A stretch of 64,000 bases of DNA, taken from the NCBI RefSeq assembly GCF_053078305.1, contig NZ_CP166879.1; one strand, 5' to 3'. Under the pieces are notes generated by a model. The model was not told where the DNA came from. It saw only the letters and a program-made list of their open reading frames with translations, and ran no database searches. The position numbers and the translations under genes were made by a program. The number at the start of each line of letters is the position of its first letter. Positions within the stretch are counted from its first letter, which is position 1. Shown piece after piece: positions 1 through 64,000 of this stretch.

Positions 1-766
1 CAGATTTGATTTCTCCCCAGGCCACCTGATCCATCGGAAAACCTTCGTAGTATTGCAAAGTAAACGCATCTACCAGCGAGTTGCCGACTTTCAGCGGCCC
101 GGAAACACCTGGTTCTTGTTGATACTTCGCGCTAAAGGTATTTTTGCCATCCACCAGCGAACACTGTTGTTTCTCTTTACAGGCAGGGGAATCTTTATAG
201 TTAACGATTTTTTCCAGTAGCTGGTAGCTGTCGGTAAGCTGGAGTTTGCTGAGCTCTTTCTCCATTGCCGCCACCGCCTGTTCACTGAATGCGGCGGAAT
301 CATCGGTGATCACCGGGTTAAAGGTTGGGTCCATGGTGCCCATTTTTTCCTGGTGATGCACAGGAATATCACACCCCGGGAATGCGCCGGTAATAAAGAA
401 CTGTGCGGTCGCGACAGTACGTTGCAGACTATTGGCATAGGCATAAACGGTGTCCGGCGGCGGGCATTCCCCCGATTTCACCATTCCCTGCTCTGCCAGC
501 CATTCACGCATGTAATGGCCCATATACACTTCGAGCACGCCACCTTTGGTGGTGAGTTGCCCACCGGGGACGTCCCATTCGGGCCATTTATTCGGCGTCG
601 ACTGCTCCAGCACACTGCCATTGTTCGCCAGCGGCGCACGTAAGTTATGGCGGCTCATCATGAGCACTTGCTGTAGCTGATAGCCTTCCGGTACGGTTTG
701 TGCCTGAGCATTTGAAGCGAGTAAAACTATCCCTGCCACAGTTGCGGCGATTAGCGTTTTGTTCAT
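1..766 (-). CDS. agp: glucose-1-phosphatase Agp, N-terminal part (gene continues past window start)
   Basis: Minus-strand ATG near 764-766 with AAGAGG SD gives [12 protein letters not shown]...; synteny with yccE-cbpA as in K-12. Confidence 0.88.
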
Positions 767-1058
767 TCCTGGCACCTCTTTTGTTATCAATCACTAAAGA
801 GTGTGACAGAAATATGACTTTTTTCCGGGAACAGGTTCGCAAAATGGCCTGTTGAACACCTGTTTTTCTATATACATCTTCAAAAACAGGCAAGGTTTGA
901 CGCAAACTATGCCTGAATAGCCCCTGCCTCGCGTACGCCGCTGATAATTGCACCTGTGGCTAAACAGAATATCTGCGGCGTTACCAATACAGAGACAATA
1001 TTTAACAATAAAAAAGTGTGAGACTAATAACAATGGTTTTTAGCATATGCCTTTGCCA

Positions 1059-2309
1059 TTAAATTGCATAACGATTTAAATAGTCAAGTTGCGCATTCAT
1101 TTCCTTATTGTTTAACTTGTAAGCCTGAGCAAAAAGTTCAGGAGGGAGGTAAACGTCATAATGATTGCCGGTGTTTATTAAATAACCATACTCAAGATCT
1201 TCATCTGTTGAAAAGGATTCATTCCCTAAGGAGATTGATGCTACATTACTATTAACAATAAATAATGAGCAAATGCTATCTGAAAGAACAGAAAGAAAAT
1301 TCTTCACCGCTTTAATCCTATCCGACGTGTCGGTATCTAAAGCAAGCAAATTCTTGTTATCATTAAATATAAACTCGGGTAAATGCAGGATACATTTTTC
1401 GTTATTCAAGCAACTATCAATGAATTGTTTTTTAAAAAAAAGAAAGCTCCATGACATGGGACTACCCACACCCTGAATTTTGTTGTCAGATTGCAGATCA
1501 ACGCCAAATAATGTCTTAACATCTTCCCTGAGATCATAGAATGCCGCATCAACAAGAGCCTCGATCGTTTGTTTATCAACAATTTTAATAAACTCTTCGT
1601 ATACTTCCTTTTGTGTCTTATGACTGCCCAGCGCCCATGAATAATCATGTTGTTTTAAAACCAGTATAGCTCTTAACAGACAATATCCATCGCCATCTAC
1701 AGGAGCATATTTTAATCCTAATGCCTGGTTAGTTTCACTCTGAATAAAAGATATACCAGATAAATCAATACCAGTATCTAAATCAGATATTCCCGGCGTA
1801 TTTATCCATTCTGGCTGAACGCTAATATTTTCATCATCTAAACAATACTCAGAAAAAACATCATCACACAAACCTTCAATAAATTTTATAAAATTAAGCC
1901 AACAATAACCTTTAAAATCTGCGATAGTCTCTGAACTTCTGTCCGGCAATGATATAATAACAAGCTCTCTCTCTTGAGAATATTTTATAGTATATGTAAA
2001 ACCTCCTGAAACTCCTGAATAAATTTGCGTATCTTTAGTATGCAATGTTTTCAAAAATGAAGATAAATCATTATCATTTTGCATTTCATATAATTGTTTT
2101 TCTAGCGATTCACATTCCAGACATGGAGTATCCTCTTCATTTACTTTACGTCTGAGTTCATTGTACAACCGCATAAAACACACCAGTGTGTTTTCAAAAA
2201 GCGTGATTGAATATGTTTGATTTTTTTCGTACTCATTTTTTATATCGTTCCAGGCCTGTTTCAAATAATTATTTGCAGTGCAACTAATTCCATGTAAATT
2301 ACTACCCAT
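1059..2309 (-). CDS. yccE: uncharacterised protein YccE
   Basis: 416-aa ORF MGSNLHGISCTANNYLKQAWNDIKNEY...; AT-rich gene between agp and cbpA as in K-12. Confidence 0.8.
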   Translation of the reverse strand: MGSNLHGISCTANNYLKQAWNDIKNEYEKNQTYSITLFENTLVCFMRLYNELRRKVNEEDTPCLECESLEKQLYEMQNDNDLSSFLKTLHTKDTQIYSGVSGGFTYTIKYSQERELVIISLPDRSSETIADFKGYCWLNFIKFIEGLCDDVFSEYCLDDENISVQPEWINTPGISDLDTGIDLSGISFIQSETNQALGLKYAPVDGDGYCLLRAILVLKQHDYSWALGSHKTQKEVYEEFIKIVDKQTIEALVDAAFYDLREDVKTLFGVDLQSDNKIQGVGSPMSWSFLFFKKQFIDSCLNNEKCILHLPEFIFNDNKNLLALDTDTSDRIKAVKNFLSVLSDSICSLFIVNSNVASISLGNESFSTDEDLEYGYLINTGNHYDVYLPPELFAQAYKLNNKEMNAQLDYLNRYAI

Positions 2310-2569
2310 ATATAGCGCCTATAAAATTTAATAAATAATGACGCCCTAGTTAAACTTAAAGTGCCTGGTTCAACTATCAAAAATCGCTCACCCTTTTTCA
2401 CCTGTTTAAAATATGTTCAGCAACCCATCTTGATGGCGACATCCTCTCCGCGATGATTTCAATAACATATTCTGTGTTGGCATATGAAATTTTGAGGATT
2501 ACCCTACACTTATAGGAGTTACCTTACAGGGGTTCCTTCAATTTGTGTTGATTTACGCGAGATAACGCT

Positions 2570-3490
2570 ATGGAATTAAAGGATTATTACGCCATCATGG
2601 GCGTGAAACCGACGGACGATCTCAAGACAATCAAGACCGCCTATCGTCGACTGGCCCGTAAATACCATCCTGATGTCAGCAAAGAACCGGATGCCGAAGC
2701 CCGCTTCAAAGAGGTCGCTGAAGCCTGGGAAGTGTTAAGTGATGAACAACGTCGCGCTGAGTATGATCAGATGTGGCAACATCGCAACGATCCGCAATTT
2801 AACCGTCAGTTCCACCATGGCGACGGTCAGAGTTTTAACGCCGAAGATTTTGACGATATCTTCTCGTCAATTTTCGGTCAGCATGCCCGCCAGAGCCGTC
2901 AACGCCCCGCCACACGCGGCCACGATATTGAAATCGAAGTGGCGGTATTCCTCGAAGAAACGCTTACTGAGCATAAGCGTACCATCAGCTATAACCTGCC
3001 GGTTTATAACGCCTTTGGCATGATCGAACAGGAAATCCCGAAAACGCTGAATGTGAAGATCCCGGCAGGCGTCGGCAATGGTCAACGTATCCGCCTGAAA
3101 GGCCAGGGGACGCCGGGCGAAAACGGCGGTCCAAATGGCGACCTGTGGCTGGTGATTCATATTGCGCCACATCCGCTGTTTGATATTGTCGGCCAGGATC
3201 TGGAAATTGTGGTGCCGGTTAGCCCGTGGGAAGCGGCGCTGGGTGCTAAAGTCACCGTTCCAACACTGAAAGAAAGCATTTTGCTGACTATCCCGCCTGG
3301 CAGCCAGGCCGGGCAACGATTGCGCGTTAAAGGCAAAGGTCTGGTGAGCAAAAAACAGACCGGCGATCTGTATGCGGTACTGAAAATCGTGATGCCGCCG
3401 AAACCGGATGAAAACACTGCCGCGCTGTGGCAGCAACTGGCAGACGCCCAGTCGTCTTTTGATCCACGTAAAGATTGGGGGAAAGCATAA
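2570..3490 (+). CDS. cbpA: curved-DNA-binding DnaJ-like co-chaperone CbpA
   Basis: 306-aa [38 protein letters not shown] (J domain with HPD motif). Confidence 0.95.
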
Positions 3491-3795
3491 TGGCTAATGT
3501 TACGGTGACTTTTACTATTACCGAATTTTGCCTGCATACCGGCATCTCTGAAGAGGAATTGAATGAAATTGTCGGTTTGGGGGTGGTTGAACCGCGTGAG
3601 ATCCAGGAAACAACCTGGGTATTTGACGACCATGCCGCCATCGTGGTGCAACGCGCGGTGCGCCTGCGTCATGAACTGGCTCTGGACTGGCCGGGGATCG
3701 CGGTGGCGCTGACGTTAATGGATGATATTGCGCACCTGAAGCAGGAAAACCGCCTGCTGCGCCAGCGGCTTTCCCGGTTTGTAGCTCATCCGTGA
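3490..3795 (+). CDS. cbpM: chaperone modulator CbpM
   Basis: ATG overlaps cbpA stop (TAATG); 101 aa [35 protein letters not shown]... Confidence 0.92.
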
Positions 3796-3799
3796 TGTG

Positions 3800-3945
3800 T
3801 GTTTGCCGGATGTGATGACGCATCTTAGCCTGCCTGCAAAGAGTACTTTTCCTGTGGGCCGGATAAGGCGTTCACGCCGCATCCGGCGGCGGTGCCCTAA
3901 TGCCTGATGCGACGCTAAACGCGTCTTATCAGGCCAACAAACGAC
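3800..3945. repeat. REP/BIME palindromic units in cbpM-torD intergenic region
   Basis: GCCGGATAAGGCGTTCACGCCGCATCCGGC and TGCCTGATGCGACGCTAAACGCGTCTTATCAGGCC type palindromes. Confidence 0.7.
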
Positions 3946-3946
3946 G

Positions 3947-4546
3947 TTATCTGTTTTGGTGGTCGCCCTCAACTAACACCAGCAATAACTGGCTTAATGC
4001 CGCGTAAAAACCAAAGCTGTCATACTGATGGCAACGCGCAGCAAACTCTGGTAACCATTGCCACAGCGCCGTGAGTGTTTTTTGCCGTAAACTGTCGATT
4101 CTTCGCGCAGGAACCGTCCCCTCTCCCAGCGAAAAATGCAGATGACTCAACAACTCGAGATAGATCGCCAGATGATCTGCCGGTTCGTTGAAATTGCCGC
4201 TGGTTTCCATCCCTGCCTCAACTAACAAGCGTTTAATCTCTTGCTCGTCCTGTTTGTAGGCCGATGCATACGGCAGCGCCGCTTGTTTGTCAGTCATCAG
4301 AAACAGGCCGCAAAAGTCTGCGGCCAGTTCCAGACGGGCATCGTCACGTACTGTCAGAGTGGCAACACGCTTTTCCAGCTCATCCACCGCCGCAGTGAGC
4401 GGCGGTTCGCTTTTCAGCAACGAAAACCATTCAGCCATCTGCGCACTGGCGATTTGCGTCAGTTGTTCATCGTCCAGTTCACGGGAGAACAACTGCGCCA
4501 GCCAGGCGTAAACACAGGCTATCTGTTGTGCTGTCAGCGTGGTCAT
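3947..4546 (-). CDS. torD: TorA-specific chaperone TorD
   Basis: 199-aa product [26 protein letters not shown]...; ATG overlaps torA stop; track ORF starts 11 codons upstream. Confidence 0.92.
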
Positions 4547-7089
4547 AATTTCACCTGCGACGCGGGAACATATTCGCACTGCGCCACCATCTCCACGGGG
4601 CCGTTAAACGCCGTTACCTGCTCCACTGTTCCGTTGTACTTCTCAATTTCCACCAGCGTAGTGTGCGCACTGGTCGCCTGCGCCAGCTGCGAAGTACCGA
4701 TGTCGATGGTCAACACGTTGGGGTTACCATATTTGCACAGCGCACCAGGCTCGCCGCCTTTATCTGGATCGTACCATGCCCCTTCGTGAATTCGCGCCAC
4801 GCCGGGTGCATAGCGGTCAGAAACTACTGCCCCTGCCAACACCTGACCGCGAGCGTTAAAGACGCGTACCACATCACCGTTACGAATACCGCGCGCGCTG
4901 GCATCCTGCGGGTTAATGAACACTGGCTCTTTACCCGCTACCGTATATTGCTGACGCAGAGTTTCCGACTCACATAACTGCGAGTGAAGTCGGAAATCCG
5001 GATGCACAGATTGCAGATGCAACGGATACGTCTGCGAGCCGGGCCCACCGTGGGAGCGTTCGATTTTCTCAAACCACATCGGATGCCCCTGACAATCGTC
5101 GTAGTTCATATCGGCGATGGTTTTCGAATAGATCTCAATCAGGCCACTCGGCGTGCCCAGCGGTTCGAGATCCGGATCTTCGCGGAATGCCTGGTGGCGA
5201 ACAAACATCTGCGGATGGTCAAACTCGACGTACTCTTTGTTATTCCAGAAGTCATCAAACGCTGGCAAATGAACGCCGCGTCCTTTGCCTTGCTGAACAC
5301 CTTCCTGCCAGATGCGTTTCAGCCAGCCCATTTCGTCCAGCCCTTCGGTAAAGGCTTCTTCGCGATTAAAGCGGCGGCACAGCTCACGGAAAATATCAAA
5401 GTCGTTGCGCGCCTCGAACTGCGGCGGCACGACCTGTTTCATGGCGATAATGCCACGGTTGGAGTGGTTGCCGTACTGGTCGAGATCGTTACGCTCAAAC
5501 TGCGTGGTCGCAGGCAGCACGATATCGGCAAAGCGGCAGGTTGAGGTCCACTGGTTATCTATGGCGATAACCGTTTCCAGCTTGCGCCAGCCTTCAATAA
5601 TGCGGTTGATCTGCTGATGGCGATGGAATGGGTTAGTTCCGGCAAAAATACACATTTTCAGCGGCGGCAGTTTTACCGATTTACCGTTCCAGTTGATCAC
5701 TTTCCCCGGTTCGAGGATCGCATCGATAAAACGGGCAATCGGAATGGTGCTGCTGTAGCCTTTGTAATCACTGTTGTCGTGAACAGGCGGAATCGACGTA
5801 GAGCCGGAGAAACCACTCAGAATAACGCCTTTACGCCCCGGCGTGCCTGCGCCGTTATAGTGCCAGCCAAAACCAAAGCCACCACCTGGCAGGCCAATTT
5901 GCCCCAGCATCGCCGCCAGAACCACAATCATCCACGCCCACTGTTCACCGTGCTGCATACGCTGTACGCACCAGCCAGCAATAATCTGCGTTCTGTTCGC
6001 CGCCATCTGCCGCGCCAGCCCACGAATGGTTTCGGCATCAATGCCGGTCAGTTTTTCAGCCCATGCAGCATCTTTCGGCTGACCGTCTTTCTCGCCCAGC
6101 AGATACGGCAGGAACTGCTCAAAACCCACACAGTAGTTAGCGAGGAAGTTTTTGTCGTACAGGTTTTCACTGTACAGCGTATGCGCCAGCGCCAGTTGCA
6201 GCGGCACGTCAGTTTGCGGGTTAACCGCAATGTGCTTCACATGCTCGCGCCCCAGATACTCATGGGTGGATGTAACAACCGGATCGATGCTAATGACCTC
6301 CATTTCACCGGCAGCGACTTTCGCTTTCAACTGCGCGTAATATTCATAAACATCGTGATCCGGGCACCACCAGTTCGCTTGCTGGTTTTTCAGCAAATCG
6401 GAGCCCCACAGCACAATGGTTTTGCTGTTCTGCAATACCAGCGGCCAGGAGGTTTGCTGTTCATACACTTCCATCGAACCGACTACGCGCGGCAGGATCA
6501 CCTGCGCAGCACCAGTAGAGTAATCTCCGCCCGTACCAACGCTATTACCATGCAAGGCAATAGCTTTCGCCAGCATCCCCGAAGCGTTATGGAACATCCC
6601 CGTCGATTGCCAACCACTGGCGGTCAGCAAGGCACTCGGCCCGTGAGTTTTCTGTACGCGTTCCAGTTCTTCATAGAACATGTCGAGGGCTTCATCCCAG
6701 CTCACGCGCACAAAACGGTTATCACCGCGCTGGGAGGTGTCGCTCAGATGGCGCTTACGCAGCCAATCCACGCGTACCATCGGATAACGAATACGCGCCG
6801 CGTTGTGTACGTGGTCCGGCAATCCGGCGATCATTTTCGACGGATATTTATCCAGTTCGAACGGTTTTGCCGCCACAAAGCGACCATCCTTCACCGTCGC
6901 GCGGATAGCCCCCCAGTGCGACCCGGTAAGAATGCCCTCTTTCGAGATGACAGCCTCAGTCGCCGCTTGCGCCGCAGTCGCACGGCGCGGCGTTAACAAT
7001 GACGGCCCCAGCATCCCGGCGACGGTTAAGCCGCCGAGTTGTGCCAGAAAACGCCGACGTGATGCCTGAAAGAGATCGTTATTGTTCAT
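4543..7089 (-). CDS. torA: trimethylamine-N-oxide reductase TorA (molybdoenzyme)
   Basis: 848 aa, N-terminal Tat signal [42 protein letters not shown]. Confidence 0.96.
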
Positions 7090-8261
7090 TATTTTTCTTC
7101 CTTCTTATCGCCGTGAGCCTTACCTGCGGTGTCAGACGCATTCATTTGCAGATATTTCAACAAGGTGCGTTCTTCACGTTTATCGAGGCTGGTAAAGCCA
7201 ATCATGCCGTTGAGCGTGCCAATCCAGCCGTTAGCGTCAAAGTGAGAGATTTCCGGTGCGCCGTGGCACTGGTTACAGGTGCCGTTGTACAACGAATCCG
7301 CATATGCCCAGATCGGTTTGATATCGTTCACCATGTCGCCTTTCTTCATCCACGCGGTGGCCTGCAACTTGCTCCACTCGGTATTGGTGTCGGCAACGGT
7401 GGTTTTCTCCAGCGTTTTCACCTGCTGCTGCACATCACCACGAATCGAGGCAACAAAGATGCGTTTACCTGGGAATTGGGTGAGTACACGCTGACGTCCG
7501 GCGCTTTCTGTCCAGCCGGTAATTTCAATTTGCAGCCAGTCGCCGTCACGTTTAAGGACTTTCACTTCCGAGGCAGGCAGCAGAGAACCTGAGGCTTCTT
7601 TATCGCCTTTCGCCGCATAAATCGGCTTAATATCAATAGAGTACAGCGTGTCGCCACTGTCATTAGCACCGGCGCGCAGCTCATCGAACTGCTTACGGAA
7701 GCCGCTACTCATATCCGGTAACTGGTGGGCAATACCTTTATGACAGTCGATGCAGGATTGATTATCTTTCGCTGCCACCTTCATCTGACGTGCCGCTTCA
7801 GGATGCTGCTTCGCATGATCCATCGCATCGTAGTTATGGCAGGAGCGACAGGTTGCCGAGTTGTTTTCTTTCATTCGCGCCCATTCACGCTCGGCAAGTT
7901 CCGCGCGTTTGGCTTCAAATTTTTCAGGTGTATCAATGGAGTGGGCAATAAAGGTCTGGTAGATATCGTTGCTCGCTTCCAGTTTGCGCTTCACCATGCC
8001 TGGAATATCCGGCGGGATATGACAGTCATGGCATTCAGCTCGCACGCCGGAGGCGTTCTGGAAATGCACCGACTGTTTATATTCTTCATACACCGGTTGC
8101 ATACTGTGGCAACTGACACAAAATTCGGTTGTGCTGGTGACTTTGATCCCAACGTGTGGCAATACAATCAGCGAAATGCCAATCACAATCCCAATAGCGA
8201 CCAGCGCCAGTACCGACCAACGAGCACTGGGTCGGCGTAGCGCGTTCCAGAGTTTCCGCAT
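7089..8261 (-). CDS. torC: pentahaem c-type cytochrome TorC
   Basis: 390-aa product from MRKLWNALRRPSARWSVLALVAIGIV; several CxxCH haem motifs; track ORF extends 16 codons upstream. Confidence 0.93.
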   Translation of the reverse strand: MRKLWNALRRPSARWSVLALVAIGIVIGISLIVLPHVGIKVTSTTEFCVSCHSMQPVYEEYKQSVHFQNASGVRAECHDCHIPPDIPGMVKRKLEASNDIYQTFIAHSIDTPEKFEAKRAELAEREWARMKENNSATCRSCHNYDAMDHAKQHPEAARQMKVAAKDNQSCIDCHKGIAHQLPDMSSGFRKQFDELRAGANDSGDTLYSIDIKPIYAAKGDKEASGSLLPASEVKVLKRDGDWLQIEITGWTESAGRQRVLTQFPGKRIFVASIRGDVQQQVKTLEKTTVADTNTEWSKLQATAWMKKGDMVNDIKPIWAYADSLYNGTCNQCHGAPEISHFDANGWIGTLNGMIGFTSLDKREERTLLKYLQMNASDTAGKAHGDKKEEK

Positions 8262-8309
8262 AATAGCCCCTGTAAAATTATGGTTTAGTGAAGCGATCTT
8301 AATGAGCAA

Positions 8310-8372
8310 ATATGAACAGCGGCACTGGTCAGGATGAATGGCTTACGGCAGAATATGAACAGATATGAACAG
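8310..8372. promoter_or_regulatory. torCAD promoter region with TorR boxes (decamer CTGTTCATAT as read on the torC strand)
   Basis: atatgaacag at about 8310-8319 and in tandem at 8353-8372 (reverse complement CTGTTCATAT), plus a degenerate copy near 8333; lies between divergent torC and torR. Confidence 0.8.
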
Positions 8373-8390
8373 AATGAGTAAAACCCTCTG

Positions 8391-9083
8391 ATGCCACATC
8401 ACATTGTTATTGTTGAAGATGAGCCGGTTACCCAGGCGCGATTACAATCCTACTTCACTCAGGAGGGGTATACCGTTTCCGTTACGGCGAGCGGTGCCGG
8501 GCTACGGGAAATTATGCAGAATCAGCCGGTGGATTTAATTCTGCTGGATATCAACTTGCCCGATGAAAATGGCCTGATGTTAACCCGCGCCCTGCGAGAA
8601 CGCTCAACGGTGGGGATTATTCTGGTTACCGGACGCAGCGATCGGATTGACCGTATTGTTGGGCTGGAAATGGGCGCAGACGATTACGTCACCAAACCGC
8701 TGGAACTGCGCGAACTGGTAGTACGGGTAAAAAATCTGCTCTGGCGAATCGACCTCGCGCGACAAGTTCAACCGCTCACTCAGGACAACTGCTATCGCTT
8801 TGCCGGTTATTGCCTGAATGTGTCGCGCCATACGCTGGAGCGGGATGGCGAGCCGATTAAACTGACCCGCGCAGAGTATGAAATGTTGGTGGCATTTGTG
8901 ACCAATCCGGGCGAAATTCTCAGCCGTGAACGTCTGCTTCGTATGCTCTCTGCGCGTCGGGTGGAAAACCCTGACCTGCGCACCGTCGATGTGTTAATTC
9001 GTCGTTTACGCCATAAACTCAGCGCGGATTTACTGGTGACGCAACATGGCGAAGGTTATTTCTTAGCCGCTGATGTGTGCTGA
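8391..9083 (+). CDS. torR: response regulator TorR (OmpR family)
   Basis: 230 aa MPHHIVIVEDEPVTQARLQSYFTQEGYTVSV; receiver plus winged-helix domains. Confidence 0.95.
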   Translation: MPHHIVIVEDEPVTQARLQSYFTQEGYTVSVTASGAGLREIMQNQPVDLILLDINLPDENGLMLTRALRERSTVGIILVTGRSDRIDRIVGLEMGADDYVTKPLELRELVVRVKNLLWRIDLARQVQPLTQDNCYRFAGYCLNVSRHTLERDGEPIKLTRAEYEMLVAFVTNPGEILSRERLLRMLSARRVENPDLRTVDVLIRRLRHKLSADLLVTQHGEGYFLAADVC

Positions 9084-10084
9084 TAAAAATAGACCGGACG
9101 AAATCCCCCTGGCGACAGCGAGCGGCGGATATGTTCGCGGTCGGCATTTTTCGGCGTCAGAACTAAAATCGGTGGGCTGACATTATCAGACACCGATTGC
9201 CCCTGTAATTGCCTGATGGCCTGCTCAACTGCCAGTTCCCCCTGCCAGACCATTTGATCGCTGGCAGCCATAATCACTCTTCCCCGCTTCAGCCCGCGAT
9301 ACACCTGATGTGAAAGATAAAACGACACCACGGTAAGCGGCGTTTTCAGGTTACGCCCTTCCCCCATTGCCGCCTCTGCCGCAATGGCCGTTCCGGCAAC
9401 GACGTCGATTTCTGGATGGCGTTCCAGCATCTCCTGCAACAGGTTACGCTGGATTTCAATATCGTTATCACCAAGCGCAATATCAACAATACGCACCGGG
9501 CTTCCGGCAATGGCTGCGCGAAAACCCTCGACCATCTCCTTACTGCCCCCGGCGTTATCGGGTCCGGGCATCAACAGCACGTTCAGTGGTTTACCGTGCG
9601 CCCATTGCACCAAATATCGCCCAGGTTGATAGCCCATCTGAAACCAGGGTACACCAACGCGGCTTTTCACCTGGGGAGCATCAATAGCATTTACCAGTTC
9701 GATCACCGGCAGACTTGCTACCTGCTTTTGCAGATCGGGAAATGACGTCGTGCTACTACCGAGCAAAATGGCCTCTGCGCCCCACTGTTTACACTGGTCG
9801 ATTTGTGCTTGCTGGGTAGCCAACTGGCTGTAGCCGCCTGCCTCCAGCACTTTTAAATCCACACCGTAGCGGCGAGCAGCCTCCTGCATACCATAGTTCA
9901 ACGATAACCAGTATGAATCTTTCAGGCTGGGATAAAGCGCGCACAGTTTCCAGGCGCGTTTGGCTTTAAGCGGCGTAGAGGATTGCACCGTGAAATGCTG
10001 CGCATCATGCCAGCGCAACAGGTTATCAGCCGAAAATGCCGGCAACATGAAAAGGGAAAGAAGTAAAAATAGCAGTACGCGCAT
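9056..10084 (-). CDS. torT: periplasmic TMAO-binding protein TorT
   Basis: 342 aa with signal peptide [21 protein letters not shown]; overlaps torR end as in K-12. Confidence 0.93.
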
Positions 10085-10166
10085 GATAGCCTCATCAATA
10101 ATAAGGCTTTATGCTAGATGCATTCCGCTTTGCGACTCAACATTTTTCACCTTAAGTGCACCGACC

Positions 10167-12911
10167 GTGAATTTAACCCTGACCCGAAGACTCTGGATGG
10201 GCTTTGCCCTGATGGCGCTGTTAACCCTGACCAGTACCCTGGTGGGATGGTACAACCTGCGCTTTATCAGCCAGGTGGAAAAAGACAATACTCAGGCATT
10301 GATTCCTACCATGAATATGGCGCGCCAGTTGAGCGAAGCCAGCGCCTGGGAACTTTTCGCCGCGCAGAACCTGACCAGTGCCGATAACGAAAAGATGTGG
10401 CAGGCGCAGGGGCGAATGCTCACCGCACAAAGCCTGAAGATTAATGCGTTGCTGCAAGCGTTACGGGAACAAGGTTTTGATACCACCGCTATTGAACAAC
10501 AGGAGCAGGAGATCTCCCGTTCGTTACGTCAGCAAGGGGAACTGGTGGGGCAGCGTTTGCAACTGCGCCAGCAACAACAGCGACTCAGTCAGCAGATAGT
10601 CGCTGCCGCCGATGAGATCGCACGCCTGGCGCAAGGTCAGGCGAATAATGCGGCAACCTCCGCCGGAGCGACCCAGGCCGGGATTTACGATTTGATCGAA
10701 CAAGATCAGCGTCAGGCTGCTGAAAGTGCACTCGATCGGCTGATTGATATCGATCTTGAGTATGTTAACCAGATGAATGAACTGCGCCTTAGCGCTCTGC
10801 GGGTGCAGCAAATGGTGATGAATCTGGGGCTGGAGCAGATCCAGAAAAATGCGCCAACGCTGGAAAAGCAGCTCAATAATGCGGTGAAAATTCTGCAACG
10901 TCGGCAAATACGCATTGAAGATCCGGGAGTTCGTGCTCAGGTCGCAACAACGTTAACTACCGTTAGCCAATATAGCGATTTGCTGGCGCTGTTCCAGCAG
11001 GACAGTGAAATCAGCAATCACCTGCAAACTCTCGCCCAAAATAATATCGCCCAGTTCGCGCAGTTTAGTAGCGAAGTCAGTCAGCTGGTCGACACCATTG
11101 AGCTGCGCAATCAGCATGGACTGGCGCATCTGGAAAAAGCCAGTGCACGCGGGCAATACAGCCTGTTATTGCTGGGGATGGTTTCACTTTGCGCACTGAT
11201 TCTGATCCTCTGGCGCGTGGTTTATCGCTCAGTCACGCGTCCACTTGCCGAACAAACGCAGGCGCTGCAACGGCTGCTGGACGGTGATATTGACTCCCCT
11301 TTTCCGGAAACCGCTGGCGTACGGGAGCTGGATACCATCGGGCGGCTGATGGATGCGTTTCGCAGCAGTGTTCATGCACTGAATCGCCACCGCGAACAGC
11401 TGGCGGCGCAGGTCAAAGCACGTACAGCTGAATTGCAGGAACTGGTGATAGAACACCGACAGGCACGGGCGGAAGCAGAAAAAGCCAGCCAGGCAAAATC
11501 GGCGTTTCTGGCGGCGATGAGCCATGAGATCCGCACACCGCTGTACGGTATTCTCGGCACCGCACAGCTACTGGCAGATAACCCCGCACTTAACGCCCAG
11601 CGTGATGATTTGCGGGCGATTACCGACTCTGGCGAATCGTTGCTGACCATCCTGAACGATATTCTCGATTATTCGGCTATCGAAGCAGGCGGCAAGAATG
11701 TTTCGGTCAGCGATGAACCCTTTGAACCGCGACCGCTGCTGGAAAGTACCCTGCAATTAATGAGTGGACGGGTGAAAGGTCGCCCGATTCGCCTGGCAAC
11801 GGCAATTGCCGACGATGTACCGACTGCGTTAATGGGCGATCCGCGGCGTATTCGTCAGGTCATTACCAACCTGTTGAGCAACGCCCTGCGTTTTACTGAC
11901 GAAGGGCAGATCGTTTTACGTAGCCGTACTGATGGTGAGCAATGGCTGGTCGAAGTGGAAGACAGCGGCTGCGGTATTGATCCCGCGAAACTGGCAGAAA
12001 TCTTCCAGCCATTTATTCAGGTAAGTGGCAAACGCGGCGGCACCGGGCTGGGGCTGACTATCAGTAGCCGTCTGGCCCAGGCGATGGGCGGCGAACTGAG
12101 CGCCACCAGCACGCTGGAGGTTGGAAGCTGTTTTTGTTTACGCTTGCCGTTACGTGTTGCCACAGCACCCGCGCCAAAAACAGCCAATCAGGCGGTGCGT
12201 CTGGACGGTTTACGTTTGCTGTTAATTGAAGATAACCCGCTAACCCAGCGAATTACCGTTGAGATGCTGAACACCAGTGGTGCGCAGGTTGTTGCTATTG
12301 GCAATGCCGCGCAGGCTTTAGAGACACTGCAAAATAGCGAACCGTTTGCTGCCGCACTGGTGGATTTTGATCTGCCGGATATCGACGGCATTACCCTTGC
12401 CCGGCAACTGGCACAGCAATATCCGTCGCTGGTTTTGATTGGCTTTAGCGCTCATGTCATTGACGAAACGCTGCGCCAGCGTACCAGTTCACTATTTCGC
12501 GGGATTATCCCTAAACCGGTGCCGCGTGAAGTGCTAGGTCAGTTACTGGCGCACTATCTCCAACTGCAAGTCAATAACGATATACCACTTGATGTATCGC
12601 AACTCAATGAAGATGCTCAATTAATGGGGACGGAGAAGATCCACGAATGGCTGGCATTATTTAAACAACATGCCCTGCCGCTTCTCGATGAAATCGACAT
12701 TGCCCGCGCCAGCCAGGACAGCGAGAAAATAAAGCGTGCCGCGCATCAGCTAAAAAGCAGTTGCTCGAGTCTGGGAATGCGTAGCGCCAGCCAGCTATGC
12801 GCACAACTGGAGCAGCAGCCATTATCTGCCCCCCTTCCACACGAAGAAATTACACGCAGTGTTGCCGCTCTGGAAGCATGGTTGAATAAGAAAGACCTGA
12901 ACGCGATTTGA
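10167..12911 (+). CDS. torS: hybrid sensor histidine kinase TorS
   Basis: GTG start ([19 protein letters not shown]), 914 aa; H-box SHEIRTPL, receiver and HPt domains; track ORF start at 9960 overlaps torT and is not used. Confidence 0.92.
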
Positions 12912-12982
12912 ATCAATATCAGCCAGTTAAGAATAACTAGAATAGTGGCATTTGGTATGCAACTTAACGGACTGGCAAAATC

Positions 12983-14056
12983 ATGGCAGAGAAAAAAAGA
13001 ACCCGCTGGCAGCGGCGGCCAGGCACGACGGGCGGCAAATTACCGTGGAATGACTGGCGCAATGCCACGACCTGGCGTAAAGCGACGCAATTCTTACTAT
13101 TGGCAATGAATATTTATATTGCCATCACGTTCTGGTATTGGGTGCGCTATTACGAAACGGCAGGTAGTACGACATTTGTCGCCAGACCGGGAGGTATCGA
13201 AGGCTGGCTACCGATTGCCGGTCTGATGAATCTGAAATATAGCCTTGCAACAGGTCAGTTACCGTCCGTCCACGCCGCCGCAATGCTGTTATTGGTCGCT
13301 TTTATCGTCATCAGTCTATTACTCAAAAAGGCCTTTTGTTCATGGTTATGCCCGGTTGGTACGCTTTCTGAATTAATCGGCGCTCTCGGTAACAAACTTT
13401 TTGGTCGGCAATTTGTCCTTCCCCGCTGGCTGGATATTCCTCTGCGCGGTGTAAAGTATTTGCTGTTGAGTTTTTTTCTCTATATCGCGTTATTGATGCC
13501 CGCTCAGGCGATTCACTATTTTATGTTGTCGCCCTACAGCGTGGTGATGGACGTTAAAATGCTCGATTTCTTTCGTTATATGGGGACCGCGACATTAATC
13601 AGCGTGACCGTTTTGCTGATTGCCAGCCTGTTTATTCGCCATGCCTGGTGTCGTTATCTTTGCCCATATGGCGCGCTGATGGGCGTGGTTTCGCTATTGT
13701 CGCCGTTTAAGATTCGTCGCAATGCCGAAAGTTGTATCGACTGTGGCAAATGCGCAAAAAATTGCCCATCACGGATCCCGGTCGATAAATTAATTCAGGT
13801 ACGAACAGTGGAATGTACCGGCTGTATGACTTGCGTAGAGTCATGTCCGGTAGCCTCAACATTGACCTTTTCACTGCAAAAACCTGCGGCAAATAAAAAA
13901 GCCTTTGCGTTGTCTGGCTGGTTAATGACGCTACTGGTTCTGGGGATTATGTTTGCGGTGATTGGTTACGCAATGTATGCGGGAGTATGGCAAAGCCCGG
14001 TGCCGGAGGAATTGTACCGACGCTTAATTCCGCAAGCGCCAATGATTGGTCACTAA
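12983..14056 (+). CDS. yccM: membrane 4Fe-4S ferredoxin-like protein YccM
   Basis: 357 aa MAEKKRTRWQRRPG..., multiple TM segments and CxxCxxCxxxCP motifs. Confidence 0.9.
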   Translation: MAEKKRTRWQRRPGTTGGKLPWNDWRNATTWRKATQFLLLAMNIYIAITFWYWVRYYETAGSTTFVARPGGIEGWLPIAGLMNLKYSLATGQLPSVHAAAMLLLVAFIVISLLLKKAFCSWLCPVGTLSELIGALGNKLFGRQFVLPRWLDIPLRGVKYLLLSFFLYIALLMPAQAIHYFMLSPYSVVMDVKMLDFFRYMGTATLISVTVLLIASLFIRHAWCRYLCPYGALMGVVSLLSPFKIRRNAESCIDCGKCAKNCPSRIPVDKLIQVRTVECTGCMTCVESCPVASTLTFSLQKPAANKKAFALSGWLMTLLVLGIMFAVIGYAMYAGVWQSPVPEELYRRLIPQAPMIGH

Positions 14057-14104
14057 ATTAGCAACAAGCGGAACATCACCTCGCACGGGGTGATGTTCAC
14101 AAAA

Positions 14105-14278
14105 TCACATTATTTTGATTTTGACATCATAACTTTCAAGCCCGGTCATTTTTTCTCGCGCGGTGAAGCGAATTTCAGAGACTTCTTTCCCTGTATTCTT
14201 GTTCAGCTCGGCGATTTTTTGCGCGATAAAGTCGGCGATTTCCGTTTCGGCTTGTTTTTTTAACTCTTCAATATTCAC
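14105..14278 (-). CDS. gnsA: GnsA (57 aa)
   Basis: Hand translation of minus strand: VNIEELKKQAETEIADFIAQKIAELNKNTGKEVSEIRFTAREKMTGLESYDVKIKIM; GTG start; below track size cutoff; coordinates approximate. Confidence 0.8.
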   Translation of the reverse strand: MNIEELKKQAETEIADFIAQKIAELNKNTGKEVSEIRFTAREKMTGLESYDVKIKIM

Positions 14279-14498
14279 TGTTAACCTCTTCTGGTCTTAA
14301 AAGACAGCAACACGCCAGTAAGGTGTTGGTTCCCGGTACCCTGGTCAGGTAAGAAATGTTATAAGCCATCTCCCCGAAAGATTCAATAATCAACAGGTTA
14401 TCGCTTACTATACATACAGCGTTGAAAAAAAATAAGACAGATATAAAAAAGGCTCCACGAGGGAGCCTGATATTATTTTGTGAAATCCAGCGGTGCAT
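14268..14498 (-). CDS. ymcE: small cold-shock-cluster protein YmcE (76 aa)
   Basis: Track ORF 14268..14531; internal Met gives MHRWISQNNIRLPRGAFFISVLFFFNAV..., overlapping gnsA start as in K-12. Confidence 0.65.
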   Translation of the reverse strand: MHRWISQNNIRLPRGAFFISVLFFFNAVCIVSDNLLIIESFGEMAYNISYLTRVPGTNTLLACCCLLRPEEVNSEY

Positions 14499-14671
14499 GG
14501 TCAGTGCGTATTTGTAGCGCGACGTTATCAAAGGTGATCATCGTCGATTTACAAAAAATACACTTAGCGCCCAAAGGGTTTCGCTCCGTCACATCGAATG
14601 CCGATGTGCGGTACTGTGAACCATGACAACATGGACAGCGAAAATGGAGATGTTGAGTAATAACGGCAACC

Positions 14672-14884
14672 TTAGAGCGTAACTACGTTCGCTGCCGCGG
14701 GGCCACGTTGCCCCTGCTCAATAGAAAATTCAACTTTCTGATTTTCGTTCAGCGTGCGGAATTCATTGCTCTGGATGGCGGTGAAATGGACGAAAACGTC
14801 TTTGCTGCCATCATCAGGAGTGATAAAGCCAAAACCTTTATCTGCGTTAAACCATTTTACTAAACCAGTCATTTTATTAGACAT
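14672..14884 (-). CDS. cspG: cold shock protein CspG
   Basis: 70 aa [34 protein letters not shown]. Confidence 0.95.
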
Positions 14885-15169
14885 ATTTTACTTCCTTCAT
14901 TTTGGGCCTTTCGGCAAACAGGGCTTTAATACAGAAACTACTTAGTGTTCAGGAGAGAGACTCAAAAGAAGGGGATAATGCCTGATAATGAGAACTGCTT
15001 TAGTAAACTACTTTGTATGCTGTCTGTCTTTCAAACCGACGCAGCTATTAACGCATGATAATTGAGATTAAGCAAATTTTATTTTAGCCGTCCGGCGGTC
15101 TTAAATATCGCTGGCTTTATTTTATTAACCCCGTATAGTGCAGCGCAGTATTTTCAGTAAGGAATTTGT

Positions 15170-15382
15170 TTGTCCCGTAAAATGACAGGAATTGTCAAAA
15201 CCTTTGATCGCAAAAGCGGCAAAGGATTCATTATCCCCTCCGACGGTCGTAAAGAAGTCCAGGTCCATATTTCCGCATTCACTCCCCGCGACGCAGAAGT
15301 GCTTATACCAGGATTACGCGTGGAATTTTGCCGCGTAAATGGCCTGCGAGGACCAACAGCGGCAAATGTTTATCTCTCTTAA
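15170..15382 (+). CDS. cspH: cold-shock-like protein CspH
   Basis: 70 aa [37 protein letters not shown]. Confidence 0.93.
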
Positions 15383-15823
15383 TATGACGCTGCTTGTTTA
15401 AAGCTGACTGGTTTTATTGGCATAGTTCAATAGTCAACACCATGTATTATAACACAAGTTACTTTTTCACCGGAAAACTAATCCATTTAACCGAATATCT
15501 CTACAACTAATAGTTATAAATGCCACTTAACAGCGAGTTATAGTACCACTTGAAACTATATTGCCAACAATAGTTAATAGCTTTCTTAACAATTTTCTTA
15601 TCTTTAATTTGTATTTTGCTAAGATTTATCTTATGCTCACAAGTCGTATTTCCAGAGGGAAATCGTTAACAATCTTATATTTCCCTCTGCGCGCCTTTCC
15701 CACCCGCAGTATATAGTGCTGGCGGTATGAGGAAAGGGAGATTTCACAAGGATGTTATACTCAAAGTAGATAATCCTGATCTCAAGCGTACGTATTGTCC
15801 ATGCGATGAATAAAGGAAAAGTT

Positions 15824-16129
15824 ATGAAACACAAGCTTTCTGCAATCCTTATGGCCTTCATGTTGACGACGCCAGCTGCATTTGCTGCCCCTGAAGCAGC
15901 AAACGGGACCGAGGCAACGACGGGTACTACTGGCACCACAACGACCACTACAGGTGCAACTACGACTGCTGCTACCACTGGTGGCGTGGCTGCTGGCGCT
16001 GTCGGCACGGCGACGGTTGTCGGTGTGGCAACGGCTGTTGGTGTGGCGACGTTGGCAGTTGTTGCAGCAAATGACAGTGGCGATGGCGGTTCTCATAACA
16101 CCTCAACCACCACGTCCACTACACGCTAA
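15824..16129 (+). CDS. gfcA: threonine-rich small protein GfcA
   Basis: 101 aa from MKHKLSAILMAFMLTTPAAFA, then a Thr/Gly/Ala-rich low-complexity tail. Confidence 0.85.
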   Translation: MKHKLSAILMAFMLTTPAAFAAPEAANGTEATTGTTGTTTTTTGATTTAATTGGVAAGAVGTATVVGVATAVGVATLAVVAANDSGDGGSHNTSTTTSTTR

Positions 16130-16235
16130 TACTGCTTTAACGCGTCGAAATTAAAGTTAAATGATACCCGGTTGCGATATTCGTACCGGGCTTTAGAGAT
16201 TTGCATTTTTTTAATTAACCTTTCAAGGATTAAAG

Positions 16236-16880
16236 GTGCGCCCTCTTATTTTATCGATTTTCGCACTATTTCTTGCGGGATGTACGCACAGCCAGCAAAG
16301 TATGGTCGATACATTTCGCGCCAGCCTTTTCGATAATCAGGATATCACCGTAGCGGATCAGCAGATCCAGGCGTTGCCTTATTCCACGATGTATTTACGC
16401 CTTAATGAAGGGCAACGAATCTTTGTGGTACTGGGATATATAGAACAAGAACAAAGCAAATGGTTATCCCAGGATAACGCCATGCTAGTTACCCACAATG
16501 GACGTCTTTTAAAGACCGTCAAACTTAATAATAATCTGCTGGAAGTGACAAATTCCGGGCAGGACCCTCTGCGTAACGCGCTGGCAATAAAAGACGGCAG
16601 CCGCTGGACGCGCGATATTCTCTGGAGTGAAGACAACCATTTTCGCTCTGCGACCCTGAGTTCCACTTTTTCCTTTGCTGGATTAGAGACGCTGCATATT
16701 GCGGGTCGCGATGTGCTGTGTAATGTCTGGCAGGAAGAGGTGACTTCCACGCTACCAGAAAAACAGTGGCAAAACACATTCTGGGTCGATTCGGCTACTG
16801 GCCAGGTTCGTCAAAGTCGGCAAATGTTAGGCGCAGGGGTTATTCCCGTAGAAATGACGTTTCTTAAACCCGCACCATGA
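16236..16880 (+). CDS. gfcB: lipoprotein GfcB
   Basis: 214 aa, lipobox LFLAGC; operon with gfcA/C/D/E. Confidence 0.88.
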   Translation: MRPLILSIFALFLAGCTHSQQSMVDTFRASLFDNQDITVADQQIQALPYSTMYLRLNEGQRIFVVLGYIEQEQSKWLSQDNAMLVTHNGRLLKTVKLNNNLLEVTNSGQDPLRNALAIKDGSRWTRDILWSEDNHFRSATLSSTFSFAGLETLHIAGRDVLCNVWQEEVTSTLPEKQWQNTFWVDSATGQVRQSRQMLGAGVIPVEMTFLKPAP

Positions 16881-17623
16881 ATAAATTACAGTCGTATTTC
16901 ATTGCCAGCGTACTTTACGTAATGACACCCCATGCCTTTGCGCAAGGAACGGTGACTATTTATCTGCCTGGCGAACAACAGACACTTTCCGTTGGCCCCG
17001 TGGAGAATGTTGCCCAGTTGGTGACACAACCGCAACTGCGCGATCGCCTCTGGTGGCCTGGTGCCCTGCTGACCGACTCCGCGGTGAAAGCTAAAGCGCT
17101 TAAAGACTACCAACATGTCATGGCACAGCTTGCTTCCTGGGAAGCAGAAGCTGACGACGATGTGGCGGCAACGATTAAATCCGTGCGCCAGCAGTTACTC
17201 AATCTCAATATCACTGGTCGCTTACCGGTCAAACTGGACCCTGATTTTGTACGAGTGGATGAGAACAGCAATCCCCCGCTGGTCGGGGACTATACGCTCT
17301 ATACCGTACAGCGTCCGGTGACTATTACTCTGCTGGGTGCGGTTTCTGGGGCTGGGCAATTGCCCTGGCAGGCAGGCCGTAGCGTTACCGATTATCTGCA
17401 AGATCACCCCCGTCTTGCAGGCGCGGACAAGAATAACGTTATGGTGATTACGCCTGAGGGTGAGACTGTCGTCGCCCCTGTTGCCCTGTGGAATAAAAGA
17501 CATGTGGAACCACCGCCTGGCAGCCAGCTTTGGTTAGGCTTTTCTGCGCATGTACTGCCCGAAAAATATGCTGATTTAAATGACCAGATTGTGTCTGTTT
17601 TAACGCAACGTGTTCCTGACTGA
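16877..17623 (+). CDS. gfcC: periplasmic protein GfcC
   Basis: 248 aa with signal peptide; overlaps gfcB stop. Confidence 0.88.
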
Positions 17624-19719
17624 TGAAGAAGAATTCTTATCTTTTAAGCTGCCTGGCCATTGCCGTCTCCAGTGCCTGTCATGCTGAAGTATTAACCTAC
17701 CCGGATCCGCTGGGTTCGTCGCAATCGGACTTTGGCGGCACAGGATTGTTGCAGATGCCAAATGCACGCATCGCACCGGAGGGTGAATTCAGCGTCAACT
17801 ACCGGGATAACGATCAATACCGTTTCTACTCCACGTCCGTGGCGCTGTTCCCATGGCTGGAAGGCACCATTCGTTATACGGATGTGCGCACACGCAAATA
17901 TAGCCAGTGGGAAGATTTCAGCGGCGATCAGTCATACAAAGACAAATCTTTCGATTTTAAACTTCGCTTGTGGGAAGAAGGTTACTGGCTACCGCAAGTG
18001 GCGTTTGGTAAACGTGATATTGCTGGTACGGGTCTGTTTGACGGTGAGTATCTGGTGGCCAGCAAGCAAGCGGGGCCATTTGATTTCACCCTCGGGATGG
18101 CATGGGGCTACGCCGGTAATGCGGGCAATATTACCAACCCGTTTTGCCGGGTGAGCGATAAATATTGTCATCGCGCAGAGTCTCACGATGCGGGCGATAT
18201 CAGCTTTAGCGATATCTTTCGTGGCCCGGCCTCCATCTTTGGCGGCATTGAGTATCAAACGCCGTGGAATCCCCTGCGTCTGAAACTCGAATACGACGGC
18301 AACAATTACCAGAATGATTTCGCTGGCAAACTACCTCAGGCAAGCCATTTCAACGTCGGTGCAGTTTATCGCGCTGCCAGCTGGGCAGACCTCAACCTGA
18401 GTTATGAACGCGGTAACACGTTGATGTTTGGTTTCACTTTACGGACCAATTTCAACGATCTGCGCCCTGCCCTGCGCGATACGCCAAAACCGGCATATCA
18501 ACCTGCGCCTGAATCTGAAGGATTGCAGTACACCACGGTAGCAAACCAACTTACCGCCCTGAAGTATAACGCGGGCTTTGACGCGCCAGAAATTCAGCTA
18601 CGCGATAAGACGCTGTATATGTCTGGTCAGCAATACAAATACCGTGACTCTCGTGAAGCGGTCGATCGTGCCAACCGGATTCTGGTGAATAACCTGCCGC
18701 AAGGCGTTGAGAAGATTAGCGTGACGCAAAAGCGCGAGCATATGGCGATGGTGACTACCGAAACCGACGTAGCCAGCCTGCGCAAACAGCTGGCAGGTAC
18801 AGCGCCTGGTCAATCAGAGCCACTGCAACAACAACGTGTTGAAGCTGAAGATCTTTCTGCCTTTGGTCGGGGCTACCGTATTCGTGAAGATCGCTTTAGC
18901 TACTCTTTCAACCCAACACTTTCACAATCGCTGGGCGGCCCGGAAGATTTCTATATGTTCCAGTTGGGGCTGATGTCCAGCGCCCGCTACTGGTTTACTG
19001 ACCACCTGCTGCTTGATGGCGGTATTTTCACCAATATTTACAATAACTACGACAAGTTTAAGTCTTCGCTATTACCCGCGGACTCTACCCTGCCCCGCGT
19101 GCGCACGCATATCCGTGATTACGTTCGCAATGACGTTTATCTCAACAACTTGCAGGCGAACTACTTTGCCGACTTAGGCAATGGTTTCTATGGCCAGGTG
19201 TATGGCGGTTATCTGGAAACGATGTACGCCGGTGTCGGTTCCGAGCTGCTTTATCGCCCGCTAGATGCCAGCTGGGCGCTGGGTGTGGACGTTAACTACG
19301 TGAAGCAACGTGACTGGGACAACATGATGCGCTTCACCGATTATTCCACACCCACAGGTTTCGTGACGGCTTACTGGAACCCGCCGACGCTCAATGGCGT
19401 ACTGATGAAACTTAGCGTTGGGCAATATCTGGCAAAAGATAAAGGCGCAACGATCGACGTCGCCAAACGCTTTGACAGCGGCGTGGCGGTAGGGGTATGG
19501 GCGGCAATCAGTAACGTATCTAAAGATGACTACGGCGAAGGCGGCTTTAGTAAAGGTTTTTATATCTCGATTCCGTTCGACTTGATGACCATTGGACCTA
19601 ACCGCAACCGCGCGGTGGTTTCGTGGACACCATTGACGCGTGATGGTGGACAAATGCTGTCACGCAAATACCAGCTCTATCCAATGACGGCAGAGCGAGA
19701 AGTACCGGTTGGACAATAA
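17623..19719 (+). CDS. gfcD: outer-membrane protein GfcD
   Basis: 698 aa, signal peptide [21 protein letters not shown]. Confidence 0.88.
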
Positions 19720-19764
19720 CCTGACGTAATTCATAACATTACATTGACTGATAAATATAAACCA

Positions 19765-20904
19765 ATGAAAAAGAACATTTTTAAGTTTTCGGTACTGACA
19801 TTGGCTGTTCTGTCTTTGACAGCATGTACCCTTGTTCCTGGTCAGAATTTATCGACCAGTAACAAGGATGTCATTGAACTACCTGACAATCAGTATGACC
19901 TGGACAAAATGGTCAATATCTATCCCGTCACGCCAGGATTGATTGATCAGTTGCGCGCCAAACCGATTATGTCGCAGGCTAACCCGGAGCTGGAGCAGCA
20001 AATCGCGAACTATGAATATCGTATCGGCATTGGTGATGTGTTGATGGTTACGGTCTGGGATCACCCGGAACTAACCACCCCCGCAGGGCAATACCGTAGC
20101 GCCAGTGATACCGGCAACTGGGTTAACGCCGATGGTGCGATTTTCTACCCCTATATTGGTCGCCTGAAAGTGGCCGGGAAAACACTTACCCAGGTACGCA
20201 ACGAGATTACAGCGCGTCTGGATTCAGTCATTGAAAGCCCGCAGGTCGATGTCAGCGTCGCGGCGTTCCGATCGCAAAAAGCGTACGTCACCGGCGAAGT
20301 CAGCAAATCGGGTCAGCAGCCGATTACCAATATTCCTCTGACCATCATGGATGCGATTAACGCCGCGGGCGGTCTGACCGCAGATGCAGACTGGCGCAAT
20401 GTGGTGCTCACCCAGAATGGCGTAAAGACCAAAGTGAACCTCTATGCGCTGATGCAGCGTGGCGACTTGCGCCAGAACAAACTGCTGCACCCGGGCGATA
20501 TTTTATTTATTCCGCGCAACGATGATCTGAAAGTCTTCGTGATGGGTGAAGTGGGTAAACAGAGCACGCTGAAAATGGACCGCAGCGGTATGACCCTGGC
20601 GGAAGCGCTGGGTAACGCTGAGGGTATGAATCAGGATGTCGCTGATGCGACGGGGATTTTTGTTATTCGTGCAACGCAAAACAAGCAGAATGGCAAAATC
20701 GCCAATATTTATCAGCTGAATGCGAAGGACGCATCGGCAATGATACTCGGAACGGAATTCCAGCTTGAACCTTACGACATTGTTTATGTCACTACCGCGC
20801 CGCTGGCTCGTTGGAACCGTGTGATTTCCCTGCTGGTACCGACGATTTCCGGGGTGCATGACCTGACAGAGACTTCACGGTGGATTCAAACATGGCCCAA
20901 CTAA
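19765..20904 (+). CDS. gfcE: Wza-like polysaccharide export lipoprotein GfcE
   Basis: 379 aa from [21 protein letters not shown] (lipobox); track ORF starts 7 codons upstream. Confidence 0.9.
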
Positions 20905-21338
20905 AATTTAACTCAATCCTGGTGGTTTGTACCGGCAACATTTGCCGTTCGCCCATTGGCGAGCGCTTGCTGCGTAAACGTCTGCCAGGCGTAAAAGTCA
21001 AATCGGCAGGTGTTCATGGTCTGGTAAAACACCCTGCAGATGCGACAGCAGCAGATGTTGCCGCTAATCATGGCGTATCTCTTGAAGGACATGCCGGACG
21101 TAAGCTCACTGCTGAGATGGCACGAAATTACGATCTGATTCTGGCAATGGAGTCGGAACATATTGCTCAGGTTACCGCAATCGCTCCCGAGGTCCGCGGG
21201 AAGACAATGCTGTTTGGGCAATGGCTGGAACAGAAAGAGATCCCGGATCCCTATCGTAAAAGTCAGGACGCATTTGAACATGTCTACGGTATGTTGGAGC
21301 GCGCCAGTCAGGAATGGGCGAAGCGCCTCAGCCGGTAA
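20892..21338 (+). CDS. etp: low-molecular-weight protein-tyrosine phosphatase Etp
   Basis: 148 aa [27 protein letters not shown] (CX5R P-loop). Confidence 0.92.
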
Positions 21339-21357
21339 TTTGAGTTTATAAAATACG

Positions 21358-23538
21358 ATGACAACTAAAAATATGAATACGCCACCAGGCAGCACTCAGG
21401 AAAATGAGATCGATCTGCTTCGTCTGGTCGGCGAGTTATGGGATCACCGTAAGTTTATTATCAGCGTGACCGCGTTATTCACACTGATCGCTGTCGCTTA
21501 CTCGCTGTTAAGCACGCCAATTTATCAGGCAGATACTCTGGTCCAGGTTGAGCAGAAACAGGGCAACGCCATTCTCAGCGGCCTGAGCGATATGATCCCT
21601 AACTCATCGCCCGAGTCTGCACCGGAGATCCAACTGCTGCAATCGCGCATGATTCTTGGTAAAACCATTGCTGAACTGAATCTGCGCGACATGGTTGAGC
21701 AGAAGTATTTTCCGATTGTGGGTCGCGGCTGGGCGAGATTAACCAAAGAGAAACCAGGTGAGCTGGCGATCAGCTGGATGCATATTCCACAACTGAATGG
21801 TCAGGATCAGCAACTGACACTCACGGTTGGGGAAAACGGCCACTATACGCTGGAAGGTGAAGAGTTCACCGTCAATGGTATGGTCGGCCAGCGTCTGGAA
21901 AAAGATGGCGTTGCGCTGACTATCGCGGACATTAAGGCCAAACCAGGAACACAGTTTGTCCTGAGCCAGCGTACCGAACTGGAAGCGATTAACGCGTTGC
22001 AGGAAACCTTTACCGTTAGCGAACGCAGTAAAGAAAGCGGGATGCTGGAACTTACCATGACTGGTGATGATCCCCAGTTGATTACTCGTATTCTGAACAG
22101 CATCGCTAACAACTATTTGCAACAGAATATCGCTCGCCAGGCGGCGCAGGATTCACAAAGCCTTGAATTCTTACAGCGCCAGTTGCCAGAAGTGCGCAGC
22201 GAGCTGGACCAGGCGGAAGAAAAACTCAACGTTTATCGCCAGCAGCGCGATTCGGTTGACCTTAACCTGGAAGCCAAAGCCGTTCTTGAGCAGATTGTGA
22301 ACGTTGATAATCAACTCAATGAGCTGACCTTCCGCGAGGCAGAGATCTCCCAGCTGTATAAGAAAGATCACCCAACTTATCGTGCGCTGCTGGAAAAACG
22401 CCAGACACTGGAGCAAGAACGCAAACGCCTGAATAAGCGGGTATCGGCAATGCCTTCCACCCAACAGGAAGTGTTGCGTTTAAGTCGTGACGTAGAAGCG
22501 GGCCGTGCGGTATATCTGCAATTACTTAACCGCCAGCAGGAGTTGAGTATTTCGAAATCCAGTGCCATTGGTAACGTGCGGATTATCGACCCGGCAGTCA
22601 CTCAGCCGCAGCCAGTGAAACCGAAAAAAGCGTTGAATGTGGTGCTTGGTTTTATTCTTGGCCTGTTTATTTCGGTGGGTGCCGTGCTGGCGCGTGCGAT
22701 GTTGCGTCGTGGTGTAGAAGCCCCGGAACAACTGGAAGAGCACGGCATCAGCGTTTATGCCACCATCCCGATGTCCGAGTGGCTGGATAAACGTACCCGT
22801 CTGCGTAAGAAAAATTTATTTTCTAATCAGCAGCGCCATCGTACTAAAAATATCCCCTTCCTGGCGGTGGATAACCCGGCGGATTCTGCTGTGGAAGCCG
22901 TACGTGCGCTACGAACCAGTCTGCATTTCGCTATGATGGAGACTGAGAATAACATTCTGATGATCACCGGTGCGACGCCAGACAGTGGTAAAACATTTGT
23001 CAGTTCAACTCTGGCAGCGGTGATCGCCCAGTCCGATCAAAAAGTGTTATTTATTGATGCCGACTTACGCCGTGGTTATTCGCATAACCTGTTTACCGTG
23101 AGTAATGAACATGGCTTGTCGGAATATCTGGCAGGTAAAGATGAGCTCAACAAAGTGATCCAGCATTTTGGCAAAGGAGGCTTTGATGTGATTACTCGCG
23201 GTCAGGTGCCACCTAACCCGTCTGAGCTGCTGATGCGCGATCGGATGCGTCAATTACTGGAATGGGCGAACGACCATTACGATCTGGTGATTGTCGATAC
23301 GCCGCCGATGCTGGCGGTGAGCGATGCTGCGGTCGTGGGGCGCTCTGTCGGCACCAGCCTGCTGGTTGCGCGTTTTGGCCTGAACACCGCCAAAGAGGTG
23401 AGCTTGTCAATGCAGCGTCTGGAACAGGCAGGCGTCAATATTAAAGGCGCTATCCTCAATGGTGTGATTAAACGCGCCAGCACCGCTTACAGTTACGGCT
23501 ATAACTATTACGGTTATAGTTACTCCGAGAAAGAGTAA
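21358..23538 (+). CDS. etk: BY-kinase (protein-tyrosine kinase) Etk
   Basis: 726 aa; Walker A GATPDSGKT; C-terminal Tyr cluster YSYGYNYYGYSY. Confidence 0.93.
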   Translation: MTTKNMNTPPGSTQENEIDLLRLVGELWDHRKFIISVTALFTLIAVAYSLLSTPIYQADTLVQVEQKQGNAILSGLSDMIPNSSPESAPEIQLLQSRMILGKTIAELNLRDMVEQKYFPIVGRGWARLTKEKPGELAISWMHIPQLNGQDQQLTLTVGENGHYTLEGEEFTVNGMVGQRLEKDGVALTIADIKAKPGTQFVLSQRTELEAINALQETFTVSERSKESGMLELTMTGDDPQLITRILNSIANNYLQQNIARQAAQDSQSLEFLQRQLPEVRSELDQAEEKLNVYRQQRDSVDLNLEAKAVLEQIVNVDNQLNELTFREAEISQLYKKDHPTYRALLEKRQTLEQERKRLNKRVSAMPSTQQEVLRLSRDVEAGRAVYLQLLNRQQELSISKSSAIGNVRIIDPAVTQPQPVKPKKALNVVLGFILGLFISVGAVLARAMLRRGVEAPEQLEEHGISVYATIPMSEWLDKRTRLRKKNLFSNQQRHRTKNIPFLAVDNPADSAVEAVRALRTSLHFAMMETENNILMITGATPDSGKTFVSSTLAAVIAQSDQKVLFIDADLRRGYSHNLFTVSNEHGLSEYLAGKDELNKVIQHFGKGGFDVITRGQVPPNPSELLMRDRMRQLLEWANDHYDLVIVDTPPMLAVSDAAVVGRSVGTSLLVARFGLNTAKEVSLSMQRLEQAGVNIKGAILNGVIKRASTAYSYGYNYYGYSYSEKE

Positions 23539-23555
23539 AACTGAAGGTAAAGTGA

Positions 23556-23590
23556 CCGGATGCGGCGTGAACGCCTTTTCCGGTCTACGC
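23556..23590. repeat. REP element downstream of etk
   Basis: CCGGATGCGGCGTGAACGCCTTTTCCGGTCTACG. Confidence 0.6.
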
Positions 23591-23621
23591 ATTAGACAGT
23601 TCTTCGTTTGTCATCAGCCTC

Positions 23622-23652
23622 AGAGCATTCAGGTAGCTGAATGCTCTTTTTT
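23622..23652. terminator. rho-independent terminator between convergent etk and appA
   Basis: AGAGCATTCAG-GTAG-CTGAATGCTCT hairpin followed by TTTTTTAT on the plus strand. Confidence 0.75.
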
Positions 23653-23657
23653 ATACA

Positions 23658-24956
23658 TTACAAACTGCACGCCGGTATGCGTGCTTCATTCACGATTTGC
23701 GTAAAACCGGCCAACGAACACATGCCCTGCGCATTTCGCTCTTCACATCCTGCCAGGGTCAGTTTCACCTCTCCGGGCGGCGTATTTAATGACAGCGGAG
23801 TTTTATCACGCATCTGCTGTAAAGTCTGGAAGACCAGCGAAACCTGAATCCACTGGCTGTTATCGCTTAGCCGACGCCAGCGTTCAAACACCAGTTCACC
23901 ACCTGGCGGCGTGTTATCCGGCTGACCTGGAAGCGTCCAGTTGAGCTCCAGTGCGCCGCCGAGATTTGCCAGATTAGTATCGTGTCCGGCGATAAACAGC
24001 ACTGAAGTGGGTAATGTCACACCATACGCCTGTTTTTGCGGTGGATGGGGCGTCAACGCTGTCATGATCAAATCCAACAACGGGGTGGCGCGGCTGCGGG
24101 CAACCTCTGGCGTGCGTTGTAGTAAATAAAATTGCGCGTTATGCAAACTTAGCAACGTGTTCCACTGGTGTGAATCAGTGATCCTTCCCCACCCCGGCTC
24201 CGGCATTCCCTGTGCCTGTTGCAGGAGAAATATCTCCGTCAGCATTGATGCGAGGCTTACCGCACCGGTTAATGAGACATTGTCGGCGCTCACCTTGAGT
24301 TCCGATGGTAATGCCTGCGTTAATGAACAGCTTTCGTCCTGTTTCTCACGGTTAAGGCACAAGTTTGATTGCGGAAAATTAAGCACCCGTTCCAGTTCGC
24401 GAAACGCCGTTTGCCGATGCCCGGTAAAGTCAGCAATTGACCCTCCTGCCCTGCTGAGGATCGCGTCAGTCACGTTCGCGTTATCCAGTTGGCAAACGCC
24501 AGTTTTTAGAGGATTAAATAACGGATCGGGACTGGACGTATCTGCCTGGGTATGTACGGTTATTGCACAGTCAGGTGCCAGCCCGGCGGCGAAGGCTTCG
24601 CCTGTTTTACGGGTACGCTCGTCGACATCAGCAATAATCGCGACCTGACCAGGCTGCGGGCAGCCCTTTTTCGTCAGCAATCCGTCGGCTACCAGACGCT
24701 GGCGTTGGTAATGTCCGAGATAAGCGATTAGCTCACCACCGCGCGGTGTCAGCCAACCCAGTTTTACCGGCCAGGTTGGCCATGCGTCTGGGGTGACATC
24801 CTGCATCAGTTGCGTGGCCTTGGTTGGTGCACGCACACCATGACGACTGACAATCACCACACTTTCCAGCTTCAGTTCCGGCTCACTCTGAGCGAATGTA
24901 GATTGCGGGGTTAACGGAATCAGAAGAGATAAAAATGGGATCAAGATCGCTTTCAT
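23658..24956 (-). CDS. appA: periplasmic phytase / acid phosphatase AppA
   Basis: 432 aa from MKAILIPFLSLLIPLTPQSTFA; RHGVRAP histidine acid phosphatase motif; track ORF starts 10 codons upstream. Confidence 0.93.
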   Translation of the reverse strand: MKAILIPFLSLLIPLTPQSTFAQSEPELKLESVVIVSRHGVRAPTKATQLMQDVTPDAWPTWPVKLGWLTPRGGELIAYLGHYQRQRLVADGLLTKKGCPQPGQVAIIADVDERTRKTGEAFAAGLAPDCAITVHTQADTSSPDPLFNPLKTGVCQLDNANVTDAILSRAGGSIADFTGHRQTAFRELERVLNFPQSNLCLNREKQDESCSLTQALPSELKVSADNVSLTGAVSLASMLTEIFLLQQAQGMPEPGWGRITDSHQWNTLLSLHNAQFYLLQRTPEVARSRATPLLDLIMTALTPHPPQKQAYGVTLPTSVLFIAGHDTNLANLGGALELNWTLPGQPDNTPPGGELVFERWRRLSDNSQWIQVSLVFQTLQQMRDKTPLSLNTPPGEVKLTLAGCEERNAQGMCSLAGFTQIVNEARIPACSL

Positions 24957-25035
24957 CGATATGTTTCCGCTTTTCAAATCCGACATTATTGATTGTCTGA
25001 TACGACGCTAATGCGCCGCATCAGACTTACGTTCG

Positions 25036-25128
25036 TTAACTTTTCAATCGCGGGTCCAGCCATACCAACACAAGGGTGGAGAGCGAACACATCAACAAAA
25101 TGCCGACGAACCAAAGTAAATACCACAT
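25036..25128 (-). CDS. appX: cytochrome bd-II accessory subunit AppX (30 aa)
   Basis: Hand translation MWYLLWFVGILLMCSLSTLVLVWLDPRLKS between appB and appA; coordinates approximate. Confidence 0.75.
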   Translation of the reverse strand: MWYLLWFVGILLMCSLSTLVLVWLDPRLKS

Positions 25129-25140
25129 TGTTCCTGCTCC

Positions 25141-26277
25141 TTAGTACAGCTCGTTTTCGTTACGGCGGAGAGTTTCTGTCGTCATGCGCCCCCACATTTT
25201 GTAGTAGCTCCAGAGAGTGTAGAGCAACACAATGGGCAAAAATATCAGCACGATTACCAACATAATACTCAGCGTCAGCTGACTGGAAGTGCTGTCCCAC
25301 AACGTCAGGCTGGAGATTGGACTCACGCTTGACGGCATGACAAAGGGGAACAGCGTGATGCCTGCCGTGAAAATCACGCCAAATTGCATCAATGATGCCA
25401 TCAAAAATCCCCAACCCGGGCGACCACGATAAATCGCCATCACCGTCAGCAATGGGCAGAAGAACCCCAGCAGCGGGAAGATCCACAAAACGGGCGACTC
25501 GACAAAATTATTCATCCAGGCACCAGGTAGCACTGCCACCAGTTTCATTAACGGATTGGAAGGACCGTTAGCATCCTGGGCGAGCAGTACAAAGCCATCA
25601 ATACCGACCCACAGCCAGTAACCCGCCAGCAAAAAGCACAGCATCACCAACAGTGCAGCGCGTTTAGTCGCCAGCTGTGAACGCAGATGAATCACACCAA
25701 CAGTTTTCAGTTGTAACCAGACGCCACCTTGCAAAATCACCATCCCAAGGCTGAGCAATCCGCACAATAAAGGGAATGGCGTCAGCAGTTGCCAGAAGCT
25801 GCCGAGATACTCCACGCGTAATTGCGGTGTGAAGGCAAACGGCACGCCGAGCAACAAGTTGCCGAAGGCGATACCGAAGACTACCGGCGGCACCAGACTG
25901 CCGATGACCAGACCGGCATCCCACATTTTACGCCAGCGTGCATCGGCGATTTTTCCGCGATAATCAAAGGCCAGCGGGCGGAAGAACAGCGAGCACAGCA
26001 CCAGGATCATCGCCACATAAAAGCCGGAAAACGCCGCTGCATACACTCTGGGCCAGGCGGCAAATAATGCCCCACCTGCGAGGATCAACCAGACCTGATT
26101 GCCTTCCCAGTGCGCACCAACGCTATTAATCACTATCCGGCGTTCATCATCATCACGCGCCACCAGCGGCAGCAAACAGCCAATCCCCATGTCAAATCCG
26201 TCGGAGATCATAAAGACCACCAGGATCACGCCAATCAGCAGCCACCAGATGAAGCGCAATGTTTCATAATCAAACAT
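25141..26277 (-). CDS. appB: cytochrome bd-II oxidase subunit II AppB
   Basis: 378 aa [33 protein letters not shown]. Confidence 0.95.
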
Positions 26278-26288
26278 GATTTTCTCCT

Positions 26289-27833
26289 TTACCCCTGTTG
26301 CTGCGTCGGTTGTTCACTCTGCATCGCGCTCGGCCCCAGACGGGCATATTTCTGCATCAGGTAGACTTCGGCGATTAAGAACAGGGTGTAAAGCCCTACG
26401 ATCATGATCAGTGAGAAAGCCAGTTGTCCTGTGGTTAAGGCGGAGTGCGCGGAGTATGTCGGTAAGATGTCCTGTATCGCCCACGGCTGACGACCAAACT
26501 CGGTCATAAACCACCCGGCTTCAATCGCAATCCACGGCAGCGGCAAACTCCAGAGCGCCATTTTCAGCACCCAGCGATGCTGGTCGATTTTGCCACGCAG
26601 CGTCTGGACAAGCGCAATCAGCATCACCAGTAGCAGCAGGGAACCACAGCCCACCATGATGCGGAAACTCCAGAATACCGGTGCAACCTGAGGTATTGCA
26701 CCACGCATCGCCGCCTGGTACTGTGCGGCTGTGACATGATTCATATCCGGCGCATAGCGGGAGAGCAACATGCCGTAGCCCAGGTCGCCTTCCAACTCCC
26801 GGAATGCCTGCAACACATGCGGCTCACGATTGCCTTGCGATATTTCCTGCATTAACAGCCAGGCCATACGTCCGCGTTGCAAGCGTGGGTAGGTTTCAGC
26901 CATCAAATTCTTCAGACCCGGCACGGGTTTATCTAATGAGTGAGTGGCGAGGATCCCTAGCAGCGCGGGAATTTTGATGGCAAAGGCGTTACGCTCTTGA
27001 TCCTGTTCCGGCCAGGCAACCACATGGAACGGTGCAGGTGCAGGTTCCGTTTGCCACTCCCCTTCCATCGCCGCCAGTTTTACCGGTTGTACTTGCGCGA
27101 CTTCATACGCAGAACTGTCTCCGAGTTGCAGCGTGCCAATAATCGCCAGAGTACCGAAGACGGAACCGATGGCAAACGAGCGTAATGCGACATCGCGCTC
27201 CCGTCCGCGCAGTAAATACCAGGCGCTGATCGCCATAATAAACATGGCCCCGGTCACGTAGCCCGCCATTACGGTGTGCACAAATTTCACCTGGCTGACC
27301 GGGTTAAAGACCAGCTCGCTGAAGCTGGTCATCTCCATACGCAGGGTGTCGATATCAAAATGCGCACCGGTCGGGTATTGCATCCAACCGTTGGCATTCA
27401 ATATCCACAATGCAGAGAGATTTGAACCGAACGCCACCAGCCACGTCACCAGCAGGTGCTGGTATTTATTCAGCCGCTGCCAGCCGAAGAAGAAAAGCCC
27501 GACAAAGGTGGATTCGAGGAAGAAGGCCATTAATGCTTCCATCGCCAGCGGTGCGCCAAAAATATCGCCCACATAGTTGGAATAGAATGACCAGTTAGTA
27601 CCAAACTGAAACTCCATGGTCAGGCCGGTAGCCACGCCAAGAGCAAAGTTGATACCGAAGAGCTTACCCCAGAAGCGCGTCATATCGCGGTAGATTGTTT
27701 TGCCGGTGACCACGTAAATGGTTTCCATGATAGCCAGCAAAAAAATCAGCCCCAAGGTAAGGGGTACAAATAAAAAGTGATACAGCGCGGTCAGCGCAAA
27801 CTGCCAGCGCGATAAATCAATGACATCCCACAT
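26289..27833 (-). CDS. appC: cytochrome bd-II oxidase subunit I AppC
   Basis: 514 aa from [28 protein letters not shown]; track ORF has 2 extra N-terminal codons. Confidence 0.95.
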
Positions 27834-27966
27834 GCGCACTCCTGTAGGCGAAGAGAGAAAAATAACCCGATAATGGTAGTTCTCCCTCTTTATCCTGAAA
27901 CTCTACGACCAGAGGTATTCGCCGATTGCGATATTCATAAGACTGAAAGCGATACTTACCGTCTTT

Positions 27967-28824
27967 TTACGTCGGTGCAGCTTCCGCCAGCCACTGACAT
28001 ACCTCGCTAAGCCGCTGCGCAGAGTCGACCAAATCTTCTGGCGCTGCCAGCACCACTTCCGGTATTGGGCAGATTTCATAACTTTCCAGTAAAGGGCCTT
28101 TTAAGGTGTCCGTACAGCGTAAATGCCAGACATGGCGTAACCCCGTGGCGTTGATATAGCTCTCGCCATAGCCAATGGTACGAATCTGAATATTTCCCGG
28201 CCCACAGAGACGTGAGAGAAAAAGCCGATCAGCCTCGCTGATGGGTAATTGCGTCAGATTAATGCTGTGCGGCTGCGCGTCGGGGTTACGTACATGCGCC
28301 AGTAACTCATGCGCCAACGGTAGGCCATTCATCAGGCCATCAATGGGCGGCGGTAACAGCGAATCTGTCGGCAAGAGATTTTGCGTGGCCGCCTGCCACA
28401 ACGCCAGCGGCGCGCAGCCGGCCTCCAGTTTGTCCTCCAGCAACTTTTCGCCGCGACGTCTGCGCACCCGCCATAATCCGCAGAAGATCGCCTCCTGTAT
28501 TTCACTTTCGCTGTCGTCAGCCTGCTGAATGCGCACTGACACTTCCCCTTCCCCGAGAAGCGTATTGATAAAGTGACGATCGTCGGCGTTGAGATTTAAC
28601 AGATCGACTGCCAGCACCTCGCCCAACGGCGGCTGGCGTTGACTTAGTTGATGTTGTAACTCGTTTAACAGCGCAATCACCTGCGGGCTGTGAGCACATT
28701 GCTCCAGGGCCGCCATACTCGGTTCATCATTCACCTGACAGGTGATCGGCAGTGGATTCATGCTGAAACTGTCATCGTTCGGTTGCGTTCCTGGCCCCAG
28801 CAGATGGAAAAAAGTTTCGCTCAT
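27967..28824 (-). CDS. hyaF: hydrogenase-1 maturation protein HyaF
   Basis: 285 aa from [18 protein letters not shown]; start overlaps hyaE stop. Confidence 0.9.
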
Positions 28825-29219
28825 GAGGCACGCTCCTGTTGTGGTTCGACAAGCCCACGCATCAGGTTTATCAGTTCCGCCCACGGGTGAATACCATTCA
28901 GCACGCCGCGATAGTTTCCGCCGGTAAACACTAATGTGGCGGGAAAGCGAAAGACGCCAAAGCGATCGCCGATGGCTTCGCTCTGTTCAAGGTCAGCAAT
29001 CGCCACCTGCCATGTGTAGTCGGGAAACTCGCGCAGTAATTCGCCAATCATTACCGGATTATCGCTGACCTCTGGCGTGCGTTTCGGGTCACTGCTTAAT
29101 AACACCACGCCGTCTGGCGCTTGCGTAAGCCAGTCGTCAAGACGGAATTCACTAACCGGCGTCCAGCCGCGCGCCAGCATTCGTTGCCACAACGCATCAA
29201 ATGGCGTGTCGTTGCTCAT
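28821..29219 (-). CDS. hyaE: hydrogenase-1 chaperone HyaE
   Basis: 132 aa [25 protein letters not shown]. Confidence 0.92.
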
Positions 29220-29803
29220 CCCTGCTCCTCCAGTGTCATCCTGTACTGGCGCAAGCGAACGCCTTCGTAATTTTCCATCGACAGGCAGTCATAATTGAGA
29301 CAGCGCGATTCATTAGCCGGTTGCGGCACAATTCCCCATGCAGCCAGCTGCGCCAGCGCCGCCTGTTCCGCTGCGGGCAGTTGCTCCCGTGCCAGTTCGC
29401 TCAGGCTGCCGCCGTAGTCGTCGAGCATTGCGGGTTGCAGACCGACGAGGGCAATATGTGCTGGCAGATGTCCGCGGATATCTGCCAGCGCCAGCACTTC
29501 GGAGAAACTGTTCTGGTGCAGGCTCATTTTCTTCGCGCTGAGATAAGCCGGAATACGTTCTCCGGCATAGGTTCGCAGCGTTCCAGGTTCCAGCCCGTAG
29601 TCAATGGCATCGAGAATCAACAGATGGCTGGCGCTTTCGACATACCCCAGCAAGTTCAGTCCCTGAGTACCGCCATCGACAATCTCCACATACTCGGGCC
29701 AGTGGTAATGGGCATACAGCCGTTCCGCCACCCGCACGCCGAAACCTTCATCGGCCCACAGCAGGTTGCCCAGCCCCATTACCACCACGCGTTGCTCGCT
29801 CAT
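29216..29803 (-). CDS. hyaD: hydrogenase-1 maturation protease HyaD
   Basis: 195 aa [29 protein letters not shown]. Confidence 0.93.
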
Positions 29804-30507
29804 GAACGCTCCTTGTTACTTATTTTGCCAAATTTGTGGCTACGGTAGCCGTTGACCATGGTGGAGATCACCGTGTCGTCGGACATGATGTCTTCACGCA
29901 GCGCCATATAGACATGACCGATCACAAACGCGCCAATCAGCCACATCCCCAGCCGATGCCAGCTGTGAATGTCCATTGAGTTGCCTCCCGTCCAGTAGAA
30001 AAATTCCACCACATAACGGAACGGCGCAAAAATAGCGTACTGGCTGTGTTCGCTGTACAGCGCAAAGCCGGTGATGATCATAAAGACCGACATCAGGAAA
30101 TAGCCGAACATCGCCGCCTGGGCGATGGGGTTATGGCCTATATCGGCACTCGGACGTTTTGCCAGAAACAGATACCAGCGGATTTCATACCACACGCCCT
30201 GCCACCAGCTTTTACGCCATACTGGCACGATAAACAGCTCGCGGGAGTATCGATTGCCAACAAAAGCCCAGTAGATCCGCATCAGCAAGACCACGGTAAA
30301 AACCATCCCGGCGCTGAAGTGAATTAACCTGATGTAGCCCATATAGAACAGATACGTCGCCTCGCCGCTGACGGAAGGTAGCGGTTTGCCGATAAAGTAA
30401 CCGGTGACCATCAACACCGCCATGCATAACACCGTCAGCCAGTGCCAGATGCGGACTGGCGCTTCAAAGACATAGTGGCTGACAACGTTGTCGCTTTTCT
30501 GTTGCAT
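29800..30507 (-). CDS. hyaC: hydrogenase-1 b-type cytochrome subunit HyaC
   Basis: 235 aa, four TM segments. Confidence 0.93.
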
Positions 30508-30525
30508 GATGATTCTCCTTCGCTG

Positions 30526-32319
30526 TTAACGCACCTGCACGGAGATCAGCTCGCTACCGTCGTCGCCCAGCACGTGTGTTGAACAGGCGAGGCACGGATC
30601 AAAGCTGTGCAGAGTACGCAGGATCTCCAGCGGTTGCTCGGGGATCGTCATTTTGGTGTTCATCAGCGCCGCTTCATAAGCGCCAATCTGCCCTTTGGGA
30701 TCGCGCGGGCTGGCGTTCCAGGTGGTCGGCACCACGCACTGGTAGAGATCAATCTTGCCATCGCGAATGGCGGCCCAGTGGCCTAACGCCCCGCGCGGTG
30801 CTTCGGTAAAGCCGACACCACGGCACTCTGTCGGCCAGGTTGTGGGTTCCCATTTTTCCGTGGAGGCGGTGGCAAGATTGCCGTTTTTCAGGTTAGTCAT
30901 CAGCTTGTTGAAGAAATACTGCAACTTACCTGCGGCCCACTGTGCTTCGTGCGCGCGGCACAAAATGCGGCCCAACGTTGACTGGATACCGGAAAGCGGC
31001 AGGTTCAGCGCCGACATCATGCGATCGACCGACTCAACGGTCGCAGCATCGCCTTTGTGATAAGAGATTAACGTGCGTGCCAGCGGCCCCACTTCCATCG
31101 CGTTACCGCGCCAGCGCGGCGCTTTGATCCACGAGTAGCGTTCCTGTTCATTCAGCTGCTGAATGTTGGTATCGCTGCCTTTGACATCGCCGGGGTTGTA
31201 CCACGGGTCGGTAATGCCATCGAATGGATGACGCCCGACCTGATCGTTGGGATAACGATACCAGGCGTGATCGACAAACTCCTGCACCTGCTGCGGATCA
31301 ACCAAATCCACTGGCAGCACATTGTTGAAGTCGCCGTTAATCACCGCGCCGCCAGGCATCAGCAGACTTTTCTCACCAAAGTCGTTGGCAATATCCGGGA
31401 ATGCGCCGTAGCTAAGGACACATTTATCAGAAAGACCCGTGCCGATTTCGCTCCACGGTTTGTTGAACTGACCGATGGCTAAGGCGTCGGGGATCATCAC
31501 GTTGTTAATGAAGTCTGCCGTGCGGGTGATAATCGACTGCACCAGGTTCAGGCGTTCCATATTGACCGCCCCGACCGCGCCGCTTTCGTCAATGTTAATG
31601 GCGCAAGGCATCCCGCCGACAATCCAGTTTGGATGCGGGTTTTTACCGCCAAAGACCGCGTGGATTTTGACAATTTCACGCTGGAAATCGAGAGCTTCGA
31701 GATAGTGGGCAAAGCCCATCAGGTTAGCTTCTGGCGGCAGTTTGTACTGCGGGTGCCCCCAGTAGCCATTGCGGAAGATCCCCAACTGCCCGCCTTCAAC
31801 GAATTTCTTCAGGCGATTTTGTACGTCGAAGAAATAGCCAGGGGATGATTTCGGCCAAGAGGAGAGACTTTGCGCCAGTTCGGAGGTTTTCCGCGGGTCG
31901 GCTTTCAGCGCATCTAACACATCGATCCAGTCCATCCCGGCAAGCTGATAGAAGTGCACCAGATGATCGTGGCACCAGAGCGTTGCCAGCATAATGTTGC
32001 GGATGATATTGGCGTTGTCCGGCACTTTAATACCGATGGCATCTTCGATGGCGTAAACCGAAGCCAGGGCGTGTACGCCAGTACAGACGCCGCAGATACG
32101 TTCAACGAACGCCCACGCATCGCGCGGGTCGCGCCCTTGCAGGATGATCTCCAGCCCGCGAAACATCGTGCCGCAGGAGACGGCATTGGTGATCACATTC
32201 TGATCGTTAATATTCACTTCGCAGCGCATGTGGCCTTCAATGCGCGTAATCGGGTCGACCACCAGGCGGCGTCCGGCATTATTGATGGTGTATCCCTGAG
32301 TTTCGTACTGAGTGCTCAT
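30526..32319 (-). CDS. hyaB: hydrogenase-1 large (NiFe) subunit HyaB
   Basis: 597 aa; N-terminal RxCGxC and C-terminal DPCxxC Ni-binding motifs. Confidence 0.96.
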
Positions 32320-33434
32320 GCCTGTTTATCCTCATTGCCTGGCTGATGTTCGGTTTCTGTAGGTTGCTGGTTATGACGTCTGCGCTGGTCAACGGCGCTG
32401 GCGACTGCGTGCACACCAACAGCCGCTGCCACCACGCCAAGCGCGGTTAAACCGACGGTATCGGCGGTGGAATGAGTACCCATTTGCGGAATATCGACCA
32501 CGCGGCTGTAGAACGAACCGCGATCCCAGAAACCATTTTCCGCACAGCCCAGGCAGCCGTGACCAGACTGGATTGGGAAAGAAACGCCATCATTCCAGCG
32601 TGTGGAGGAACAGGCGTTATAGGTGGTAGGCCCTTTGCAGCCCATTTTGTACAGGCAATAACCTTTGCGGGCAGCGTCATCATCCCAACTCTGGACGAAC
32701 TCTCCGGCGTCGAAGTGAGCGCGGCGATAGCATTTATCGTGGATACGCTGACCATAAAACATCAGTGGACGACCCATTCTGTCGACATCTGGCAAGCGAT
32801 CAAAGGTCACCATGTAAGTAATGATGGCGCTCATCACATCCGGGATCGGCGGGCAGCCAGGTACTTTGATAATGGGTTTGTCGGTGATGACTTTGTCGAT
32901 AGGCGTTGCCTGTGTCGGATTGGGTCGCGCGGCCTGCACGCAGCCCCAGGACGCGCAGGTTCCCCAGGCGATAATCGCGCTGGCTCCGGCAGCGGCACGT
33001 TTGAGTTTCTCAATAAACGGTCGTCCGCTGCTGATACAGAACATCCCCTGCTCGCCCAGCGGCGGATTACCTTCTACTGCGAGGATATATTTGCCATTGT
33101 ATTGCGTGATGATGTCTTCAAAGACTTCTTCCGCCTGGGTTCCGGCGGCAGCCATCAAAGTATCATCGTAATCGAGGGAAATCAGGGAAAGGATGACGTC
33201 CTTTGCCAGCGGGTGAGCGGAGCGGATAAAAGATTCGGTACAGCAGGTGCATTCCAGACCGTGGATCCATACCACTGGAATGCGGGGTTTATTCTCCAGC
33301 GCCCAGGCAATCTTTGGTGCCATTCCCGCGCCTAATCCCAGCGACGTGGCAGCCAGACTACAATATTTGAGAAAGCTGCGCCGGGTAACGCCCTGACGCC
33401 GCATGGCCTGGTAAAATGTTTCCTCGTTATTCAT
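32316..33434 (-). CDS. hyaA: hydrogenase-1 small subunit HyaA
   Basis: 372 aa from [29 protein letters not shown] (Tat signal); track ORF starts 27 codons upstream. Confidence 0.94.
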
Positions 33435-33859
33435 ATCGCACGTCTCTCCTCCTTGCGACACCGGCAGGACACCGGGCGCACATGGTCGGCAAGCGACGTC
33501 CCTGTAGCAAGGCAAACCATCGCTTCACGTGAGATGCTGAAAACGAAAGCTCATCCTTCTGCACTGGCGCACGTCGCCAGAAAGTAATGTTAATAAAGCG
33601 TAGTGAAACTTTTGCACAAAACAATACAAACTGTGTGGATTTATCTTTTAGCGATAAAAATGGACCTATTTTTCTTTTTGCCGGGCGGTGGGATGTTTAG
33701 CCTGTTGCTAAACGAGTAAAAGAGAAGGAATTCATGGTGATGAAATGATCAATCTGCTGTTATTTCACGCTATCAATGCACTTTTGGCTGTTTTTCAGGC
33801 AAACAAACAAATTAGGGGTTTACACGCCGCATCGGGATGTTTATAGTGCGCGTCATTCC

Positions 33860-33947
33860 GGAAGTGTGGCCGAGCGGTTGAAGGCACCGGTCTTGAAAAC
33901 CGGCGACCCGAAAGGGTTCCAGAGTTCGAATCTCTGCGCTTCCGCCA
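33860..33947 (+). tRNA. serT: tRNA-Ser (anticodon UGA), serT
   Basis: GGAAGTGTGGCCGAGCGGTTGAAGGCACCGGTCTTGAAAACCGGCGACCCGAAAGGGTTCCAGAGTTCGAATCTCTGCGCTTCCGCCA; long variable arm; CTTGAAA anticodon loop. Confidence 0.93.
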
Positions 33948-33953
33948 AACAAT

Positions 33954-33990
33954 CAAGGGGTTACCAAATGGTAGCCCCTTTCCTTTTTTT
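33954..33990 (+). terminator. serT rho-independent terminator
   Basis: AAGGGGTTACC-AAAT-GGTAGCCCCTT hairpin followed by TCCTTTTTTTGC. Confidence 0.75.
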
Positions 33991-34087
33991 GCTCTTAGTA
34001 TACACTTGGTATACTAATTGGTATATTTAGCTCAATACACACTAGGTACATTGTTCTCTTTACGATTTATCGCTATACCGATGAATT

Positions 34088-34417
34088 ATGAATAACCCCA
34101 ATCCATGCATGACGTGTGGTGCCTGTTGTGCATTTTTCCGCGTCTCTTTTTACTGGGCAGAAGCTGACGATGCTGGCGGAAAGGTTCCGGTCAGTCTCAC
34201 TGAGCAAATATCCCCCTTTCATCGCTGTATGCGCGGCACCAGTCAGAAAAATCCCCGATGTGTCGCTCTGGCGGGAACTCCGGGTAAAAACGCATATTGC
34301 TCTGTTTACAAAAACCGTCCGTCCACGTGCCGGGAATTCGCAATGTCCGGAGAAAATGGCATCGCAAATGAAGCATGCAACCGCGCCCGGGCAAAATACG
34401 GACTTCCGGAAATCTGA
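34088..34417 (+). CDS. YkgJ-family (CxxCxxCC) putative metal-binding protein
   Basis: 109 aa [31 protein letters not shown]...; only plus-strand gene in the insertion, between serT and tfa. Confidence 0.7.
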
Positions 34418-34545
34418 AAAATCATCCATATCAACAGGATGCACGAAAAATGAGAGTTCCATCACTTCCGGAATTAACTTTTCCGTGGCACTATTTACTC
34501 GGCATAGTGTATATCTTCACAATAATGACATAATCAACGCAGTTC

Positions 34546-34577
34546 ATGGGGGAGGTGATGGTCCCCCATCTTTTTGT
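34546..34577. terminator. hairpin terminator between convergent ykgJ-like gene and tfa
   Basis: ATGGGGGA-GGTGATGG-TCCCCCAT followed by CTTTTTGT on the plus strand. Confidence 0.6.
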
Positions 34578-34580
34578 CTG

Positions 34581-35252
34581 TTATTCCTGTGCCCAGCCAA
34601 CCCTGTATGCCAGGATCTCATCCGCACTGCTCAGCGATTCCAGGTCCTTCTTCATGGTGCGCTGGCGAATGTGGATTTCCATCCCTTTGGTGAACATCGC
34701 CTGCTCTGCCGCTTCACTCAGCGCAATAAGCTCTTCTGCTGTCACCGGCACATCATTGTTTTCCGCATCCGTCCAGAAAAACGCCTCCGGCAGTTTCCCC
34801 GATTTCGCTGCCGCCACCGACGGCTCAAGACGCGTCTGCGTTGACTTCCCGTAGTCCCATTTACGCCCATTGTGCTCAAACGTGTAGTTCGCCGCTTCCA
34901 TCGCATTACGCCAGGCGTTAATTTCATCGCCCTTCATCCCTCGCGCTTTCTCCGCGGTCAGCAGGTCCGTGATTTTCTCCCCGTCAAAACCCCAGCGCCC
35001 CGAGATGTCAGCTTTGCGGTTTTCTTCCGTATCCGCCACCTCCACCACACTCTGGCCCACTGGCCACAGAACTGATGCCACCCTGCTGATGCCGGTAATG
35101 ACTCCGGCACTGTTATAAACCACCTTCAGCGTCTCTGCTGAAAATAACGACTGACACTCATACCAGTCCTGACCATCCTCTGATTTCAGGTACATCGCAC
35201 CCGGCACATCCGGATTTTCCGGCGTGTATTGTCTGAAATTCTTTATGTGCAT
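34581..35252 (-). CDS. tfa: tail fiber assembly protein (Tfa family)
   Basis: 223 aa immediately downstream of stf; N-terminal VVY..G.I.GISR....SVVEV.D...NRKAD.SG.W.F pattern typical of Tfa/gpG chaperones. Confidence 0.7.
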   Translation of the reverse strand: MHIKNFRQYTPENPDVPGAMYLKSEDGQDWYECQSLFSAETLKVVYNSAGVITGISRVASVLWPVGQSVVEVADTEENRKADISGRWGFDGEKITDLLTAEKARGMKGDEINAWRNAMEAANYTFEHNGRKWDYGKSTQTRLEPSVAAAKSGKLPEAFFWTDAENNDVPVTAEELIALSEAAEQAMFTKGMEIHIRQRTMKKDLESLSSADEILAYRVGWAQE

Positions 35253-35293
35253 CTGTAAGTCCTCCCGGTTACATGTCTGAAAGATGATGCGCT

Positions 35294-37012
35294 TTATAAT
35301 GGAAAATACTCAAACCCCGAAGCTCCTGACGACACATACTCACCCACGCTGACTGTACGCCACTGAGAACCATCAAATGTCACCTGAAGCGGCCTGTAAG
35401 AAACCGATATCACACCATCTGCTCCTCTACTTTTCAGACCAGTAATCACAGCTCCTATACTCAGGCTTATTGACAGAAAACCAGAGCTCTCTTCTGCTCT
35501 GTAAGTCTGTTCATTACCCAGCCTGATACCCACAACCCGGCTCTTCCCGTCTGATGCCCCGGGCGGCCCCATCGGCCCGGTTTCTCCACGCTCACCTCTG
35601 GGACCGGGGTCGCCTTTCTCCCCTTTCGGTCCCTGCGCTCCCCGCGGACCAGCGGGGCCTGTTGCTCCCGTTTCACCTTTCGGACCCTGTGCTCCGGGGT
35701 CACCTTTCTCTCCTTTCGGACCGGGAACACCACCTCCTGCTGCAGCCTCTTCTGCCTTTGTTTTCGCTTCATTTGCCACATCCATTGCCGCCTTCACGGC
35801 CTTCGGCGTGGCTGCCTTTGTTTCGTCATTACTGCCAGTATCACTGCTTAACTGCACCACACCTTTCTGCGTCGTGCTGGCATCCCGCTGGCTGACCGTA
35901 TCCGGTTTGTTTTTTGTGCTGTAATCCACCCGCCAGTGGAAATACCGTGTGTCGCCGTAAACCGTACAGGTACAGACCGTGCCATTAATAAACCCCGTTG
36001 CACCGTATTCGCCAATGGTGACCCGGACTATGGCAGCCTCATACGTTCCCATCACCTCAATGACACAGCCACCCAGATTGAGTTTTCCCGGTCCGACATC
36101 CGTGATGACTTTATTCATTGACGCAAGCAGTGATGCCTTCATCATCCAGTAAGGCTGGTCAAATGCCCCTTTTTCTTTCAGCCAGGCAACAAACTCGCGT
36201 GTTTTCCATTCACCGGCCCCCGTATGAATGTCCCGCCCGTATACTCTGGCTGCTCCCACGGTGTTCAGAAACTTCACCTTATCCGGGATATCATCACCGT
36301 TTTTCGCTTTCTCCAGGCATCCGTCCGCTTTGTCCATTGCCGCTTTCACCGCTTTCGGCGTGGCTGCCTTCGTTTCATCATCACTGTCCGTTGCGCTGCT
36401 TAACTGCACAATTCCCTTCTGTGCCGTCGTCGCATCCGGCCCTCCCGGCTCGCCTTTTTCGCCCTTCTCTCCCCGTTCACCTTTCACACCCTGAAGCCCC
36501 TGTGGTCCTGTCTCACCACGCTCACCCTTTGGCCCCCGCTCGCCGGTATCGCCTTTTGGCCCGGGAATACCCTGCGGCCCGGTGTCCCCCTTATCCCCCT
36601 TCGGTCCCCGCGCATTCTCTGCCCGTTTCTTCGCTTCCTCTGCACTCGCCGCTGACGCTTCCGCACGTTTCAGGATTTCCGCTGCCACCGCTTCCAGCTC
36701 TGCAAGGGCTTTCGGGTAATACTGTGCGTCTTCCAGGTCCATCAGAAATTTATTCAGCGTTCCCGGTGCAGAATCCGCCTTCACCAGAATGTCACCCACA
36801 TATGACGGCGCGTACCCTTCCGTGTTCAGCGTCACCCGGTACAACCCCGGCTCAACATCCATACTGTAACTGCCGGTTTCCCCCGGCTGACCATACGCCA
36901 CCGTGGTGACAATCACCATCTCCGTTGTGCGGCGCGCTTTCAGCTCTATCGTGCATCCCGGTACTGGTTTTCCCGTACCATCCTTCAGCACACCCGATAT
37001 TCTGACTGTCAT
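35294..37012 (-). CDS. stf: side tail fiber protein Stf with collagen-like repeats
   Basis: 572 aa; N-terminus [28 protein letters not shown] resembles lambda Stf; two G-X-Y repeat blocks; duplicated KGIVQLSS...[15 protein letters not shown] motif. Confidence 0.88.
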
Positions 37013-37154
37013 GGATTTCCCCCATAAAAAAACCGCAGTACCGGTTTCCCGGCCTGCGGTAAAATTTGTGGTTTGTTGGTGTTAAAACGGTGCCATCCGG
37101 CTGACCACCCTCAGCAACCGGTCGGCGGGGGATATTCTCCCCCGCCACGGTTTC

Positions 37155-37295
37155 TTACTGCTTACACTGTAAGAACGCCGCAATCTCCGCGCCCGCTATC
37201 CGGAACCGGAACTCGCACAGTGAACTGTGGGTGATCCAGATAATGAGCACTACCGTGATACAAATCACGGTGGTTTTTAACGGTTTTTGCGACAT
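37155..37295 (-). CDS. Hok/Gef-family small membrane toxin (46 aa)
   Basis: Hand translation MSQKPLKTTVICITVVLIIWITHSSLCEFRFRIAGAEIAAFLQCKQ; AAGGAG SD 8 nt upstream; TM helix then LCE.R.R..G.EIAAF motif; coordinates approximate. Confidence 0.6.
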   Translation of the reverse strand: MSQKPLKTTVICITVVLIIWITHSSLCEFRFRIAGAEIAAFLQCKQ

Positions 37296-37493
37296 AAACG
37301 CTTGCTCCTTTTACGGAGAGGCGCTAACCTTCAATTTGCTGAAGATCGAAAGTCAGGCCTCGGGTTAAACATGAATGTTTGTCCGGGGCCTTCGTCTTTC
37401 CGGCCTTCAGGTGTTCCCTCCGGCCATCAGCCAAAGGCACCCGCGCATACTGTACGGTTTTTGTCTCCTTCCGGCAATCCCGGGGCGCGATGT

Positions 37494-40400
37494 TCAACTG
37501 ATGCCGATCCCCGCCGTGGATTTTTTCATGACCACAACCAGTAAATCACTGATGTATGTTGTCGGCGTCCAGTGGTTCACCCCGTTCGACCACACATTAA
37601 ACGTCAGGGTCACATGACCCCGTCCTGCTGGCATATCAATGACGGACGAAAACACCCGGGTGACATCCGTTGCCGGCTGATGAAAAATTACCCTTCCGTT
37701 CATCTGCACCTGTAACTGACACGTGGAATACCATGTTGAAGTGTGATCTTTGCTGGACTGGTGCTCATGTCTCGCCCCCCGGAACAGCACCGGTGGAATG
37801 ATAATCTGCCGGTCGAAGCCCTGGTCATCGTAAACCGTGACGGTTATCGTGCCACTGGCATAACTGTTATTCCGGGGAAAGGCTTTCCCCACCGTCTTCA
37901 CCAGATCGCCTTCAATCTGGTTCGCAGACAGTTTCCCTCTGATGACACAGTTCTCGTTAATGGTGACATTATTGAGCGTGCCGCTATTCGCTGTGACAGC
38001 TCCACTGATGTCCGCATTGCGGGCCGTCAGCCTGCCCTCCGGCGTCAGGGAGAACGTCGGGGGATTGCCGGACGAGGTGATGCTCACTGCAAACAGTCGC
38101 TTCAGGAACACATCGTTCATGAACAGCTGATTCCCCTGCGCCACAAACAGCGGCGTGGTGTTGCCGTTCTCCGGGTTAATCATCGCGATACGGTCCGCCT
38201 GCAGCAGAATATTGCTCAGGGGCTGGCCATCAGCATCCTCAATCCCCGCACCTATACCGGCAACATACGGAATGCCGTTTTTCGTTTTCTGCACCTTCAG
38301 CATATACAGCGCAGCCAGGTCGTTATTTGTGTCTGTCTGCACCCGCTGTATCTGCTGTATGGTGGCACTCTGGTCTTCCAGGGTTTTACTGACCGTCTGC
38401 GTGATTTCATTGCGGGTTTCGGTGATGGTGGTCTTCATCTCCGCCATCTCATCGTCAAGCTGGCTGTTATCAATCAGCTCCCACATCCCCTGTGCCAGAT
38501 GTGTCTTCCCGATTTCTCCTCTGAAAAAGTCCAGATACCCTTCCGCATCATTGCTCGCCCGGCCACTGGCTTCCACAAACGCAGATTTCCCCACCAGGTT
38601 GACGCTGCGCACATAAAACCAGAAATCCTTCCCCGGCTTGATGTGCGGGCCGGAGACGCTCCACTGGCTGCCTGTCCCCAGATAACGGGCAGAGGTTTCC
38701 ACCTGAGATGTGTCTGCGATTTTTGCCTCCGAGAACCAGAACTCAAACTGTACCGTCGGGTCATACACCGCCAGCACCGGTACTGCTGTTATCTGATAAT
38801 ACCCCGGCGTCAGCTCAATGCTGGCCGGTGCTGCAGGCGCATTAATCCGGAACGCGGTGGTGGCAGGTTCGCCCTGCTGGCCGTAGCTGTTTATCGCCCT
38901 GACCGTCAGGGTGTATTCCCCCAGAGGCAGGCCACTGAAACGGTGCTCCGTGTCGGCAGTGATGGCGGTGGTCACCAGGCGGCTGTTTTCACCGTTTCCG
39001 CTGGTCAGGCGCAGACTGAAGCGCACGCCCTTCACCACCCGCGGCGTGTCCCATTTCGCCAGCGCCAGATACTGGCCGTCTGAGGCACTCACCTCCACCG
39101 TGAGGTGCTGCACTGCCGGCGGGATAACGCTGTTCAGTGAACCGGACAGCGGCTCAAAGCGAGCCCCGTTATCCACAATGGCTTCTTTTTCCGGTACGTG
39201 CTGCACTGCCGTGATGGCAAAAGTGCCGTCCGTGTTTTCCCGGATGGAAACACAGCGGAACAGGCGACGACGCAGTGACGGCAGGGAGAGTCCCCACACA
39301 CCGTATGTCTCCACGCCATCCGGCAGGGCGCTGACCTGTATCCGGTCCGGCGCGGGGTGTGCAGTGATGTCCACGCGCACCGGCTTACCGCTGCCGTTAA
39401 TCAGGTTCACCGTCGATGTCCCTGCTTCCGGCAGTGTCACCTCACGGTCCAGCGTCAGTGTGCGGCTGGCGGCATCAATGGACAGGATGCGTCCGCCGGT
39501 CAGGGTCCCGGCATAGTCGTTATCACAGATTTCAATGATGTCACCGGGCGTATGCCGCAGCCCCTGTGACCCGAGCGTGAAATCCACCGTCTGCGTTTCC
39601 AGCAGTTCGGTCTTTATCACCCACAGTCCGGCACGGTGGGCCTGACCGCGGCTGGTACAGCCAAACGCATCCATCTTCAGCAGGTTGCGTCCGTAGCGCA
39701 GGATGGCGTCCGGGTCTTCCACCAGTTCCGTGGAGGTCTGCCAGCCGTTCTGCGGGTCGGTGTAATTCACCTCCACCGCCGTGTGCCGGTCCTTCAGGGC
39801 ACTGAAGCTGTAGCGGAACCCCACGCCGTTATCATCCACCACCACATCGCTGTTGGTGTACGGCCACACCACATCCGACGGACGGTCCTGAACGAACGTC
39901 AGCGTCTGGCCGTTCCATACCGGCATACAGCGCATCGCCGAGCAGAAATCCCCCAGGACATCCCACACCTTACGCTGCTGTGACAGGTACGCATTGAAAG
40001 TCATCCGCGGCTCTGTTCCCCCGAAACCATCCGGGACCGTCTGGTCGCAGTACTGCCCGATGGCATACAGTGCCCACTTGTCCACATCCGCGGCCCCCAG
40101 GCGTTTTCCCATGCCGTAGCGCGGGTGGGTCAGCATGTCCCACAGGCACCAGGCCGGGTTATTGCTGTATGCCGGTTTCAGACTCCCGTCCCAGATACCG
40201 CTGTAGGTGCGTTTTTCCGGGTCATAGTTTGACGGCACCTGAATGATGCGACCACGGATATGGTAGTTCACCGTCAGCTGCTGGCCACCAAACTGCTCCG
40301 CATCCACCTGCAGCCCCACAATGGCCGTGTTCGGGTAGCACTGTTTCACATCGATGATTTCGGTGTATGACGACCACAGCGTTCTGTTCTGCAGCTGGTC

Positions 40401-40970
40401 CGTGGTGCTGTCCGCCGTCTCCCTGACCATCCGGATGTTAAAGGGGCGCTCAGGGAGATTATTCAGAATCACAGACGTCAGGTACTGCGAGGTGGTCTTG
40501 CCGTTAATGGTGATATCCTTCTCCGTCACCCAGTGCCCGTTACGCTCAAGCTGAATCAGCAGGCGGACAGAAGAGGGATTACGGTCACCCTTTGAGGTGG
40601 TCTCCACCAGTGACTGCACCCCGAAGGTGACCCGCAGACGGTCAATGTTCGCTGACGTGATGGTGCGCGTCACCGGCTTTGCCTTCGTCACCTCCACGCC
40701 CAGTGCGGTTTCTGCCCCGGAGGACTCAAAGCCTTCCGGCGGTGTCTGCTCCTGCTCCCCGGCGCGCCAGACGGCGGTCACACCGTGTATCACGGGATTA
40801 CCGTCCGTGTCCGTCAGCGGGGTTTTGTTCACCAGAATACTCTGCAGTCCCTTCACCGGACCTTCCACCGGTCCCTCACCAATGGCATCAATCACGCTCA
40901 TCATCTGCGTGGATTTGAGATTGTCCTTCGCCTCACGCGGTGTGTGCCCCTTGCCGCCCCCTTTACCCAC
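37494..40970 (-). CDS. J: tail tip / host specificity protein J
   Basis: About 1158 aa from GTG ([37 protein letters not shown]), collinear with lambda gpJ throughout; track ORF extends 17 codons upstream. Confidence 0.92.
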
Positions 40971-41007
40971 TCTGCCCCCCTCTCCTGTCTGATGTCTGAA
41001 TCTGTTT

Positions 41008-41045
41008 ATGCCCAAAAACAACAGGCACCCCGGAGGGTGCCTGTG
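41008..41045 (-). terminator. intrinsic terminator-like hairpin upstream of J
   Basis: Minus strand CAGGCACCC-TCCG-GGGTGCCTG followed by TTGTTTTTGGG. Confidence 0.5.
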
Positions 41046-41165
41046 TCATGACGGAATAAAATTTCTGAAATTCTTCACATTTCCGGCAATTGCCTGTAGC
41101 CGCAATAATGACGCTGCGTTACTTTTTTGATGCCTGAAAAATAACTCCATAAAGTTAATCTTCAT
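41046..41165 (-). CDS. hypothetical 39-aa protein in an AT-rich insert between I and J
   Basis: MKINFMELFFRHQKSNAASLLRLQAIAGNVKNFRNFIPS with GGGAGAG SD; AT-rich relative to flanking genes. Confidence 0.35.
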   Translation of the reverse strand: MKINFMELFFRHQKSNAASLLRLQAIAGNVKNFRNFIPS

Positions 41166-41211
41166 CGTTCTCTCCCGCAGCTCCACTAACTCTGCGGGAT
41201 TTTTTTTATTT

Positions 41212-41892
41212 TTATCCCCGCCCGATAACCACCACTTTCCCGTCTCCGCCCTCATCACGGGTGCTGATGTCCTGGGATATCCGTCGTGAACCAACCAGCA
41301 TTTCACCGTAAGGCACCGGCATCGGGTTACCCTGGGCAATCATGTTGTCCAGTGACGAAAAATACGTGTTCTGTTTACCGTTATCCGTACTTTTATACTC
41401 CGGCGTCTTTGCCTTCGGGGCCAGCATCTGAGCCACACCACCCAGTATCATGCTGGCACCCAGTGAGAACAGCATCGTGGTGGCAGTCAGCCCTCCGGCA
41501 CTCAGGGCTGCGCCCCATGCCGCCAGTGTTGCACCACCAGTGAAAAATGACCCGACAATCGCTGCAACCCCCAGCACCACCTGAAAAACACCATTTCCCC
41601 CGGCTCCGGCCAGCCGCGGTACAATATGAATCACGGCCCTCCCGCTCAGTGGCTCATGAAGACGGGCATACACCGCCTCCGGCGCGGTATCCTCACCGGC
41701 AATACGTATCTGATACCAGCCTTCGTTCATCTGACCGCGGAATCCCGGCACCTGCAGCGACAGGGCACGGATGGCCTCCGCTGCCGTGTTCACATACAGG
41801 CTGATGCGGCGACCAAATCGTTGTAAATCCCCGTGAAGGCAGATGCGGACCAGTGGCGGTGACGCCAGACAGAATGCGTTCGTCGTTGCCAT
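41212..41892 (-). CDS. I: tail assembly protein I
   Basis: 226 aa MATTNAFCLASPPLVRICLHGDLQRFGRRISL..., lambda gpI-like; overlaps K by about 100 nt as in lambda. Confidence 0.9.
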   Translation of the reverse strand: MATTNAFCLASPPLVRICLHGDLQRFGRRISLYVNTAAEAIRALSLQVPGFRGQMNEGWYQIRIAGEDTAPEAVYARLHEPLSGRAVIHIVPRLAGAGGNGVFQVVLGVAAIVGSFFTGGATLAAWGAALSAGGLTATTMLFSLGASMILGGVAQMLAPKAKTPEYKSTDNGKQNTYFSSLDNMIAQGNPMPVPYGEMLVGSRRISQDISTRDEGGDGKVVVIGRG

Positions 41893-42533
41893 TTTTCAGA
41901 ATACCTCTCCCGTTTACTCAGTTGTTCAGGTATATGGTGAAGCAGTTCACCGTTGCCACAGTAAATGGCGGCATGATTCGGCACCGATGCGCCAAAGCAG
42001 CACAGCAGGATATCGCCCGCCTGTGCACAGGACGGAGACACCCGGTAAAAGCCGTTGTCCGCCAGGTTGTCCAGGTACAGGTTCTGGCCGTTGTGCCACC
42101 AGTCATCCTCACGCACAAAATCCGGCAGCGTTATCCCCGCCAGATGGTAAGCATCCCGGAACAGGGTGTAACAGTCCGTCACACCGTGTTCAAAGCGCCG
42201 TCCGGTCAGGTGCGGCACACAGCGGAACCGGTGAATTTCACCCCGGCAGACCAGCCACCAGGGCAGGGCACTCTTTATCTGCAGCCGCCGGTCCGCCTCG
42301 CTCAGCCAGGGCAGACCACCGGGATGACTGTGGACCAGCGCCACAATCTCCCCCTGCATCTGTGCCTGCAGCCAGTCTTCCGGTGTAATACGAAAATACG
42401 CCTCCGGCTCTGCGGAGATATTCACGCAGGGCTGGTACCGTTCGCCCTCCGGGGTGCTTATCACGAAGCCGCACGACTCCGCGGGCGCACATCGCCGGGC
42501 ATGCGCCAGAATCGCTGATTCAGTCTGTGTCAT
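41790..42533 (-). CDS. K: tail assembly protein K (JAB/MPN plus NlpC/P60-like)
   Basis: 247 aa from MTQTESAILAHARRCAPAESCGF; HSHP JAMM motif; track ORF 41790..42794 extends upstream through L. Confidence 0.88.
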   Translation of the reverse strand: MTQTESAILAHARRCAPAESCGFVISTPEGERYQPCVNISAEPEAYFRITPEDWLQAQMQGEIVALVHSHPGGLPWLSEADRRLQIKSALPWWLVCRGEIHRFRCVPHLTGRRFEHGVTDCYTLFRDAYHLAGITLPDFVREDDWWHNGQNLYLDNLADNGFYRVSPSCAQAGDILLCCFGASVPNHAAIYCGNGELLHHIPEQLSKRERYSEKWQRRTHSVWRHRHWSASAFTGIYNDLVAASACM

Positions 42534-42543
42534 AAACCGGGAT

Positions 42544-43242
42544 TTACTGCGAAAGTTTGTTAATGGAAAGGAAACCGCCAAAATTGACCGCCATGCCGCG
42601 CATCTCACACCCGCGCATGCATTTACTGCATCTGTCCTTCCGGATATCCGTGGTGGGGTTGTCGAACTCATCCGCCACTGCCGGACCGTTATACCCGCAC
42701 TCATCGCCCCGGTAATCCCACATACAGGTGTTCGCCAGCATGATGCGACCGGGAAACAGCGCACCGTCCGTCTCCGTCGGTGTCGCCAGCACAAACGAGG
42801 CCGTCATGGCCGTCAGCGCTGACATCTGCTCCACCACCCACCGGTCCGTCAGCTCCTGCTCCGGGTCGGCCTCAGGATTGCCTGCCACAAAGTTCACCGC
42901 ATCCAGAAAACGCGCATACACCCGGCGGCGGACCACCGTGGCACCCACCAGGCTCTGCAAATCCTCCGCCATCCCGGTGACAAGGCCGAACAGATTGGAC
43001 ACCGTCAGCGACGGGCGGGCACTGCTGCCCTTTCCGTTCATCTCAAAGCCACTCCCCTCAATCGGGTACGCCTGATATTCACGCCCCTGCCAGGTCACCG
43101 GCTCCCCTTTTTCATTCAGCTCATTGCAGAAAAAATACCGCTCACCGCCCTGCACCGTCAGGTCGATTTCCCAGAGCACCACCCGCGGTGACTGCTCTGA
43201 CTTAACCGACTCGTTCAGGCTTGCTTCGTGAATATCCTGCAT
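42544..43242 (-). CDS. L: minor tail protein L
   Basis: 232 aa MQDIHEASLNESVKSEQSPRVVLWEIDLT...FGGFLSINKLSQ, lambda gpL-like. Confidence 0.92.
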   Translation of the reverse strand: MQDIHEASLNESVKSEQSPRVVLWEIDLTVQGGERYFFCNELNEKGEPVTWQGREYQAYPIEGSGFEMNGKGSSARPSLTVSNLFGLVTGMAEDLQSLVGATVVRRRVYARFLDAVNFVAGNPEADPEQELTDRWVVEQMSALTAMTASFVLATPTETDGALFPGRIMLANTCMWDYRGDECGYNGPAVADEFDNPTTDIRKDRCSKCMRGCEMRGMAVNFGGFLSINKLSQ

Positions 43243-43571
43243 CAGTTCACCACCTGCTTAAACTCCGCGCTGAACTCAACGCGCAACATCCCGACCCGCG
43301 CAGACCACCCGGCACAGGTCACCTTTATCTGCCGGTATGCATAGGGTGGCTTCCACAAAAATGCCTTCCAGCCCCCGTGCTCTGCCAGGAACGCTTCCAG
43401 ATGCCGGGCCTCCTCCCGGCTCACGGAAAGCATCACCCGGTATGTTTTCAGGTCAGCATTCAGCCCTGCCGCCATACGCTGTGAGTACCCGTCACCAAAA
43501 CGCACTTCACGCACCGATGGCTGCGAGTTCACCTCCATATCCGGCTTCACTTTCCAGCGAAAGGTTTTCAT
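43242..43571 (-). CDS. M: minor tail protein M
   Basis: 109 aa MKTFRWKVKPDMEVNSQPSVREVRFGDGYSQR. Confidence 0.92.
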   Translation of the reverse strand: MKTFRWKVKPDMEVNSQPSVREVRFGDGYSQRMAAGLNADLKTYRVMLSVSREEARHLEAFLAEHGGWKAFLWKPPYAYRQIKVTCAGWSARVGMLRVEFSAEFKQVVN

Positions 43572-46180
43572 CGCCCGCTCCCTGATAACATACCGCCATC
43601 ACGCAACTGCAGCCGGAGTTCATCCTGCGCCCCCTTACGGGCCATGTCATACACCGCCTTCATCAGCTGCGGCCCCGCCTGTCCGTTGATACCGTCGTTC
43701 TGAATCACCACGTGATTGTTCTGATTAAAATTAATACCTTCCGCCCGCCGCATCTGCGCCGGACTTCCGGCACCACCCACATACCCCCCTTCCGCATAGC
43801 CGCGCATCAGACGGTAAAGATTCCCCACGCCAATCCGGCTGGTTGCCTCCTTCGTGAAGACAAACTCCCCGCGGTGAACTATCCCCGCAGGCTCATATTT
43901 GCCGCCCGTCCCCGTAAATCCTCCGGTCGCGAAATGGGAGTTCGCCGCCGCAGCCTGAATGGCCGTCCCCGTGGAAGCGGATGCGCCACCACCGAAAGCA
44001 CCACCAATGGCGCTGCCGATACTCCCGACAATCCCCACCATCGCCTGCTTCAGAAAAATCTCTGTCAGCATGGAGAGCACGGAACGGGTGAATCCCCGCC
44101 AGTTCTGTTCGCTGCCGGTCAGCATCGCTGCCATATTCTGTGCAATACCGTCAAAGGTCTGCGTGGCCGCGCTTTTCACCTGCGAAAAACTGTCCGTCGC
44201 ACTTTCCGCCCACTCGCCCCAGCCGGACTTCATCCCGGCCATCCAGCTTCCACGAAGCTGCTCCTCTGCAGACCAGGTGTTCTTCAGTGCAGATGTGGCC
44301 TTCGCCAGCGCAGCCGGATTATCACCGTACACGTCACGAAGGCGCTGCTCTTCCGACTCCCGCTGCGCCTGACGGTCGGTGAGGCCGCGGGCTTTTGCGC
44401 TGATGGCGGCCTGCTTCGCGCTCTGCTGCTGTTCAAACCGCGCCGCCTGCTGTGCCAGCTCATTCAGCCGTTTCTGGTGTTCAACCTTGTCGCCCAGGTC
44501 AGCCAGCTGGCGTTTGTACTCCAGCGTCTCTTTCTCATGGGCCAGCAGGGATTTTTCCTGCCCGGATAACTGTCGTTTCGTGGCGGCCTCTTTCAGGACC
44601 GCATACTGACTTTCCGCCTTCCATAAATCACGGCGCTGCCGGCTGATTCTCTCATTCGCACCGCTGTGTTTTTCCAGCGTCCTGAGCTCAGCTTCAAGGG
44701 CAAGCAGAGCCTCTCTTGCCTGCTCCTCTTCCCTCTCCCCGGCAGAGCGCGTTTTCGGTGATGTATGCTTTTTACCTGTCAGCTCTTCAGCCAGACGGCT
44801 GACGGCTTCCTGCTGCCCCGGACCTTTGCTGACGCCTGTTGCACGCGAACGGTTGATGTACCCCATTTCCCCCTGGCGTATACGCGCATCCCGTTCCGCA
44901 ATGGATTTTCTCAGCGCCAGTTCATCGCGTTTTGTCTTCTCAATAAATACGCGGTTCTCTTCTGCCAGTTCACCAAACAACGCACCAACGCCGGGCACAT
45001 TCTTTGTCGTTTCCCAGGCTGACTGAATAAATTCAGCCAGCGCCAGATCCCCCTGCACAAGCAGCAGCTTCACCTGTTCAACGGTTCCTGCCACCACGTC
45101 AGTGATCAGACTGAGTGCCCCCAGTGTATGATCACCTATCCATGCCCATGCGTCAGAAGTCCAGGTTTTAACATCGTCCCAGATTTTTTCCACCGGCGTG
45201 GCCGCTTTATCAAGTTGCTCCAGACGTGCATTCATGACATCCGCAAACAGGGACATCGCCTCCGTTACCGCAGCCTGTTTACCTTTCGTGCGCTCAAGCT
45301 CATCAATATGGCGTAACTGGGAAACGCTCAGGAAGTTATACTGCTGATTCAGGGAGGCCAGCGCCTTCACCGGATCAGCTGCAATCCCTTCAAAGGCTTT
45401 TTCCACCTTCCCGGCATCGTCCCCCACCGTCTGCAGCCATCTCTGAGAGGTTTCCCCCATGATCCGTAGCTGCCCGGCGGTATATTTCCCGCTTTCTGCC
45501 AGACGGGCCAGATTTTCTGCCGCCTGTCTGATACCACCACCGGCTTCATCGCTGATCACCCCGGCCATTTTCCACAATTCTGCCGTTGTGGTGGCAGCCG
45601 CCCCTCCGGTCAGGGTCAGTGAACGCAACAAGGCCCGGTCAGCCTGCTCTGCCTGCCAGGCAGCGGCAGCAAGCGCGGCCAGTACGGCAACCCCGCCACC
45701 TGCCGCCACACGGGCCACCGACATAAATCGTCCCAGTTCACCGGCATTCCGGGCATTTTCAGCCAGTGCATTTGCCGTATCTGACAGCGAATCCTCTGAT
45801 GATTCAGAGGCATCCCTGATCCCGAGAAGTTCCTCCTTCAGCAGGGTAAGCAGGCTGAGCGGTCCACCGAATGAATCGCTGATCTGCCCCCCCTGCTGCA
45901 GCATGATAAGGAAGGGATTCTGACCACCGGCAAGCTGAGTGACAATATCCGTGAACTGTGCGGGCAGTGTGCGCATGGCAGCCTTATACTGTCCGACTGA
46001 TATCCCGGCTTTTTGTGCAGCCAGCGCCTGTCGGCTCAGCCCCTGTTCAACAGTACTGGCGGTTTTTCTGGCATCCGCCTCCAGACTGGAAAAATGGCGG
46101 CGTACCCGGGCCATCTGTTCATCAAACCGGGCCGCATCCAGACTCAAATCAATAACAAGATCACCCGCTGGCTGGGACAT
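43568..46180 (-). CDS. H: tail tape measure protein H
   Basis: 870 aa, coiled-coil rich with Gly-rich C-terminal region; position and size as lambda gpH. Confidence 0.92.
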   Translation of the reverse strand: MSQPAGDLVIDLSLDAARFDEQMARVRRHFSSLEADARKTASTVEQGLSRQALAAQKAGISVGQYKAAMRTLPAQFTDIVTQLAGGQNPFLIMLQQGGQISDSFGGPLSLLTLLKEELLGIRDASESSEDSLSDTANALAENARNAGELGRFMSVARVAAGGGVAVLAALAAAAWQAEQADRALLRSLTLTGGAAATTTAELWKMAGVISDEAGGGIRQAAENLARLAESGKYTAGQLRIMGETSQRWLQTVGDDAGKVEKAFEGIAADPVKALASLNQQYNFLSVSQLRHIDELERTKGKQAAVTEAMSLFADVMNARLEQLDKAATPVEKIWDDVKTWTSDAWAWIGDHTLGALSLITDVVAGTVEQVKLLLVQGDLALAEFIQSAWETTKNVPGVGALFGELAEENRVFIEKTKRDELALRKSIAERDARIRQGEMGYINRSRATGVSKGPGQQEAVSRLAEELTGKKHTSPKTRSAGEREEEQAREALLALEAELRTLEKHSGANERISRQRRDLWKAESQYAVLKEAATKRQLSGQEKSLLAHEKETLEYKRQLADLGDKVEHQKRLNELAQQAARFEQQQSAKQAAISAKARGLTDRQAQRESEEQRLRDVYGDNPAALAKATSALKNTWSAEEQLRGSWMAGMKSGWGEWAESATDSFSQVKSAATQTFDGIAQNMAAMLTGSEQNWRGFTRSVLSMLTEIFLKQAMVGIVGSIGSAIGGAFGGGASASTGTAIQAAAANSHFATGGFTGTGGKYEPAGIVHRGEFVFTKEATSRIGVGNLYRLMRGYAEGGYVGGAGSPAQMRRAEGINFNQNNHVVIQNDGINGQAGPQLMKAVYDMARKGAQDELRLQLRDGGMLSGSGR

Positions 46181-46574
46181 ATCTCACACCTCCGGAAATC
46201 CCCGCTGAAGCCATCATTAATGCAACATCATCTTCGCTGACATCCACCACATCCGCAGAAGGTGAAATATCGCCCCCACCCACCCCACAGAACCGGACGC
46301 CTCCGGCAACTCCTGCCGCTTTCTGCATCAGCATGTCTTCCTCGTCCGGCATCTCCGTCTGCTCTTCCTCACACGCTGGCGCAAGCAGACTGAAATCCGC
46401 CGGATGCATATCCGGATCGCCAAAAAACAGGCTGAGTACGGCGTACATCAGCCCGGAAAAATGAGCGTCCAGTTGGGTATCCTGAAAATAATGCGTGCAG
46501 TAAAAACGTCGCCAGTCGGCATATTCGGTGGATGTCATCCCGGCAAGCATGGCGCGCCAGTCGGGTCTCCCCAT
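46161..46574 (-). CDS. T: tail assembly chaperone T (expected to be made as G-T fusion by -1 frameshift)
   Basis: ORF in -1 frame relative to G, overlapping G 3' end; frame is open from the A-AAA-AAG slip site into T. Confidence 0.8.
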   Translation of the reverse strand: MGRPDWRAMLAGMTSTEYADWRRFYCTHYFQDTQLDAHFSGLMYAVLSLFFGDPDMHPADFSLLAPACEEEQTEMPDEEDMLMQKAAGVAGGVRFCGVGGGDISPSADVVDVSEDDVALMMASAGISGGVRYVPASG

Positions 46575-46600
46575 CTCTCGCGCCAGTTTCAGGACAAAGT

Positions 46601-47023
46601 TCAGCTCGCCTTCGAATGCTTTTTTGATGTTACCGGCTCAGTCGCTTCTGCTTTCCCGGTTTGTTCAGGATCGGCATCGTGCCGGTTATCCAGCATACCT
46701 GAAAGATAAAGCACCCGGTTCGTTGCCTGATTCAGTGCATCAGCAGGCCATCCCAGCATCACTTCACGGCGGATCTGCTGCATCTCTGTCTCCGGAGAGG
46801 CCAGAGTGCCTTTGAGGGAATGGGAATGCCATAGCGACATCGCCACAAGCAGGGATGCCGTTTCCAGATATCGCTGGTTAATGTGCACGACATCATGCTT
46901 CGTTGTCCCCTGTTGTTCTGCGTCTGAAACAAACTTCATATAATCAAACCGCTGCAGCGCGGACAGCTCCGACAGCGTGACGGACACACCGTTATATTCA
47001 AATTGTTCTGTTTTCAGGAACAT
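46601..47023 (-). CDS. G: tail assembly chaperone G
   Basis: 140 aa from MFLKTEQFEYNGVSVTLSELSALQRFDY (lambda gpG-like); strong SD GGGGAGGAG; track ORF has upstream GTG extension. Confidence 0.9.
   Translation of the reverse strand: MFLKTEQFEYNGVSVTLSELSALQRFDYMKFVSDAEQQGTTKHDVVHINQRYLETASLLVAMSLWHSHSLKGTLASPETEMQQIRREVMLGWPADALNQATNRVLYLSGMLDNRHDADPEQTGKAEATEPVTSKKHSKAS
46618..46625 (-). other. programmed -1 ribosomal frameshift site (A AAA AAG) for G-T
   Basis: G frame reads ...ACA TCA AAA AAG CAT...; after -1 slip the frame continues KKAFEGELNFVLKLAREMGRPDW into T; coordinates approximate. Confidence 0.65.
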
Positions 47024-47039
47024 GCTTGATCTCCTCCCC

Positions 47040-47789
47040 TCAGCCCGCAGCGCCATCCGTGACGGTGATCTCCGCCACCGCCGCAAACTCACCGTTGCCG
47101 GTGACAACAGGGATCTGCGCTTTACCTGCCGCAACACCTTTCACGGTGATCGTGTTCCCTTTCACGGTAATGGTGGCGAAATTCTGATTTGCCGACGTTG
47201 CGCGGAATGTTTTATCCGTTGCGCCTTCCGGCTGAACGGCCACAGTCAGGGTGGTGCTCTGACCTTTTGCCACATTCCCCGTTAGTGGCGTCACGGTAAT
47301 ACCGGTGACCGGTGTGATTTCTCCCCGATCCTCCGCCAGCGACGGACGACCAATATTGGTGATTTTTACCGTACGGGTAATCACTTCTTTGGCAGTCACC
47401 GCTTTACCAATGGCGCTGACCCAGCCACGAAACACATCCACCGTGCCATTCGGAAAACGGATTTTATAGGCCCGGACATCGCCGCTTTCAAACCAGCCTA
47501 TAAGCCCTTTCTGGCCTTCCTCTCCCGGCTTCCAGGCCAGCGTAAAACTGGTATCACCGGCAGATTTCTGCCCCTGCCCGGTGGATACCCAGTCAGCATC
47601 CTCATCATCCAGATAGTTATCATCGTAGGATTCCGCCGTCATCTCGCCGGGGGTCAGATCCTTCACCTTCGCCAGTCGCTGCCAGTCATCGTCTGACAAC
47701 GGGTTTGCATAAGCATCAGCCTTGCCGTTGTAAACCCACAGTGTGGTACCGGAACCTTTCACCGGCTCAAGAGGATTTGGTGTTGCCAT
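47040..47789 (-). CDS. V: major tail protein V
   Basis: 249 aa [23 protein letters not shown]...; C-terminal Ig-like domain. Confidence 0.93.
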
Positions 47790-47796
47790 ATCGTCC

Positions 47797-48192
47797 TCAC
47801 ATCTCGTATGTAATGGAATAAGTCAGATCCGCAGAGCTCCATAACGCCATATCGTCATCACGACGATACTCATAGCCCTGCGTAACCATCGTGGTAATCA
47901 TGCCTGCCAGTGCAGGGATCTCCGCCATCGCCGGGTAAATCCGGCTTTCCATCCACTGATCAAGCTCTGAATCCGGTACCTGTGCCGGTAAAAACACCTC
48001 AATATGCAGTGTGGCCCGCCAGGTATCAGCATCCAGCTCTTCACCGGTATACTCTGCATCCGTCAGATAAACCGCGACCGCCGGAAAATCCGCCTCCTCA
48101 AAAACAGCGGGGCGACCATCAAACAGCGTCGCCCCGGTGTCATGCTTCTCCAGTGCATCCAGTACGGCTGCACGGATATCAGTATGTTTCAT
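47797..48192 (-). CDS. U: tail terminator protein U
   Basis: 131 aa [28 protein letters not shown]. Confidence 0.92.
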
Positions 48193-48767
48193 CGTTTTAT
48201 CGCAATCCTCAGTTGTTGTTTCAGCGCGTATGCCAGTTCTTCTGGCAGGCGTTCACGCCGGATACGTTCAATATTCTGTTTAAATGCTGTGGTCAGCGGC
48301 ACCGCCATCGGGATTTTCACCACATCAATGGGGTAACGGTTTTTCCCGGCCACACGCTGCATGACATGCCACCGCCCATTTTTCAGTTGCTGAATAAACG
48401 CGCCGGGAATGCGACGGTTACCCACCACAAGCACACTGCCGCCACCTTTCAGGGATGAACGCTGCCCCTTTTTACGTCGCCTTCGTCGGGACAGAACAAC
48501 CCGCGCATTACCCAGCCTGATTACGGGCAAATCCCCCCGGTTAACTTTGATTCTGACCTGCGGATTTTTAACCGTGGCCCTTTTCAGCCTGGCTCTTTCC
48601 TTTACCAGTTTCCGGCGTACCTTTGTCTCACGGGCAACCTGTGACGCCGACTGATTTATTGCCGTTGTGGCCACACGGTTAATGGCCATTGCTGAAGCAG
48701 CAGGAATGGCGTTTTTACGAACCCGGCTCAGATTGTCAATCGCCTGATCAAGTCCTTTTATCACCAT
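48189..48767 (-). CDS. Z: tail completion protein Z
   Basis: 192 aa MVIKGLDQAIDNLSRVRKNAIPAASAMAINR. Confidence 0.9.
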   Translation of the reverse strand: MVIKGLDQAIDNLSRVRKNAIPAASAMAINRVATTAINQSASQVARETKVRRKLVKERARLKRATVKNPQVRIKVNRGDLPVIRLGNARVVLSRRRRRKKGQRSSLKGGGSVLVVGNRRIPGAFIQQLKNGRWHVMQRVAGKNRYPIDVVKIPMAVPLTTAFKQNIERIRRERLPEELAYALKQQLRIAIKR

Positions 48768-48782
48768 AATTTCACCCTGCGT

Positions 48783-49136
48783 TTATCGTCGCCGGTTAAC
48801 TGCGGGTGGTTGCCCACGGTTGAGCCAGAGATAACAGCTGCCCCCGTCATCCGGAGAAACACGATCCACCCAGAACATCTCGCCGTTAATGGTCAGCGTG
48901 TCACCACGCCGCACAGCACGCACCGTATCCGTCCGCACAAATAATGACGGGCTGCTTCCTTCAATACGGACCCCGCCACCGGCAAAACCCAGCGACTCCG
49001 GATCGTCAAAAACCCCCTGAACTTCGCCGCCACGCTGTGCACCGGAGGTGAACTGCGCACGGATCCCCATCACTTCAACGATCGTACTGTCCACCCCGGC
49101 GAGGGCAGCATCAAAGGCATTCTGAAAATCACGCAT
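48783..49136 (-). CDS. FII: head-tail connector FII
   Basis: 117 aa ending DRVSPDDGGSCYLWLNRGQPPAVNRRR, lambda gpFII-like. Confidence 0.9.
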   Translation of the reverse strand: MRDFQNAFDAALAGVDSTIVEVMGIRAQFTSGAQRGGEVQGVFDDPESLGFAGGGVRIEGSSPSLFVRTDTVRAVRRGDTLTINGEMFWVDRVSPDDGGSCYLWLNRGQPPAVNRRR

Positions 49137-49512
49137 ATTCAGCCGTTCCGTGCTGTATCATGGCCGTTGCCAGTGATGATGGCACCAGAACACGCATACC
49201 CCGTAACGCCAGCTCAACGGGACGACCTGTCTCCGGGCAATACCCCATTACTTGCAGGCACTTCCGTACCCGGACGGCTTTAACATCATCCGGAGAATCC
49301 GTGTTGTTCAACTGCTCACCATCGTCTGTGTCATTTTGATCAGACCCGCTCTCATCAGAGTGCATAATGCCCTCCCGGGAAGCTGCAAGCTCCTCTTCCC
49401 ACTCAGACACACGCAGAGCAATATCCGCAGCACTCCCCGACATATCCACCTCGCGCCCCAGCAGACCAGCCAGTTGACGAAGACGATTCAGGTTTTCTTC
49501 TTTTGTTGCCAT
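49129..49512 (-). CDS. FI: DNA-packaging protein FI (positional assignment)
   Basis: 127 aa from MATKEENLNRLRQLAGLLGREVDM with GGGGG SD; lies between E and FII; sequence is divergent from what I recall of lambda FI. Confidence 0.6.
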   Translation of the reverse strand: MATKEENLNRLRQLAGLLGREVDMSGSAADIALRVSEWEEELAASREGIMHSDESGSDQNDTDDGEQLNNTDSPDDVKAVRVRKCLQVMGYCPETGRPVELALRGMRVLVPSSLATAMIQHGTAEYA

Positions 49513-49563
49513 CTCAGCCCCCTGTGAAAAAAGACACGGGGGCATTTCGCCCCCGCTCCCGGA

Positions 49564-50592
49564 TTATTTCACCTGTACCACCACAAACTCATCCGGATCC
49601 GGCAGCACCATCAGCGGCGCGGACTGCGTCATGGTGAATTCACGGGCCGGATCGCCCACGGTCATCCAGTGTTTCGGATAACGGGAAGAGGCCACCACAC
49701 CTTCGGACAACGCCTGCGCATCCTGAATGGCACCATAGCAACGGATGCCCTCCGCTGACGTATTTCCCAGGACCAGCGTGCCCTCCGGCAGATAACGTTT
49801 TTCGGTACCGTCCTCTGCCACATAAGACGTTTTCGCCACCACAATGGCCAGATCGCCGTAATACCCCTTGAAGGACACCACTGCGCCCAGATCTTTCACT
49901 GCCGTTTCGAGTTGTGAATTTGAGCCGCGACGGGTATCCAGTTTTTCGCGGAACAGCTTAAAGCCATTCAGCAGACGCCAGACCGTACCGTCCATAATGG
50001 CGATATTCACAAGACCGCTGGCCTGATCGCAGTAGAGGTCAATATCATGCGTCGGATCAAACGTATCACGGTCCTGCTCAGACCATTTTTTACCGTCAGC
50101 CTGCTCAATGTTATTTCCTTCAGAGCGCCCGAAATCCACCTCGACAGTATCAAACTGCTCCCCTTCCATGGTGTATTTGCCATACAGCACGGCATTCACC
50201 GCCTGCATTTCCTCCACCTGGACAATGGCATGCTCTTCCTGTTTGAGGTTATCAGTGATGATACGCAGACGACGGTAGGCCGGGTCGTTCAGTTGCGCCG
50301 GATCTTCACCGGGAAGGCGCTCCACCGCCTGCTGGTAATTAAATTCGTGTTTCGGCTTGACGTAGCCCGGACGCAACACGCGGGTTTCACCACCACGATG
50401 ACGCAGCACTTTTCCTTCAACAACCGGGGAGACATAGGCTGCCACCGGCGTTTTTCCGGTAATTTTGTCCAGCATCACCTCTTCGGTGTGGAAATTCACC
50501 GTACGGCGGAAAAACAGTTCCAGAAACAGCGCACGAAATTTCACTTTTTGTTCGGTATAACCGAGTAACTGGCGGGTCGTAAACAATCCCAT
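49564..50592 (-). CDS. E: major capsid protein E
   Basis: 342 aa MGLFTTRQLLGYTEQKVKFRALFLELFFR..., lambda gpE-like. Confidence 0.95.
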   Translation of the reverse strand: MGLFTTRQLLGYTEQKVKFRALFLELFFRRTVNFHTEEVMLDKITGKTPVAAYVSPVVEGKVLRHRGGETRVLRPGYVKPKHEFNYQQAVERLPGEDPAQLNDPAYRRLRIITDNLKQEEHAIVQVEEMQAVNAVLYGKYTMEGEQFDTVEVDFGRSEGNNIEQADGKKWSEQDRDTFDPTHDIDLYCDQASGLVNIAIMDGTVWRLLNGFKLFREKLDTRRGSNSQLETAVKDLGAVVSFKGYYGDLAIVVAKTSYVAEDGTEKRYLPEGTLVLGNTSAEGIRCYGAIQDAQALSEGVVASSRYPKHWMTVGDPAREFTMTQSAPLMVLPDPDEFVVVQVK

Positions 50593-50649
50593 AAATCAGT
50601 TCCTTTCATTCAGAAATCAGTCAGGCCAACGCGGTGGCCTGATAACGTG

Positions 50650-50997
50650 TTACGGCAGCGCCGCGTGACTCAGGGCTGTGCCGACAAAGGCGTTGGCCTT
50701 TTTGTGTTCATCCACACTTTCAGGCCAGCGGATTGCCTCCGTCGCAAAGGTCCCCGACTTGTAATACGTCAGCACCGTCTCTGTGCCTTCAAGCGGCAGT
50801 ACCAGTATGCCAGCCGCACTACCGGCTTTCTGTCCGTCCCAGACCACCAGTTTCCCGCTGGCTTCATCCAGCATCAGGGGCGTCAGTGCCGGTGTTGCCT
50901 GAGAAATCCCGCTGCTGCCTGTGGCGGTATGAGCCGGATCATTACCGGCAAAAATACGTACTTCTGCACGTTGTTCAGTGATGGTTTTCGTTACCAT
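50650..50997 (-). CDS. D: head decoration protein D
   Basis: 115 aa containing GNDPAHTATGSSG and YYKSGTF, lambda gpD-like. Confidence 0.9.
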   Translation of the reverse strand: MVTKTITEQRAEVRIFAGNDPAHTATGSSGISQATPALTPLMLDEASGKLVVWDGQKAGSAAGILVLPLEGTETVLTYYKSGTFATEAIRWPESVDEHKKANAFVGTALSHAALP

Positions 50998-51033
50998 ATT
51001 GTAAAAACCTCATATTGATGGTCAGCACTGACT

Positions 51034-52539
51034 TCATGGCATGGCCATGAGCATTTTCACGTCCGCATCACCGTCTGCCGACGTCTGTGACACGCCACCC
51101 TGCACGGCTGCCGGTGAATGGTTCGCCATGATGCGTTCAAACATGGCGGTTGTGGATGCAGAAACCGGTTCTGCTTTATCCGGCGATGAGGACAGAATGT
51201 CGCGGGCAGCCTCCACCGTCATTCCGGGAAACGCCGCCAGTTTTTCAGCCTGCGCCTCAGCCCCTTTTGCCTCATCCAGAGCCATAATCTGATCACGGAG
51301 TGAGGGTCCGGCATCCGCCTGCGGTGAAGCCGCCAGGATCGGGCGGGCTTTTTCCACCGTCATATCCGGCATCGCCGCCAGCGTTGCCGCCAGTTGTTCA
51401 CGACCTTTAGCTTCTTCACACGCCATAATGCGATCGGCTTCACTCTGCGCGGATGCCACCGGCTGCTGCGGTGCTGCCGCGGCCAGAATCGCCCGGGCCT
51501 GTTCAACGCTCATGCCCTGTTGTCCTGCCAGCATCGTGGCAAGCTGTTCACGTCCTTTCGCTTCCTGACACGTCAGGATCCCCATCACTCGCTGGTTCTC
51601 CTGCGCGGCGGCTTCCGTTGCAGTTAATTGCGGCATAGTGCCTCCTGTATCATGTGTGTTCAGCGCCGCAGCCATCACGCTGATGGCATCCGACGCATTG
51701 ATTAATTCATCCGCCAGCCCGGCCTCAATACCGGACTGACCTTCAAAAACGGCAGCCTCTGTCCCCGTGACAGCTTCCACAGACAGCCCCGTATACATCG
51801 CCACTTTTTCGGCAAACATCCGGTGCGCCGCATCAATCCGCTGCTGCATGTCCTGGCGAACCTCTGACGGCAACGCTTCAAACTGATTGCCATCCACCTT
51901 ATGCGCCCCGGCATAAATCAGCGTGATATCCACTCCGGCCTGCGCCAGATGACCGGCATAGCTGACATGGCCCATCATCACGCCAATGGAGCCGATACGG
52001 GATGTCTGGGTAACCAGCCGTCGGGAGCAGGCCGACGCCAGCAGCATGGCCGCAGAACAGGCCGTGTCATTACACAGTGCCCAGACCGGCTTCTGCTGCC
52101 GGAGGCGGTAAATCATGTCAGCGCAGTCAAACGCACCGGCGGCCTGCCCGCCCGGACTGTCAATATCCAGCAGTACGCCCCGGACAGAGGTGTCCGCCAT
52201 TGCCTGCTGAAGACAGGCAACAATGCCGTCATAGCCTGTCATTCCGGAAAATGGCCGCATACCACCCAGCCGGTGCACCAGCGTGCCGGTCACCGGCAGT
52301 ACCGCAATACCGTTCACCACCCGGTAAACACGGGCCGGTCGTTTACCTCCGGCCATGTACTCGTCCGTTTCAGCCAGCATCCCGGGAGCATCAAGCTGTA
52401 CCTGCTGTTGTGGTAACGAAAGACTTGCTGCCCCCATCTCGCGCCCCAGCGCGCAAAAGAAAACCCGCGCATAGGCGGGCTCCAGAAGCAGCGGTTCATT
52501 GAATGCTGCGGCAATAATGTGTGAAAGATTACGTCTCAC
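51034..52539 (-). CDS. C: prohead protease C (S49/ClpP-like) with nested Nu3-type scaffold region
   Basis: 501 aa; NEPLLLEPAYARVFFCAL N-terminus as in lambda gpC; C-terminal third carries three tandem repeats of about 40 aa. Confidence 0.9.
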   Translation of the reverse strand: MRRNLSHIIAAAFNEPLLLEPAYARVFFCALGREMGAASLSLPQQQVQLDAPGMLAETDEYMAGGKRPARVYRVVNGIAVLPVTGTLVHRLGGMRPFSGMTGYDGIVACLQQAMADTSVRGVLLDIDSPGGQAAGAFDCADMIYRLRQQKPVWALCNDTACSAAMLLASACSRRLVTQTSRIGSIGVMMGHVSYAGHLAQAGVDITLIYAGAHKVDGNQFEALPSEVRQDMQQRIDAAHRMFAEKVAMYTGLSVEAVTGTEAAVFEGQSGIEAGLADELINASDAISVMAAALNTHDTGGTMPQLTATEAAAQENQRVMGILTCQEAKGREQLATMLAGQQGMSVEQARAILAAAAPQQPVASAQSEADRIMACEEAKGREQLAATLAAMPDMTVEKARPILAASPQADAGPSLRDQIMALDEAKGAEAQAEKLAAFPGMTVEAARDILSSSPDKAEPVSASTTAMFERIMANHSPAAVQGGVSQTSADGDADVKMLMAMP

Positions 52540-54121
52540 GTGGTGTTGTCTCCTCTTCCGGCCTGCGGCTCTCCGCTATCTGCTGCTGATACGCCTGCGC
52601 TATCCACACCGGACGTGAGAGTCCGGCTTTTTCCCGCTCTGCGGATTCCCTGACCTGCTGGCGGAAAATGTCCTGATAATCCTCACCCATCAGCGCCAGC
52701 TCTTTCTCATACGTGCTCAGTCCGGAATCAATACGCATCACCGATTCCTGGACCTCCTTGAGCCCGTCAATGGCCATTCTTCCGGCACCAATCCACTCTG
52801 CCCGTGACCAGGCTGATCGCGCCTGATAAAAATCAAAACGTGCCCGTGGCGGACGGATAATCCCCCGAAGAAGTGCCTCTTCCAGCCAGCAGGAAAACAT
52901 CTGCGTGGCCAGCCGGGCCGCAATAAATTTTCGTCGTCCCATAAAATAGCGCCACGACTCATTGGCAGAGGCGCGGGCACTTGAATAACTGACCTTCGAG
53001 TAATCACGGGACAACTGTTCGTAGGAAACGCCAAGACCGGCGGCGATATACCGCAGCAGCGCCTGTTCAAGCGCCGAAAATCCATTGTCTGAATCCTGCG
53101 CGGTCTGCAGTTTCAGATCATCACCGGGGAAAAGGTGCGGAATTTTGACACCACCCAGCGTCACGTGATTCGTGTCATACCAGCTGGAGAACTTCTCCAG
53201 AATATTAATGAGCGGATTATCCTGCTGACCCTGTGGTGCCCCCGCGATATATTCAAAGGCCTTTTCGGTATCAAGTTCACTTTCAATCGTCGCTGCATAC
53301 ATCGCCTTCACTATGGCCGACTGAAGCTGTGTTGCCTGCAGGGAATCGAGCATCTTCAGCCGTTCCATGACGCTGTAAAACTGATTGGCCCCACGGGTCT
53401 GCCCGTCCTCCACCGGCTCGAAAATATGCAGCATGGCCGGACGCCCGGTGGGAAGTTCACGCGGGATCCGTTCCCATCGTCCACTTCCGGAGAACGGAAA
53501 ATCATCCTCACAGATATGGTACGCAACGGCACGGCCATATCGATCGACCTCCACACCGGCACGCAGAAAACGGTTCCCCATACCGTGTCCTGGCGTGTCC
53601 ACCCGTTTCGGACTCACGGCTTTAAAACGCGTGCGGAATAACTGCGTGGTTTCCGTATCCCAGACCGGCTGCACAAAGATTTCGCCGTTAAAGGCATGAA
53701 CGCCCACACCTTCACGGATAAATTCCGTGAACGTGCGTTTCCCTTCCACGTCGATCTCGCCAAACATCCCTTCTGCGTATTCCGACCAGGCCGCCTCCAC
53801 CTCATCGACAAAACTTTTTGCCGCAGTCTCCCGCATCCCCAGCCAGCGCCAGTTCGGACGGTAGCTGATAAGAAACATATGCCCGACAATATGATCCTTA
53901 TGCAGGGCCACCGCATTAGCCGCTATCCCGTTATTGCGTACCAGATCATCTGCACGGGCATTCCCCAGACGCAACGCGGGCAGCAGGGCCGCATCGGCAC
54001 TCTGCGCCGGTGGCAACCACTCCGCCATTTGCCCGCCAAATCCTGCACCGCCCCCGTGGTAGCTGAGACTCTCCCGAAGCGGAACGCCGTTCACATCAAT
54101 CAGGACAGGCGTTCGTTTCAT
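52529..54121 (-). CDS. B: portal protein B
   Basis: 530 aa, size and position as lambda gpB. Confidence 0.93.
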   Translation of the reverse strand: MKRTPVLIDVNGVPLRESLSYHGGGAGFGGQMAEWLPPAQSADAALLPALRLGNARADDLVRNNGIAANAVALHKDHIVGHMFLISYRPNWRWLGMRETAAKSFVDEVEAAWSEYAEGMFGEIDVEGKRTFTEFIREGVGVHAFNGEIFVQPVWDTETTQLFRTRFKAVSPKRVDTPGHGMGNRFLRAGVEVDRYGRAVAYHICEDDFPFSGSGRWERIPRELPTGRPAMLHIFEPVEDGQTRGANQFYSVMERLKMLDSLQATQLQSAIVKAMYAATIESELDTEKAFEYIAGAPQGQQDNPLINILEKFSSWYDTNHVTLGGVKIPHLFPGDDLKLQTAQDSDNGFSALEQALLRYIAAGLGVSYEQLSRDYSKVSYSSARASANESWRYFMGRRKFIAARLATQMFSCWLEEALLRGIIRPPRARFDFYQARSAWSRAEWIGAGRMAIDGLKEVQESVMRIDSGLSTYEKELALMGEDYQDIFRQQVRESAEREKAGLSRPVWIAQAYQQQIAESRRPEEETTPRET

Positions 54122-54324
54122 AACCTCACTCCCAGCGGACGACGGCGACGGCGGGTTGTCCCCAGTACCGACTCCGCATCATTGATCGCACGGTTAAGCT
54201 CATCCAGAGAAGCCGCCGTATATTCAATTCTGCGACCATCTTTCTGGACAGACACCACCCGTTTACCGGTTAATAAATCAAGGCGCGCCTGACGCAGCGC
54301 CTGCAGTTCAGCGACTGTAACCAT
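54118..54324 (-). CDS. W: head-tail joining protein W
   Basis: 68 aa MVTVAELQALRQARLDLLTGKRVVSVQKDGRRIEYTAASLDEL. Confidence 0.9.
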   Translation of the reverse strand: MVTVAELQALRQARLDLLTGKRVVSVQKDGRRIEYTAASLDELNRAINDAESVLGTTRRRRRPLGVRL

Positions 54325-56236
54325 TCACTCCTCCGGACAGCTTCGCTGCCAGTTCTTTCAGGGTTGGCCGGGTCGTCTCTTCTTCCCGGGATTTTGCCAG
54401 TACAGCCAGATCAAGCTGCCAGCGTTGCACGGACACACGTAATGCCGCGTAGGCATACACCAGGCAGTCCAGCGCTTCGTTACGCCGCTTTTTGTTATCC
54501 CACAGCAGACGCATCTTTCCTTTTTCCCACTTCTCCACCAGTTCTTCCGCCACCAGTTGCTGCGCCTCTGTCTGCGAAAAAATCTCCGGATCATCAGGAA
54601 AACGGATGGCATACGACGTGGCTTCATCCGCAGGCGTGGGATCGGCTTTCATACGGGCATAGAGAATTTCTTTTGCGGTGTCTGTCCCCACTTCACACAG
54701 ATACACGCCCCGCTGATTGCGGGTTTTTGGCATGGTGATCACCGGCTTGCCATAGACAGATGCGCCTTTTACCGGCAGCACCCGGAAAACACCGTGTTTT
54801 TTTGATCTCTGATAAACAATTTCACCATCGATCCCCCCGGTGTCCCAGCAGACACGGGAAATGGTCATTTCGGTACCGTCTGCATGGCGGTATTTTTTGT
54901 TGATCGCCGCATCCACACGTAACAGCGTCTCTTCCTCATCAGGACGCCCCATAATGATGATTTTATCCACCAGAAAGGCTTCCTCTCCCGGAGCCCATCC
55001 CCAGACATACATCTCAAAACGGTTACGCTGCGAGTCAATGCCCGCCGTCAGATAAACCACCCGGGCAGGCACCGCTGCCGTGTAATGCACGACCTTATCC
55101 ATCAGCACCTGGTGATCGAGTTTTTCGCCCACGGCCTCTTCCCAGGTCTCGCCCAGCGTGGTGTTCACAAAAGTTTTCAGGCCGTTGGGATCTTTCAGTG
55201 CATCCAGCCAGTCATAGACTATCTGTACCCAGGTGGTGAACGGACTGTACGCCGTCCAGATATGGAAAGTGATGGAGCGCGGCGGCGGAATTTCATTACC
55301 CGCAGCGCTGAAAAACGTCAGGCCGTCACGGGTCCACATGCCCGTGTTTTCACAGATCCACCGCCCGTTGCTCTGGTCAAGCTCAGACTGATGGATCACG
55401 CAGCCATGATGTTCACAGAGATAGAAAACGCTTTCGGGGCTGTCCTTCTCCCATTTAAGGCCAAAAGGCGTGGACTCATCGCCAAATTTCAGATACTGCT
55501 CCTCCCCACAGTGCGGGCAGGGCACATAAAAACGCATGAAATGCGCCGACTCGTTGGCCGCTTTTTCGATCTGGCAGGAGCCTTTTATTTTTGGCGTCGA
55601 GCCGCGAATGGATTTTGGCCATACCGAGCCCTCAATACGCTTATCCCCCAGCAGGGTTGGCGAGCCCTCTTTTTCGACATCCGGCTCGAACGAGGAAAGT
55701 TCGTCATAGCAGACCACGTCCACGGATTTTTCACGGTAGTTTTTTGCTGCCGCACCACCCAGGCACCAGAAGCCCACCCCCGATGAAAAGCGTTTCAGCG
55801 TGAGAGTATTGTCACGATGTTTACGACCCAGCCACGGGGAAAGATCTTTCAGGCATGGCACGTCCCGAATCGTCGCCTCCACGTGAGACTTCATAAAATC
55901 TTCAGCGGCAGAATCCGTGGGCTGAAAAAGCAGACTGTTTCGGGATTTATGCTCAATAAAATACCCGACCACCCCCAGCAACATCTTTGTATAGCCAACA
56001 CGGGCAGATTTAATCAGATTAACAGTGCGGATCTGATCATTCCCCATGCTGTTCATGATGGCGATCTGGAATGGCAGCGTTTTCCATTCTCCGTCACCGT
56101 ATGAGGAGTCTTTAGGCAAATAATAATTTTGATCAGCCCATTCAACTGCCGTCATCGGTACAACTCTGACCAGAGGCTGCAGCGCAACCGAAACGGCAGC
56201 CATCATATTATTCAGTTGTTGCTCTGATATATTCAT
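54308..56236 (-). CDS. A: terminase large subunit A
   Basis: 642 aa from MNISEQQLNN...; contains TAVEWAD.NYYLPK, GSTPK and CPHCGEEQYLKFGD motifs; track ORF extends 19 codons upstream. Confidence 0.94.
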   Translation of the reverse strand: MNISEQQLNNMMAAVSVALQPLVRVVPMTAVEWADQNYYLPKDSSYGDGEWKTLPFQIAIMNSMGNDQIRTVNLIKSARVGYTKMLLGVVGYFIEHKSRNSLLFQPTDSAAEDFMKSHVEATIRDVPCLKDLSPWLGRKHRDNTLTLKRFSSGVGFWCLGGAAAKNYREKSVDVVCYDELSSFEPDVEKEGSPTLLGDKRIEGSVWPKSIRGSTPKIKGSCQIEKAANESAHFMRFYVPCPHCGEEQYLKFGDESTPFGLKWEKDSPESVFYLCEHHGCVIHQSELDQSNGRWICENTGMWTRDGLTFFSAAGNEIPPPRSITFHIWTAYSPFTTWVQIVYDWLDALKDPNGLKTFVNTTLGETWEEAVGEKLDHQVLMDKVVHYTAAVPARVVYLTAGIDSQRNRFEMYVWGWAPGEEAFLVDKIIIMGRPDEEETLLRVDAAINKKYRHADGTEMTISRVCWDTGGIDGEIVYQRSKKHGVFRVLPVKGASVYGKPVITMPKTRNQRGVYLCEVGTDTAKEILYARMKADPTPADEATSYAIRFPDDPEIFSQTEAQQLVAEELVEKWEKGKMRLLWDNKKRRNEALDCLVYAYAALRVSVQRWQLDLAVLAKSREEETTRPTLKELAAKLSGGVNGYSR

Positions 56237-56714
56237 CGAGTAAATCCGGTAATTTATCCCCTGCCCGCGCACACTGATTTGCGCCCTTTGCAATAAGGGT
56301 TTTCAGATGGTCAATATGACGTGGCGTTAAATCCGGGAACTGTCGCTGCATGGATAACGGAATGGAATCAAGCGTACTGGACAATGCCATCGCCAGTTTG
56401 CTGAGGGCGAAAACGCAGAAGTCTGAATCGATGAGCTTACCTTCGGTTACCTGATTTTTAAGTTTTTGAGCTACAGCCTGTTCTTCTGTCAGTTCAGCTC
56501 TGGCCCGAAGCAGCCTTTCCTCCAGTTCTCCTCCGTCATCAGGTGTTCTCTGATTGTGTTGTCGCCGCTCGCGATCTATCTCCAGTACAGTTTTAACGTC
56601 ATATAAAACTTCCCTCCCCCGACGTTCAACAGGAGGAACGCCCCATTTATCAAATGCCTGAACAGAGATACCGATGGAGGAGGCCATATCACTTTTATTC
56701 AATAAAAAGGCCAT
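56208..56714 (-). CDS. Nu1: terminase small subunit Nu1 (start uncertain: 56714 or 56732)
   Basis: N-terminal HTH MAFLLNKSDMASSIGISVQAFDKWGVP aligns with lambda Nu1; about 200 nt downstream of cosN; track ORF 56208..56819 is over-extended. Confidence 0.8.
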   Translation of the reverse strand: MAFLLNKSDMASSIGISVQAFDKWGVPPVERRGREVLYDVKTVLEIDRERRQHNQRTPDDGGELEERLLRARAELTEEQAVAQKLKNQVTEGKLIDSDFCVFALSKLAMALSSTLDSIPLSMQRQFPDLTPRHIDHLKTLIAKGANQCARAGDKLPDLLDEYIRATTE

Positions 56715-56899
56715 CTCCTCTCCATAAGTCATCGATAAAAAGCGAAACAACAACCATGTGTTTTTGCAAAACCATTTGATATCATTGACATTTTTCGCAT
56801 TGACGACATCAAAACACATCGTAAGGTTGTTGTATTGATTTTATTTTCACCTTACTTATCAAGTAGATATACCAAACAATTAAACAACAACCACCCCCT

Positions 56900-56990
56900 C
56901 AAAAAATCTCATAAATAGTGAAAACGCGCGAGGTCGCCGCCCCGTAACGGGTCCATATGCCGGAAAGGACCCGAGAAAATGATAATGATT
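56900..56990 (-). other. cos site (cosN cohesive end GGGCGGCGACCT at about 56931-56942)
   Basis: Minus strand reads GGGTCCTTTCCGGCATATGGACCCGTTACG GGGCGGCGACCTCGCGCGTTTTCACTATTTATGA, matching lambda right-end/left-end cos sequence. Confidence 0.85.
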
Positions 56991-57201
56991 ATCAGTTGCA
57001 ACAAAATCCAGTTTCTTCCACCATCGCACCGGACCAGCGACCATGAGGGGACAACGCCGCGCTCCGTTAACGCGGTAAACCCCGGTGTGTATCGTTTTTG
57101 ATTATCCCCGCACACTCGCGCAGAGGAGTCTCCCTGTCGGGCTGCGGTCTCTGTTAATGCAGGAATACGGCGACAATACCGCGCATGGATAATAAGGTCG
57201 C

Positions 57202-57426
57202 TCAACACACTGGCTGTAATGCAGCCGATACCATGCGGCATTTAGCTGCATTCATCGTACACTCAACGGTTAGCTCTTCATTCGTGGCATTCACCTGAAA
57301 GGTCCGGGAGTGTAATTGCGTACATTTACCACTGAACGAACCTTCAACAAGAACACGACCACACTGCAAAATACGGAACGGAATTGTTCCCTGAAAAGGC
57401 TTTACGGTTACCAGTAATTTCTTCAT
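57202..57426 (-). CDS. hypothetical Cys-containing 74-aa protein between Rz and cos
   Basis: MKKLLVTVKPFQGTIPFRILQCGRVLVEGSFSGKCTQLHSRTFQVNATNEELTVECTMNAAKC...; CCGGAG SD; 24 nt after Rz stop. Confidence 0.4.
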   Translation of the reverse strand: MKKLLVTVKPFQGTIPFRILQCGRVLVEGSFSGKCTQLHSRTFQVNATNEELTVECTMNAAKCRMVSAALQPVC

Positions 57427-57449
57427 GCATTCTCCGGATAACAAAAATA

Positions 57450-57917
57450 CTAGTTAATACACTGAGTGCGGATATATTCCTTCGCCCCTTCCAGCTGCTT
57501 CTGCATTGTCATCAACCGTTCTCTGAGGATGAAATAATCCCGTTCAGCGGTGTCTGCCAGTCGGGGGCCGGTTGCATTATCCACGCCGGAGGTGGTGGGG
57601 GCTTCACGCACGGAGCCTGGACAGGTGGCTTTAACCCGCAGGCGCTTACGACCAGCGGCAACATCAGCACGCAGAGTTTCATTTTCAGCTCTCGCATCGG
57701 CTAATTCCCTCGAGTATTTAGCATCGAGCGCAGCAACATCGCGCTGGCGCTGCTGCATATCAGTAATGGTTGCGTTTGCCAGCTCCAGCTCTCTGGCTTT
57801 TTTATCGCGCTGCGCTTTGTAGGTGATGGCGTTATCGCGGTAATGATTCAGCCCCAGACTAAGCGCACCACAGGCCACCAGCAGGACAATAATCACCACA
57901 CACAGAACACGGTTCAT
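57450..57917 (-). CDS. Rz: i-spanin Rz
   Basis: 155 aa [43 protein letters not shown]..., lambda Rz-like. Confidence 0.93.
57512..57697 (-). CDS. Rz1: o-spanin lipoprotein Rz1 (embedded in +1 frame of Rz)
   Basis: 61 aa [25 protein letters not shown]...[27 protein letters not shown]; lipobox and proline-rich region. Confidence 0.88.

Positions 57918-64000: not shown

What the first reader, a model, noticed from the sequence alone, without database searches (positions are those of the whole stretch)
8262..8390. torCAD promoter with tandem TorR decamer boxes intact
The torC-torR divergent intergenic region carries the CTGTTCATAT decamers described for TorR binding, including two perfectly tandem copies. 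This is known regulation, recorded for completeness.
Basis: established knowledge. Interest (0 to 1): 0.15.

Follow-up and report, generated by a model that had tools for sequence, protein, structure and literature searches.

The report
Known TorR boxes of torCAD promoter
This is the ordinary, well-characterised E. coli control region between torR and torC, where the TorR regulator binds repeated 10-base boxes to switch on TMAO respiration; the only departure from the K-12 reference is a rare one-base change in the weak fourth box.

Summary
Coordinates 8262-8390 are exactly the 129-bp gap between divergent torC (7089-8261, minus) and torR (8391-9083, plus). CTGTTCATAT occurs exactly three times in the 64-kb window against 0.07 expected. 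All three lie here on the torC-sense strand: box1 8363-8372, box2 8353-8362 (the two abut) and box4 8310-8319.

The region aligns without gaps to K-12 MG1655, so the decamers sit at the positions of the published tor boxes 1, 2 and 4. The whole locus torD-torA-torC/torR/torT/torS is intact and colinear with K-12. The same four-box layout (starts at 0, +10, +31, +53) lies beside torR/torC homologues in Escherichia, Salmonella, Edwardsiella, Providencia and Grimontia.

One caveat applies to "intact". The low-affinity box3 (8332-8341) reads CCATTCATCC, not K-12's CCGTTCATCC. This allele is in about 103 of 5,415 complete E. coli genomes, and it hits a position that is G in all 12 comparison sequences.

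The mechanism, taken from the literature, is as follows. TorR occupies box1-box2, which represses torR. Phosphorylated TorR then fills box3 and box4 cooperatively next to the TAAGAT -10 element and activates torCAD.

Verdict: already known, low interest.

The parts
8262..8390 (.). torC-torR divergent intergenic region (129 bp), the tor regulatory region
   Evidence: Lies between the torC ATG (8261, minus) and the torR ATG (8391, plus). Same length as K-12, with 3 SNPs and no indels.
8363..8372 (-). tor box1, CTGTTCATAT (half of the high-affinity TorR site; ends 18 bp before the torR ATG)
   Evidence: Exact match. Same position as K-12 box1. Invariant in 10 aligned sequences from 5 genera.
8353..8362 (-). 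tor box2, CTGTTCATAT, abutting box1 (perfect tandem)
   Evidence: Exact match. Invariant across 5 genera.
8332..8341 (-). tor box3, the low-affinity site: CCATTCATCC here against CCGTTCATCC in K-12 (SNP at 8339)
   Evidence: Alignment to K-12. Starts 21 bp after the box2 start and 22 bp before the box4 start, as in all compared genera. The allele is in about 103 of 5,415 genomes.
8310..8319 (-). tor box4, CTGTTCATAT, promoter-proximal, 8 bp upstream of the -10-like hexamer
   Evidence: Exact match. The TTCATAT part is invariant in 10 aligned sequences.
8296..8301 (-). torC -10-like hexamer TAAGAT (inferred promoter element)
   Evidence: Conserved at a fixed distance from box4 in Escherichia, Salmonella, Edwardsiella and Providencia. 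PMC10845959 places the torC -10 region at TTGCT(nnnn)AAGAT. No consensus sigma-70 promoter is found by the scan, as expected for an activator-dependent promoter.
8262..8289 (-). torC 5' leader, about 28 nt; the start at 8289 is inferred from the -10 position. It carries 2 SNPs against K-12, at 8275 and 8266.
   Evidence: SNPs. The window haplotype is in 3,443 genomes and the K-12 haplotype in 1,525. PMC10845959 proposes a bis-MGD-dependent element from +1 to beyond +48. No Rfam family matches.
7089..8261 (-). torC, pentahaem c-type cytochrome, first gene of torCAD
   Evidence: NCBIfam equivalog at 880 bits against a cut-off of 455. 3 aa differences from K-12 and no internal stops.
4543..7089 (-). 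torA, TMAO reductase
   Evidence: Colinear with K-12 torA, 5 aa differences, intact.
3947..4546 (-). torD, TorA chaperone
   Evidence: Colinear with K-12 torD, 6 aa differences, intact.
8391..9083 (+). torR, OmpR/PhoB-family response regulator that binds the boxes
   Evidence: NCBIfam TorR equivalog at 425 bits against a cut-off of 275. Pfam Response_reg at residues 5-113 and Trans_reg_C at 153-225. The only differences from K-12 are at residues 46, 126 and 129, outside the DNA-binding domain.
9056..10084 (-). torT, periplasmic TMAO-binding protein
   Evidence: Colinear with K-12, 1 aa difference.
10167..12911 (+). torS, sensor kinase
   Evidence: Colinear with K-12, 23 aa differences, intact, GTG start as in the K-12 annotation frame.

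Best explanation
This is the E. coli tor regulatory region, a bidirectional control region with four direct 10-bp TorR sites on the torC-sense strand. All four sit on one face of the helix, with starts at 0, +10, +31 and +53. From the literature: box1-box2, the perfect tandem next to torR, is the high-affinity site. TorR occupies it whether or not it is phosphorylated, it covers the torR transcription start, and it therefore represses torR. When TMAO is sensed through TorT and TorS, phosphorylated TorR additionally fills the low-affinity box3 and box4 cooperatively. Box4 sits 8 bp upstream of the TAAGAT -10 element in place of a -35 hexamer, so bound TorR recruits RNA polymerase and turns on torCAD. 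In this window all parts are present and in K-12 register. The one departure is a G->A substitution at position 3 of box3. I infer that this weakens an already weak site slightly but does not abolish induction. Shown here: sequence, position, conservation and gene identity. Taken from the literature: binding and activation. Inferred: the effect of the SNP, the exact transcription starts and the torR promoter hexamers.
For: Three exact decamers against 0.07 expected, all within 63 bp on one strand. Gap-free alignment to K-12 puts them at box1, box2 and box4. Flanking genes reach the TorC and TorR equivalog cut-offs. The TorR DNA-binding domain is identical to K-12. The whole locus is intact and colinear with K-12. 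The region is present in 5,415-5,416 of 5,426 complete E. coli genomes. The exact 20-bp tandem was found in 20 of 100,044 species genomes. 15 of these are Escherichia, Salmonella, Edwardsiella, Providencia or Grimontia. In 13 the tandem lies between torR and torC homologues. The other two loci end before the torR side, and there it lies just upstream of torC. Where a full intergenic region was read (12 sequences besides the window), box spacing was 10/21/22; Providencia vermicola has 10/31/22. Box1-box2, the TTCA core of box3 and TTCATAT of box4 are invariant in the 10-sequence alignment, while flanks diverge. Literature: box sequences and TorR gel shifts on boxes 1, 2 and 4 (PMC9239176). TorR-P binds the torCAD promoter while ArcA-P and FNR do not (PMC10845959). 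Phosphorylated and unphosphorylated TorR bind the boxes in vivo (PMC5294996 citing Ansaldi 2000).
Against: Nothing argues against the identification. Limits are as follows. The primary footprinting and mutagenesis papers (Simon 1995; Ansaldi 2000) are not held. The high/low-affinity assignment, torR start coverage and phasing requirement therefore rest on secondary citations and my own knowledge. Box3 here lacks the G that is present in all 12 comparison sequences, so full wild-type inducibility is not guaranteed. The simple promoter scan finds no sigma-70 consensus on either strand, so promoter hexamers are inferred.
Confidence: 0.95

Rival explanations
1. The promoter is not functionally intact. 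On this reading the box3 G->A change removes a conserved contact, impairs cooperative loading of phosphorylated TorR on box3-box4, and leaves torCAD poorly inducible by TMAO in this strain.
For: Position 3 of box3 is G in 12 of 12 comparison sequences from five genera. The A allele is rare, at about 103 of 5,415 complete E. coli genomes. Box3 is already a weak site that does not shift with TorR on its own (PMC9239176).
Against: The TTCAT core and the phasing are retained. Box4 of Providencia (CCATTCATAT) and of Grimontia (ATATTCATAT) carries A at the same box position in otherwise conserved tor promoters. The allele persists in about 100 genomes of varied serotypes and hosts, and every tor gene in this window is intact, which does not suggest a decaying system.
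Confidence: 0.2
2. The decamers are chance or slippage-generated repeats with no regulatory role.
For: Five MAGs (Bacteroidales, Lachnospiraceae, Synergistaceae, Clostridia) carry the same 20-mer with unrelated flanks and no tor genes. Such tandems can therefore arise independently.
Against: The expected count in the window is 0.07 against 3 observed. Sequence, strand and position are the same next to torC (and torR wherever the locus reaches it) across five genera, despite diverged flanks. Binding by TorR is published.
Confidence: 0.01
3. The repeats are primarily sites for another regulator, such as the TorR paralogue ArcA or FNR, rather than for TorR.
For: ArcA is the closest paralogue of TorR (215 bits to the ArcA model). 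PMC10845959 notes ArcA-like and weak FNR-like motifs overlapping the region.
Against: The same paper reports that ArcA-P and FNR do not bind the torCAD promoter, whereas TorR-P does.
Confidence: 0.02

Closest known systems
E. coli K-12 torR-torC regulatory region with tor boxes 1-4 (Simon et al. 1995 Mol Microbiol 17:971; Ansaldi et al. 2000 J Bacteriol 182:961)
   Same: Same genes, same 129-bp length, and identical box1, box2 and box4 sequences and positions. The -10-like TAAGAT is identical, and so is the TorR DNA-binding domain.
   Different: There are three SNPs. The first is box3 G->A at 8339, a rare allele found in about 1.9% of complete genomes. The other two are in the torC leader at 8275 and 8266, where the window carries the commoner haplotype and K-12 the rarer one.
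tor promoters of Salmonella, Edwardsiella, Providencia and Grimontia
   Same: A perfect box1-box2 tandem and 10/21/22 spacing of four direct boxes next to divergent torR.
   Different: Flanks, leader and box3/box4 details differ. Providencia vermicola has an extra degenerate decamer, TTATTCACAT, after box2, which shifts box3 by exactly 10 bp. The Grimontia intergenic region is 414 bp long.
PhoB pho boxes and other OmpR-family direct-repeat sites that replace the -35 element (general knowledge of the OmpR/PhoB family)
   Same: A winged-helix response regulator (Trans_reg_C) binds head-to-tail direct repeats with about one helical turn of periodicity, with the proximal repeat just upstream of a -10 element and no -35 consensus.
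   Different: The tor region uses 10-bp units split into a distal high-affinity tandem and two proximal low-affinity sites. The distal pair also acts as the operator for the divergent regulator gene.

Membership tests
E. coli tor regulatory region (tor boxes) | Lies in the short intergenic region between divergently transcribed torR and torCAD | tested here: met
   torC 7089-8261 (minus) and torR 8391-9083 (plus). Both exceed the NCBIfam equivalog cut-offs, and the locus is colinear with K-12.
E. coli tor regulatory region (tor boxes) | Three consensus decamers CTGTTCATAT in direct orientation, with box1 and box2 abutting | tested here: met
   Exact matches at 8363-8372, 8353-8362 and 8310-8319, all on the minus strand. 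The sequences are as published in PMC9239176.
E. coli tor regulatory region (tor boxes) | A degenerate low-affinity box3 in phase between box2 and box4 | tested here: met
   A decamer with the TTCAT core at 8332-8341. Its start is 21 bp after the box2 start and 22 bp before the box4 start, as in K-12 and four other genera.
E. coli tor regulatory region (tor boxes) | Box3 sequence CCGTTCATCC as in K-12 | tested here: not met
   The window reads CCATTCATCC, a single G->A change at 8339. It matches the consensus at 6 of 10 positions rather than 7 of 10. The allele is rare.
E. coli tor regulatory region (tor boxes) | Box spacing and helical phasing identical to the characterised K-12 promoter | tested here: met
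   Gap-free alignment, with box starts 111, 101, 80 and 58 nt upstream of the torC ATG in both sequences.
E. coli tor regulatory region (tor boxes) | Cognate regulator TorR present, with the same DNA-binding domain | tested here: met
   TorR equivalog at 425 bits. Trans_reg_C spans residues 153-225, and the differences from K-12 are only at residues 46, 126 and 129.
E. coli tor regulatory region (tor boxes) | TorR physically binds or protects the boxes, and TMAO induces torCAD through them | not testable with these tools
   Literature only. Gel shifts on boxes 1, 2 and 4 (PMC9239176). [quoted passage not shown] The footprint papers are not held.
OmpR/PhoB-type activator site replacing the -35 element | Proximal repeat adjacent to a -10 element, with no -35 consensus | tested here: met
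   Box4 ends 8 bp upstream of the conserved TAAGAT. The promoter scan finds no sigma-70 consensus pair.

The most novel reading that the evidence does not exclude
The box3 G->A allele at 8339 could be a natural cis-regulatory variant. It is present in about 2% of complete E. coli genomes and sits at a position otherwise invariant across five genera. It might measurably lower cooperative TorR-P occupancy of box3-box4. That would change the amplitude, the threshold or the cell-to-cell heterogeneity of torCAD induction by TMAO in the lineages that carry it.
Probability: 0.3. Interest if true: 0.25.

Novelty: already known. Interest (0 to 1): 0.08.

Why it matters
It matters little beyond annotation. 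The finding confirms that this strain has a complete TMAO-respiration locus under its textbook TorT/TorS/TorR control. The modest added value is a catalogue of natural variation in a well-studied promoter:

- a rare box3 allele;
- the fact that K-12 carries the minority haplotype in the torC leader, where a cofactor-dependent element has recently been proposed;
- two repeat-mediated deletions in other strains.

These could serve as ready-made natural mutants for anyone who studies TorR cooperativity.

Tried and rejected
- **Primary papers.** I tried to read Simon 1994 and Ansaldi 2000, but they are not held. Simon 1995 appears in a reference list only, without a PMC id. I relied on secondary descriptions and on my own knowledge, marked as such.
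- **Promoter and terminator scan of 8200-8450.** Nothing was found on either strand. Promoter elements are therefore inferred from conservation, not from the scan.
- **Rfam scan of 8050-8600 at E <= 1.** No family matched, so no known riboswitch or leader RNA sits in the torC 5' region.
- **Other TorR sites in the window.** One- and two-mismatch decamers are near background at 59 against 45.0 +/- 6.4 (2 of 100 shuffles reach 59, a count that includes the three true sites). I rejected them as sites.
- **The two leader SNPs as a compensatory pair.** I read the sequence and found no pairing between them, so I rejected the idea without running a fold.
- **The five MAG occurrences of the 20-mer.** Their flanks are unrelated and they have no tor genes, so I treated them as independent occurrences.

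Full report
**Observation**

The sequence at 8262-8390 was read on both strands. CTGTTCATAT occurs exactly three times in the 64-kb window. All three copies are on the minus strand, at 8363-8372, 8353-8362 and 8310-8319. Shuffled sequence gives 0.07 on average, and no shuffle reached 3. The first two copies abut and form a perfect 20-bp tandem. Allowing up to two mismatches gives 59 hits against 45.0 +/- 6.4 expected, so the rest of the window holds no excess of such sites.

The stated coordinates are exactly the 129-bp gap between two ATG codons. One is at 8261 on the minus strand and the other at 8391 on the plus strand.

**Identity of the locus**

A 329-bp query around the region matches 5,416 of 5,426 complete E. 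coli genomes. In every listed record the match lies under the features annotated torC and torR. The K-12 MG1655 region was fetched as L001. Window coordinates equal L001 coordinates plus 2161 for all nine genes compared, cbpA through yccM, so these genes contain no insertions or deletions.

The genes cbpA, cbpM, torD, torA, torC, torR, torT, torS and yccM are all open. They carry 0 to 23 amino-acid differences from K-12. The two flanking proteins exceed the NCBIfam equivalog cut-offs:

| Protein | Score (bits) | Cut-off (bits) |
|---|---|---|
| TorC | 880 | 455 |
| TorR | 425 | 275 |

TorR has a receiver domain and a Trans_reg_C winged-helix domain at residues 153-225. Its three differences from K-12 are at residues 46, 126 and 129, all outside that domain. 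No complete genome in the collection is identical over the 9.1-kb tor locus; the best match is 99.6%.

**Comparison with the characterised promoter**

The intergenic region aligns to K-12 without gaps. Read in the torC sense, the box starts lie 111, 101, 80 and 58 nt upstream of the torC ATG in both sequences. The literature held here gives box1, box2 and box4 as CTGTTCATAT and box3 as CCGTTCATCC. It reports TorR gel shifts on boxes 1, 2 and 4 with Kd 0.97-3.11 uM, and none on box3 alone (PMC9239176).

A second paper reports that TorR-P binds the torCAD promoter while ArcA-P and FNR do not. It places the -10 region at TTGCT(nnnn)AAGAT (PMC10845959). The three decamers in the window are therefore box1, box2 and box4.

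The primary footprint and mutagenesis papers (Simon et al. 1995; Ansaldi et al. 2000) are not held. Several points therefore rest on my knowledge of Ansaldi 2000 and on secondary citation:

- box1-box2 is the high-affinity site;
- it covers the torR transcription start and mediates TMAO-independent negative autoregulation;
- box3 and box4 are low-affinity sites filled cooperatively by phosphorylated TorR;
- the spacing between box2 and box3 must keep the sites on one helical face.

**What differs from K-12**

The 129 bp carry three SNPs.

1. Position 8339 changes box3 from CCGTTCATCC to CCATTCATCC.
   - The 79-bp four-box segment is identical to the window in only 100 of 5,415 genomes, and identical to K-12 in 4,024.
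   - A 68-bp segment that excludes a common polymorphism at 8307 gives 103 genomes.
   - Carriers include O145:H28, O169:H41, O157:H16 and one O157:H7 strain, from varied hosts.
2. Positions 8275 and 8266 lie in the torC leader. There the window haplotype is the commoner one, in 3,443 genomes, and K-12 carries the rarer one, in 1,525.

So "intact" is right for the three consensus decamers and for the architecture. It is not strictly right for box3.

**Conservation beyond E. coli**

The exact 20-bp tandem was searched in one genome for each of 100,044 species, and 20 loci were found. Fifteen are from Escherichia, Salmonella enterica subspecies, Edwardsiella, Providencia and Grimontia. In 13 of them the tandem lies between torR and torC homologues. 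In the other two (Providencia vermicola and Grimontia celer) the fetched locus ends before the torR side, and the tandem lies just upstream of torC. Wherever torR is in the locus, the tandem is about 20 bp from it in the enteric genera, and further away in Grimontia marina.

In the 12 comparison intergenic sequences the four-box pattern has the same spacing of 10, 21 and 22 bp between box starts. This holds even in Grimontia, whose intergenic region is 414 bp long. In a ten-sequence alignment, box1-box2, the TTCA core of box3 and TTCATAT of box4 are invariant, while the flanks diverge. TAAGAT, 8 bp downstream of box4, is conserved in the four enteric genera.

Position 3 of box3 is G in all 12 comparison sequences, and the window alone has A. 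However, box4 carries A at that box position in Providencia and Grimontia. An A there is therefore compatible with a working tor box.

**Mechanism**

*Shown here.* The region holds four direct decamers in K-12 register on the torC-sense strand. The proximal one lies next to a conserved -10-like hexamer, and the scan finds no -35 consensus. The regulator gene is divergent, and its DNA-binding domain is unchanged.

*From the literature.* TorT and TorS sense TMAO and phosphorylate TorR. TorR sits on box1-box2 in all conditions and represses torR. Phosphorylated TorR then fills box3-box4 and activates torCAD.

*Inferred.*
- The torC transcription start is near 8289, giving a 28-nt leader. This is consistent with the +1 to +31 numbering in PMC10845959.
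- A candidate torR promoter has TGGTCA at 8326-8331 and GAATAT at 8351-8356, with a 19-bp spacer. It would start transcription near the box2/box1 junction.
- The box3 substitution has at most a modest weakening effect.

**Rivals**

- Chance or slippage without function is excluded by the statistics and by cross-genus conservation. The five MAG occurrences of the 20-mer have unrelated flanks and no tor genes.
- Binding by ArcA or FNR instead of TorR is contradicted by published binding assays.
- The only live alternative is that the box3 allele impairs induction. I give this about 0.2, for the reasons set out above.

**Verdict**

It is already known and of low interest. The rare box3 allele and a few natural variants are recorded as side observations.

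Noticed in passing
window 8339 (box3, 8332-8341, minus strand): Box3 reads CCATTCATCC instead of K-12's CCGTTCATCC. The allele is in about 103 of 5,415 complete E. coli genomes (O145:H28, O169:H41, O157:H16 and others). It hits a position that is G in 12 of 12 comparison sequences from five genera.
   Followed up: partly
window 8266 and 8275 (torC 5' leader): There are two SNPs against K-12 in the leader. The window haplotype (8236-8305) is identical in 3,443 genomes and the K-12 haplotype in 1,525. K-12 is therefore the minority allele in the stretch that PMC10845959 proposes as a bis-MGD-responsive element. No Rfam family matches here.
   Followed up: partly
L002 (E. coli OkiPb01695), intergenic region about 2101-2186: This strain has a natural 43-bp deletion between direct tor boxes. 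It leaves only two abutting decamers directly upstream of the -10 region, so the intergenic region is 86 bp instead of 129.
   Followed up: no
L007 (E. coli O166:H15 JNE21-009), intergenic region: This strain has a natural 10-bp deletion that removes one copy of the box1-box2 tandem, consistent with replication slippage. It halves the site described as high-affinity.
   Followed up: no
window 8320-8331 (spacer between box4 and box3): The spacer TGACCAGTG is nearly as conserved as the boxes in Escherichia, Salmonella, Edwardsiella and Providencia. Its reverse complement contains TGGTCA, a candidate torR -35 lying 19 bp upstream of GAATAT (8351-8356). This is inference only, because the promoter scan reports nothing.
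   Followed up: no
L017 (Providencia vermicola), near 2262-2281: An extra degenerate decamer, TTATTCACAT, follows box2 and shifts box3 by exactly 10 bp, so the spacing is 31 instead of 21. This keeps the helical phase.
   Followed up: no
L012, L014, L018, L020, L026 (MAGs of Bacteroidales, Lachnospiraceae, Synergistaceae, Clostridia): The same 20-mer, CTGTTCATATCTGTTCATAT, occurs once in each with unrelated flanks and no tor genes. My own estimate for a random 20-mer in 298 Gb is about 0.5 occurrences, so five is more than expected. The cause is unknown; independent tandem duplications are one possibility.
   Followed up: partly
window 8307: The commonest polymorphism sampled in the E. coli four-box segment is G/A, between box4 and the -10 hexamer (TTTGCTC against TTTACTC). 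The window and K-12 have G. O157:H7 EC4115, E. albertii, E. whittamii and several other strains have A.
   Followed up: no

Follow-up and report, generated by a model that had tools for sequence, protein, structure and literature searches.

An intact ykgJ-like gene at the tail-fibre end of a serT lambda-like prophage, a probable moron left from a dinI–ykgJ cassette

Described relatives of the ykgJ-like gene

In Escherichia coli K-12, ykgJ is among the targets repressed by RyhB, whose regulon consists of iron-using proteins (PMC4666370, PMC8534726), and its deletion leads to filamentous cells in biofilm (PMC8743551). The ykgJ-like gene described here is carried in a 64,000-nucleotide stretch of contig NZ_CP166879.1 (GCF_053078305.1), hereafter called the window, to which positions refer unless another sequence is named. 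Its product shares all cysteines and the same short C-terminus with K-12 YkgJ (b0288; PF03692, formerly UPF0153), and 36 bp of DNA upstream of the two genes are homologous. The genes differ in sequence (79% nucleotide identity, dS about 1.5) and in setting, as the K-12 gene adjoins the ecp operon whereas the window copy lies in a prophage, with its upstream DNA replaced beyond about −50.

Two methyltransferases provide the nearest biochemical points of comparison. FliB, the flagellin lysine N-methyltransferase of Salmonella, holds an oxygen-sensitive [4Fe-4S] cluster via an N-terminal CX4CX3CC motif and requires this cluster for SAM-dependent lysine methylation; its authors liken the motif to PF03692 (PMC8598068). 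For DpdM, a phage dPreQ1 methyltransferase, two cysteine metal sites and homology to YkgJ have been described (PMC10516641). Compared at the motif level, the window protein resembles FliB in having a cysteine motif near the N-terminus that closes with CC, and eight conserved cysteines in total, but the spacing is CX2CX2CC (C7, C10, C13, C14) rather than that of FliB; moreover, the protein has no NCBIfam match at E ≤ 1, and a flagellar context is absent. With DpdM (DUF3109) it shares a phage-encoded, cysteine-rich nature, the CxxxCxxCC motif of DpdM being split over two predicted metal sites. The window protein has no DUF3109 match, however, its only Pfam family being PF03692, and the annotation of the twin prophage presented below lists neither dpdA nor genes for preQ1 or 7-deazaguanine synthesis. 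The motif-level similarity and the statements of these papers suggest that the window protein is distantly related to FliB and DpdM.

On the phage side, the slot between attachment site and tail-fibre genes of Stx phages was found to contain 309 bp homologous to the “ykgJ/ecpE intergenic region”, including a 96-bp secondary attachment site named attB-in-PP_2 (Nakamura et al. 2021, PMC8112680). Such ykgJ/ecpE-like DNA in prophages serves other lambdoid phages as attB, and the authors concluded that phages had picked the region up from the E. coli chromosome (PMC8112680). The window gene occupies the same slot, from the att site to the convergent tail-fibre genes, in the same orientation as in VT1-Sakai and the other phages with this region. 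The slot is also that of lambdoid morons such as lom, bor, eib and the T3SS “exchangeable effector loci”, which likewise read opposite to the late genes and have a terminator of their own, as the window gene may have too; in related phages, the equivalent position is taken by eibE or nleC. While those morons encode surface or secreted virulence factors, the window product is predicted to be a cytoplasmic protein that carries a metal cluster, and the host has a paralogue of it. The reading that we consider likely is that the window gene is a moron of a lambda-like prophage in serT, an intact short-form YkgJ paralogue left from a dinI–ykgJ cassette, and probably iron-binding.

The prophage end at serT and its cysteine-rich protein

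The left flank of the locus consists of hyaB and hyaA, both on the minus strand, followed by serT (33860–33947, plus strand; ARAGORN; Rfam tRNA, 57.5 bits), a tRNA-Ser gene with anticodon UGA that serves as the integration target. Up to the 3′ end of serT the window is identical to K-12, and divergence sets in at about position 33950. The prophage boundary was defined with a twin genome, FHI_NMBU_10, 99.6% identical to the window over 33801–35405. Its prophage measures 46.5 kb, extends from serT to an integrase adjoining yccA, and is bracketed by perfect 62-bp direct repeats of serT sequence at positions 90–151 and 46513–46574 of the extracted twin locus (L029). Mapped to the window, the repeat corresponds to an att core at 33888–33949, i.e. 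the 3′ part of serT. In the twin prophage, the second copy is flanked by int and yccA at the opposite end, which lies outside the window; accordingly, the window ends inside the prophage, and a repeat search within it did not find a second copy. Given both the divergence at about 33950 and the bracketing repeat, the DNA belongs to the phage from 33950 on, and the ykgJ-like gene begins 138 bp inside a lambdoid prophage of about 46 kb integrated in the 3′ end of serT.

The first phage segment is an att arm (33950–34028, plus strand) common to other serT prophages, being 96% identical up to 34028 to the arm of an otherwise unrelated, espK-carrying prophage (L003). It contains a replacement terminator (hairpin 33955–33980 plus T-run; −18.8 kcal/mol, z −4.3), TTGGTATA repeats, which are probably integrase-binding sites, and a sigma-70-like match. 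Since divergence from K-12 starts at about 33950, right after the tRNA, this hairpin is supplied by the phage and is not the host serT terminator, the original of which remains at the int–yccA end. A preliminary description had placed the gene between the serT terminator and the convergent tfa gene; the position was right, while the hairpin taken for the serT terminator is the phage replacement. The sigma-70-like match (33999–34027; TATACA-17-TATATT, with a TG element) agrees with the consensus at 9 of 12 positions, overlaps the TTGGTATA repeats, and could drive the ykgJ-like gene. The 5′ leader (34029–34087, plus strand) was analysed by blastn and alignment against K-12 and by a LexA-box pattern search. 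Its last 36 bp (34052–34087) are clearly homologous to the DNA upstream of K-12 ykgJ, with a weaker similarity suggested to about 34036, so that some 36–52 bp of native upstream DNA are kept; the Shine-Dalgarno sequence is weak (GATGA).

Downstream of the gene lies a spacer (34418–34545), at the position that corresponds to eibE or nleC in other phages, and then an intrinsic-terminator-like hairpin (34546–34569) with a T-run (to 34579, plus strand), identified by terminator scan and folding energy; Rfam did not detect any RNA family between the gene and tfa. The hairpin starts 129 nt past the ykgJ-like stop and could end its transcript. Being directly 3′ of the convergent tfa stop, it possibly serves both transcripts. 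A hairpin that fits the “own terminator hairpin” of the preliminary description is present, T-run included, although its energy of −14.5 kcal/mol is ordinary for its composition on the plus strand (z −1.3). Next come tfa, a tail fibre assembly/DUF4376 gene and the last of the late operon (34581–35252, minus strand; phrog_11571, E 4.7e-150; RefSeq annotation of the twin genome), a side tail fibre gene with collagen-like repeats (35294–37012, minus strand; phrog_366, E 2e-118), a hok/sok locus, gene J, and the remaining lambdoid late operon. All recognisable phage genes are on the minus strand. Within the prophage portion of the window, and to the extent of the checks made, the ykgJ-like gene is indeed alone on the plus strand, as had been stated: none of the four plus-strand ORFs tested was informative (three without a match, one matching PHROGs of unknown function only), and many such ORFs overlap minus-strand phage genes.

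The gene itself (34088–34417, plus strand, stop codon included) starts with ATG and encodes 109 residues, and the cysteine-rich motifs quoted for it in the preliminary description are all present in the translation. The product was assigned to the short-form YkgJ family of CxxCxxCC cysteine-cluster proteins from Pfam, dN/dS, alignment, and a fold model. PF03692 (CxxCxxCC, “putative zinc- or iron-chelating domain”) matches it with 46.6 bits (cut-off 23; E 5.7e-12), its residues 6–98 spanning the whole profile (positions 1–85 of 85), and is the sole Pfam family found at E ≤ 1. There are nine cysteines, at positions 7, 10, 13, 14, 47, 58, 71, 81, and 97. Among 110 diverse relatives with identities down to 42%, eight of these (C7, C10, C13, C14, C58, C71, C81, and C97) are each invariant or at least 90% conserved, and the window protein has kept the entire set, i.e. 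the CxxCxxCC motif and the further cysteines. Judged by the Pfam score and by a dN/dS of 0.05 against K-12 ykgJ, this ORF is not a chance one. Automatic annotation already names the gene “YkgJ family cysteine cluster protein”.

The predicted fold is compact and confident (pLDDT 94). No match was obtained in NCBIfam, PHROGs or PADLOC, and hence the protein is neither a catalogued phage family nor a known defence component. The PDB contains neither a sequence nor a solved-fold match, and the best structural match in BFVD, to a phage “zinc- or iron-chelating domain” protein, is weak (E 0.12, TM 0.45). Some sources call the protein a ferredoxin; we rejected a classical ferredoxin, as no Fer2 or Fer4 Pfam domain and no PDB sequence or fold match were found.

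Given the RyhB control of K-12 ykgJ, the [4Fe-4S] cluster on the similar motif of FliB and the two metal sites of DpdM, the protein would most likely bind iron, with a [4Fe-4S] cluster expected on C7/C10/C13 (and perhaps C14), and C58/C71/C81/C97 would form a second cysteine site. We put the chances about even that it is an iron-sulfur protein in the proper sense. Methyl-transfer chemistry on an amine, by analogy with FliB and DpdM, appears improbable and would be the weakest step of our explanation. In the lysogen, the protein would be made as an extra, differently regulated copy of host YkgJ. For RyhB, duplex prediction (assessed with mononucleotide shuffles, and using a RyhB sequence present once in 5424 genomes) placed a duplex at codons 9–15, which are the CxxCxxCC codons, in all copies. 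An extra pairing by the ribosome-binding site of K-12 (CUGGUG) is lost in the window (CCGAUG), and the predicted energy is −29.8 kcal/mol for K-12 versus −22.7 kcal/mol for the window. These predictions are no more than suggestive of pairing between RyhB and the ykgJ copies.

Mobility, selection and decay

Among 5426 complete E. coli genomes, 85 carry the gene with its flanks, mostly LEE-negative STEC serotypes, and in 30 the site is serT. In the three non-serT examples that were examined, the ykgJ-like gene, the 163-bp spacer and tfa form a block 96–99% identical to that of the window, at the end of prophages in potB. There, similarity begins exactly at the start codon, with another att arm upstream, so that the 60 bp ahead of the gene differ between the serT and potB contexts. 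More diverged short-form copies (71–88% amino acid identity) occupy the same att-adjacent slot, convergent with the tail-fibre genes, in prophages at ompW and yecD, and Salmonella prophages have a diverged short-form copy in this slot next to a different tail module. Conversely, the espK prophage at serT shares just the att arm with the window, up to 34028, and is devoid of the gene. A scan of IMG/VR returned 68 viral loci, and neighbours were examined for the 35 with close full- or near-full-length relatives: for most of these copies, the contig ends at a distance of no more than about 1 kb, and on contigs with enough flanking sequence the gene is mostly followed by Tfa, Stf, Lom, and J on the opposite strand.

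With the same block at serT and potB and the same slot used at other sites, what the gene moves with is the tail-fibre part of the phage and not serT. On this comparative evidence, it is prophage cargo, neither core DNA nor the relic of an earlier insertion. Of the two origins floated in the preliminary description, prophage-end cargo is thus the one borne out, the gene being inside the 62-bp repeats, recurring as a block at potB, and having diverged copies at ompW, at yecD and in Salmonella. The other, a remnant of an earlier insertion at serT, would make the gene a leftover of a since-deleted element unrelated to the present prophage. The gene does adjoin an att site, where scars of past integrations accumulate, and its upstream 60 bp do differ between the serT and potB contexts. 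Yet the repeats that bracket the present prophage enclose it, it forms one contiguous block with the spacer and tfa at near-identity in potB prophages, and another serT prophage lacks it, which makes a leftover extremely unlikely. Also in agreement with cargo, and as the preliminary description had noted for K-12, serT is followed directly by yccA in K-12-type strains with nothing between the two; the gene is thus missing from this site in these prophage-free strains, where a core gene would have been expected. Whether it belongs to a well-known conserved phage gene family, another possibility that had been raised, has a mixed answer: it is a recurrent phage-borne gene, with neither a PHROG match nor a complete E. 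coli copy in INPHARED.

Comparison with K-12 shows that the protein has been under purifying selection. Blastn aligned 34052–34404 with the K-12 ykgJ region (positions 1501–1853 of the K-12 extract, L009) at 81% nucleotide identity, and the two proteins, both of 109 residues, are 84% identical. By the Nei–Gojobori method, dS is about 1.4–1.7, which is saturated, and dN about 0.08, for a dN/dS of about 0.05. Among six phage copies compared, all of them intact, we counted 3–13 synonymous and 0–3 non-synonymous differences (dN/dS 0–0.1). From these values, the window copy is an old paralogue of K-12 ykgJ that has been selectively maintained. Neither this paralogy nor the link to a dinI–ykgJ cassette was part of the preliminary description.

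Decay is nonetheless frequent elsewhere. About half of the distinct IMG/VR viral copies are broken by truncation or by a frameshift, of which one, located after codon 16, is widely shared, and by this count the gene is dispensable for the phage. INPHARED phage records have fragments only: phage 1720a-02 and P-EibE hold a 3′ remnant, many Stx phages keep the first ~105–114 bp, and in Stx1a potB phages the potB att arm is followed by no more than the initial 66 bp of the CDS. P-EibE matches the window at 34334–34413 and again at 34541–34700, with 2.7 kb between the two (eibE and orf-156E), and in Stx2 phages (L015) nleC comes after the truncated ykgJ. From these arrangements, cargo is accommodated in a slot that extends from the ykgJ stop to tfa.

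The same data bear on whether the window gene is itself a passenger, i.e. a decaying gene without a selected role that is kept by hitch-hiking with the tail-fibre end. The broken IMG/VR copies with their shared frameshift, the fragments of 66–114 bp left in many Stx phages, the effector and eib genes found in the same position in some Stx and eib phages, and the weak ribosome-binding site would all fit. A passenger would however hardly be intact in six out of six copies of the window lineage with so marked an excess of synonymous changes, nor show a dN/dS of 0.05 relative to K-12 despite saturated dS, nor retain eight out of eight family-conserved cysteines. We therefore regard the passenger explanation as rather improbable and retain that of a maintained moron.

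The dinI–ykgJ cassette and the origin of E. coli ykgJ

In VT1-Sakai (Sp15), the same slot is occupied by dinI (H0001), with a promoter and an SOS box, and by a 66-aa ORF “similar to YkgJ” (H0002), which is truncated. Complete versions of this arrangement exist: IMG/VR contigs L035 and L037 display an intact dinI, a 139-bp gap, a full-length ykgJ and then convergent tail-fibre genes, and in the yecD prophage dinI is followed by a 1.9-kb insert and a full ykgJ. The ykgJ part of VT1-Sakai-type phages is 80% identical to the window over the first ~105 bp. While Stx phages have an SOS box, an intact dinI and ykgJ homology limited to the first ~114 bp, often ahead of T3SS effector genes such as nleC, the window has the complete gene with neither dinI nor SOS box; in 33950–34087, no dinI homology was found by alignment and no LexA box by pattern search. 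Read from these alignments, the window gene is kin to the dinI–ykgJ cassette, of which it represents a dinI-less version, and we count this kinship as established. Until now, the cassette has been recognised in two guises only, the truncated H0002 in VT1-Sakai and the attB-in-PP_2 region.

Our proposed history is as follows. A recurrent cassette consisting of an SOS box with dinI and of ykgJ would have lost its dinI half at the junction with a serT-type att arm. The remaining ykgJ-like gene would be a moron flanked by the attachment site and the tail-fibre genes and read in the direction opposite to the late operon, with its own terminator-like hairpin and a promoter that is probably in the att arm.

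The attB-in-PP_2 region raises the alternative that the DNA matters here rather than the protein, with the segment acting as a secondary attachment site. In support of this, lambdoid phages are known to use prophage ykgJ/ecpE-like DNA as attB (PMC8112680), and 204 phage records match the K-12 ecpE–ykgJ region. We found that the published 309 bp correspond to positions 1344–1650 of the K-12 extract, that is 193 bp upstream of ykgJ and the first 114 bp of the gene. Combining the published lengths (29 + 96 + 184 bp) with blast boundaries, we infer that the 96-bp site is at K-12 1373–1468, between dinI and ykgJ. Homology of the window to K-12 begins only at about 1485–1501, so that this inferred segment is absent, and we rejected an identification of the window with attB-in-PP_2. 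The Stx1a potB-phage fragments, in which the CDS is reduced to its initial 66 bp next to the potB att arm, were rejected as representatives of that region as well. An attachment-site role would in addition leave the purifying selection on the protein unexplained, and overall we consider it very unlikely for the window segment. For the window, we thus keep to a protein-coding remainder of the cassette.

The cassette also bears on the chromosomal gene. The K-12 ecpE–ykgJ spacer aligns with phage dinI and encodes DinI residues 34–55 and 65–80 in two different frames, and hence is a dinI pseudogene. Over 508 bp, the phage cassette of L035 and K-12 share 90% identity, and their YkgJ proteins are 94% identical. 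Most Enterobacterales have a longer YkgJ of 131–137 aa; E. albertii carries such a long-form ykgJ between ompW and yciC, and in E. coli the last ~125 bp (3′ end) of the long-form gene remain, adjoining yciC. In a neighbour-joining tree, midpoint-rooted, without support values and built from about 109 columns, K-12 YkgJ clusters with the short forms found in phages and apart from the long forms. From the dinI pseudogene, the similarity to L035, the long-form remnant and the tree taken together, we propose with reasonable though limited confidence that E. coli ykgJ descends from a prophage dinI–ykgJ cassette. A transfer from phage to chromosome is in the direction opposite to that given in PMC8112680.

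The converse, that phages took ykgJ from the E. coli chromosome, is the conclusion of the authors of PMC8112680. It is in keeping with the near-universal presence of chromosomal ykgJ in E. coli (at least 4982 of 5426 genomes match) and with phage copies that are patchy and often broken. It does not readily account for a K-12 spacer that is a dinI pseudogene while phages keep an intact dinI ahead of ykgJ, for the closeness of L035 to K-12 at both the DNA and protein levels, for a K-12 YkgJ that falls in the tree with phage short forms instead of the 131–137-aa chromosomal form, or for a long form at ompW–yciC in E. albertii of which E. coli keeps the 3′ end only. These four observations leave the chromosome-to-phage direction a somewhat unlikely one in our view, and we favour descent of the chromosomal gene from the phage cassette.

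A broader scheme may be drawn from there, although we see it as doubtful. Short-form YkgJ would primarily be a phage gene, the second in an SOS-controlled dinI–ykgJ moron at the att/tail-fibre end of enterobacterial prophages, and the core E. coli ykgJ would be a domesticated copy (pseudo-dinI and ykgJ by ecp) that took over once the ancestral long form at ompW–yciC had been deleted. The protein would then be a small [4Fe-4S] enzyme or factor acting with DinI in SOS recovery or cell division. The filamentation of the biofilm-grown deletion strain and the dinI linkage together give a hint of such a tie to SOS or cell division.

By itself, the window gene is one more prophage accessory gene, and as such fairly ordinary. 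Its value is comparative, as it represents the intact form of a sequence seen in Stx phages only in truncated form (H0002) or as a landing pad (attB-in-PP_2), and it points out the slot that effector and eib genes fill in related phages. A phage origin of E. coli ykgJ, if true, would reverse the published direction of transfer, and the dinI/SOS linkage offers a tangible way to approach a little-studied protein under RyhB control. The most useful outcome of this analysis is the indication that E. coli ykgJ, a near-universal gene of the species, is linked to a dinI pseudogene and may be phage-derived.

Predicted RyhB pairing and the upstream att arm

In every copy, the predicted pairing with RyhB spans the codons that specify the CxxCxxCC motif, corresponding to codons 9–15 of the ykgJ-like gene in the window (34114–34132). 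K-12 and some of the phage copies have a further predicted RyhB pairing, located at the ribosome-binding site, and the window copy is mutated at this second predicted site (34070–34087). Farther upstream, the phage att arm carries TTGGTATA-type repeats (33999–34030), which are common to another serT prophage and are probably arm-type binding sites for the integrase. These repeats overlap the sole promoter-like match upstream of the ykgJ-like gene.

Cargo at the prophage tail end

Downstream, only a short spacer (34418–34545) lies between the ykgJ-like stop codon and tfa. At the matching place, phage P-EibE encodes eibE and orf-156E, together spanning 2.7 kb, while Stx2 phages such as Stx2_12E129 encode nleC after a truncated ykgJ. 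This spacer marks a cargo slot.

Other elements were detected at this end of the prophage. A 46-aa hok/gef-type toxin ORF (37155–37295, minus strand) and a match to the sok antisense RNA (37284–37442; Rfam RF01794, 63.5 bits) form a locus (37155–37442, given as minus strand) flanked by the side tail fibre gene and gene J. A 108-nt direct repeat (35781–35888 and 36333–36440, 81% identical) is found within the side tail fibre gene, which is collagen-like. This gene is a single 572-aa ORF in the window, whereas the annotation of FHI_NMBU_10, a near-identical genome, shows it broken into fragments.

Descent of prophage and chromosomal ykgJ

In other Enterobacterales, a long-form ykgJ (134 aa) is found between ompW and yciC, e.g., at 6001–6405 of the E. 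albertii locus. Since only the last ~125 bp of this gene (96% identical) remain beside yciC in E. coli genomes, this species appears to have lost the ancestral long form by deletion. Among dinI-linked prophage copies from IMG/VR, many share one frameshift after codon 16, and can thus be assigned to a single pseudogenised lineage that is widespread among prophages.

Mutations in the ykgJ/ecpE intergenic region were reported in 4 of 8 E. coli lines evolved to ampicillin and ciprofloxacin tolerance, either as independent events or possibly as ancestral variants (PMC7952611, table). Judging from its sequence, this “intergenic” DNA that precedes ykgJ in K-12 is a pseudogene of dinI, because DinI residues 34–55 and 65–80 are encoded there in two frames (1225–1536 of the K-12 ecpE–ykgJ locus, compared with L013 2810–3058 and L035 1–712). 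The latter, an IMG/VR prophage contig, carries intact dinI and ykgJ, and is 90% identical to K-12 across 508 bp. While Nakamura et al. 2021 (PMC8112680) proposed transfer in the opposite direction, the combination of a dinI pseudogene in the K-12 spacer and an intact dinI–ykgJ pair in a prophage suggests that chromosomal E. coli ykgJ descends from a phage cassette.

Follow-up and report, generated by a model that had tools for sequence, protein, structure and literature searches.

Diverged Phage_fiber_2 motifs and collagen-like blocks as probable module seams in a side tail fibre gene of an Escherichia coli prophage

Introduction

Tail fibres evolve as mosaics. A repeated segment inside a fibre gene therefore raises the question of what it records: a recent duplication, a place where modules have been exchanged, or the decay of a prophage. 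We addressed this question for a side tail fibre gene lying in a window of 64,000 nucleotides (contig NZ_CP166879.1 of assembly GCF_053078305.1). A previous sequence-only reading had taken the product for a side tail fibre in which each of two Gly-X-Y blocks lies next to a copy of a KGIVQLSS motif, and had proposed that the resulting direct repeats of about 100 bp are substrates of recombination.

Collagen-like proteins of this kind have been described in prophages of EHEC under the name EPcl, with four classes, EPclA to EPclD (Ghosh et al. 2012, PLoS One 7:e37872, PMC3368898). According to the text and tables of that paper, EPclB corresponds to Z1483/ECs1228 and to fibres of Stx2 phages, and EPclC to ORF-401 of P-EibA. 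The same text reports experimental evidence (CD, AUC and EM) of trimers and of a collagen triple helix for EPclA and EPclB, and lengths of the collagen (Col) domains that differ by multiples of three. Our analysis shows that the repeat of the Phage_fiber_2 motif (Pf2) in this gene is old. It makes it likely that the product is a lambdoid side tail fibre made of three chains, that it belongs to the EPcl family, and that modules are joined at Pf2 and at the collagen blocks.

Results

Identity and context of the gene

We first give the evidence on what the gene encodes. The protein matches the full length of the phage_tail_N profile (PfN, PF08400) with residues 1-134 (Pfam, E 9.7e-41), and its residues 1-91 align with residues 1-91 of the lambda Stf collar structure 9e7m (PDB sequence search, E 3.6e-28). 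In lambda, this gpStfN collar domain anchors the fibre on the tail (PMC12617516). The order of the locus is J - hok/sok - stf - tfa - tRNA-Ser - hyaA. It contains the lambda-type arrangement (J, a small gene, stf, tfa) and agrees with the setting of EPcl genes, which lie in tail-fibre loci of E. coli or Shigella prophages; here the prophage is next to tRNA-Ser and hyaA. The gene downstream matches DUF4376 (Pfam, E 6e-18) and the tail fiber assembly family PHROG 136 (E 3.8e-33 for residues 1-98); its match to Caudo_TAP (E 7.7e-4) is under Pfam's cut-off. The matches to phage_tail_N and to the lambda collar, together with the flanking J and tfa, support the side tail fibre identity given by the sequence-only reading. 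An identical protein from E. coli is on record (WP_044191040.1 / KFD76252.1). Both this exact protein and the EPcl family (Ghosh 2012) are already known, and the gene represents a familiar type of side tail fibre, with a pair of collagen-like rods, from E. coli prophages.

The protein consists of a lambda-Stf-type N-terminal domain, a coil, a first collagen block (Col1), a first Pf2 copy (Pf2a), a domain resembling Mu S', a second Pf2 copy (Pf2b), a linker, a second collagen block (Col2) and a tip (table 1). The short segment before Col1 is presumed to form a trimeric coiled coil. Pfam detects Collagen (PF01391, E 7.5e-18) in two stretches, and the Gly-X-Y runs are perfect (19 and 20 triplets); the two blocks of the sequence-only reading are real, and the peptide that it quoted lies within Col1. 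Phage_fiber_2 (PF03406), a 42-residue repeat with a gathering score of 22, is also found in two stretches (119.9 bits, E 3.1e-35). The PDB sequence search also matched collagens. When compared with the Mu structure 8ju3_A, the entire protein has an E of 4.6e-43, the central domain an i-E of 1.1e-29 (residues 225-372) and the stretch that includes Pf2a an i-E of 1e-11 (residues 193-254). Gp19 of PSP3 is 52% identical across residues 193-370.

Table 1. Features of the side tail fibre gene and its neighbours (positions in the window; aa, residues of the fibre unless stated otherwise).
Feature	Position	Strand	Remarks
J, tail tip attachment protein, upstream of the fibre gene	37494..41021	-	Pfam and gene context
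stf-like side tail fibre gene	35294..37012	-	single intact ORF, 572 aa; PHROG 366 tail fiber, E 2e-118
N-terminal domain, aa 1-91	36740..37012	-	homologous to lambda gpStfN collar domain; 9e7m
Linker and short Ala/Glu/Lys-rich segment, aa 92-135	36608..36739	-	sequence; inside PF08400 match
Col1, 19 Gly-X-Y triplets, aa 136-192	36437..36607	-	ends in GEPGGPD
Pf2 motif copy a, aa 193-227	36332..36436	-
Central domain, aa 228-376	35885..36331	-	homologous to phage Mu G(-) tail fibre S' residues ~175-324
Pf2 motif copy b, aa 377-411	35780..35884	-
16-aa linker between Pf2b and Col2, aa 412-427	35732..35779	-	also after the single Pf2 in EPclB/EPclC-type fibres
Col2, 20 Gly-X-Y triplets, aa 428-487	35552..35731	-	length-variable among alleles
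C-terminal tip domain, aa 488-572	35297..35551	-	putative divergent Phage_fiber_C-type beta domain
Hypervariable patch in tip, aa ~496-537	35402..35527	-	sharp edges
Optional cassette, 552 bp / 184 codons	35792..36343	-	Pf2a 3' tip, Mu S'-like domain, most of Pf2b
Tail-fibre assembly/chaperone-like gene, 223 aa	34581..35252	-	Tfa-type N-terminal part and DUF4376

The repeat is old

The KG[IV]VQLSS motif is indeed present twice (residues 193-227 and 377-411), once beside each collagen block, in the order Col1-Pf2a ... Pf2b-Col2. At the DNA level, positions 36333-36440 and 35781-35888 form a direct repeat of 108 nt with 87 matches (81% identity). Codon-shuffled controls gave 0.48 ± 0.012 with a maximum of 0.52. 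The identity between the two segments is significant, and the repeats of about 100 bp exist as claimed. They are dispersed, not tandem: Tandem Repeats Finder reported none between 35000 and 37300. The gene has no exact repeat of at least 14 nt outside Pf2. The best in-register identity between Col1 and Col2 is 63%, a value reached by 3% of the triplet-shuffled controls (58 ± 2.2%). The likeness of the two collagen blocks is mainly compositional, not that of specific copies, and the Pf2 pair is the sole specific DNA repeat in the gene.

These data bear on the possibility that a Col+Pf2 unit was recently duplicated in tandem fashion, which would have left a fresh and highly recombinogenic repeat. 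That one gene holds a pair of collagen blocks and a pair of Pf2 motifs is in agreement with such an event. So is the fact that Pf2a and Pf2b are slightly closer to each other (80% nucleotide identity) than either is to the Pf2 of P-EibA ORF-401 (74-77%, the higher value for Pf2b), although identity (80% against 77%) does not separate orthologues among these copies. However, the order of the modules is mirror-like and not tandem, and therefore there is no duplicated Col+Pf2 unit; the collagen blocks are alike only in composition. The flanks of Pf2a and Pf2b are unrelated to each other: Pf2 followed by NG.DIP occurs alone in Mu S, and Pf2 followed by an AKTKAEEAA linker and Col occurs in P-EibA. 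The two copies differ by 20%. They are old, because their longest exact run is of 17 nt and 12 of the 30 conserved codons (40%) differ synonymously. A recent duplication is largely refuted, and we regard it as highly improbable. The repeat of about 105 bp is the nucleotide image of two conserved Pf2 protein motifs. The 'internally duplicated segment' of the sequence-only reading is too strong a term: just a motif of about 35 residues is repeated, it is 20% diverged, and its flanks are unrelated. The range then given, 35590-36613, misses the final 38 nt of Col2.

An optional cassette between the Pf2 copies

Both Pf2 copies contain the 11-nt sequence GCGGCAATGGA (36333-36343 and 35781-35791), which bounds a cassette of 552 bp (table 1). 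We built the protein predicted from a recombination between Pf2a and Pf2b and used it as a search query. This retrieved P0135, an allele from E. coli O146, with 97% of the query covered. The DNA of this allele is 97.9% identical to our gene over 633 nt, then lacks exactly 552 nt, and is again 96-100% identical through Col2. SNP typing places its switch from the a-type to the b-type within GCGGCAATGGA. The assembly that contains the O146 allele is a draft, and the allele lies 0.6 kb from a contig end. This is less serious than it seems, since the hybrid Pf2 is also present in closed genomes; an assembly artefact was rejected as the sole cause given these genomes and the homology of only 11 nt at the junction. 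The Stx-phage fibres of O104:H4 and O157:H7 have a single Pf2 with the same a-to-b hybrid, 98-99% identical in DNA to the hybrid of our Pf2a and Pf2b. As one piece and with at least 95% identity, the hybrid was found in 326 complete-genome records, in Stx-phage fibres. Neither the O146 allele nor these single-Pf2 fibres contain the cassette.

The natural alleles support repeat-mediated recombination in the fibre gene at the evolutionary scale, and at this scale the repeats appear to have been recombination substrates, as proposed: O146 lacks 552 bp and its junction is GCGGCAATGGA. The direction of the change is compatible with a deletion and with an insertion. One could suppose that the single-Pf2 form (Col-Pf2-Col, as in EPclB and EPclC) is ancestral, that a Mu/P2-like cassette made of the domain and a Pf2 was inserted in it, and that the Pf2 pair is the scar of this acquisition and not a substrate of deletion. 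Single-Pf2 fibres are very common and, going by the text of the 2012 paper, were the first described (PMC3368898), and the central domain has clear relatives in myoviruses (Mu S' and PSP3 gp19). Yet, an insertion requires two crossovers that both hit one 11-nt spot of Pf2, whereas one deletion or one in-register crossover suffices to produce the hybrid. Furthermore, 'pure' a-type and b-type Pf2 units occur apart in other phages, which suggests that the hybrid is the derived state. We consider the insertion possible, if rather doubtful. Whichever the direction, Pf2 is a recombination seam.

By published values, the minimal pairing segment of RecA is 31-34 bp and that of Red-beta 23-27 bp (PMC3945230), both above the longest exact run between the Pf2 copies. 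Exchange within this copy of the gene should accordingly be rare, since 17 nt is below these minima. One may still imagine that the cassette is a functional switch and not a fossil seam, in which case a phage recombinase tolerant to diverged repeats would delete the cassette at measurable frequency during lytic growth. A single prophage would then give rise to two kinds of fibre, long ones bearing a Mu S'-like knob at mid-fibre and short ones that lack the knob, and the two would differ in how far they reach or in the recognition of a second receptor. We find such a switch very unlikely. In a milder version, the Mu S'-like domain might be a second receptor-binding site at mid-fibre, making the fibre one of dual specificity.

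Variation among alleles

We then compared the E. coli prophage stf alleles, as the sequence-only reading had suggested. Beyond the 552-bp indel, this revealed that Col2 varies from 20 to 72 triplets in a set of 133 complete alleles with two Pf2 motifs; its lengths have modes at 24, 36, 48 and 60. The shifts are of whole triplets and often of 12-triplet (108-bp) units. The span of Col1 is of 57 residues in 132 of these alleles. There are three types of C-terminus in the set, and in the class of our gene (FEYF-type C-terminus) Col2 has 20 triplets in all 10 alleles. Alleles share Pf2b, the linker and the start of Col2, and then have different C-terminal domains. The other side of the fibre varies as well. 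Gp54 of phiSTEC1589-Stx1c carries the equivalent of our residues 136-572 behind another N-terminus, with a Col1 of 31+20 triplets, and P-EibA ORF-401 has the same N-terminus as our fibre, but then a single Pf2 between two Col domains and a different C-terminus. These comparisons point to Pf2 and the collagen blocks as the seams that join fibre modules among alleles. Aligning phiSTEC1589 gp54 globally to the fibre of O104:H4 told us little, as the two differ in the length of Col2 and in the C-terminus.

Frameshifts or internal deletions are seen in some relatives (P0150 and P0153 among them), many database members of the 90% cluster of the protein are partial, and RefSeq labels the orthologue in NZ_CP046539.1 as pseudogene fragments. 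This could mean that the prophage is cryptic and its fibre gene a relic in decay, with repeats that have no present function and allelic variation that reflects neutral drift or assembly noise. But the fibre ORF and its neighbours J and tfa are all intact, and the 'pseudogene' of NZ_CP046539.1 translates into an intact protein of 575 residues, which led us to drop a frameshift in its collagen-coding DNA. The changes in length are in frame, by whole triplets, and the same architecture is present in the sequenced phage genomes 1720a-02 and phiSTEC1589-Stx1c. The hybrid Pf2 in closed genomes also speaks against an assembly artefact. Decay is an unlikely explanation of these patterns.

The tip domain

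The tip of our fibre has no match to PF06820 (PfC) in the Pfam search, whereas five of seven close variants of the domain do (best E 2.7e-5). Only seven relatives were found among 1.84 billion representative proteins. The AF2 model of the tip, a monomer of moderate confidence (pLDDT of 72), has a weak best fold match in the PDB, to the Mu fibre-chaperone complex (5yvq_A, E 5e-3, TMq 0.47). A profile of seven sequences gave a borderline match to a phage short tail fibre (9cuy, E 0.013); the C-terminal 94 residues alone, searched by sequence against the PDB, gave a single match at chance level. By analogy with its relatives, the tip is presumed to drive trimerisation and to bind the receptor. 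Its residues ~496-537 are only 40-50% identical to those of the orthologue at the same chromosomal site, which is at least 93% identical elsewhere. This patch, the sharpest variation in the putative receptor-binding domain, is not bounded by the Pf2 or collagen repeats. The exact C-terminal variant is absent from 5,426 complete E. coli genomes, where the closest is 86.5% identical.

Discussion

A model of the fibre

We propose the following model. The fibre would belong to a lambdoid prophage, which lies next to tRNA-Ser and the hya operon in the E. coli chromosome. The N-terminal domain would dock on the tail as lambda gpStfN does. The short coil and two collagen triple helices would be thin, rigid spacers, with expected lengths of ~16 nm for Col1 and ~17 nm for Col2 at 0.286 nm per residue, and the Mu S'-like domain between the two Pf2 motifs would form the mid-fibre body. 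The small Phage_fiber_C-like tip would trimerise the chains and probably bind the receptor, aided by the downstream Tfa-like chaperone. Across alleles, different N-terminal modules are attached at Col1 and different C-terminal ones at Col2. Rare recombination, either homeologous or guided by microhomology, would bring about their exchange; phage recombinases of the Rad52 type or replication slippage are plausible routes, and selection would act on the reach of the fibre and on receptor specificity. In this model, we infer the triple helix, the trimer, receptor binding and the expression of the prophage gene from relatives.

Comparison with known fibres

Our fibre shares with the EPcl proteins, as presented in the 2012 text, PfN, the Gly-X-Y collagen domains, Pf2 and the prophage tail-fibre locus, along with Col lengths that vary in threes, and with EPclB and EPclC two Col domains with Pf2 between them. 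With P-EibA ORF-401 it has in common the N-terminal ~135 residues and a Pf2 of type b that leads through the AKTKAEEAA linker into Col. But EPclB and EPclC have one Pf2, whereas our fibre has two around an additional domain of 149 residues, a layout (Col-Pf2-[Mu S'-like domain]-Pf2-Col) that is not among the architectures of EPclA-D in the text and tables of that paper. The coil is shorter than in the EPcl proteins (~40 residues vs 88-116, the PCoil of EPclA having 116). EPcl proteins end in PfC or in another C-terminal domain that trimerises; in our fibre the C-terminal domain is so divergent that PF06820 does not detect it. The layout is found in the fibre of Escherichia phage 1720a-02 (KF030445.1, AGR48334.1), which reads Col19-Pf2-MuS-Pf2-Col20, is 93% identical and is followed by the same tfa-like gene. 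Gp54 of phiSTEC1589-Stx1c (PQ600364.1) has the full module set of residues 136-572, but its N-terminal part is longer and different. Both phages carry an alternative C-terminal variable patch (NKQTYAPQTD...).

The Stf of lambda (Ur-lambda; PDB 9e7m; PMC12617516) shares with our fibre the N-terminal collar and the position of the gene after J and before tfa. It has one Pf2 (residues ~355-392), just ahead of a hinge (394-422), long Ala-rich coiled coils where our fibre has collagen, and a distal domain of the T4 gp37 type that binds OmpC and that our fibre lacks. Beyond the N-terminus and Pf2, we found no similarity to lambda-like Stf and no gp37-type match. In Mu S/S' (PDB 5yvq, 8ju3) and in PSP3 gp19, a fibre of the P2 family, Pf2 is followed by a domain homologous to ours (residues 193-372 vs 111-324 of Mu), and in Mu, as here, a chaperone gene lies downstream of the fibre gene. 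Unlike our fibre, Mu has a different virion attachment domain and no collagen blocks; the PDB sequence search gave no match to residues 1-110 of Mu S. The variable part of Mu is switched by inversion of the G segment, and we found no long inverted repeats of that kind flanking our region. Outside phages, Scl1 and Scl2 of Streptococcus, which are discussed in PMC3368898, have the combination that we predict here, an unhydroxylated, charge-rich Gly-X-Y triple helix joined to a globular trimerisation domain. They are adhesins of the cell surface, whereas our protein is a predicted virion fibre from a tail gene cluster.

Significance

Collagen-like prophage fibres of pathogenic E. coli have been known since 2012, and the gene itself is of small weight. 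Its analysis has as by-product a nucleotide-level example of how fibres are rebuilt, with Pf2 and the collagen blocks as putative seams: a domain of 184 residues present or absent between Pf2 copies, with an 11-nt microhomology at the junction, and a Col2 rod whose length changes in steps of 108 bp. This may be of use to predict which hosts Stx phages and other lambdoid phages can infect. The engineering of lambda-based delivery particles that carry exchanged fibres benefits as well, since the example shows sites at which chimeras are tolerated. Finally, the example is relevant for annotation and assembly, as the fibre gene is often fragmented in drafts and at times mislabelled as a pseudogene.

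Architecture of the fibre gene

The gene has a single intact ORF. Its product carries an N-terminal domain (PfN), a short Ala/Glu/Lys segment, a first collagen-like block (Col1), a first Phage_fiber_2 motif (Pf2a), a central domain, a second motif copy (Pf2b), a 16-aa linker, a second collagen-like block (Col2) and a C-terminal domain. The two blocks described in the sequence-only reading were thus recovered, both uninterrupted, and Col1 includes the peptide quoted there. Gly-X-Y runs and the KG[IV]VQLSS motif are absent from all other genes of the 64-kb window. A weaker CarboxypepD_reg match (PF13620, Pfam, E 1.5e-08, aa 5-82) overlaps PfN and adds no domain. The Pro/Arg/Ser-rich off-frame ORFs over the collagen DNA are by-products of stop-poor periodic GGN-CCN-type sequence and not genes.

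Features of the fibre gene and its surroundings
Feature	Protein (aa)	Window (strand)	Evidence
Fibre gene		35294-37012 (-)	intact ORF, 572 aa
Prophage tail-fibre N-terminal domain, PF08400	1-134		Pfam, E 9.7e-41
Phage_fiber_2 repeat, PF03406	two stretches		Pfam, E 3.1e-35
Collagen triple-helix repeat, PF01391	two stretches		Pfam, E 7.5e-18
Col1	136-192	36437-36607 (-)	19 uninterrupted Gly-X-Y triplets; direct scan
Col2	428-487	35552-35731 (-)	20 uninterrupted Gly-X-Y triplets; direct scan
KG[IV]VQLSS... motif	193-227; 377-411		two occurrences
Direct repeat		36333-36440; 35781-35888	repeat search, confirmed by alignment
Variable tip patch	~496-537	~35402-35527 (-)	allele comparison
Off-frame/antisense ORFs		36118-36909 (+); 35554-35895 (+); 35467-35781 (-); 36484-36666 (-)	60-263 aa
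Tail-fibre assembly N-terminal part + DUF4376 gene		34581-35252	downstream of fibre gene; PHROG 136, E 3.8e-33
YkgJ-family gene		34088-34417 (+)
tRNA-Ser		33860-33947
hok/sok-type locus		37155-37442 (-)
Hok-like ORF		37155-37295 (-)	46 aa
sok		37284-37442 (-)	Rfam RF01794, 63.5 bits vs gathering score 59

At the N-terminus, aa 1-91 align with the lambda side tail fibre collar, whose structure is solved (9e7m, E 3.6e-28). The counterpart of the central domain (aa ~225-372) is the stretch 175-324 of S', the Mu G(-) fibre (8ju3, i-E 1.1e-29); residues 111-172 of Mu S/S' match Pf2a and its downstream segment, and gp19 of the P2-like phage PSP3 is 52% identical to aa 193-370. Alongside these domain homologies, we observed the gene context and allele variation described below. 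We infer a trimer anchored via PfN, in which two thin collagen rods of ~16 and ~17 nm (at the standard collagen geometry of 0.286 nm per residue) would flank the Mu S'-like body, and a small distal tip would bind the receptor with the assistance of the Tfa-like protein. The lambda collar (StfN) binds the tail, as also described for Ur-lambda, and the lambda fibre has a hinge at 394-422 (PMC12617516); the lambda Pf2 lies just ahead of it (aa ~355-392). Experiments on EPclA, an EHEC prophage collagen-like protein (EPcl), show a trimer with a C-terminal trimerisation domain and a collagen triple helix melting at 42 C (Ghosh et al. 2012, PMC3368898).

Origin of the internal repeat

The recurrence of the KG[IV]VQLSS motif had been said to create direct DNA repeats of about 100 bp. 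The repeat spans 108 nt at 81% identity, and the best 108-nt self-matches of 100 codon-shuffled versions of the gene average 48% (sd 1.2%, maximum 52%). Of the proposed internally duplicated segment, only the Pf2 pair stands out as a specific repeat. Col1 and Col2 reach at best 63% in-register identity over 129 nt, against 58 ± 2.2% in triplet-shuffled controls, 3% of which reach 63%. Hence, the repeats between collagen blocks essentially reflect periodic Gly-X-Y codon composition. Within the gene, just two exact repeats reach 14 nt (one of 17, one of 14), both inside Pf2, and Tandem Repeats Finder detected no tandem repeat at the fibre gene.

Duplication of a whole Col+Pf2 unit is largely ruled out by the mirror-like order (Col-Pf2 ... 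Pf2-Col), the Pf2 divergence and the unrelated flanks. Nucleotide divergence between the Pf2 copies is 20%, with synonymous differences in 12 of the 30 codons specifying the same residue in both. Each flank type is known independently in other fibres: in Mu, Pf2 is followed by an '...NG.DIP.K' segment, as after Pf2a, while in the EPclC-type fibre P-EibA ORF-401 it is followed by 'AKTKAEEAA' and collagen, as after Pf2b. Because of this order, divergence, synonymous change and independence of flanks, we favour reading the repeat as an ancient and highly conserved protein motif, of which module fusion united two copies.

Natural alleles with a hybrid Pf2

A crossover between Pf2a and Pf2b predicts a 388-aa protein, which we searched against proteins. 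One protein, encoded in an assembly of E. coli O146, aligned with 97% of the prediction at 90% identity; coverage by two-Pf2 proteins never exceeded 61%. The DNA of this O146 allele and our gene are 97.9% identical along 633 nt. Precisely 552 nt (184 codons), the cassette with the Mu S'-like domain, are then missing from the allele, which resumes at 96-100% identity through Col2. Typing by position as Pf2a-like or Pf2b-like places the switch within the 11-nt GCGGCAATGGA, common to both copies. The Stx2-phage fibres of O104:H4 2011C-3493 and O157:H7 EC4115 have the same hybrid as their single Pf2, with the same switch point, and the hybrid occurs as one uninterrupted piece (at least 95% identity) in 326 complete-genome records. 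The O146 and Stx2-phage hybrids thus indicate that a Pf2-bounded cassette separates Col-Pf2-Col fibres (EPclB type) from those with two Pf2 around the Mu S'-like domain.

Insertion of the cassette may also have produced this difference, but would take a pair of crossovers landing at one position. The hybrid would most simply be the product of a single deletion, or of a lone in-register exchange joining a Pf2a-type gene to a Pf2b-type one. The shortest segments quoted for efficient pairing are 31-34 bp (RecA) and 23-27 bp (Red-beta), and Rad52-like recombinases of phages are shown to exchange diverged DNA, including stf regions, far more readily than RecA (PMC3945230). With 20% divergence and at most 17 identical nt, the Pf2 pair is below the RecA and Red-beta thresholds, and exchange within this gene copy is therefore probably rare. 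Microhomology or slippage may contribute to such exchange no less than true homologous recombination. On an evolutionary scale, the view of the repeats as recombination substrates is supported by the O146 allele and by Col2 length variation across alleles, less so for this copy. Overall, the original observation is confirmed and its interpretation supported with corrections.

Length variation and module exchange among alleles

NCBI already lists this very protein (WP_044191040.1 / KFD76252.1, 'prophage tail fiber N-terminal domain-containing protein'). Among 5,426 complete E. coli genomes, 486 contain similar DNA and 40 most of the gene; the fibre of phage 1720a-02 shares the architecture and is 93% identical. 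Our fibre belongs with the collagen-like prophage tail fibres that Ghosh et al. (2012) defined as a family. The text and tables of that paper do not describe the arrangement of two Pf2 copies around a Mu S'-like insert, which databases nevertheless contain in abundance and sequenced phages also carry. A specialist would find the fibre ordinary and the Pf2 cassette seam a neat illustration involving no new principle.

The comparison with other E. coli alleles proposed in the sequence-only reading revealed variation in Col2 length and C-terminus among 133 complete proteins of this architecture, drawn from the best protein homologues. Col1 spans 57 aa in 132 of them; the other has a 40-aa in-frame deletion inside it. 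Col2 contains between 20 and 72 triplets, and its length distribution has modes at 24, 36, 48 and 60, spaced by 12 triplets (108 bp); length differences in multiples of three were already noted by Ghosh et al. (2012, PMC3368898). After a shared Pf2b-linker-Col2 start comes one of three C-terminal domains, and all 10 alleles of our gene's own C-terminus class have 20 triplets in Col2. Gp54 of phiSTEC1589-Stx1c corresponds to our protein from Pf2a through to the C-terminus; its N-terminal part is a different one, and its Col1 comprises 31+20 triplets. Hence, collagen blocks are sites both of length change and of foreign module joining. Two other relatives have an internal deletion in the Mu S'-like domain (P0153) and a frameshifted Col2 tail (P0150); with the Col1 deletion (P0005), these lesions show that further rearrangements hit the collagen and central regions.

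Variation in the gene peaks in a patch of the tip that has sharp boundaries. There, identity to the orthologue from the same chromosomal site falls to 40-50%, compared with at least 93% for the remainder. The edges of the patch are conserved (GIRLGN...TY on one side, a 13-aa stretch on the other), and at least four versions occur among close alleles. The best identity to our version in the 5,426 genomes is 86.5%. The patch is probably a receptor-contact surface. Pfam detects nothing in the last 85 aa of our protein; among seven close variants of the tip domain, five match Phage_fiber_C (PF06820; best E 2.7e-5). AlphaFold2 models the tip as a small beta domain (pLDDT 72), and the one PDB structure notably similar to this model is 5yvq, the Mu fibre-chaperone complex (E 5e-3, probability 1.0, TMq 0.47). 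The domain is rare, with 7 representatives at E ≤ 1e-3 among 1.84 billion proteins.

Fibres with the common Pf2-linker-Col2 start have quite different downstream partner genes, so the C-terminal module and its partner appear to be swapped as a pair. The O104:H4 2011C-3493 Stx phage has a 'receptor recognizing protein Gp38' gene downstream (L007, 3568-4080), and ours instead the DUF4376 Tfa-like gene.

The 90%-identity cluster of our protein has 2,580 members, mostly partial proteins on short contigs, and some genomes have up to 7-12 places matching parts of the gene, which is evidently a frequent breakpoint of short-read assemblies. RefSeq/PGAP gives the orthologue in NZ_CP046539.1 (1528695-1530422; L001, 6001-7728) as two 'incomplete' pseudogene fragments. 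Its DNA translates into an intact 575-aa protein, and the call looks like an annotation artefact of a mosaic, repeat-rich gene.

Genomic neighbourhood

Upstream, the fibre gene neighbours J. Between them is a hok/sok-type type I toxin-antitoxin locus, where lambda has lom; other E. coli prophages have Hok/Gef annotated at the orthologous position. The prophage end adjoins tRNA-Ser and hyaA. A small gene for a YkgJ-family cysteine-cluster protein stands between the tfa-like gene and the tRNA, with the tail genes on the opposite strand, and looks like cargo at the prophage end; NZ_CP046539.1 has the same arrangement.

Follow-up and report, generated by a model that had tools for sequence, protein, structure and literature searches.

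The window considered here is a 64,000-nucleotide stretch of contig NZ_CP166879.1 (NCBI RefSeq assembly GCF_053078305.1). Its left 34 kb are E. coli chromosome, matching the hya/app region at 99.4% identity, and a prophage starts directly after tRNA-Ser(UGA), at 33860–33947, and extends to the end of the window. The late operon of this prophage, including the genes for endolysin, Rz, terminase, tape measure and J, is carried on the minus strand. Between the tail tip gene and the side tail fiber gene lies a small gene, hok, and the features at this junction are as follows:

37494–41021 (−): tail tip gene J; matches phrog_31, "central tail fiber J" (E 0), and is named gpJ in RefSeq relatives
37305–37310 (−): hok Shine-Dalgarno (SD) sequence, AAGGAG, 9 nt 5′ of the ATG and invariant among relatives
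37155–37295 (−): hok coding sequence (CDS), a Hok/Gef toxin of 46 aa with an ATG start, assigned by Pfam, PHROG and RefSeq identity
35294–37012 (−): side tail fiber gene (stf); matches phrog_366 (E 2e-118), with RefSeq relatives named "prophage tail fiber N-terminal domain-containing protein"

A preliminary description of this DNA had placed the small gene in the slot between J and the side tail fiber gene, and this position is upheld by the phrog_31 match upstream and the phrog_366 match downstream, both on the minus strand. Since the late operon, hok and stf all share that strand, hok is co-oriented with the operon and embedded at its distal end. Neither an IS element nor a rearrangement is present at the hok locus. 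In phage lambda the J–stf slot is occupied by lom, and in Shigella phage 75/02 Stx a homologous 46-aa hok is located directly 3′ of lom. A tail-fiber-assembly-like gene comes after the side tail fiber gene.

The preliminary reading of 37155–37295 as a 46-aa open reading frame (ORF) with a good SD sequence is exact in its coordinates, with AAGGAG 9 nt before the ATG. The encoded product is MSQKPLKTTVICITVVLIIWITHSSLCEFRFRIAGAEIAAFLQCKQ, in which the Hok/Gef periplasmic motif quoted in that description is found. A HMMER search against the Pfam Hok/Gef family, proposed there as a check, gave a significant match to PF01848 (HOK_GEF; E 2.5e-11) that aligned residues 10–44 with positions 8–42 of the 42-position model. 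Over its whole length (residues 1–46), the peptide also matches PHROG 251 (E 1.8e-21), a family of the moron category that is annotated "MokW-like host killing". Matches to two NCBIfam models of the Hok family have E values of ~1e-9, with scores of 38 and 37 bits against curated cut-offs of 89 and 73 bits, respectively. The best of these models is the HokA equivalog NF007290, and because the score of 38.2 bits (E 1e-9) is below its curated cut-off of 89, the gene is not considered a HokA orthologue.

Residue-level comparison is in agreement with the profile matches. A sequence logo of 1264 Hok peptides has C16, T18, L30-C31-E32, E41 and C/Y48 as conserved positions (10.1101/2025.08.07.668861), and the peptide in the window holds C12, T14, L26-C27-E28, E37 and C44 at equal spacings. 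Toxicity has been reported for 42 of 45 diverse Hok homologs (10.1101/2025.08.07.668861). Kyte-Doolittle hydropathy reaches a maximum of 2.5 at residues 8–22, where the N-terminal transmembrane (TM) helix had been expected, and stays <0.5 from residue 18 on; this profile fits a single predicted N-terminal TM helix followed by a short polar C-terminal tail. A structural relative of the peptide was not found in the PDB, nor was a matching family found in PADLOC at E values up to 1. To judge from its sequence, the ORF at 37155–37295 (−) is confirmed as a Hok/Gef-family type I toxin gene and is not a chance ORF.

The gene is also far from rare. The peptide is identical to RefSeq WP_000078852.1, a "Hok/Gef family protein" whose exact sequence occurs on at least 1000 contigs. 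Some sources label the WP_000078852.1 sequence "protein HokA". When an 801-bp query was applied at ≥80% coverage, the J–hok–stf junction was found in 35 of 5426 complete E. coli genomes, where the three genes are always annotated as gpJ, Hok/Gef family protein and prophage tail fiber. The earlier claim of a Hok/Gef type I toxin in this slot is thus supported by the profile models, the RefSeq name of the identical protein and the same gene order. Phage 1720a-02 has the J–hok–stf arrangement at 95% identity, with its hok annotated as hypothetical. A motif scan of IMG/VR plus fetched loci yielded 136 loci of the same 46-aa Hok subfamily. P2-like prophages account for 93 of these, with hok placed at their end, after ogr; a further 20 loci have it between J and stf, and in 6, from Stx phages, it comes directly after lom. 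Nearly all of ~77 unique loci retain an intact ORF of 45–48 aa. A search for literature on hok together with lom and the tail fiber gene in prophages found none, and a 2026 preprint reports a four-fold enrichment of hok genes in prophages (10.1101/2025.08.07.668861). The hok gene call itself therefore holds no novelty, as the protein is named in RefSeq, the family is listed as the moron PHROG 251, and prophage enrichment has been reported. Judged by sequence, the window carries a prophage hok/sok module that is widespread and has been annotated before.

Predicted RNAs of the hok locus

The promoters, transcripts and RNA elements predicted on the two strands are as follows:

37449–37477 (−): predicted hok promoter, inferred from sequence, with −35 TTGCCG (37477–37472), a 17-nt spacer and −10 TACAGT (37454–37449)
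37026–37442 (−): predicted full-length hok mRNA, ~417 nt, from +1 at G37442 to the terminator U-tract; the start is set by RF01794 position 1 and a conserved GGGTGCC at which homology starts
37284–37442 (−): hok mRNA leader with tac, ucb and Sok-target hairpins, matched by Rfam "sok" (RF01794)
37422–37442 (−): tac-like 5′ element, partner of fbi when the folded mRNA is full length and of ucb (37385–37393) when it is truncated
37338–37400 (+): predicted Sok RNA, ~63 nt, folding into a single-stranded 5′ tail of ~18 nt, a GC-rich hairpin and UUCGUCUUUC
37302–37330 (+): predicted Sok promoter, by positional homology, with −35 TTGCTC (37302–37307), a 17-nt spacer and −10 TAACCT (37325–37330)
37124–37146 (−): GC-rich hairpin GGCGGGGGAGAAUAUCCCCCGCC directly after the hok stop codon, at which the processed mRNA is presumed to end, on the model of R1
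37111–37119 (−): 3′-UTR segment GCUGAGGGU, pairing in the full-length fold with the Sok-recognition segment AUCUUCAGC (37338–37346)
37089–37108 (−): fbi-like 3′ element, pairing with the mRNA 5′ end in the RNAalifold consensus
37026–37060 (−): intrinsic terminator, ACCGCAGGCCGG-GAAA-CCGGUACUGCGG followed by U7, identified by folding, 14 nt before the stf ATG (37012)

The predicted hok promoter starts 17 nt past the J stop codon and agrees with the consensus at 8 of 12 positions, while its TACAGT hexamer is 7 nt upstream of G37442. Its position and the T-A-x-x-x-T pattern of the −10 hexamer are kept in 13 relatives found by BLAST. Both promoters and the hok terminator were located by homology and folding, the positional homology of the promoters being established by manual comparison and matched spacing; a scan for consensus promoters and terminators flagged neither the predicted hok promoter, nor that of Sok, nor the hok terminator. 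The terminator is kept in the J–hok–stf loci L001–L004.

Placement of the mRNA 5′ end follows from the Rfam match. RF01794 aligns with the leader on the hok-sense strand over all of its positions (1–157 of 157) at 63.5 bits (E 2.2e-13), only 4.5 bits above the gathering score of 59, and two relatives (L005 and L006) score below that threshold. As a control, an R1-type locus was retrieved from a plasmid collection by means of a query sequence, to which it is 100% identical. Here the model scored 88.9 bits, again on the hok-sense strand, from +1 to the hok AUG. Since RF01794 covers the hok-sense leader of the R1-type locus, it models the hok leader rather than Sok, and as a leader model it places the 5′ end of the mRNA in the window at about G37442.

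Conservation of the RNA folds was examined in 14 BLAST-found loci and in a larger set of 67. The latter was partly gathered with a DNA motif inside the block formed by the Sok promoter and the hok SD, so that invariance of this block in the 67 loci is by construction, and only the 13 BLAST-found loci are independent. Close relatedness of the sequences, whose mean column identity is 81%, also limits covariation.

The RNA from 37442 to 37087 (356 nt) has a predicted folding energy of −167.5 kcal/mol (z = −8.75 relative to shuffles). In its MFE fold, the first 21 nt of the hok mRNA pair with 37108–37089, closing the molecule by a tac–fbi helix. RNAalifold likewise pairs columns 1–21 with columns 335–364 in the 14 loci, with wobble or compensatory changes and few broken pairs. 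For instance, an altered tac (CGACU) in L019 and L020 is matched by the corresponding fbi (GGUCG). Across the 67 loci, 81% of cells are paired in the full-length structure, as compared with 38–47% in slid controls. Close to fbi, 37119–37111 forms a helix with 37346–37338 (helix 7), and in the predicted fold this helix hides exactly the segment that the Sok 5′ tail would recognize. Conservation within the locus is lowest in these two segments (73% column identity each). Five of the nine pairs in helix 7 are changed on both sides, to be read against the result that, over the 67 loci, such two-sided changes were no more frequent than in shuffles for either fold.

Without its 3′ end, the leader adopts a different MFE fold composed of tac paired with ucb, a small hairpin, and a long GAGGCC...GCGCCUC hairpin. 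In this truncated-leader fold, 82% of cells are paired across the 67 loci versus 33–55% in slid controls. The GC-rich hairpin directly after the hok stop (helix 18) is 94% paired, with compensatory changes at five pairs, and by analogy with R1 it could stop an exonuclease and so mark the 3′ end of the truncated mRNA.

Opposite to the leader, the predicted Sok promoter agrees with the consensus at 6 of 12 positions, and its −35 hexamer TTGCTC overlaps the hok SD. Among the BLAST-found relatives, conservation within the locus peaks in the block that combines the two, at 95% compared with 89% for tac and 84% for the CDS. The 5′ end of Sok was set by its spacing from the −10 hexamer and the 3′ end by the hairpin and U-rich tail. 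The resulting RNA has a predicted folding energy of −25.7 kcal/mol (z = −4.4), and its 5′ tail is complementary to a loop with a YUNR motif (UUCA, 37343–37340). A cis-antisense Sok gene is therefore predicted, defined by an opposite-strand promoter inside the leader and a terminator-like hairpin. The preliminary description had suggested a search upstream of the toxin gene for an antisense promoter and fold-back structures, and analysis of the locus found TTGCTC-17-TAACCT, the Sok hairpin and the tac–fbi helix. The same description had identified neither a Sok RNA nor a mok frame; a Sok-type promoter and hairpin can now be assigned to 37302–37400 (+), and mok is absent or degenerate.

Leader reading frames and the hok Shine-Dalgarno sequence

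Two further features of the leader are relevant to translation of the toxin:

37331–37372 (−): upstream ORF (uORF) of 13 codons, MFNPRPDFRSSAN and a stop codon, in the Sok-target region, stopping 35 nt before the hok AUG
37315–37323 (−): anti-SD segment CGCCUCUCC, pairing with the hok SD when the RNA is full length or bound by Sok, and with GAGGCC (37356–37361) when it is truncated

A mok-like leader ORF that reaches the hok SD was not found in the window, where stop codons occur in all frames and only the 13-codon uORF is present. In the frame equivalent to R1 mok, a TAG lies inside the Sok −10 box and a start codon upstream of hok is absent. The same holds more widely, as a leader ORF with an ATG, GTG or TTG start and extending to the hok SD was not found in 48 of 76 unique relatives. 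In the remaining relatives the starts are inconsistent (+17, +45, +47, +71 and +101), and none is in frame with hok. When applied to the R1-type locus as a positive control, the same scan recovered the 70-codon mok with its GAGG SD. The 13-codon uORF was considered as a mini-mok and rejected; the ORF opened by its ATG is 10, 13, 20 or 52 codons long in close relatives, and the ATG is missing in others. On the evidence of these reading frames, mok is not a conserved part of the 46-aa Hok subfamily. Hok synthesis in R1 requires that mok be translated up to the hok SD, and it is abolished by premature mok stops upstream of hok (PMC9841398).

A different point of control is indicated by the predicted accessibility of the SD sequences. 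In the window, opening the hok SD is predicted to cost 6.5 kcal/mol in full-length RNA and 3.2 in truncated RNA, as against 6.6 once the segment complementary to Sok is masked. Mean values for the 67 loci are 6.9, 4.3 and 7.0 kcal/mol for the full-length, truncated and Sok-bound states, respectively, and the pattern is seen in 63 of the 67. The R1-type control shows a practically constant hok SD (4.4, 4.3 and 4.4) and a mok SD that falls from 9.6 to 6.3, in agreement with the published R1 mechanism (PMC9841398). The mean unpaired probability of the hok SD changes only modestly, being 0.33, 0.46 and 0.33 in the full-length, truncated and Sok-bound states, and tells less than the opening energies do. 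With regard to the helices involved, helix 8 of the full-length fold, in which the anti-SD pairs with the SD, is 89% paired, and helix 6 of the truncated fold has five covarying pairs.

The model suggests that the hok SD itself is the target of refolding and Sok binding, with an anti-SD relay replacing mok. This switch is founded on thermodynamic prediction, a truncation point set by analogy, and closely related sequences. Only such mok-less, hok-SD-gated control of the 46-aa subfamily is possibly new, and it is regarded as a hypothesis of fairly low probability. An extended version, in which a relay of GAGGCC, the anti-SD CGCCUCUCC and AAGGAG would gate the hok SD throughout a subfamily devoid of mok, and induction of the prophage would shut off Sok, whose promoter inside the late operon faces oncoming late transcription, and so release Hok as a built-in lysis helper, is put forward as a speculation that is on the whole unlikely. 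If a lack of mok with direct gating of the hok SD were confirmed for the subfamily, mok coupling would no longer be universal in hok regulation, and loci of the type in the window would provide a simpler model.

Proposed mechanism and biological role

It is very probable that the locus constitutes a complete type I toxin–antitoxin (TA) module of the hok/sok kind, which a lambdoid prophage of E. coli, situated beside tRNA-Ser, carries between J and stf as a moron at the distal end of its late operon. Homology gives good support to a type I mechanism, in which an antisense RNA restrains a membrane toxin. Following the R1 paradigm, a weak constitutive promoter would give rise to the ~417-nt hok mRNA, in which tac pairs with fbi and a nearby 3′-UTR segment pairs with the Sok-recognition segment. 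With both pairings in place, the full-length RNA would be closed to ribosomes and to Sok. Slow 3′ trimming back to the post-stop hairpin would then remove fbi and allow the leader to refold, pairing tac with ucb and GAGGCC with GCGCCUC. The short, unstable Sok RNA (~63 nt), transcribed from the opposite-strand TTGCTC-17-TAACCT promoter, is expected to pair with the refolded leader, thereby blocking hok translation and probably triggering decay by RNase III. Once the supply of Sok ends, the 46-aa Hok would enter the inner membrane by its N-terminal TM helix, with a periplasmic tail bearing Cys27 and Cys44, and collapse the membrane potential.

As to the benefit for the prophage, two roles are considered about equal: retention of the prophage or defense when host transcription stops, and assistance with lysis on induction. 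The addiction and abortive-infection roles put forward in the preliminary description are speculative, and lysis assistance, a third candidate, has an experimental precedent in a different prophage hok (PMC8621323). Precedents from R1 hok/sok include plasmid addiction and partial exclusion of phage T4. A lysis-helper role is made plausible by the orientation of the Sok promoter, which is head-on to late transcription, and the prophage-borne hokW-sokW system promotes phage release (PMC8621323).

Three other readings of the locus deserve consideration. That the ORF arose by chance, or encodes an unrelated small membrane protein with a superficial likeness to Hok, is effectively refuted: the ORF is indeed short and hydrophobic, and its NCBIfam scores (38 and 37 bits) fall short of the respective curated cut-offs (89 and 73), but the Pfam and PHROG matches (E 2.5e-11 and 1.8e-21) argue otherwise, the RNA upstream independently matches the hok leader covariance model (RF01794), and RefSeq names homologous loci Hok/Gef. 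It is likewise improbable, to a lesser degree, that the locus is an inactive relic in which hok and its leader are still recognizable and the toxin is never translated for want of a mok ORF. Chromosomal hok loci of E. coli K-12 have been reported as inactivated. A leader ORF reaching the hok SD is absent from the window and 48 of 76 relatives, and given that R1 depends on mok translation, with Hok synthesis lost when mok carries a premature stop upstream of hok (PMC9841398), a relative lacking mok might be inactive or give little translation. Decay of this kind is, however, difficult to reconcile with an ORF that remains intact (45–48 aa) in nearly all ~77 unique loci and encodes a protein found in identical form on at least 1000 contigs, with the lack of any IS element or rearrangement at the locus, and with a predicted hok SD switch that is consistent in 63 of 67 loci. 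Moreover, conservation of the CDS (84%) is below that of the non-coding tac (89%) and Sok promoter/SD (95%) elements, a pattern that points to selection acting on how a live toxin is regulated.

The third possibility accepts a working toxin and regards the module as primarily a lysis-timing accessory. Late transcription through J–hok–stf would meet the convergent Sok promoter, Sok would be lost on induction, and Hok would help to permeabilize the membrane before or together with the holin. In this reading, hok lies inside the late operon and is co-oriented with it, Sok transcription would run head-on, and the terminator directly before stf fits a self-contained cassette read through only by antiterminated polymerase. 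Parallels exist in prophage Sp5, in which sokW RNA vanishes after RecA-dependent induction, HokW appears ~1 h ahead of endolysin, and deletion of hokW-sokW halves the phage yield (PMC8621323). However, hokW belongs to a different hok lineage (41% identity), and since it lies apart from the tail operon and runs opposite to its large neighbor, the precedent it sets is independent of read-through. Nor is a late-operon position general, given that most members of the subfamily (93 of 136) come after ogr in P2-like prophages. Lysis timing as the primary function is thus regarded as possible and somewhat unlikely. Under the preferred reading of a complete hok/sok module, the practical value of the locus is that of a well-delimited type I TA moron in the J–stf slot, with all of its RNA parts mapped to coordinates.

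Comparison with known hok/sok systems

The R1 hok/sok system (parB) shares much of its architecture with the module in the window, even though blastn against plasmids gave no DNA-level match between the window locus and R1-type hok, a global alignment with the R1-type locus shows only ~40% identity, and the toxins are 39% identical over 33 aa. The leaders of both are matched by RF01794, and both have the tac–fbi closure, the alternative tac–ucb fold, the post-stop GC hairpin, and a Sok RNA of ~63–64 nt composed of a 5′ tail and a hairpin. Their Sok promoters occupy homologous places, overlap the hok SD and have the same 17-nt spacing (TTGCGC-17-TATCCT in the R1-type locus and TTGCTC-17-TAACCT in the window). 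On the other hand, the toxin is 46 aa long in the window and 52 in R1, and the 70-codon mok with a GAGG SD of the R1-type locus has no counterpart in the window. The predicted switch correspondingly affects the hok SD in the window and the mok SD in the R1-type locus. The R1 module is also plasmid-borne, whereas that in the window is borne by a prophage, in its late operon.

A second point of reference is hokW-sokW of the Stx2 prophage Sp5 (VT2-Sakai), which, like the module in the window, is a prophage-borne hok/sok type I TA system. Toxin and antitoxin activities have been demonstrated for it, HokW is found in the inner membrane, and a mutation in the sokW promoter region abolished antitoxin activity (PMC8621323). 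The sokW promoter, TTGCCT-17-TAACCT, has the same −10 hexamer, spacer and place as the predicted Sok promoter of the window. HokW is nevertheless of a different lineage, being 51 aa long and 41% identical to the Hok of the window over 34 aa. For hokW, an in-frame upstream start with a GAGG SD exists (the 70-aa "orf74 gef homolog"), unlike in the window, and hokW sits outside the tail genes and opposite in orientation to its large neighbor, whereas the hok of the window is inside the late operon. A "MokW-like" match in Stx phages was considered as a candidate for the characterized hokW and rejected, as the latter (PMC8621323, VT2-Sakai) is a different gene of 51 aa.

The closest relatives of the module are those of its own subfamily, represented by WP_000078852.1, WP_000078916.1 and PHROG 251 and distributed among E. 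coli prophages and plasmids. Within this 46-aa subfamily, it is the Sok-target segment that varies between copies (73% column identity).

Prophage edge and late-region genes

The junction between prophage and chromosome, beside the hya operon, is marked by a tRNA-Ser(UGA) gene. Some 630 bp separate this gene from the point where the last tail gene ends (34581), and it is probably the prophage attachment site. On the chromosomal side, the cspA thermoregulator gave an Rfam match of 157.8 bits and naRNA4 one of 82.5 bits.

Features of the window outside the hok gene
3857-3935 (+), naRNA4
14618-15040 (-), cspA thermoregulator
33860-33947 (+), tRNA-Ser(UGA)
35294-37012 (-), side tail fibre gene stf
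37026-37060 (-), strong intrinsic terminator with a U7 tract
57450-57917, Rz spanin
57914-58849 (-), DNA-methyltransferase-like ORF (phrog_67, E 2.6e-70)
59342-59875, endolysin
61799-63766 (-), 655-aa ORF (phrog_143, full length)

The side tail fibre protein contains two collagen-like Gly-X-Y blocks, one at about residues 135-190 and the other at about 430-490, and a similar motif, opening D(D) and continuing for 15 residues, occurs twice. The terminator is located 14 nt upstream of the stf start codon and within the late operon; expression of stf from the late promoter would require a terminator-resistant (antiterminated) polymerase. In the lysis cassette, the methyltransferase-like ORF is flanked by the endolysin and Rz spanin genes, an unusual insertion. 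The 655-aa ORF lies upstream of the lysis genes. Phage 1720a-02, the nearest phage match to the hok locus, was obtained from an O174:H21 strain.

Strand of the hok leader

Matches to the Rfam family RF01794 are found in the window at 37284-37442 (-) and in the comparison locus L014 at 150-326 (+). Despite its label, "sok antitoxin", the family is not the antisense Sok RNA: the model reads along the hok mRNA leader, from +1 to the hok AUG, and a match thus marks the hok strand.

Other settings of the 46-aa hok cassette

Most often the cassette closely follows ogr, where a P2-like prophage ends (93 of 136 IMG/VR loci, as well as L006-L009), and some ogr-adjacent cassettes sit within large plasmids, beside IS26 or an integrase. 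Certain contigs carry tandem cassettes spaced by ~0.5 kb, as in L013 (558-698 and 1030-1165) and L020 (motifs at 404-428 and 898-922). In the L019/L020 lineage, an altered tac, the 5′ element of the mRNA (CGACUUUCC), is matched by an altered 3′ element, fbi (GGUCG).

Stx phages of the 933W/Sakai type possess two distinct hok loci. The characterised hokW (VT2-Sakai, L135 ~2500-2830) encodes 51 aa, and an ATG further upstream in the same frame yields the 70-aa "orf74 gef homolog". The second, represented in the Stx phage 75/02 (L005 2686-2826), encodes 46 aa immediately 3′ of lom and belongs to the same subfamily as the window hok.

What the first reader, a model, noticed from the sequence alone, without database searches (positions are those of the whole stretch)
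41008..41211. AT-rich insert with a 39-aa ORF and a terminator between tail genes I and J
The I-J gap is about 240 nt here, whereas I recall about 60 nt in lambda. It contains an A-run plus hairpin, an AT-rich 39-aa ORF with a GGAG-type SD, and a canonical hairpin plus U-tract just upstream of the J ribosome-binding site. This gene-plus-terminator layout resembles a moron insertion in the middle of the tail operon.
Basis: partly seen in the sequence, partly recalled or inferred. Interest (0 to 1): 0.4.

Follow-up and report, generated by a model that had tools for sequence, protein, structure and literature searches.

The report
Known prophage small RNA between tail genes
The extra 180 bases between tail genes I and J hold not a small-protein gene but a known Hfq-binding small RNA gene (EcOnc22/PasB family) on the opposite strand, so the finding is real but largely explained.

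Summary
The I-J gap is 241 nt (40971-41211), against 60 nt in lambda. It is AT-rich and holds an A-run plus hairpin, a 39-aa ORF with a GGGAGAG Shine-Dalgarno, and a hairpin plus U-tract before the J ribosome-binding site.

The reading as a protein-coding moron does not hold. The spacer is 96.7% identical to the I-J gap of VT1-Sakai (Sp15). There, Tree et al. 2014 detected EcOnc22, an ~85-nt, Hfq-dependent sRNA. Their northern probe matches window 41154-41176 and detects the strand opposite the tail genes. The EPEC sRNA PasB (83 nt) lies at the same place and in the same orientation.

The "A-run plus hairpin" is therefore the intrinsic terminator of an sRNA gene on the + strand, predicted at 41116-41207.

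The 39-aa ORF is intact in only about a third of 40 related spacer variants. It shows no third-codon-position bias and matches no protein family. Lambda has its own hairpin plus U-tract before J, so that element is not part of the insertion.

Additional observations: a conserved CRP-like box lies upstream of the promoter, the sRNA has a variable stretch near its 5' end, and some phages carry 2-3 tandem cassettes. Verdict: already known, modest interest.

The parts
41116..41207 (+). Predicted sRNA gene of the EcOnc22-24 / PasB family, at most 92 nt. Sequence: GCGUUACUUUUUUGAUGCCUGAAAAAUAACUCCAUAAAGUUAAUCUUCAUCGUUCUCUCCCGCAGCUCCACUAACUCUGCGGGAUUUUUUUU.
   Evidence: The first 23 nt of the Tree 2014 northern probe for EcOnc22/23/24 match the minus strand at 41154-41176 exactly, so the probe detects a plus-strand RNA. 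The locus is 96.7% identical to Sakai Sp15. PasB maps to the same position and orientation in E2348/69. The 5' end is inferred from the conserved -10 box and the conserved GCGTTA start. MFE is -20.9 kcal/mol, z = -4.3.
41173..41207 (+). Intrinsic terminator of the sRNA: stem UCCCGCAG/CUGCGGGA, 11-nt loop, U8. It abuts the I stop codon (41212-41214).
   Evidence: unique in the window, 0 expected by chance. In 28 variants all 7 stem pairs are kept, and one pair changes G-C to A-U on both sides in 2 sequences. The loop sequence varies.
41104..41109 (+). Predicted -10 box AATAAT. It is TATAAT in most family members. The -35 is weak here (TTCCGG at 41081-41086) but is TTCACA in other variants.
   Evidence: The -10 box lines up at the same place in nearly all aligned variants, 7 nt upstream of the conserved GCGTTA. 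The generic promoter scan did not flag it. The assignment is an inference.
41061..41082 (.). Conserved CRP-like box, read on the minus strand as AAATGTGA-AGAATT-TCAGAAAT (TGTGA-N6-TCAGA). Its centre at 41071.5 is -44.5 from the predicted sRNA start.
   Evidence: The box is present in 45 of 48 related gaps, once per cassette in arrays. The half-sites are constant while the N6 spacer varies. It is one of the most conserved blocks of the spacer (mean identity 0.91). In the window it occurs once, against 0.09 expected. CRP binding was not tested.
41128..41140 (+). Variable stretch in the 5' half of the sRNA, just after the conserved GCGUUAC-U-run start. It differs between phage lineages.
   Evidence: Mean identity to the window is 0.57, against 0.82-0.91 for neighbouring blocks.
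41046..41165 (-). The 39-aa ORF (stop codon included), with GGGAGAG 6 nt upstream. It is probably not a gene. Its Shine-Dalgarno and ATG are the complement of the sRNA's CU-rich pre-terminator stretch (CAUCGUUCUCUCCC).
   Evidence: Searches give the ORF. It is intact in about 14 of 40 variants and otherwise frameshifted, truncated or lacking ATG. There is no third-position excess and no Pfam or PHROG family.
41011..41044 (-). Tail-sense hairpin ACAGGCACCC-UCCG-GGGUGCCUGU plus UGUUUUUGGG, just upstream of the J ribosome-binding site.
   Evidence: terminator scan; -21.4 kcal/mol. It is conserved, with a C:G to U:A change on both sides in many variants. Lambda has an analogous hairpin plus U-tract in its 60-nt gap.
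40968..40985 (-). J ribosome-binding site (GGAGAGGGGGG, 40985-40975) and GTG start codon (40970-40968).
   Evidence: The start matches the annotated J start in Sakai Sp15 and aligns with lambda J.

Best explanation
The I-J spacer carries an independently transcribed small-RNA gene on the strand opposite the tail genes. It belongs to the prophage sRNA family described as EcOnc22/23/24 in EHEC O157 Sakai and as PasB in EPEC E2348/69.

Proposed course of events: a sigma-70 promoter (-10 AATAAT at 41104-41109, preceded by a conserved CRP-like box at 41061-41082) starts transcription near 41116. The RNA runs about 85-92 nt and ends at an intrinsic terminator (41173-41207) that abuts the I stop codon. 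In a lysogen the RNA binds Hfq through its U-rich stretches and 3' hairpin plus U-tail, and base-pairs with host and prophage mRNAs in trans. Different phage lineages carry different sequences in a stretch near the 5' end.

The 39-aa ORF on the tail-sense strand is a by-product. Its 'Shine-Dalgarno plus ATG' is the complement of the sRNA's CU-rich, anti-RBS-like segment just upstream of the terminator.

The hairpin plus U-tract before J is an intercistronic element of the late operon that lambda also has. It is presumably read through by Q-modified polymerase during lytic growth.

Shown for close homologues: the RNA exists, its strand, its size, Hfq binding and Hfq dependence.
Inferred here: the 5' end, the promoter, CRP control, trans-action of this particular copy, and read-through of the pre-J hairpin.
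For: Identity with EcOnc22:
- The spacer is 96.7% identical to the VT1-Sakai/Sp15 I-J gap.
- Tree 2014 Table S2 lists EcOnc22 (Sp15), EcOnc23 (Sp14) and EcOnc24 (Sp11) as Hfq-crosslinked peaks. EcOnc22 runs at ~85 nt on northern blots and is destabilised in a hfq deletion.
- All three peaks fall in I-J gaps of Sakai, on the strand opposite the tail genes.
- The table uses NC_002695.1 coordinates. Calibrating on AgvB gives an offset of about +140 to version 2, which places the Hfq peak at about window 41131-41200.
- The first 23 nt of the published northern probe, GGGAGAGAACGATGAAGATTAAC..., equal the window's minus strand at 41154-41176, so the probe detects a plus-strand RNA.

Identity with PasB:
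- PasB is at NC_011601 1466343-1466261 (-), 83 nt, validated by northern and Hfq-dependent, with 37 RIL-seq interactions. It lies between I (ends 1466255) and J (starts 1466496), antisense to both.
- It aligns with the window spacer.

Conservation pattern fits an sRNA gene:
- The terminator stem and U-tract are invariant or change on both sides of a pair.
- The -10 box and GCGTTA start are conserved, and one internal stretch near the 5' end is variable.
- The family is in 1117 of 5426 complete E. coli genomes.
- In some phages the whole cassette (box, promoter, sRNA, terminator) is repeated 2-3 times in tandem.

CRP idea:
- TGTGA-N6-TCAGA has constant half-sites and a varying spacer.
- PasB is higher in overnight LB than in DMEM, whereas Spf is about 5-fold higher in DMEM than in LB. 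Spf is repressed by CRP-cAMP (established knowledge), so the opposite behaviour of PasB would fit CRP activation.
Against: No expression data exist for this strain. The window copy differs from Sakai EcOnc22 at 3 substitutions within the sRNA, one extra U in the tail, and 1 base in the box spacer.

The -35 is poor in this variant, and the generic promoter scan found nothing on either strand.

The published PasB 5' end, estimated from RNA-seq coverage, is 15 nt downstream of the start I predict from the promoter. The 5' end is therefore uncertain, or the RNA is processed.

The CRP-like box is centred at -44.5, which is out of register with the classical -41.5 or -61.5 positions. One half-site is imperfect.

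No target or phenotype is known for EcOnc22-24.

About a third of variants keep a 38-41-aa ORF despite indels, so occasional translation is not excluded.
Confidence: 0.85

Rival explanations
1. Protein-coding moron. A minus-strand unit made of a promoter within the 3' end of I, the GGGAGAG Shine-Dalgarno, the 39-aa ORF and the terminator at 41044-41011 expresses a small protein in the lysogen.
For: A strong Shine-Dalgarno with good spacing, an ATG, an in-frame 39 codons and a canonical terminator 1 nt after the stop codon. Several diverged variants keep a 38-41-aa ORF with the same N- and C-terminal residues. One phage record annotates a hypothetical protein here.
Against: The ORF is broken in about 26 of 40 variants and is a 22-aa stub at the E2348/69 PasB locus. 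Variation by codon position is 0.18/0.26/0.20, so there is no synonymous-site excess. There is no Pfam or PHROG family. No minus-strand promoter was found. It is not among the Sakai intergenic ORFs reported as translated, judged by a coordinate search, which is weak evidence. The conserved ORF ends coincide with elements that have other explanations: the sRNA's 3' part and the CRP-like box.
Confidence: 0.06
2. Type I toxin-antitoxin-like pair. The 39-aa ORF is a toxin or regulatory peptide whose ribosome-binding site and start codon are masked by the overlapping antisense sRNA.
For: The geometry fits: the sRNA is fully complementary to the Shine-Dalgarno, the ATG and the first ~16 codons. A genuine hok/sok locus lies only 3.6 kb away, downstream of J.
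Against: The peptide is not hydrophobic or membrane-like. The ORF is not conserved. The sRNA homologues behave as trans-acting Hfq sRNAs with many partners.
Confidence: 0.03
3. Mainly cis-acting spacer. The sRNA and the two hairpins tune the late operon itself. Possible routes are antisense pairing with the I-J junction of the late transcript leading to RNase III processing, transcriptional interference, or partial termination before J, which would set the I:J ratio or silence J in lysogens.
For: The sRNA is perfectly complementary to the late mRNA. The pre-J hairpin plus U-tract is conserved, with compensatory change, and lambda has one too. The location is fixed between I and J in all family members.
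Against: Lambda manages with a 60-nt gap and no sRNA. The cassette number varies from 1 to 3. Homologues are expressed and Hfq-bound in uninduced lysogens, where late mRNA is scarce. Predicted pairing of the sRNA with the J initiation region is no better than for shuffled sRNA.
Confidence: 0.15

Closest known systems
EcOnc22 / EcOnc23 / EcOnc24 (Tree et al. 2014, EHEC O157:H7 Sakai prophages Sp15, Sp14, Sp11)
   Same: Same locus (I-J gap), same strand relative to the tail genes, 96.7% identical spacer. The first 23 nt of the northern probe match exactly. Size is ~85 nt against a predicted 85-92 nt.
   Different: There are 3 substitutions in the sRNA, one extra U in the tail, and 1 change in the box spacer. 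Nothing is known about function for either copy.
PasB (Pearl Mizrahi et al. 2021; Zhu, Shabalina and Storz 2026 preprint), EPEC E2348/69 prophage PP6
   Same: Same position and orientation between I and J. Same terminator stem, pre-terminator region, start motif GCGUUA, -10 box and upstream box.
   Different: The 5' half differs (GCGUUACUUUUUUGAUGCCUGAAAAAUAACUCC here, GCGUUAGUGUUUUUUUGCCCGAGUAACAAAAACAACUCC in PasB), as do parts of the pre-terminator region. PasB has a consensus TATAAT and a TTCACA -35, whereas the window has AATAAT and a weak -35. Table S6 of the 2021 paper gives no EcOnc homologue for PasB.
AgvB / AsxR / EcOnc03 anti-sRNAs at the PR' moron site of Stx-type prophages
   Same: Prophage-encoded, Hfq-dependent short sRNAs with a conserved 3' part and a lineage-variable 5' part. 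They are multi-copy in EHEC.
   Different: Different locus (downstream of Q/PR', not in the tail operon), no sequence similarity, and no Rfam AgvB or AsxR hit in the spacer.
Phage lambda I-J intergenic region
   Same: Same flanking genes. Both have a tail-sense GC-rich hairpin plus U-tract shortly before the J ribosome-binding site.
   Different: Lambda's gap is 60 nt and has no sRNA cassette. The hairpin sequences are unrelated.
Classical lambdoid morons (bor, lom, stx) and hok/sok type I toxin-antitoxin loci
   Same: Extra, AT-rich, self-contained transcription unit inside a late operon (moron-like). There is an antisense RNA over an RBS and start codon (hok/sok-like geometry).
   Different: The cargo is an RNA on the opposite strand, not a protein. 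The overlapped ORF is not conserved and is not Hok-like.

Membership tests
EcOnc22-24 / PasB prophage sRNA family | Gene lies in the I-J intergenic gap of a lambdoid prophage, transcribed antisense to the tail genes | tested here: met
   Window gap 40971-41211 lies between I and J. Sakai peaks and the PasB coordinates lie in the same gaps on the opposite strand.
EcOnc22-24 / PasB prophage sRNA family | Sequence homology to the experimentally detected RNAs | tested here: met
   96.7% identity to the Sp15 gap. The first 23 nt of the northern probe match exactly at 41154-41176. The spacer aligns with the PasB locus along its length; the most divergent stretch within the sRNA lies in its 5' half.
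EcOnc22-24 / PasB prophage sRNA family | 3' stem-loop followed by a U-tract (intrinsic terminator and Hfq module) | tested here: met
   8-bp stem plus U8 at 41173-41207. The stem is kept in 28 of 28 variants, with one compensatory pair.
EcOnc22-24 / PasB prophage sRNA family | Expressed as an ~83-85-nt RNA that binds Hfq and depends on it | not testable with these tools
   Shown for Sakai EcOnc22 (CRAC, northern, hfq deletion) and for PasB (northern, RIL-seq). Not shown for this strain.
Protein-coding moron | ORF conserved as a protein among relatives (intact frame, synonymous-site bias, family membership) | tested here: not met
   Intact in about 14 of 40 variants. Codon-position variation is 0.18/0.26/0.20. 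No Pfam or PHROG hit.
Protein-coding moron | Own promoter on the coding strand and own terminator | tested here: inconclusive
   A terminator is present, but lambda has an equivalent one without any ORF. No minus-strand promoter-like site was found. The scan is crude and also missed the sRNA promoter.
Type I toxin-antitoxin system | Small, conserved, usually hydrophobic toxin ORF overlapped by an antisense RNA | tested here: not met
   An antisense overlap exists. The ORF is not conserved, is not hydrophobic, and is not Hok/gef, unlike the true Hok ORF at 37155-37295.
CRP-activated promoter | 22-bp site resembling AAATGTGA-N6-TCACATTT | tested here: met
   AAATGTGAAGAATTTCAGAAAT: left half 8/8, core 9/10. 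Half-sites are constant and the spacer varies across 45 of 48 gaps.
CRP-activated promoter | Site centred at -41.5 (class II) or -61.5/-71.5 (class I) from the start | tested here: inconclusive
   The centre is at -44.5 from the start inferred from the -10 box. The true 5' end is unmapped, and the coverage-based PasB 5' end is 15 nt further downstream.
CRP-activated promoter | CRP binding and cAMP/glucose dependence | not testable with these tools
   Only circumstantial support: PasB is higher in overnight LB than in DMEM, the opposite of Spf, which CRP-cAMP represses.
Any Rfam family | Match at the curated gathering score | tested here: not met
   No hit in the spacer at gathering score. Only weak, terminator-driven sub-threshold hits were found.

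The most novel reading that the evidence does not exclude
The I-J junction of Stx-type lambdoid phages may be a dedicated slot for exchangeable 'sRNA morons'. Each cassette would consist of a CRP-like box, a promoter, an sRNA with a lineage-specific stretch near its 5' end, and a terminator. Phages would stack one to three such cassettes in tandem, giving each prophage a nutrient-responsive set of Hfq sRNAs with different specificities. The apparent RBS plus ORF on the tail-sense strand would be the mirror image of an anti-RBS pairing segment. Three of these points seem not to be stated in the papers I could read: the link between EcOnc22-24 and PasB, the tandem arrays, and the CRP-like box.
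Probability: 0.35. Interest if true: 0.5.

Novelty: already known. Interest (0 to 1): 0.3.

Why it matters
The result corrects a likely mis-annotation. Some phage records call a hypothetical protein here, while RefSeq and Rfam annotate nothing, even though the region encodes an experimentally detected Hfq sRNA found in about a fifth of complete E. coli genomes.

It links two literatures that name the same family differently: EcOnc22-24 in EHEC and PasB in EPEC.

It also offers testable leads on regulation (the CRP-like box) and evolution (the variable stretch near the 5' end and tandem cassette arrays) of prophage sRNAs that may couple pathogen physiology to prophage content. No function is known yet, so the biological weight remains modest.

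Tried and rejected
- AgvB/AsxR identity: these sRNAs lie at the PR' moron site, not in the tail operon, and Rfam gives no hit in the spacer.
- PasA, PasC and PasD identity: their sequences and loci differ. Only PasB maps to I-J.
- Taking the Table S2 coordinates at face value put the Hfq peak over the pre-J hairpin (window 40994-41054). This was wrong, because the table uses NC_002695.1. Calibration on AgvB (offset about +140) and the probe sequence corrected it.
- An attempt to calibrate the offset near 2.92 Mb with STnc100/EcOnc42 was only qualitatively consistent.
- Trans pairing of the sRNA with the J translation-initiation region: duplex energy -24.1 kcal/mol, no better than shuffled sRNA (mean -25.1), so rejected.
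- Search of the Hucker 2017 Sakai Ribo-seq supplements for an ORF at the three I-J gaps found nothing. This is weak evidence, because repeated prophage regions and truncated files may hide it.
- Sub-threshold Rfam hits (anti-hemB, NsiR9, IS009 and others) are driven by the terminators and are not meaningful.
- RNAalifold supports no conserved structure beyond the terminator. The two 5' hairpins in the single-sequence fold are therefore not claimed.
- One count of structure pairs failed on a typing error and was not repeated, because one search already gives the pair counts.

Full report
**Anatomy**

The tail genes lie on the minus strand of the window. Gene I is 41212..41892. Gene J begins with GTG at 40970, in the frame of the long ORF 37494..41021, and this start matches the annotated J start in Sakai. 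The gap is therefore 40971-41211, 241 nt. In lambda, I ends at 15444 and J starts at 15505, a 60-nt gap.

The gap has 44% G+C, against 59% in both flanking genes. Read on the tail-sense (minus) strand it contains, in order:
- an A-run;
- an 8-bp hairpin with an 11-nt loop;
- GGGAGAG, then ATG at 41165;
- a 39-codon ORF ending at 41046;
- a 10-bp GC-rich hairpin (41044-41021) followed by UGUUUUUGGG;
- the J Shine-Dalgarno.

**Relatives**

The spacer is not private to this window. Megablast finds it in 800 of 5426 complete E. coli genomes, with a median of three copies per genome. In every listed hit it lies under "tail assembly protein | gpJ". It is also in 147 phage records, mostly Stx-converting phages, and VT1-Sakai (Sp15) matches at 96.7%. 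No Rfam family reaches threshold in the spacer.

**Identification**

Tree et al. 2014 (PMC4104026) mapped Hfq crosslinking in O157 Sakai. Their Table S2 lists EcOnc22 (Sp15, 2902714-2902774, +), EcOnc23 (Sp14) and EcOnc24 (Sp11) as homologous orphan Hfq sites. EcOnc22 runs at ~85 nt on northern blots and is destabilised without Hfq.

In the current Sakai record all three positions fall in I-J gaps, on the strand opposite the tail genes. The table uses NC_002695.1 coordinates. I calibrated against AgvB, whose Rfam hit in version 2 is at 1941920-1941981 while the version 1 peak is at 1941783-1941835. This gives an offset of about +140 and places the EcOnc22 peak at about window 41131-41200.

The published northern probe for EcOnc22/23/24 settles the matter independently. 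The probe reads GGGAGAGAACGATGAAGATTAAC.... These 23 nt equal the window's minus strand at 41154-41176, so the probe detects a plus-strand RNA that runs into the hairpin at 41173-41199.

In EPEC E2348/69, PasB is annotated at NC_011601 1466343-1466261 (-), 83 nt, in prophage PP6 (Pearl Mizrahi et al. 2021, PMC8550237). That interval lies between the tail assembly gene (ends 1466255) and gpJ (starts 1466496), antisense to both. It aligns with the window spacer.

The Zhu, Shabalina and Storz 2026 preprint describes PasB as embedded in an operon of phage structural genes. Among its three representative RefSeq phages, which collectively carry PasA-D hits, it lists NC_049945. NC_049945 is one of my 96.7% hits.

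EcOnc22-24 and PasB are therefore one family, and the window holds a member nearly identical to EcOnc22. Table S6 of the 2021 paper notes EcOnc homologues for PasA and PasD but none for PasB. A full-text search for EcOnc22 found only one review, which lists its targets as unknown.

**Gene model**

I aligned the spacers of 80 related IMG/VR loci, which gave 47 unique gaps. On the antisense strand this shows:
- a conserved -10 box, TATAAT in most variants and AATAAT here at 41104-41109;
- seven bases further, a conserved start GCGTTA (41116);
- a U-run;
- a variable stretch (mean identity to the window 0.57);
- a better conserved CU-rich segment;
- an invariant terminator stem with a variable loop and a U7-9 tract.

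RNAalifold on 28 distinct variants supports only the terminator. All 7 pairs are kept and one pair changes G-C to A-U on both sides. The predicted RNA, 41116-41207, is at most 92 nt, which is compatible with ~85 nt on gels. It folds at -20.9 kcal/mol with z = -4.3.

The PasB 5' end estimated from RNA-seq coverage is 15 nt inside my promoter-based start. The exact 5' end is therefore open.

**The ORF**

Among 40 single-cassette variants, the aligned ORF is intact in about 14. Elsewhere it is frameshifted, truncated or has lost its ATG. In the E2348/69 PasB locus and its commonest relatives it is cut to 22 aa.

Variation by codon position is 0.18/0.26/0.20, so there is no synonymous-site excess. 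The peptide matches no Pfam or PHROG family. A coordinate search of the Sakai Ribo-seq small-gene supplements found nothing at the three gaps, which is weak evidence.

The residues that look conserved (MKIN.KELF at the start, NVK.FRNFIPS at the end) coincide with the sRNA's 3' segment and with the upstream box. The Shine-Dalgarno plus ATG is the complement of the sRNA's CAUCGUUCUCUCCC, the single-stranded segment that Zhu et al. propose as the PasB seed.

**The pre-J hairpin**

This hairpin is conserved, and many variants carry a C:G to U:A change on both sides of one pair. Lambda's 60-nt gap has its own hairpin plus U-tract, AAACCGCC-UGCG-GGCGGUUUUGU. This element therefore belongs to the tail operon and not to an inserted gene. 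Read-through by Q-modified polymerase is inferred from established lambda biology. It was not tested here.

**Additional observations**

1. A box AAATGTGA-N6-TCAGAAAT precedes the promoter (41061-41082).
   - It is present in 45 of 48 gaps.
   - Its half-sites are constant and its spacer varies.
   - It occurs once in the window, against 0.09 expected.
   - It resembles the CRP consensus, with 9 of 10 core bases matching.
   - It is centred at -44.5 from the inferred start, off the classical register.
   - PasB is higher in overnight LB than in DMEM, the opposite of Spf, which CRP-cAMP represses.
   - I rate CRP control at about even odds.
2. Some phages have I-J gaps of 421-425, 478-489 or 715 nt that hold two or three tandem cassettes. 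Each cassette has its own box, promoter, variable stretch and terminator. The three-cassette array is present in 42 complete genomes.
3. The 92-nt sRNA has relatives in 1117 of 5426 complete genomes and is unannotated in every listed record.

**Mechanism and verdict**

The best-supported reading is an independently transcribed, Hfq-dependent, trans-acting prophage sRNA gene sitting antisense in the I-J gap. Its terminator was mistaken for a feature of the sense strand.

The rivals are much less likely, for the reasons above:
- a protein-coding moron;
- a type I toxin-antitoxin-like pair;
- a purely cis-acting intercistronic regulator.

A cis contribution on the late transcript cannot be excluded. 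A test of pairing with the J initiation region gave nothing beyond shuffled controls.

The element is already known as EcOnc22-24 and PasB, and its function is still unknown. Interest is modest.

Noticed in passing
window 37155-37442 (-): A hok/sok type I toxin-antitoxin locus lies directly downstream of J. The Rfam sok hit is at 37284-37442 (63.5 bits, gathering score 59). A 46-aa Hok/gef ORF lies at 37155-37295 (PF01848, E = 2.4e-11). It sits between J and the tail-fibre gene.
   Followed up: partly
L013:786-1500, L022, L023, L009, L014, L020, L021 (upstream of position 1501 in each): The I-J gaps of some related phages hold two or three tandem sRNA cassettes (421-715 nt), each with its own CRP-like box and a different variable stretch. 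The 715-nt array is in 42 complete E. coli genomes. Some cassettes use a different terminator (CTCCCG...CGGGAG plus T-run).
   Followed up: partly
L089:746-805 (lambda 15445-15504): Lambda's own 60-nt I-J gap contains a tail-sense GC-rich hairpin plus U-tract (AAACCGCC-TGCG-GGCGGTTTTGT) just before the J ribosome-binding site. I did not find a described function for it.
   Followed up: no
Sakai NC_002695.1 versus NC_002695.2: Coordinates in Tree 2014 Table S2 (version 1) are about 140 nt lower than in the current RefSeq record at 1.94 Mb. Naive mapping puts the peaks on the wrong element.
   Followed up: yes
window 33860-33947 (+): A tRNA-Ser (anticodon tga) lies about 1.3 kb beyond the tail-fibre gene. 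It may mark the prophage attachment site.
   Followed up: no
window 35294-37012 (-): A 572-aa tail-fibre-like ORF has long collagen-like G-X-Y repeats (for example [37 protein letters not shown]).
   Followed up: no
window 14618-15040 (-) and 3857-3935 (+): Rfam hits at gathering score: a cspA thermoregulator (157.8 bits) and naRNA4, a REP-type element (82.5 bits).
   Followed up: no
window 41037-41171 (-): A very weak Rfam IS009 hit (9.3 bits, E = 7.9) overlaps the spacer. Zhu et al. report IS009 as a frequent structural hit near PasB, so their IS009 hits may be this same region. Not resolved.
   Followed up: no
L002 (KF030445.1) 1476-1628: Phage 1720a-02 annotates a 50-aa 'hypothetical protein' across the I stop codon and the sRNA region. 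This is probably an over-call of the non-conserved ORF.
   Followed up: no
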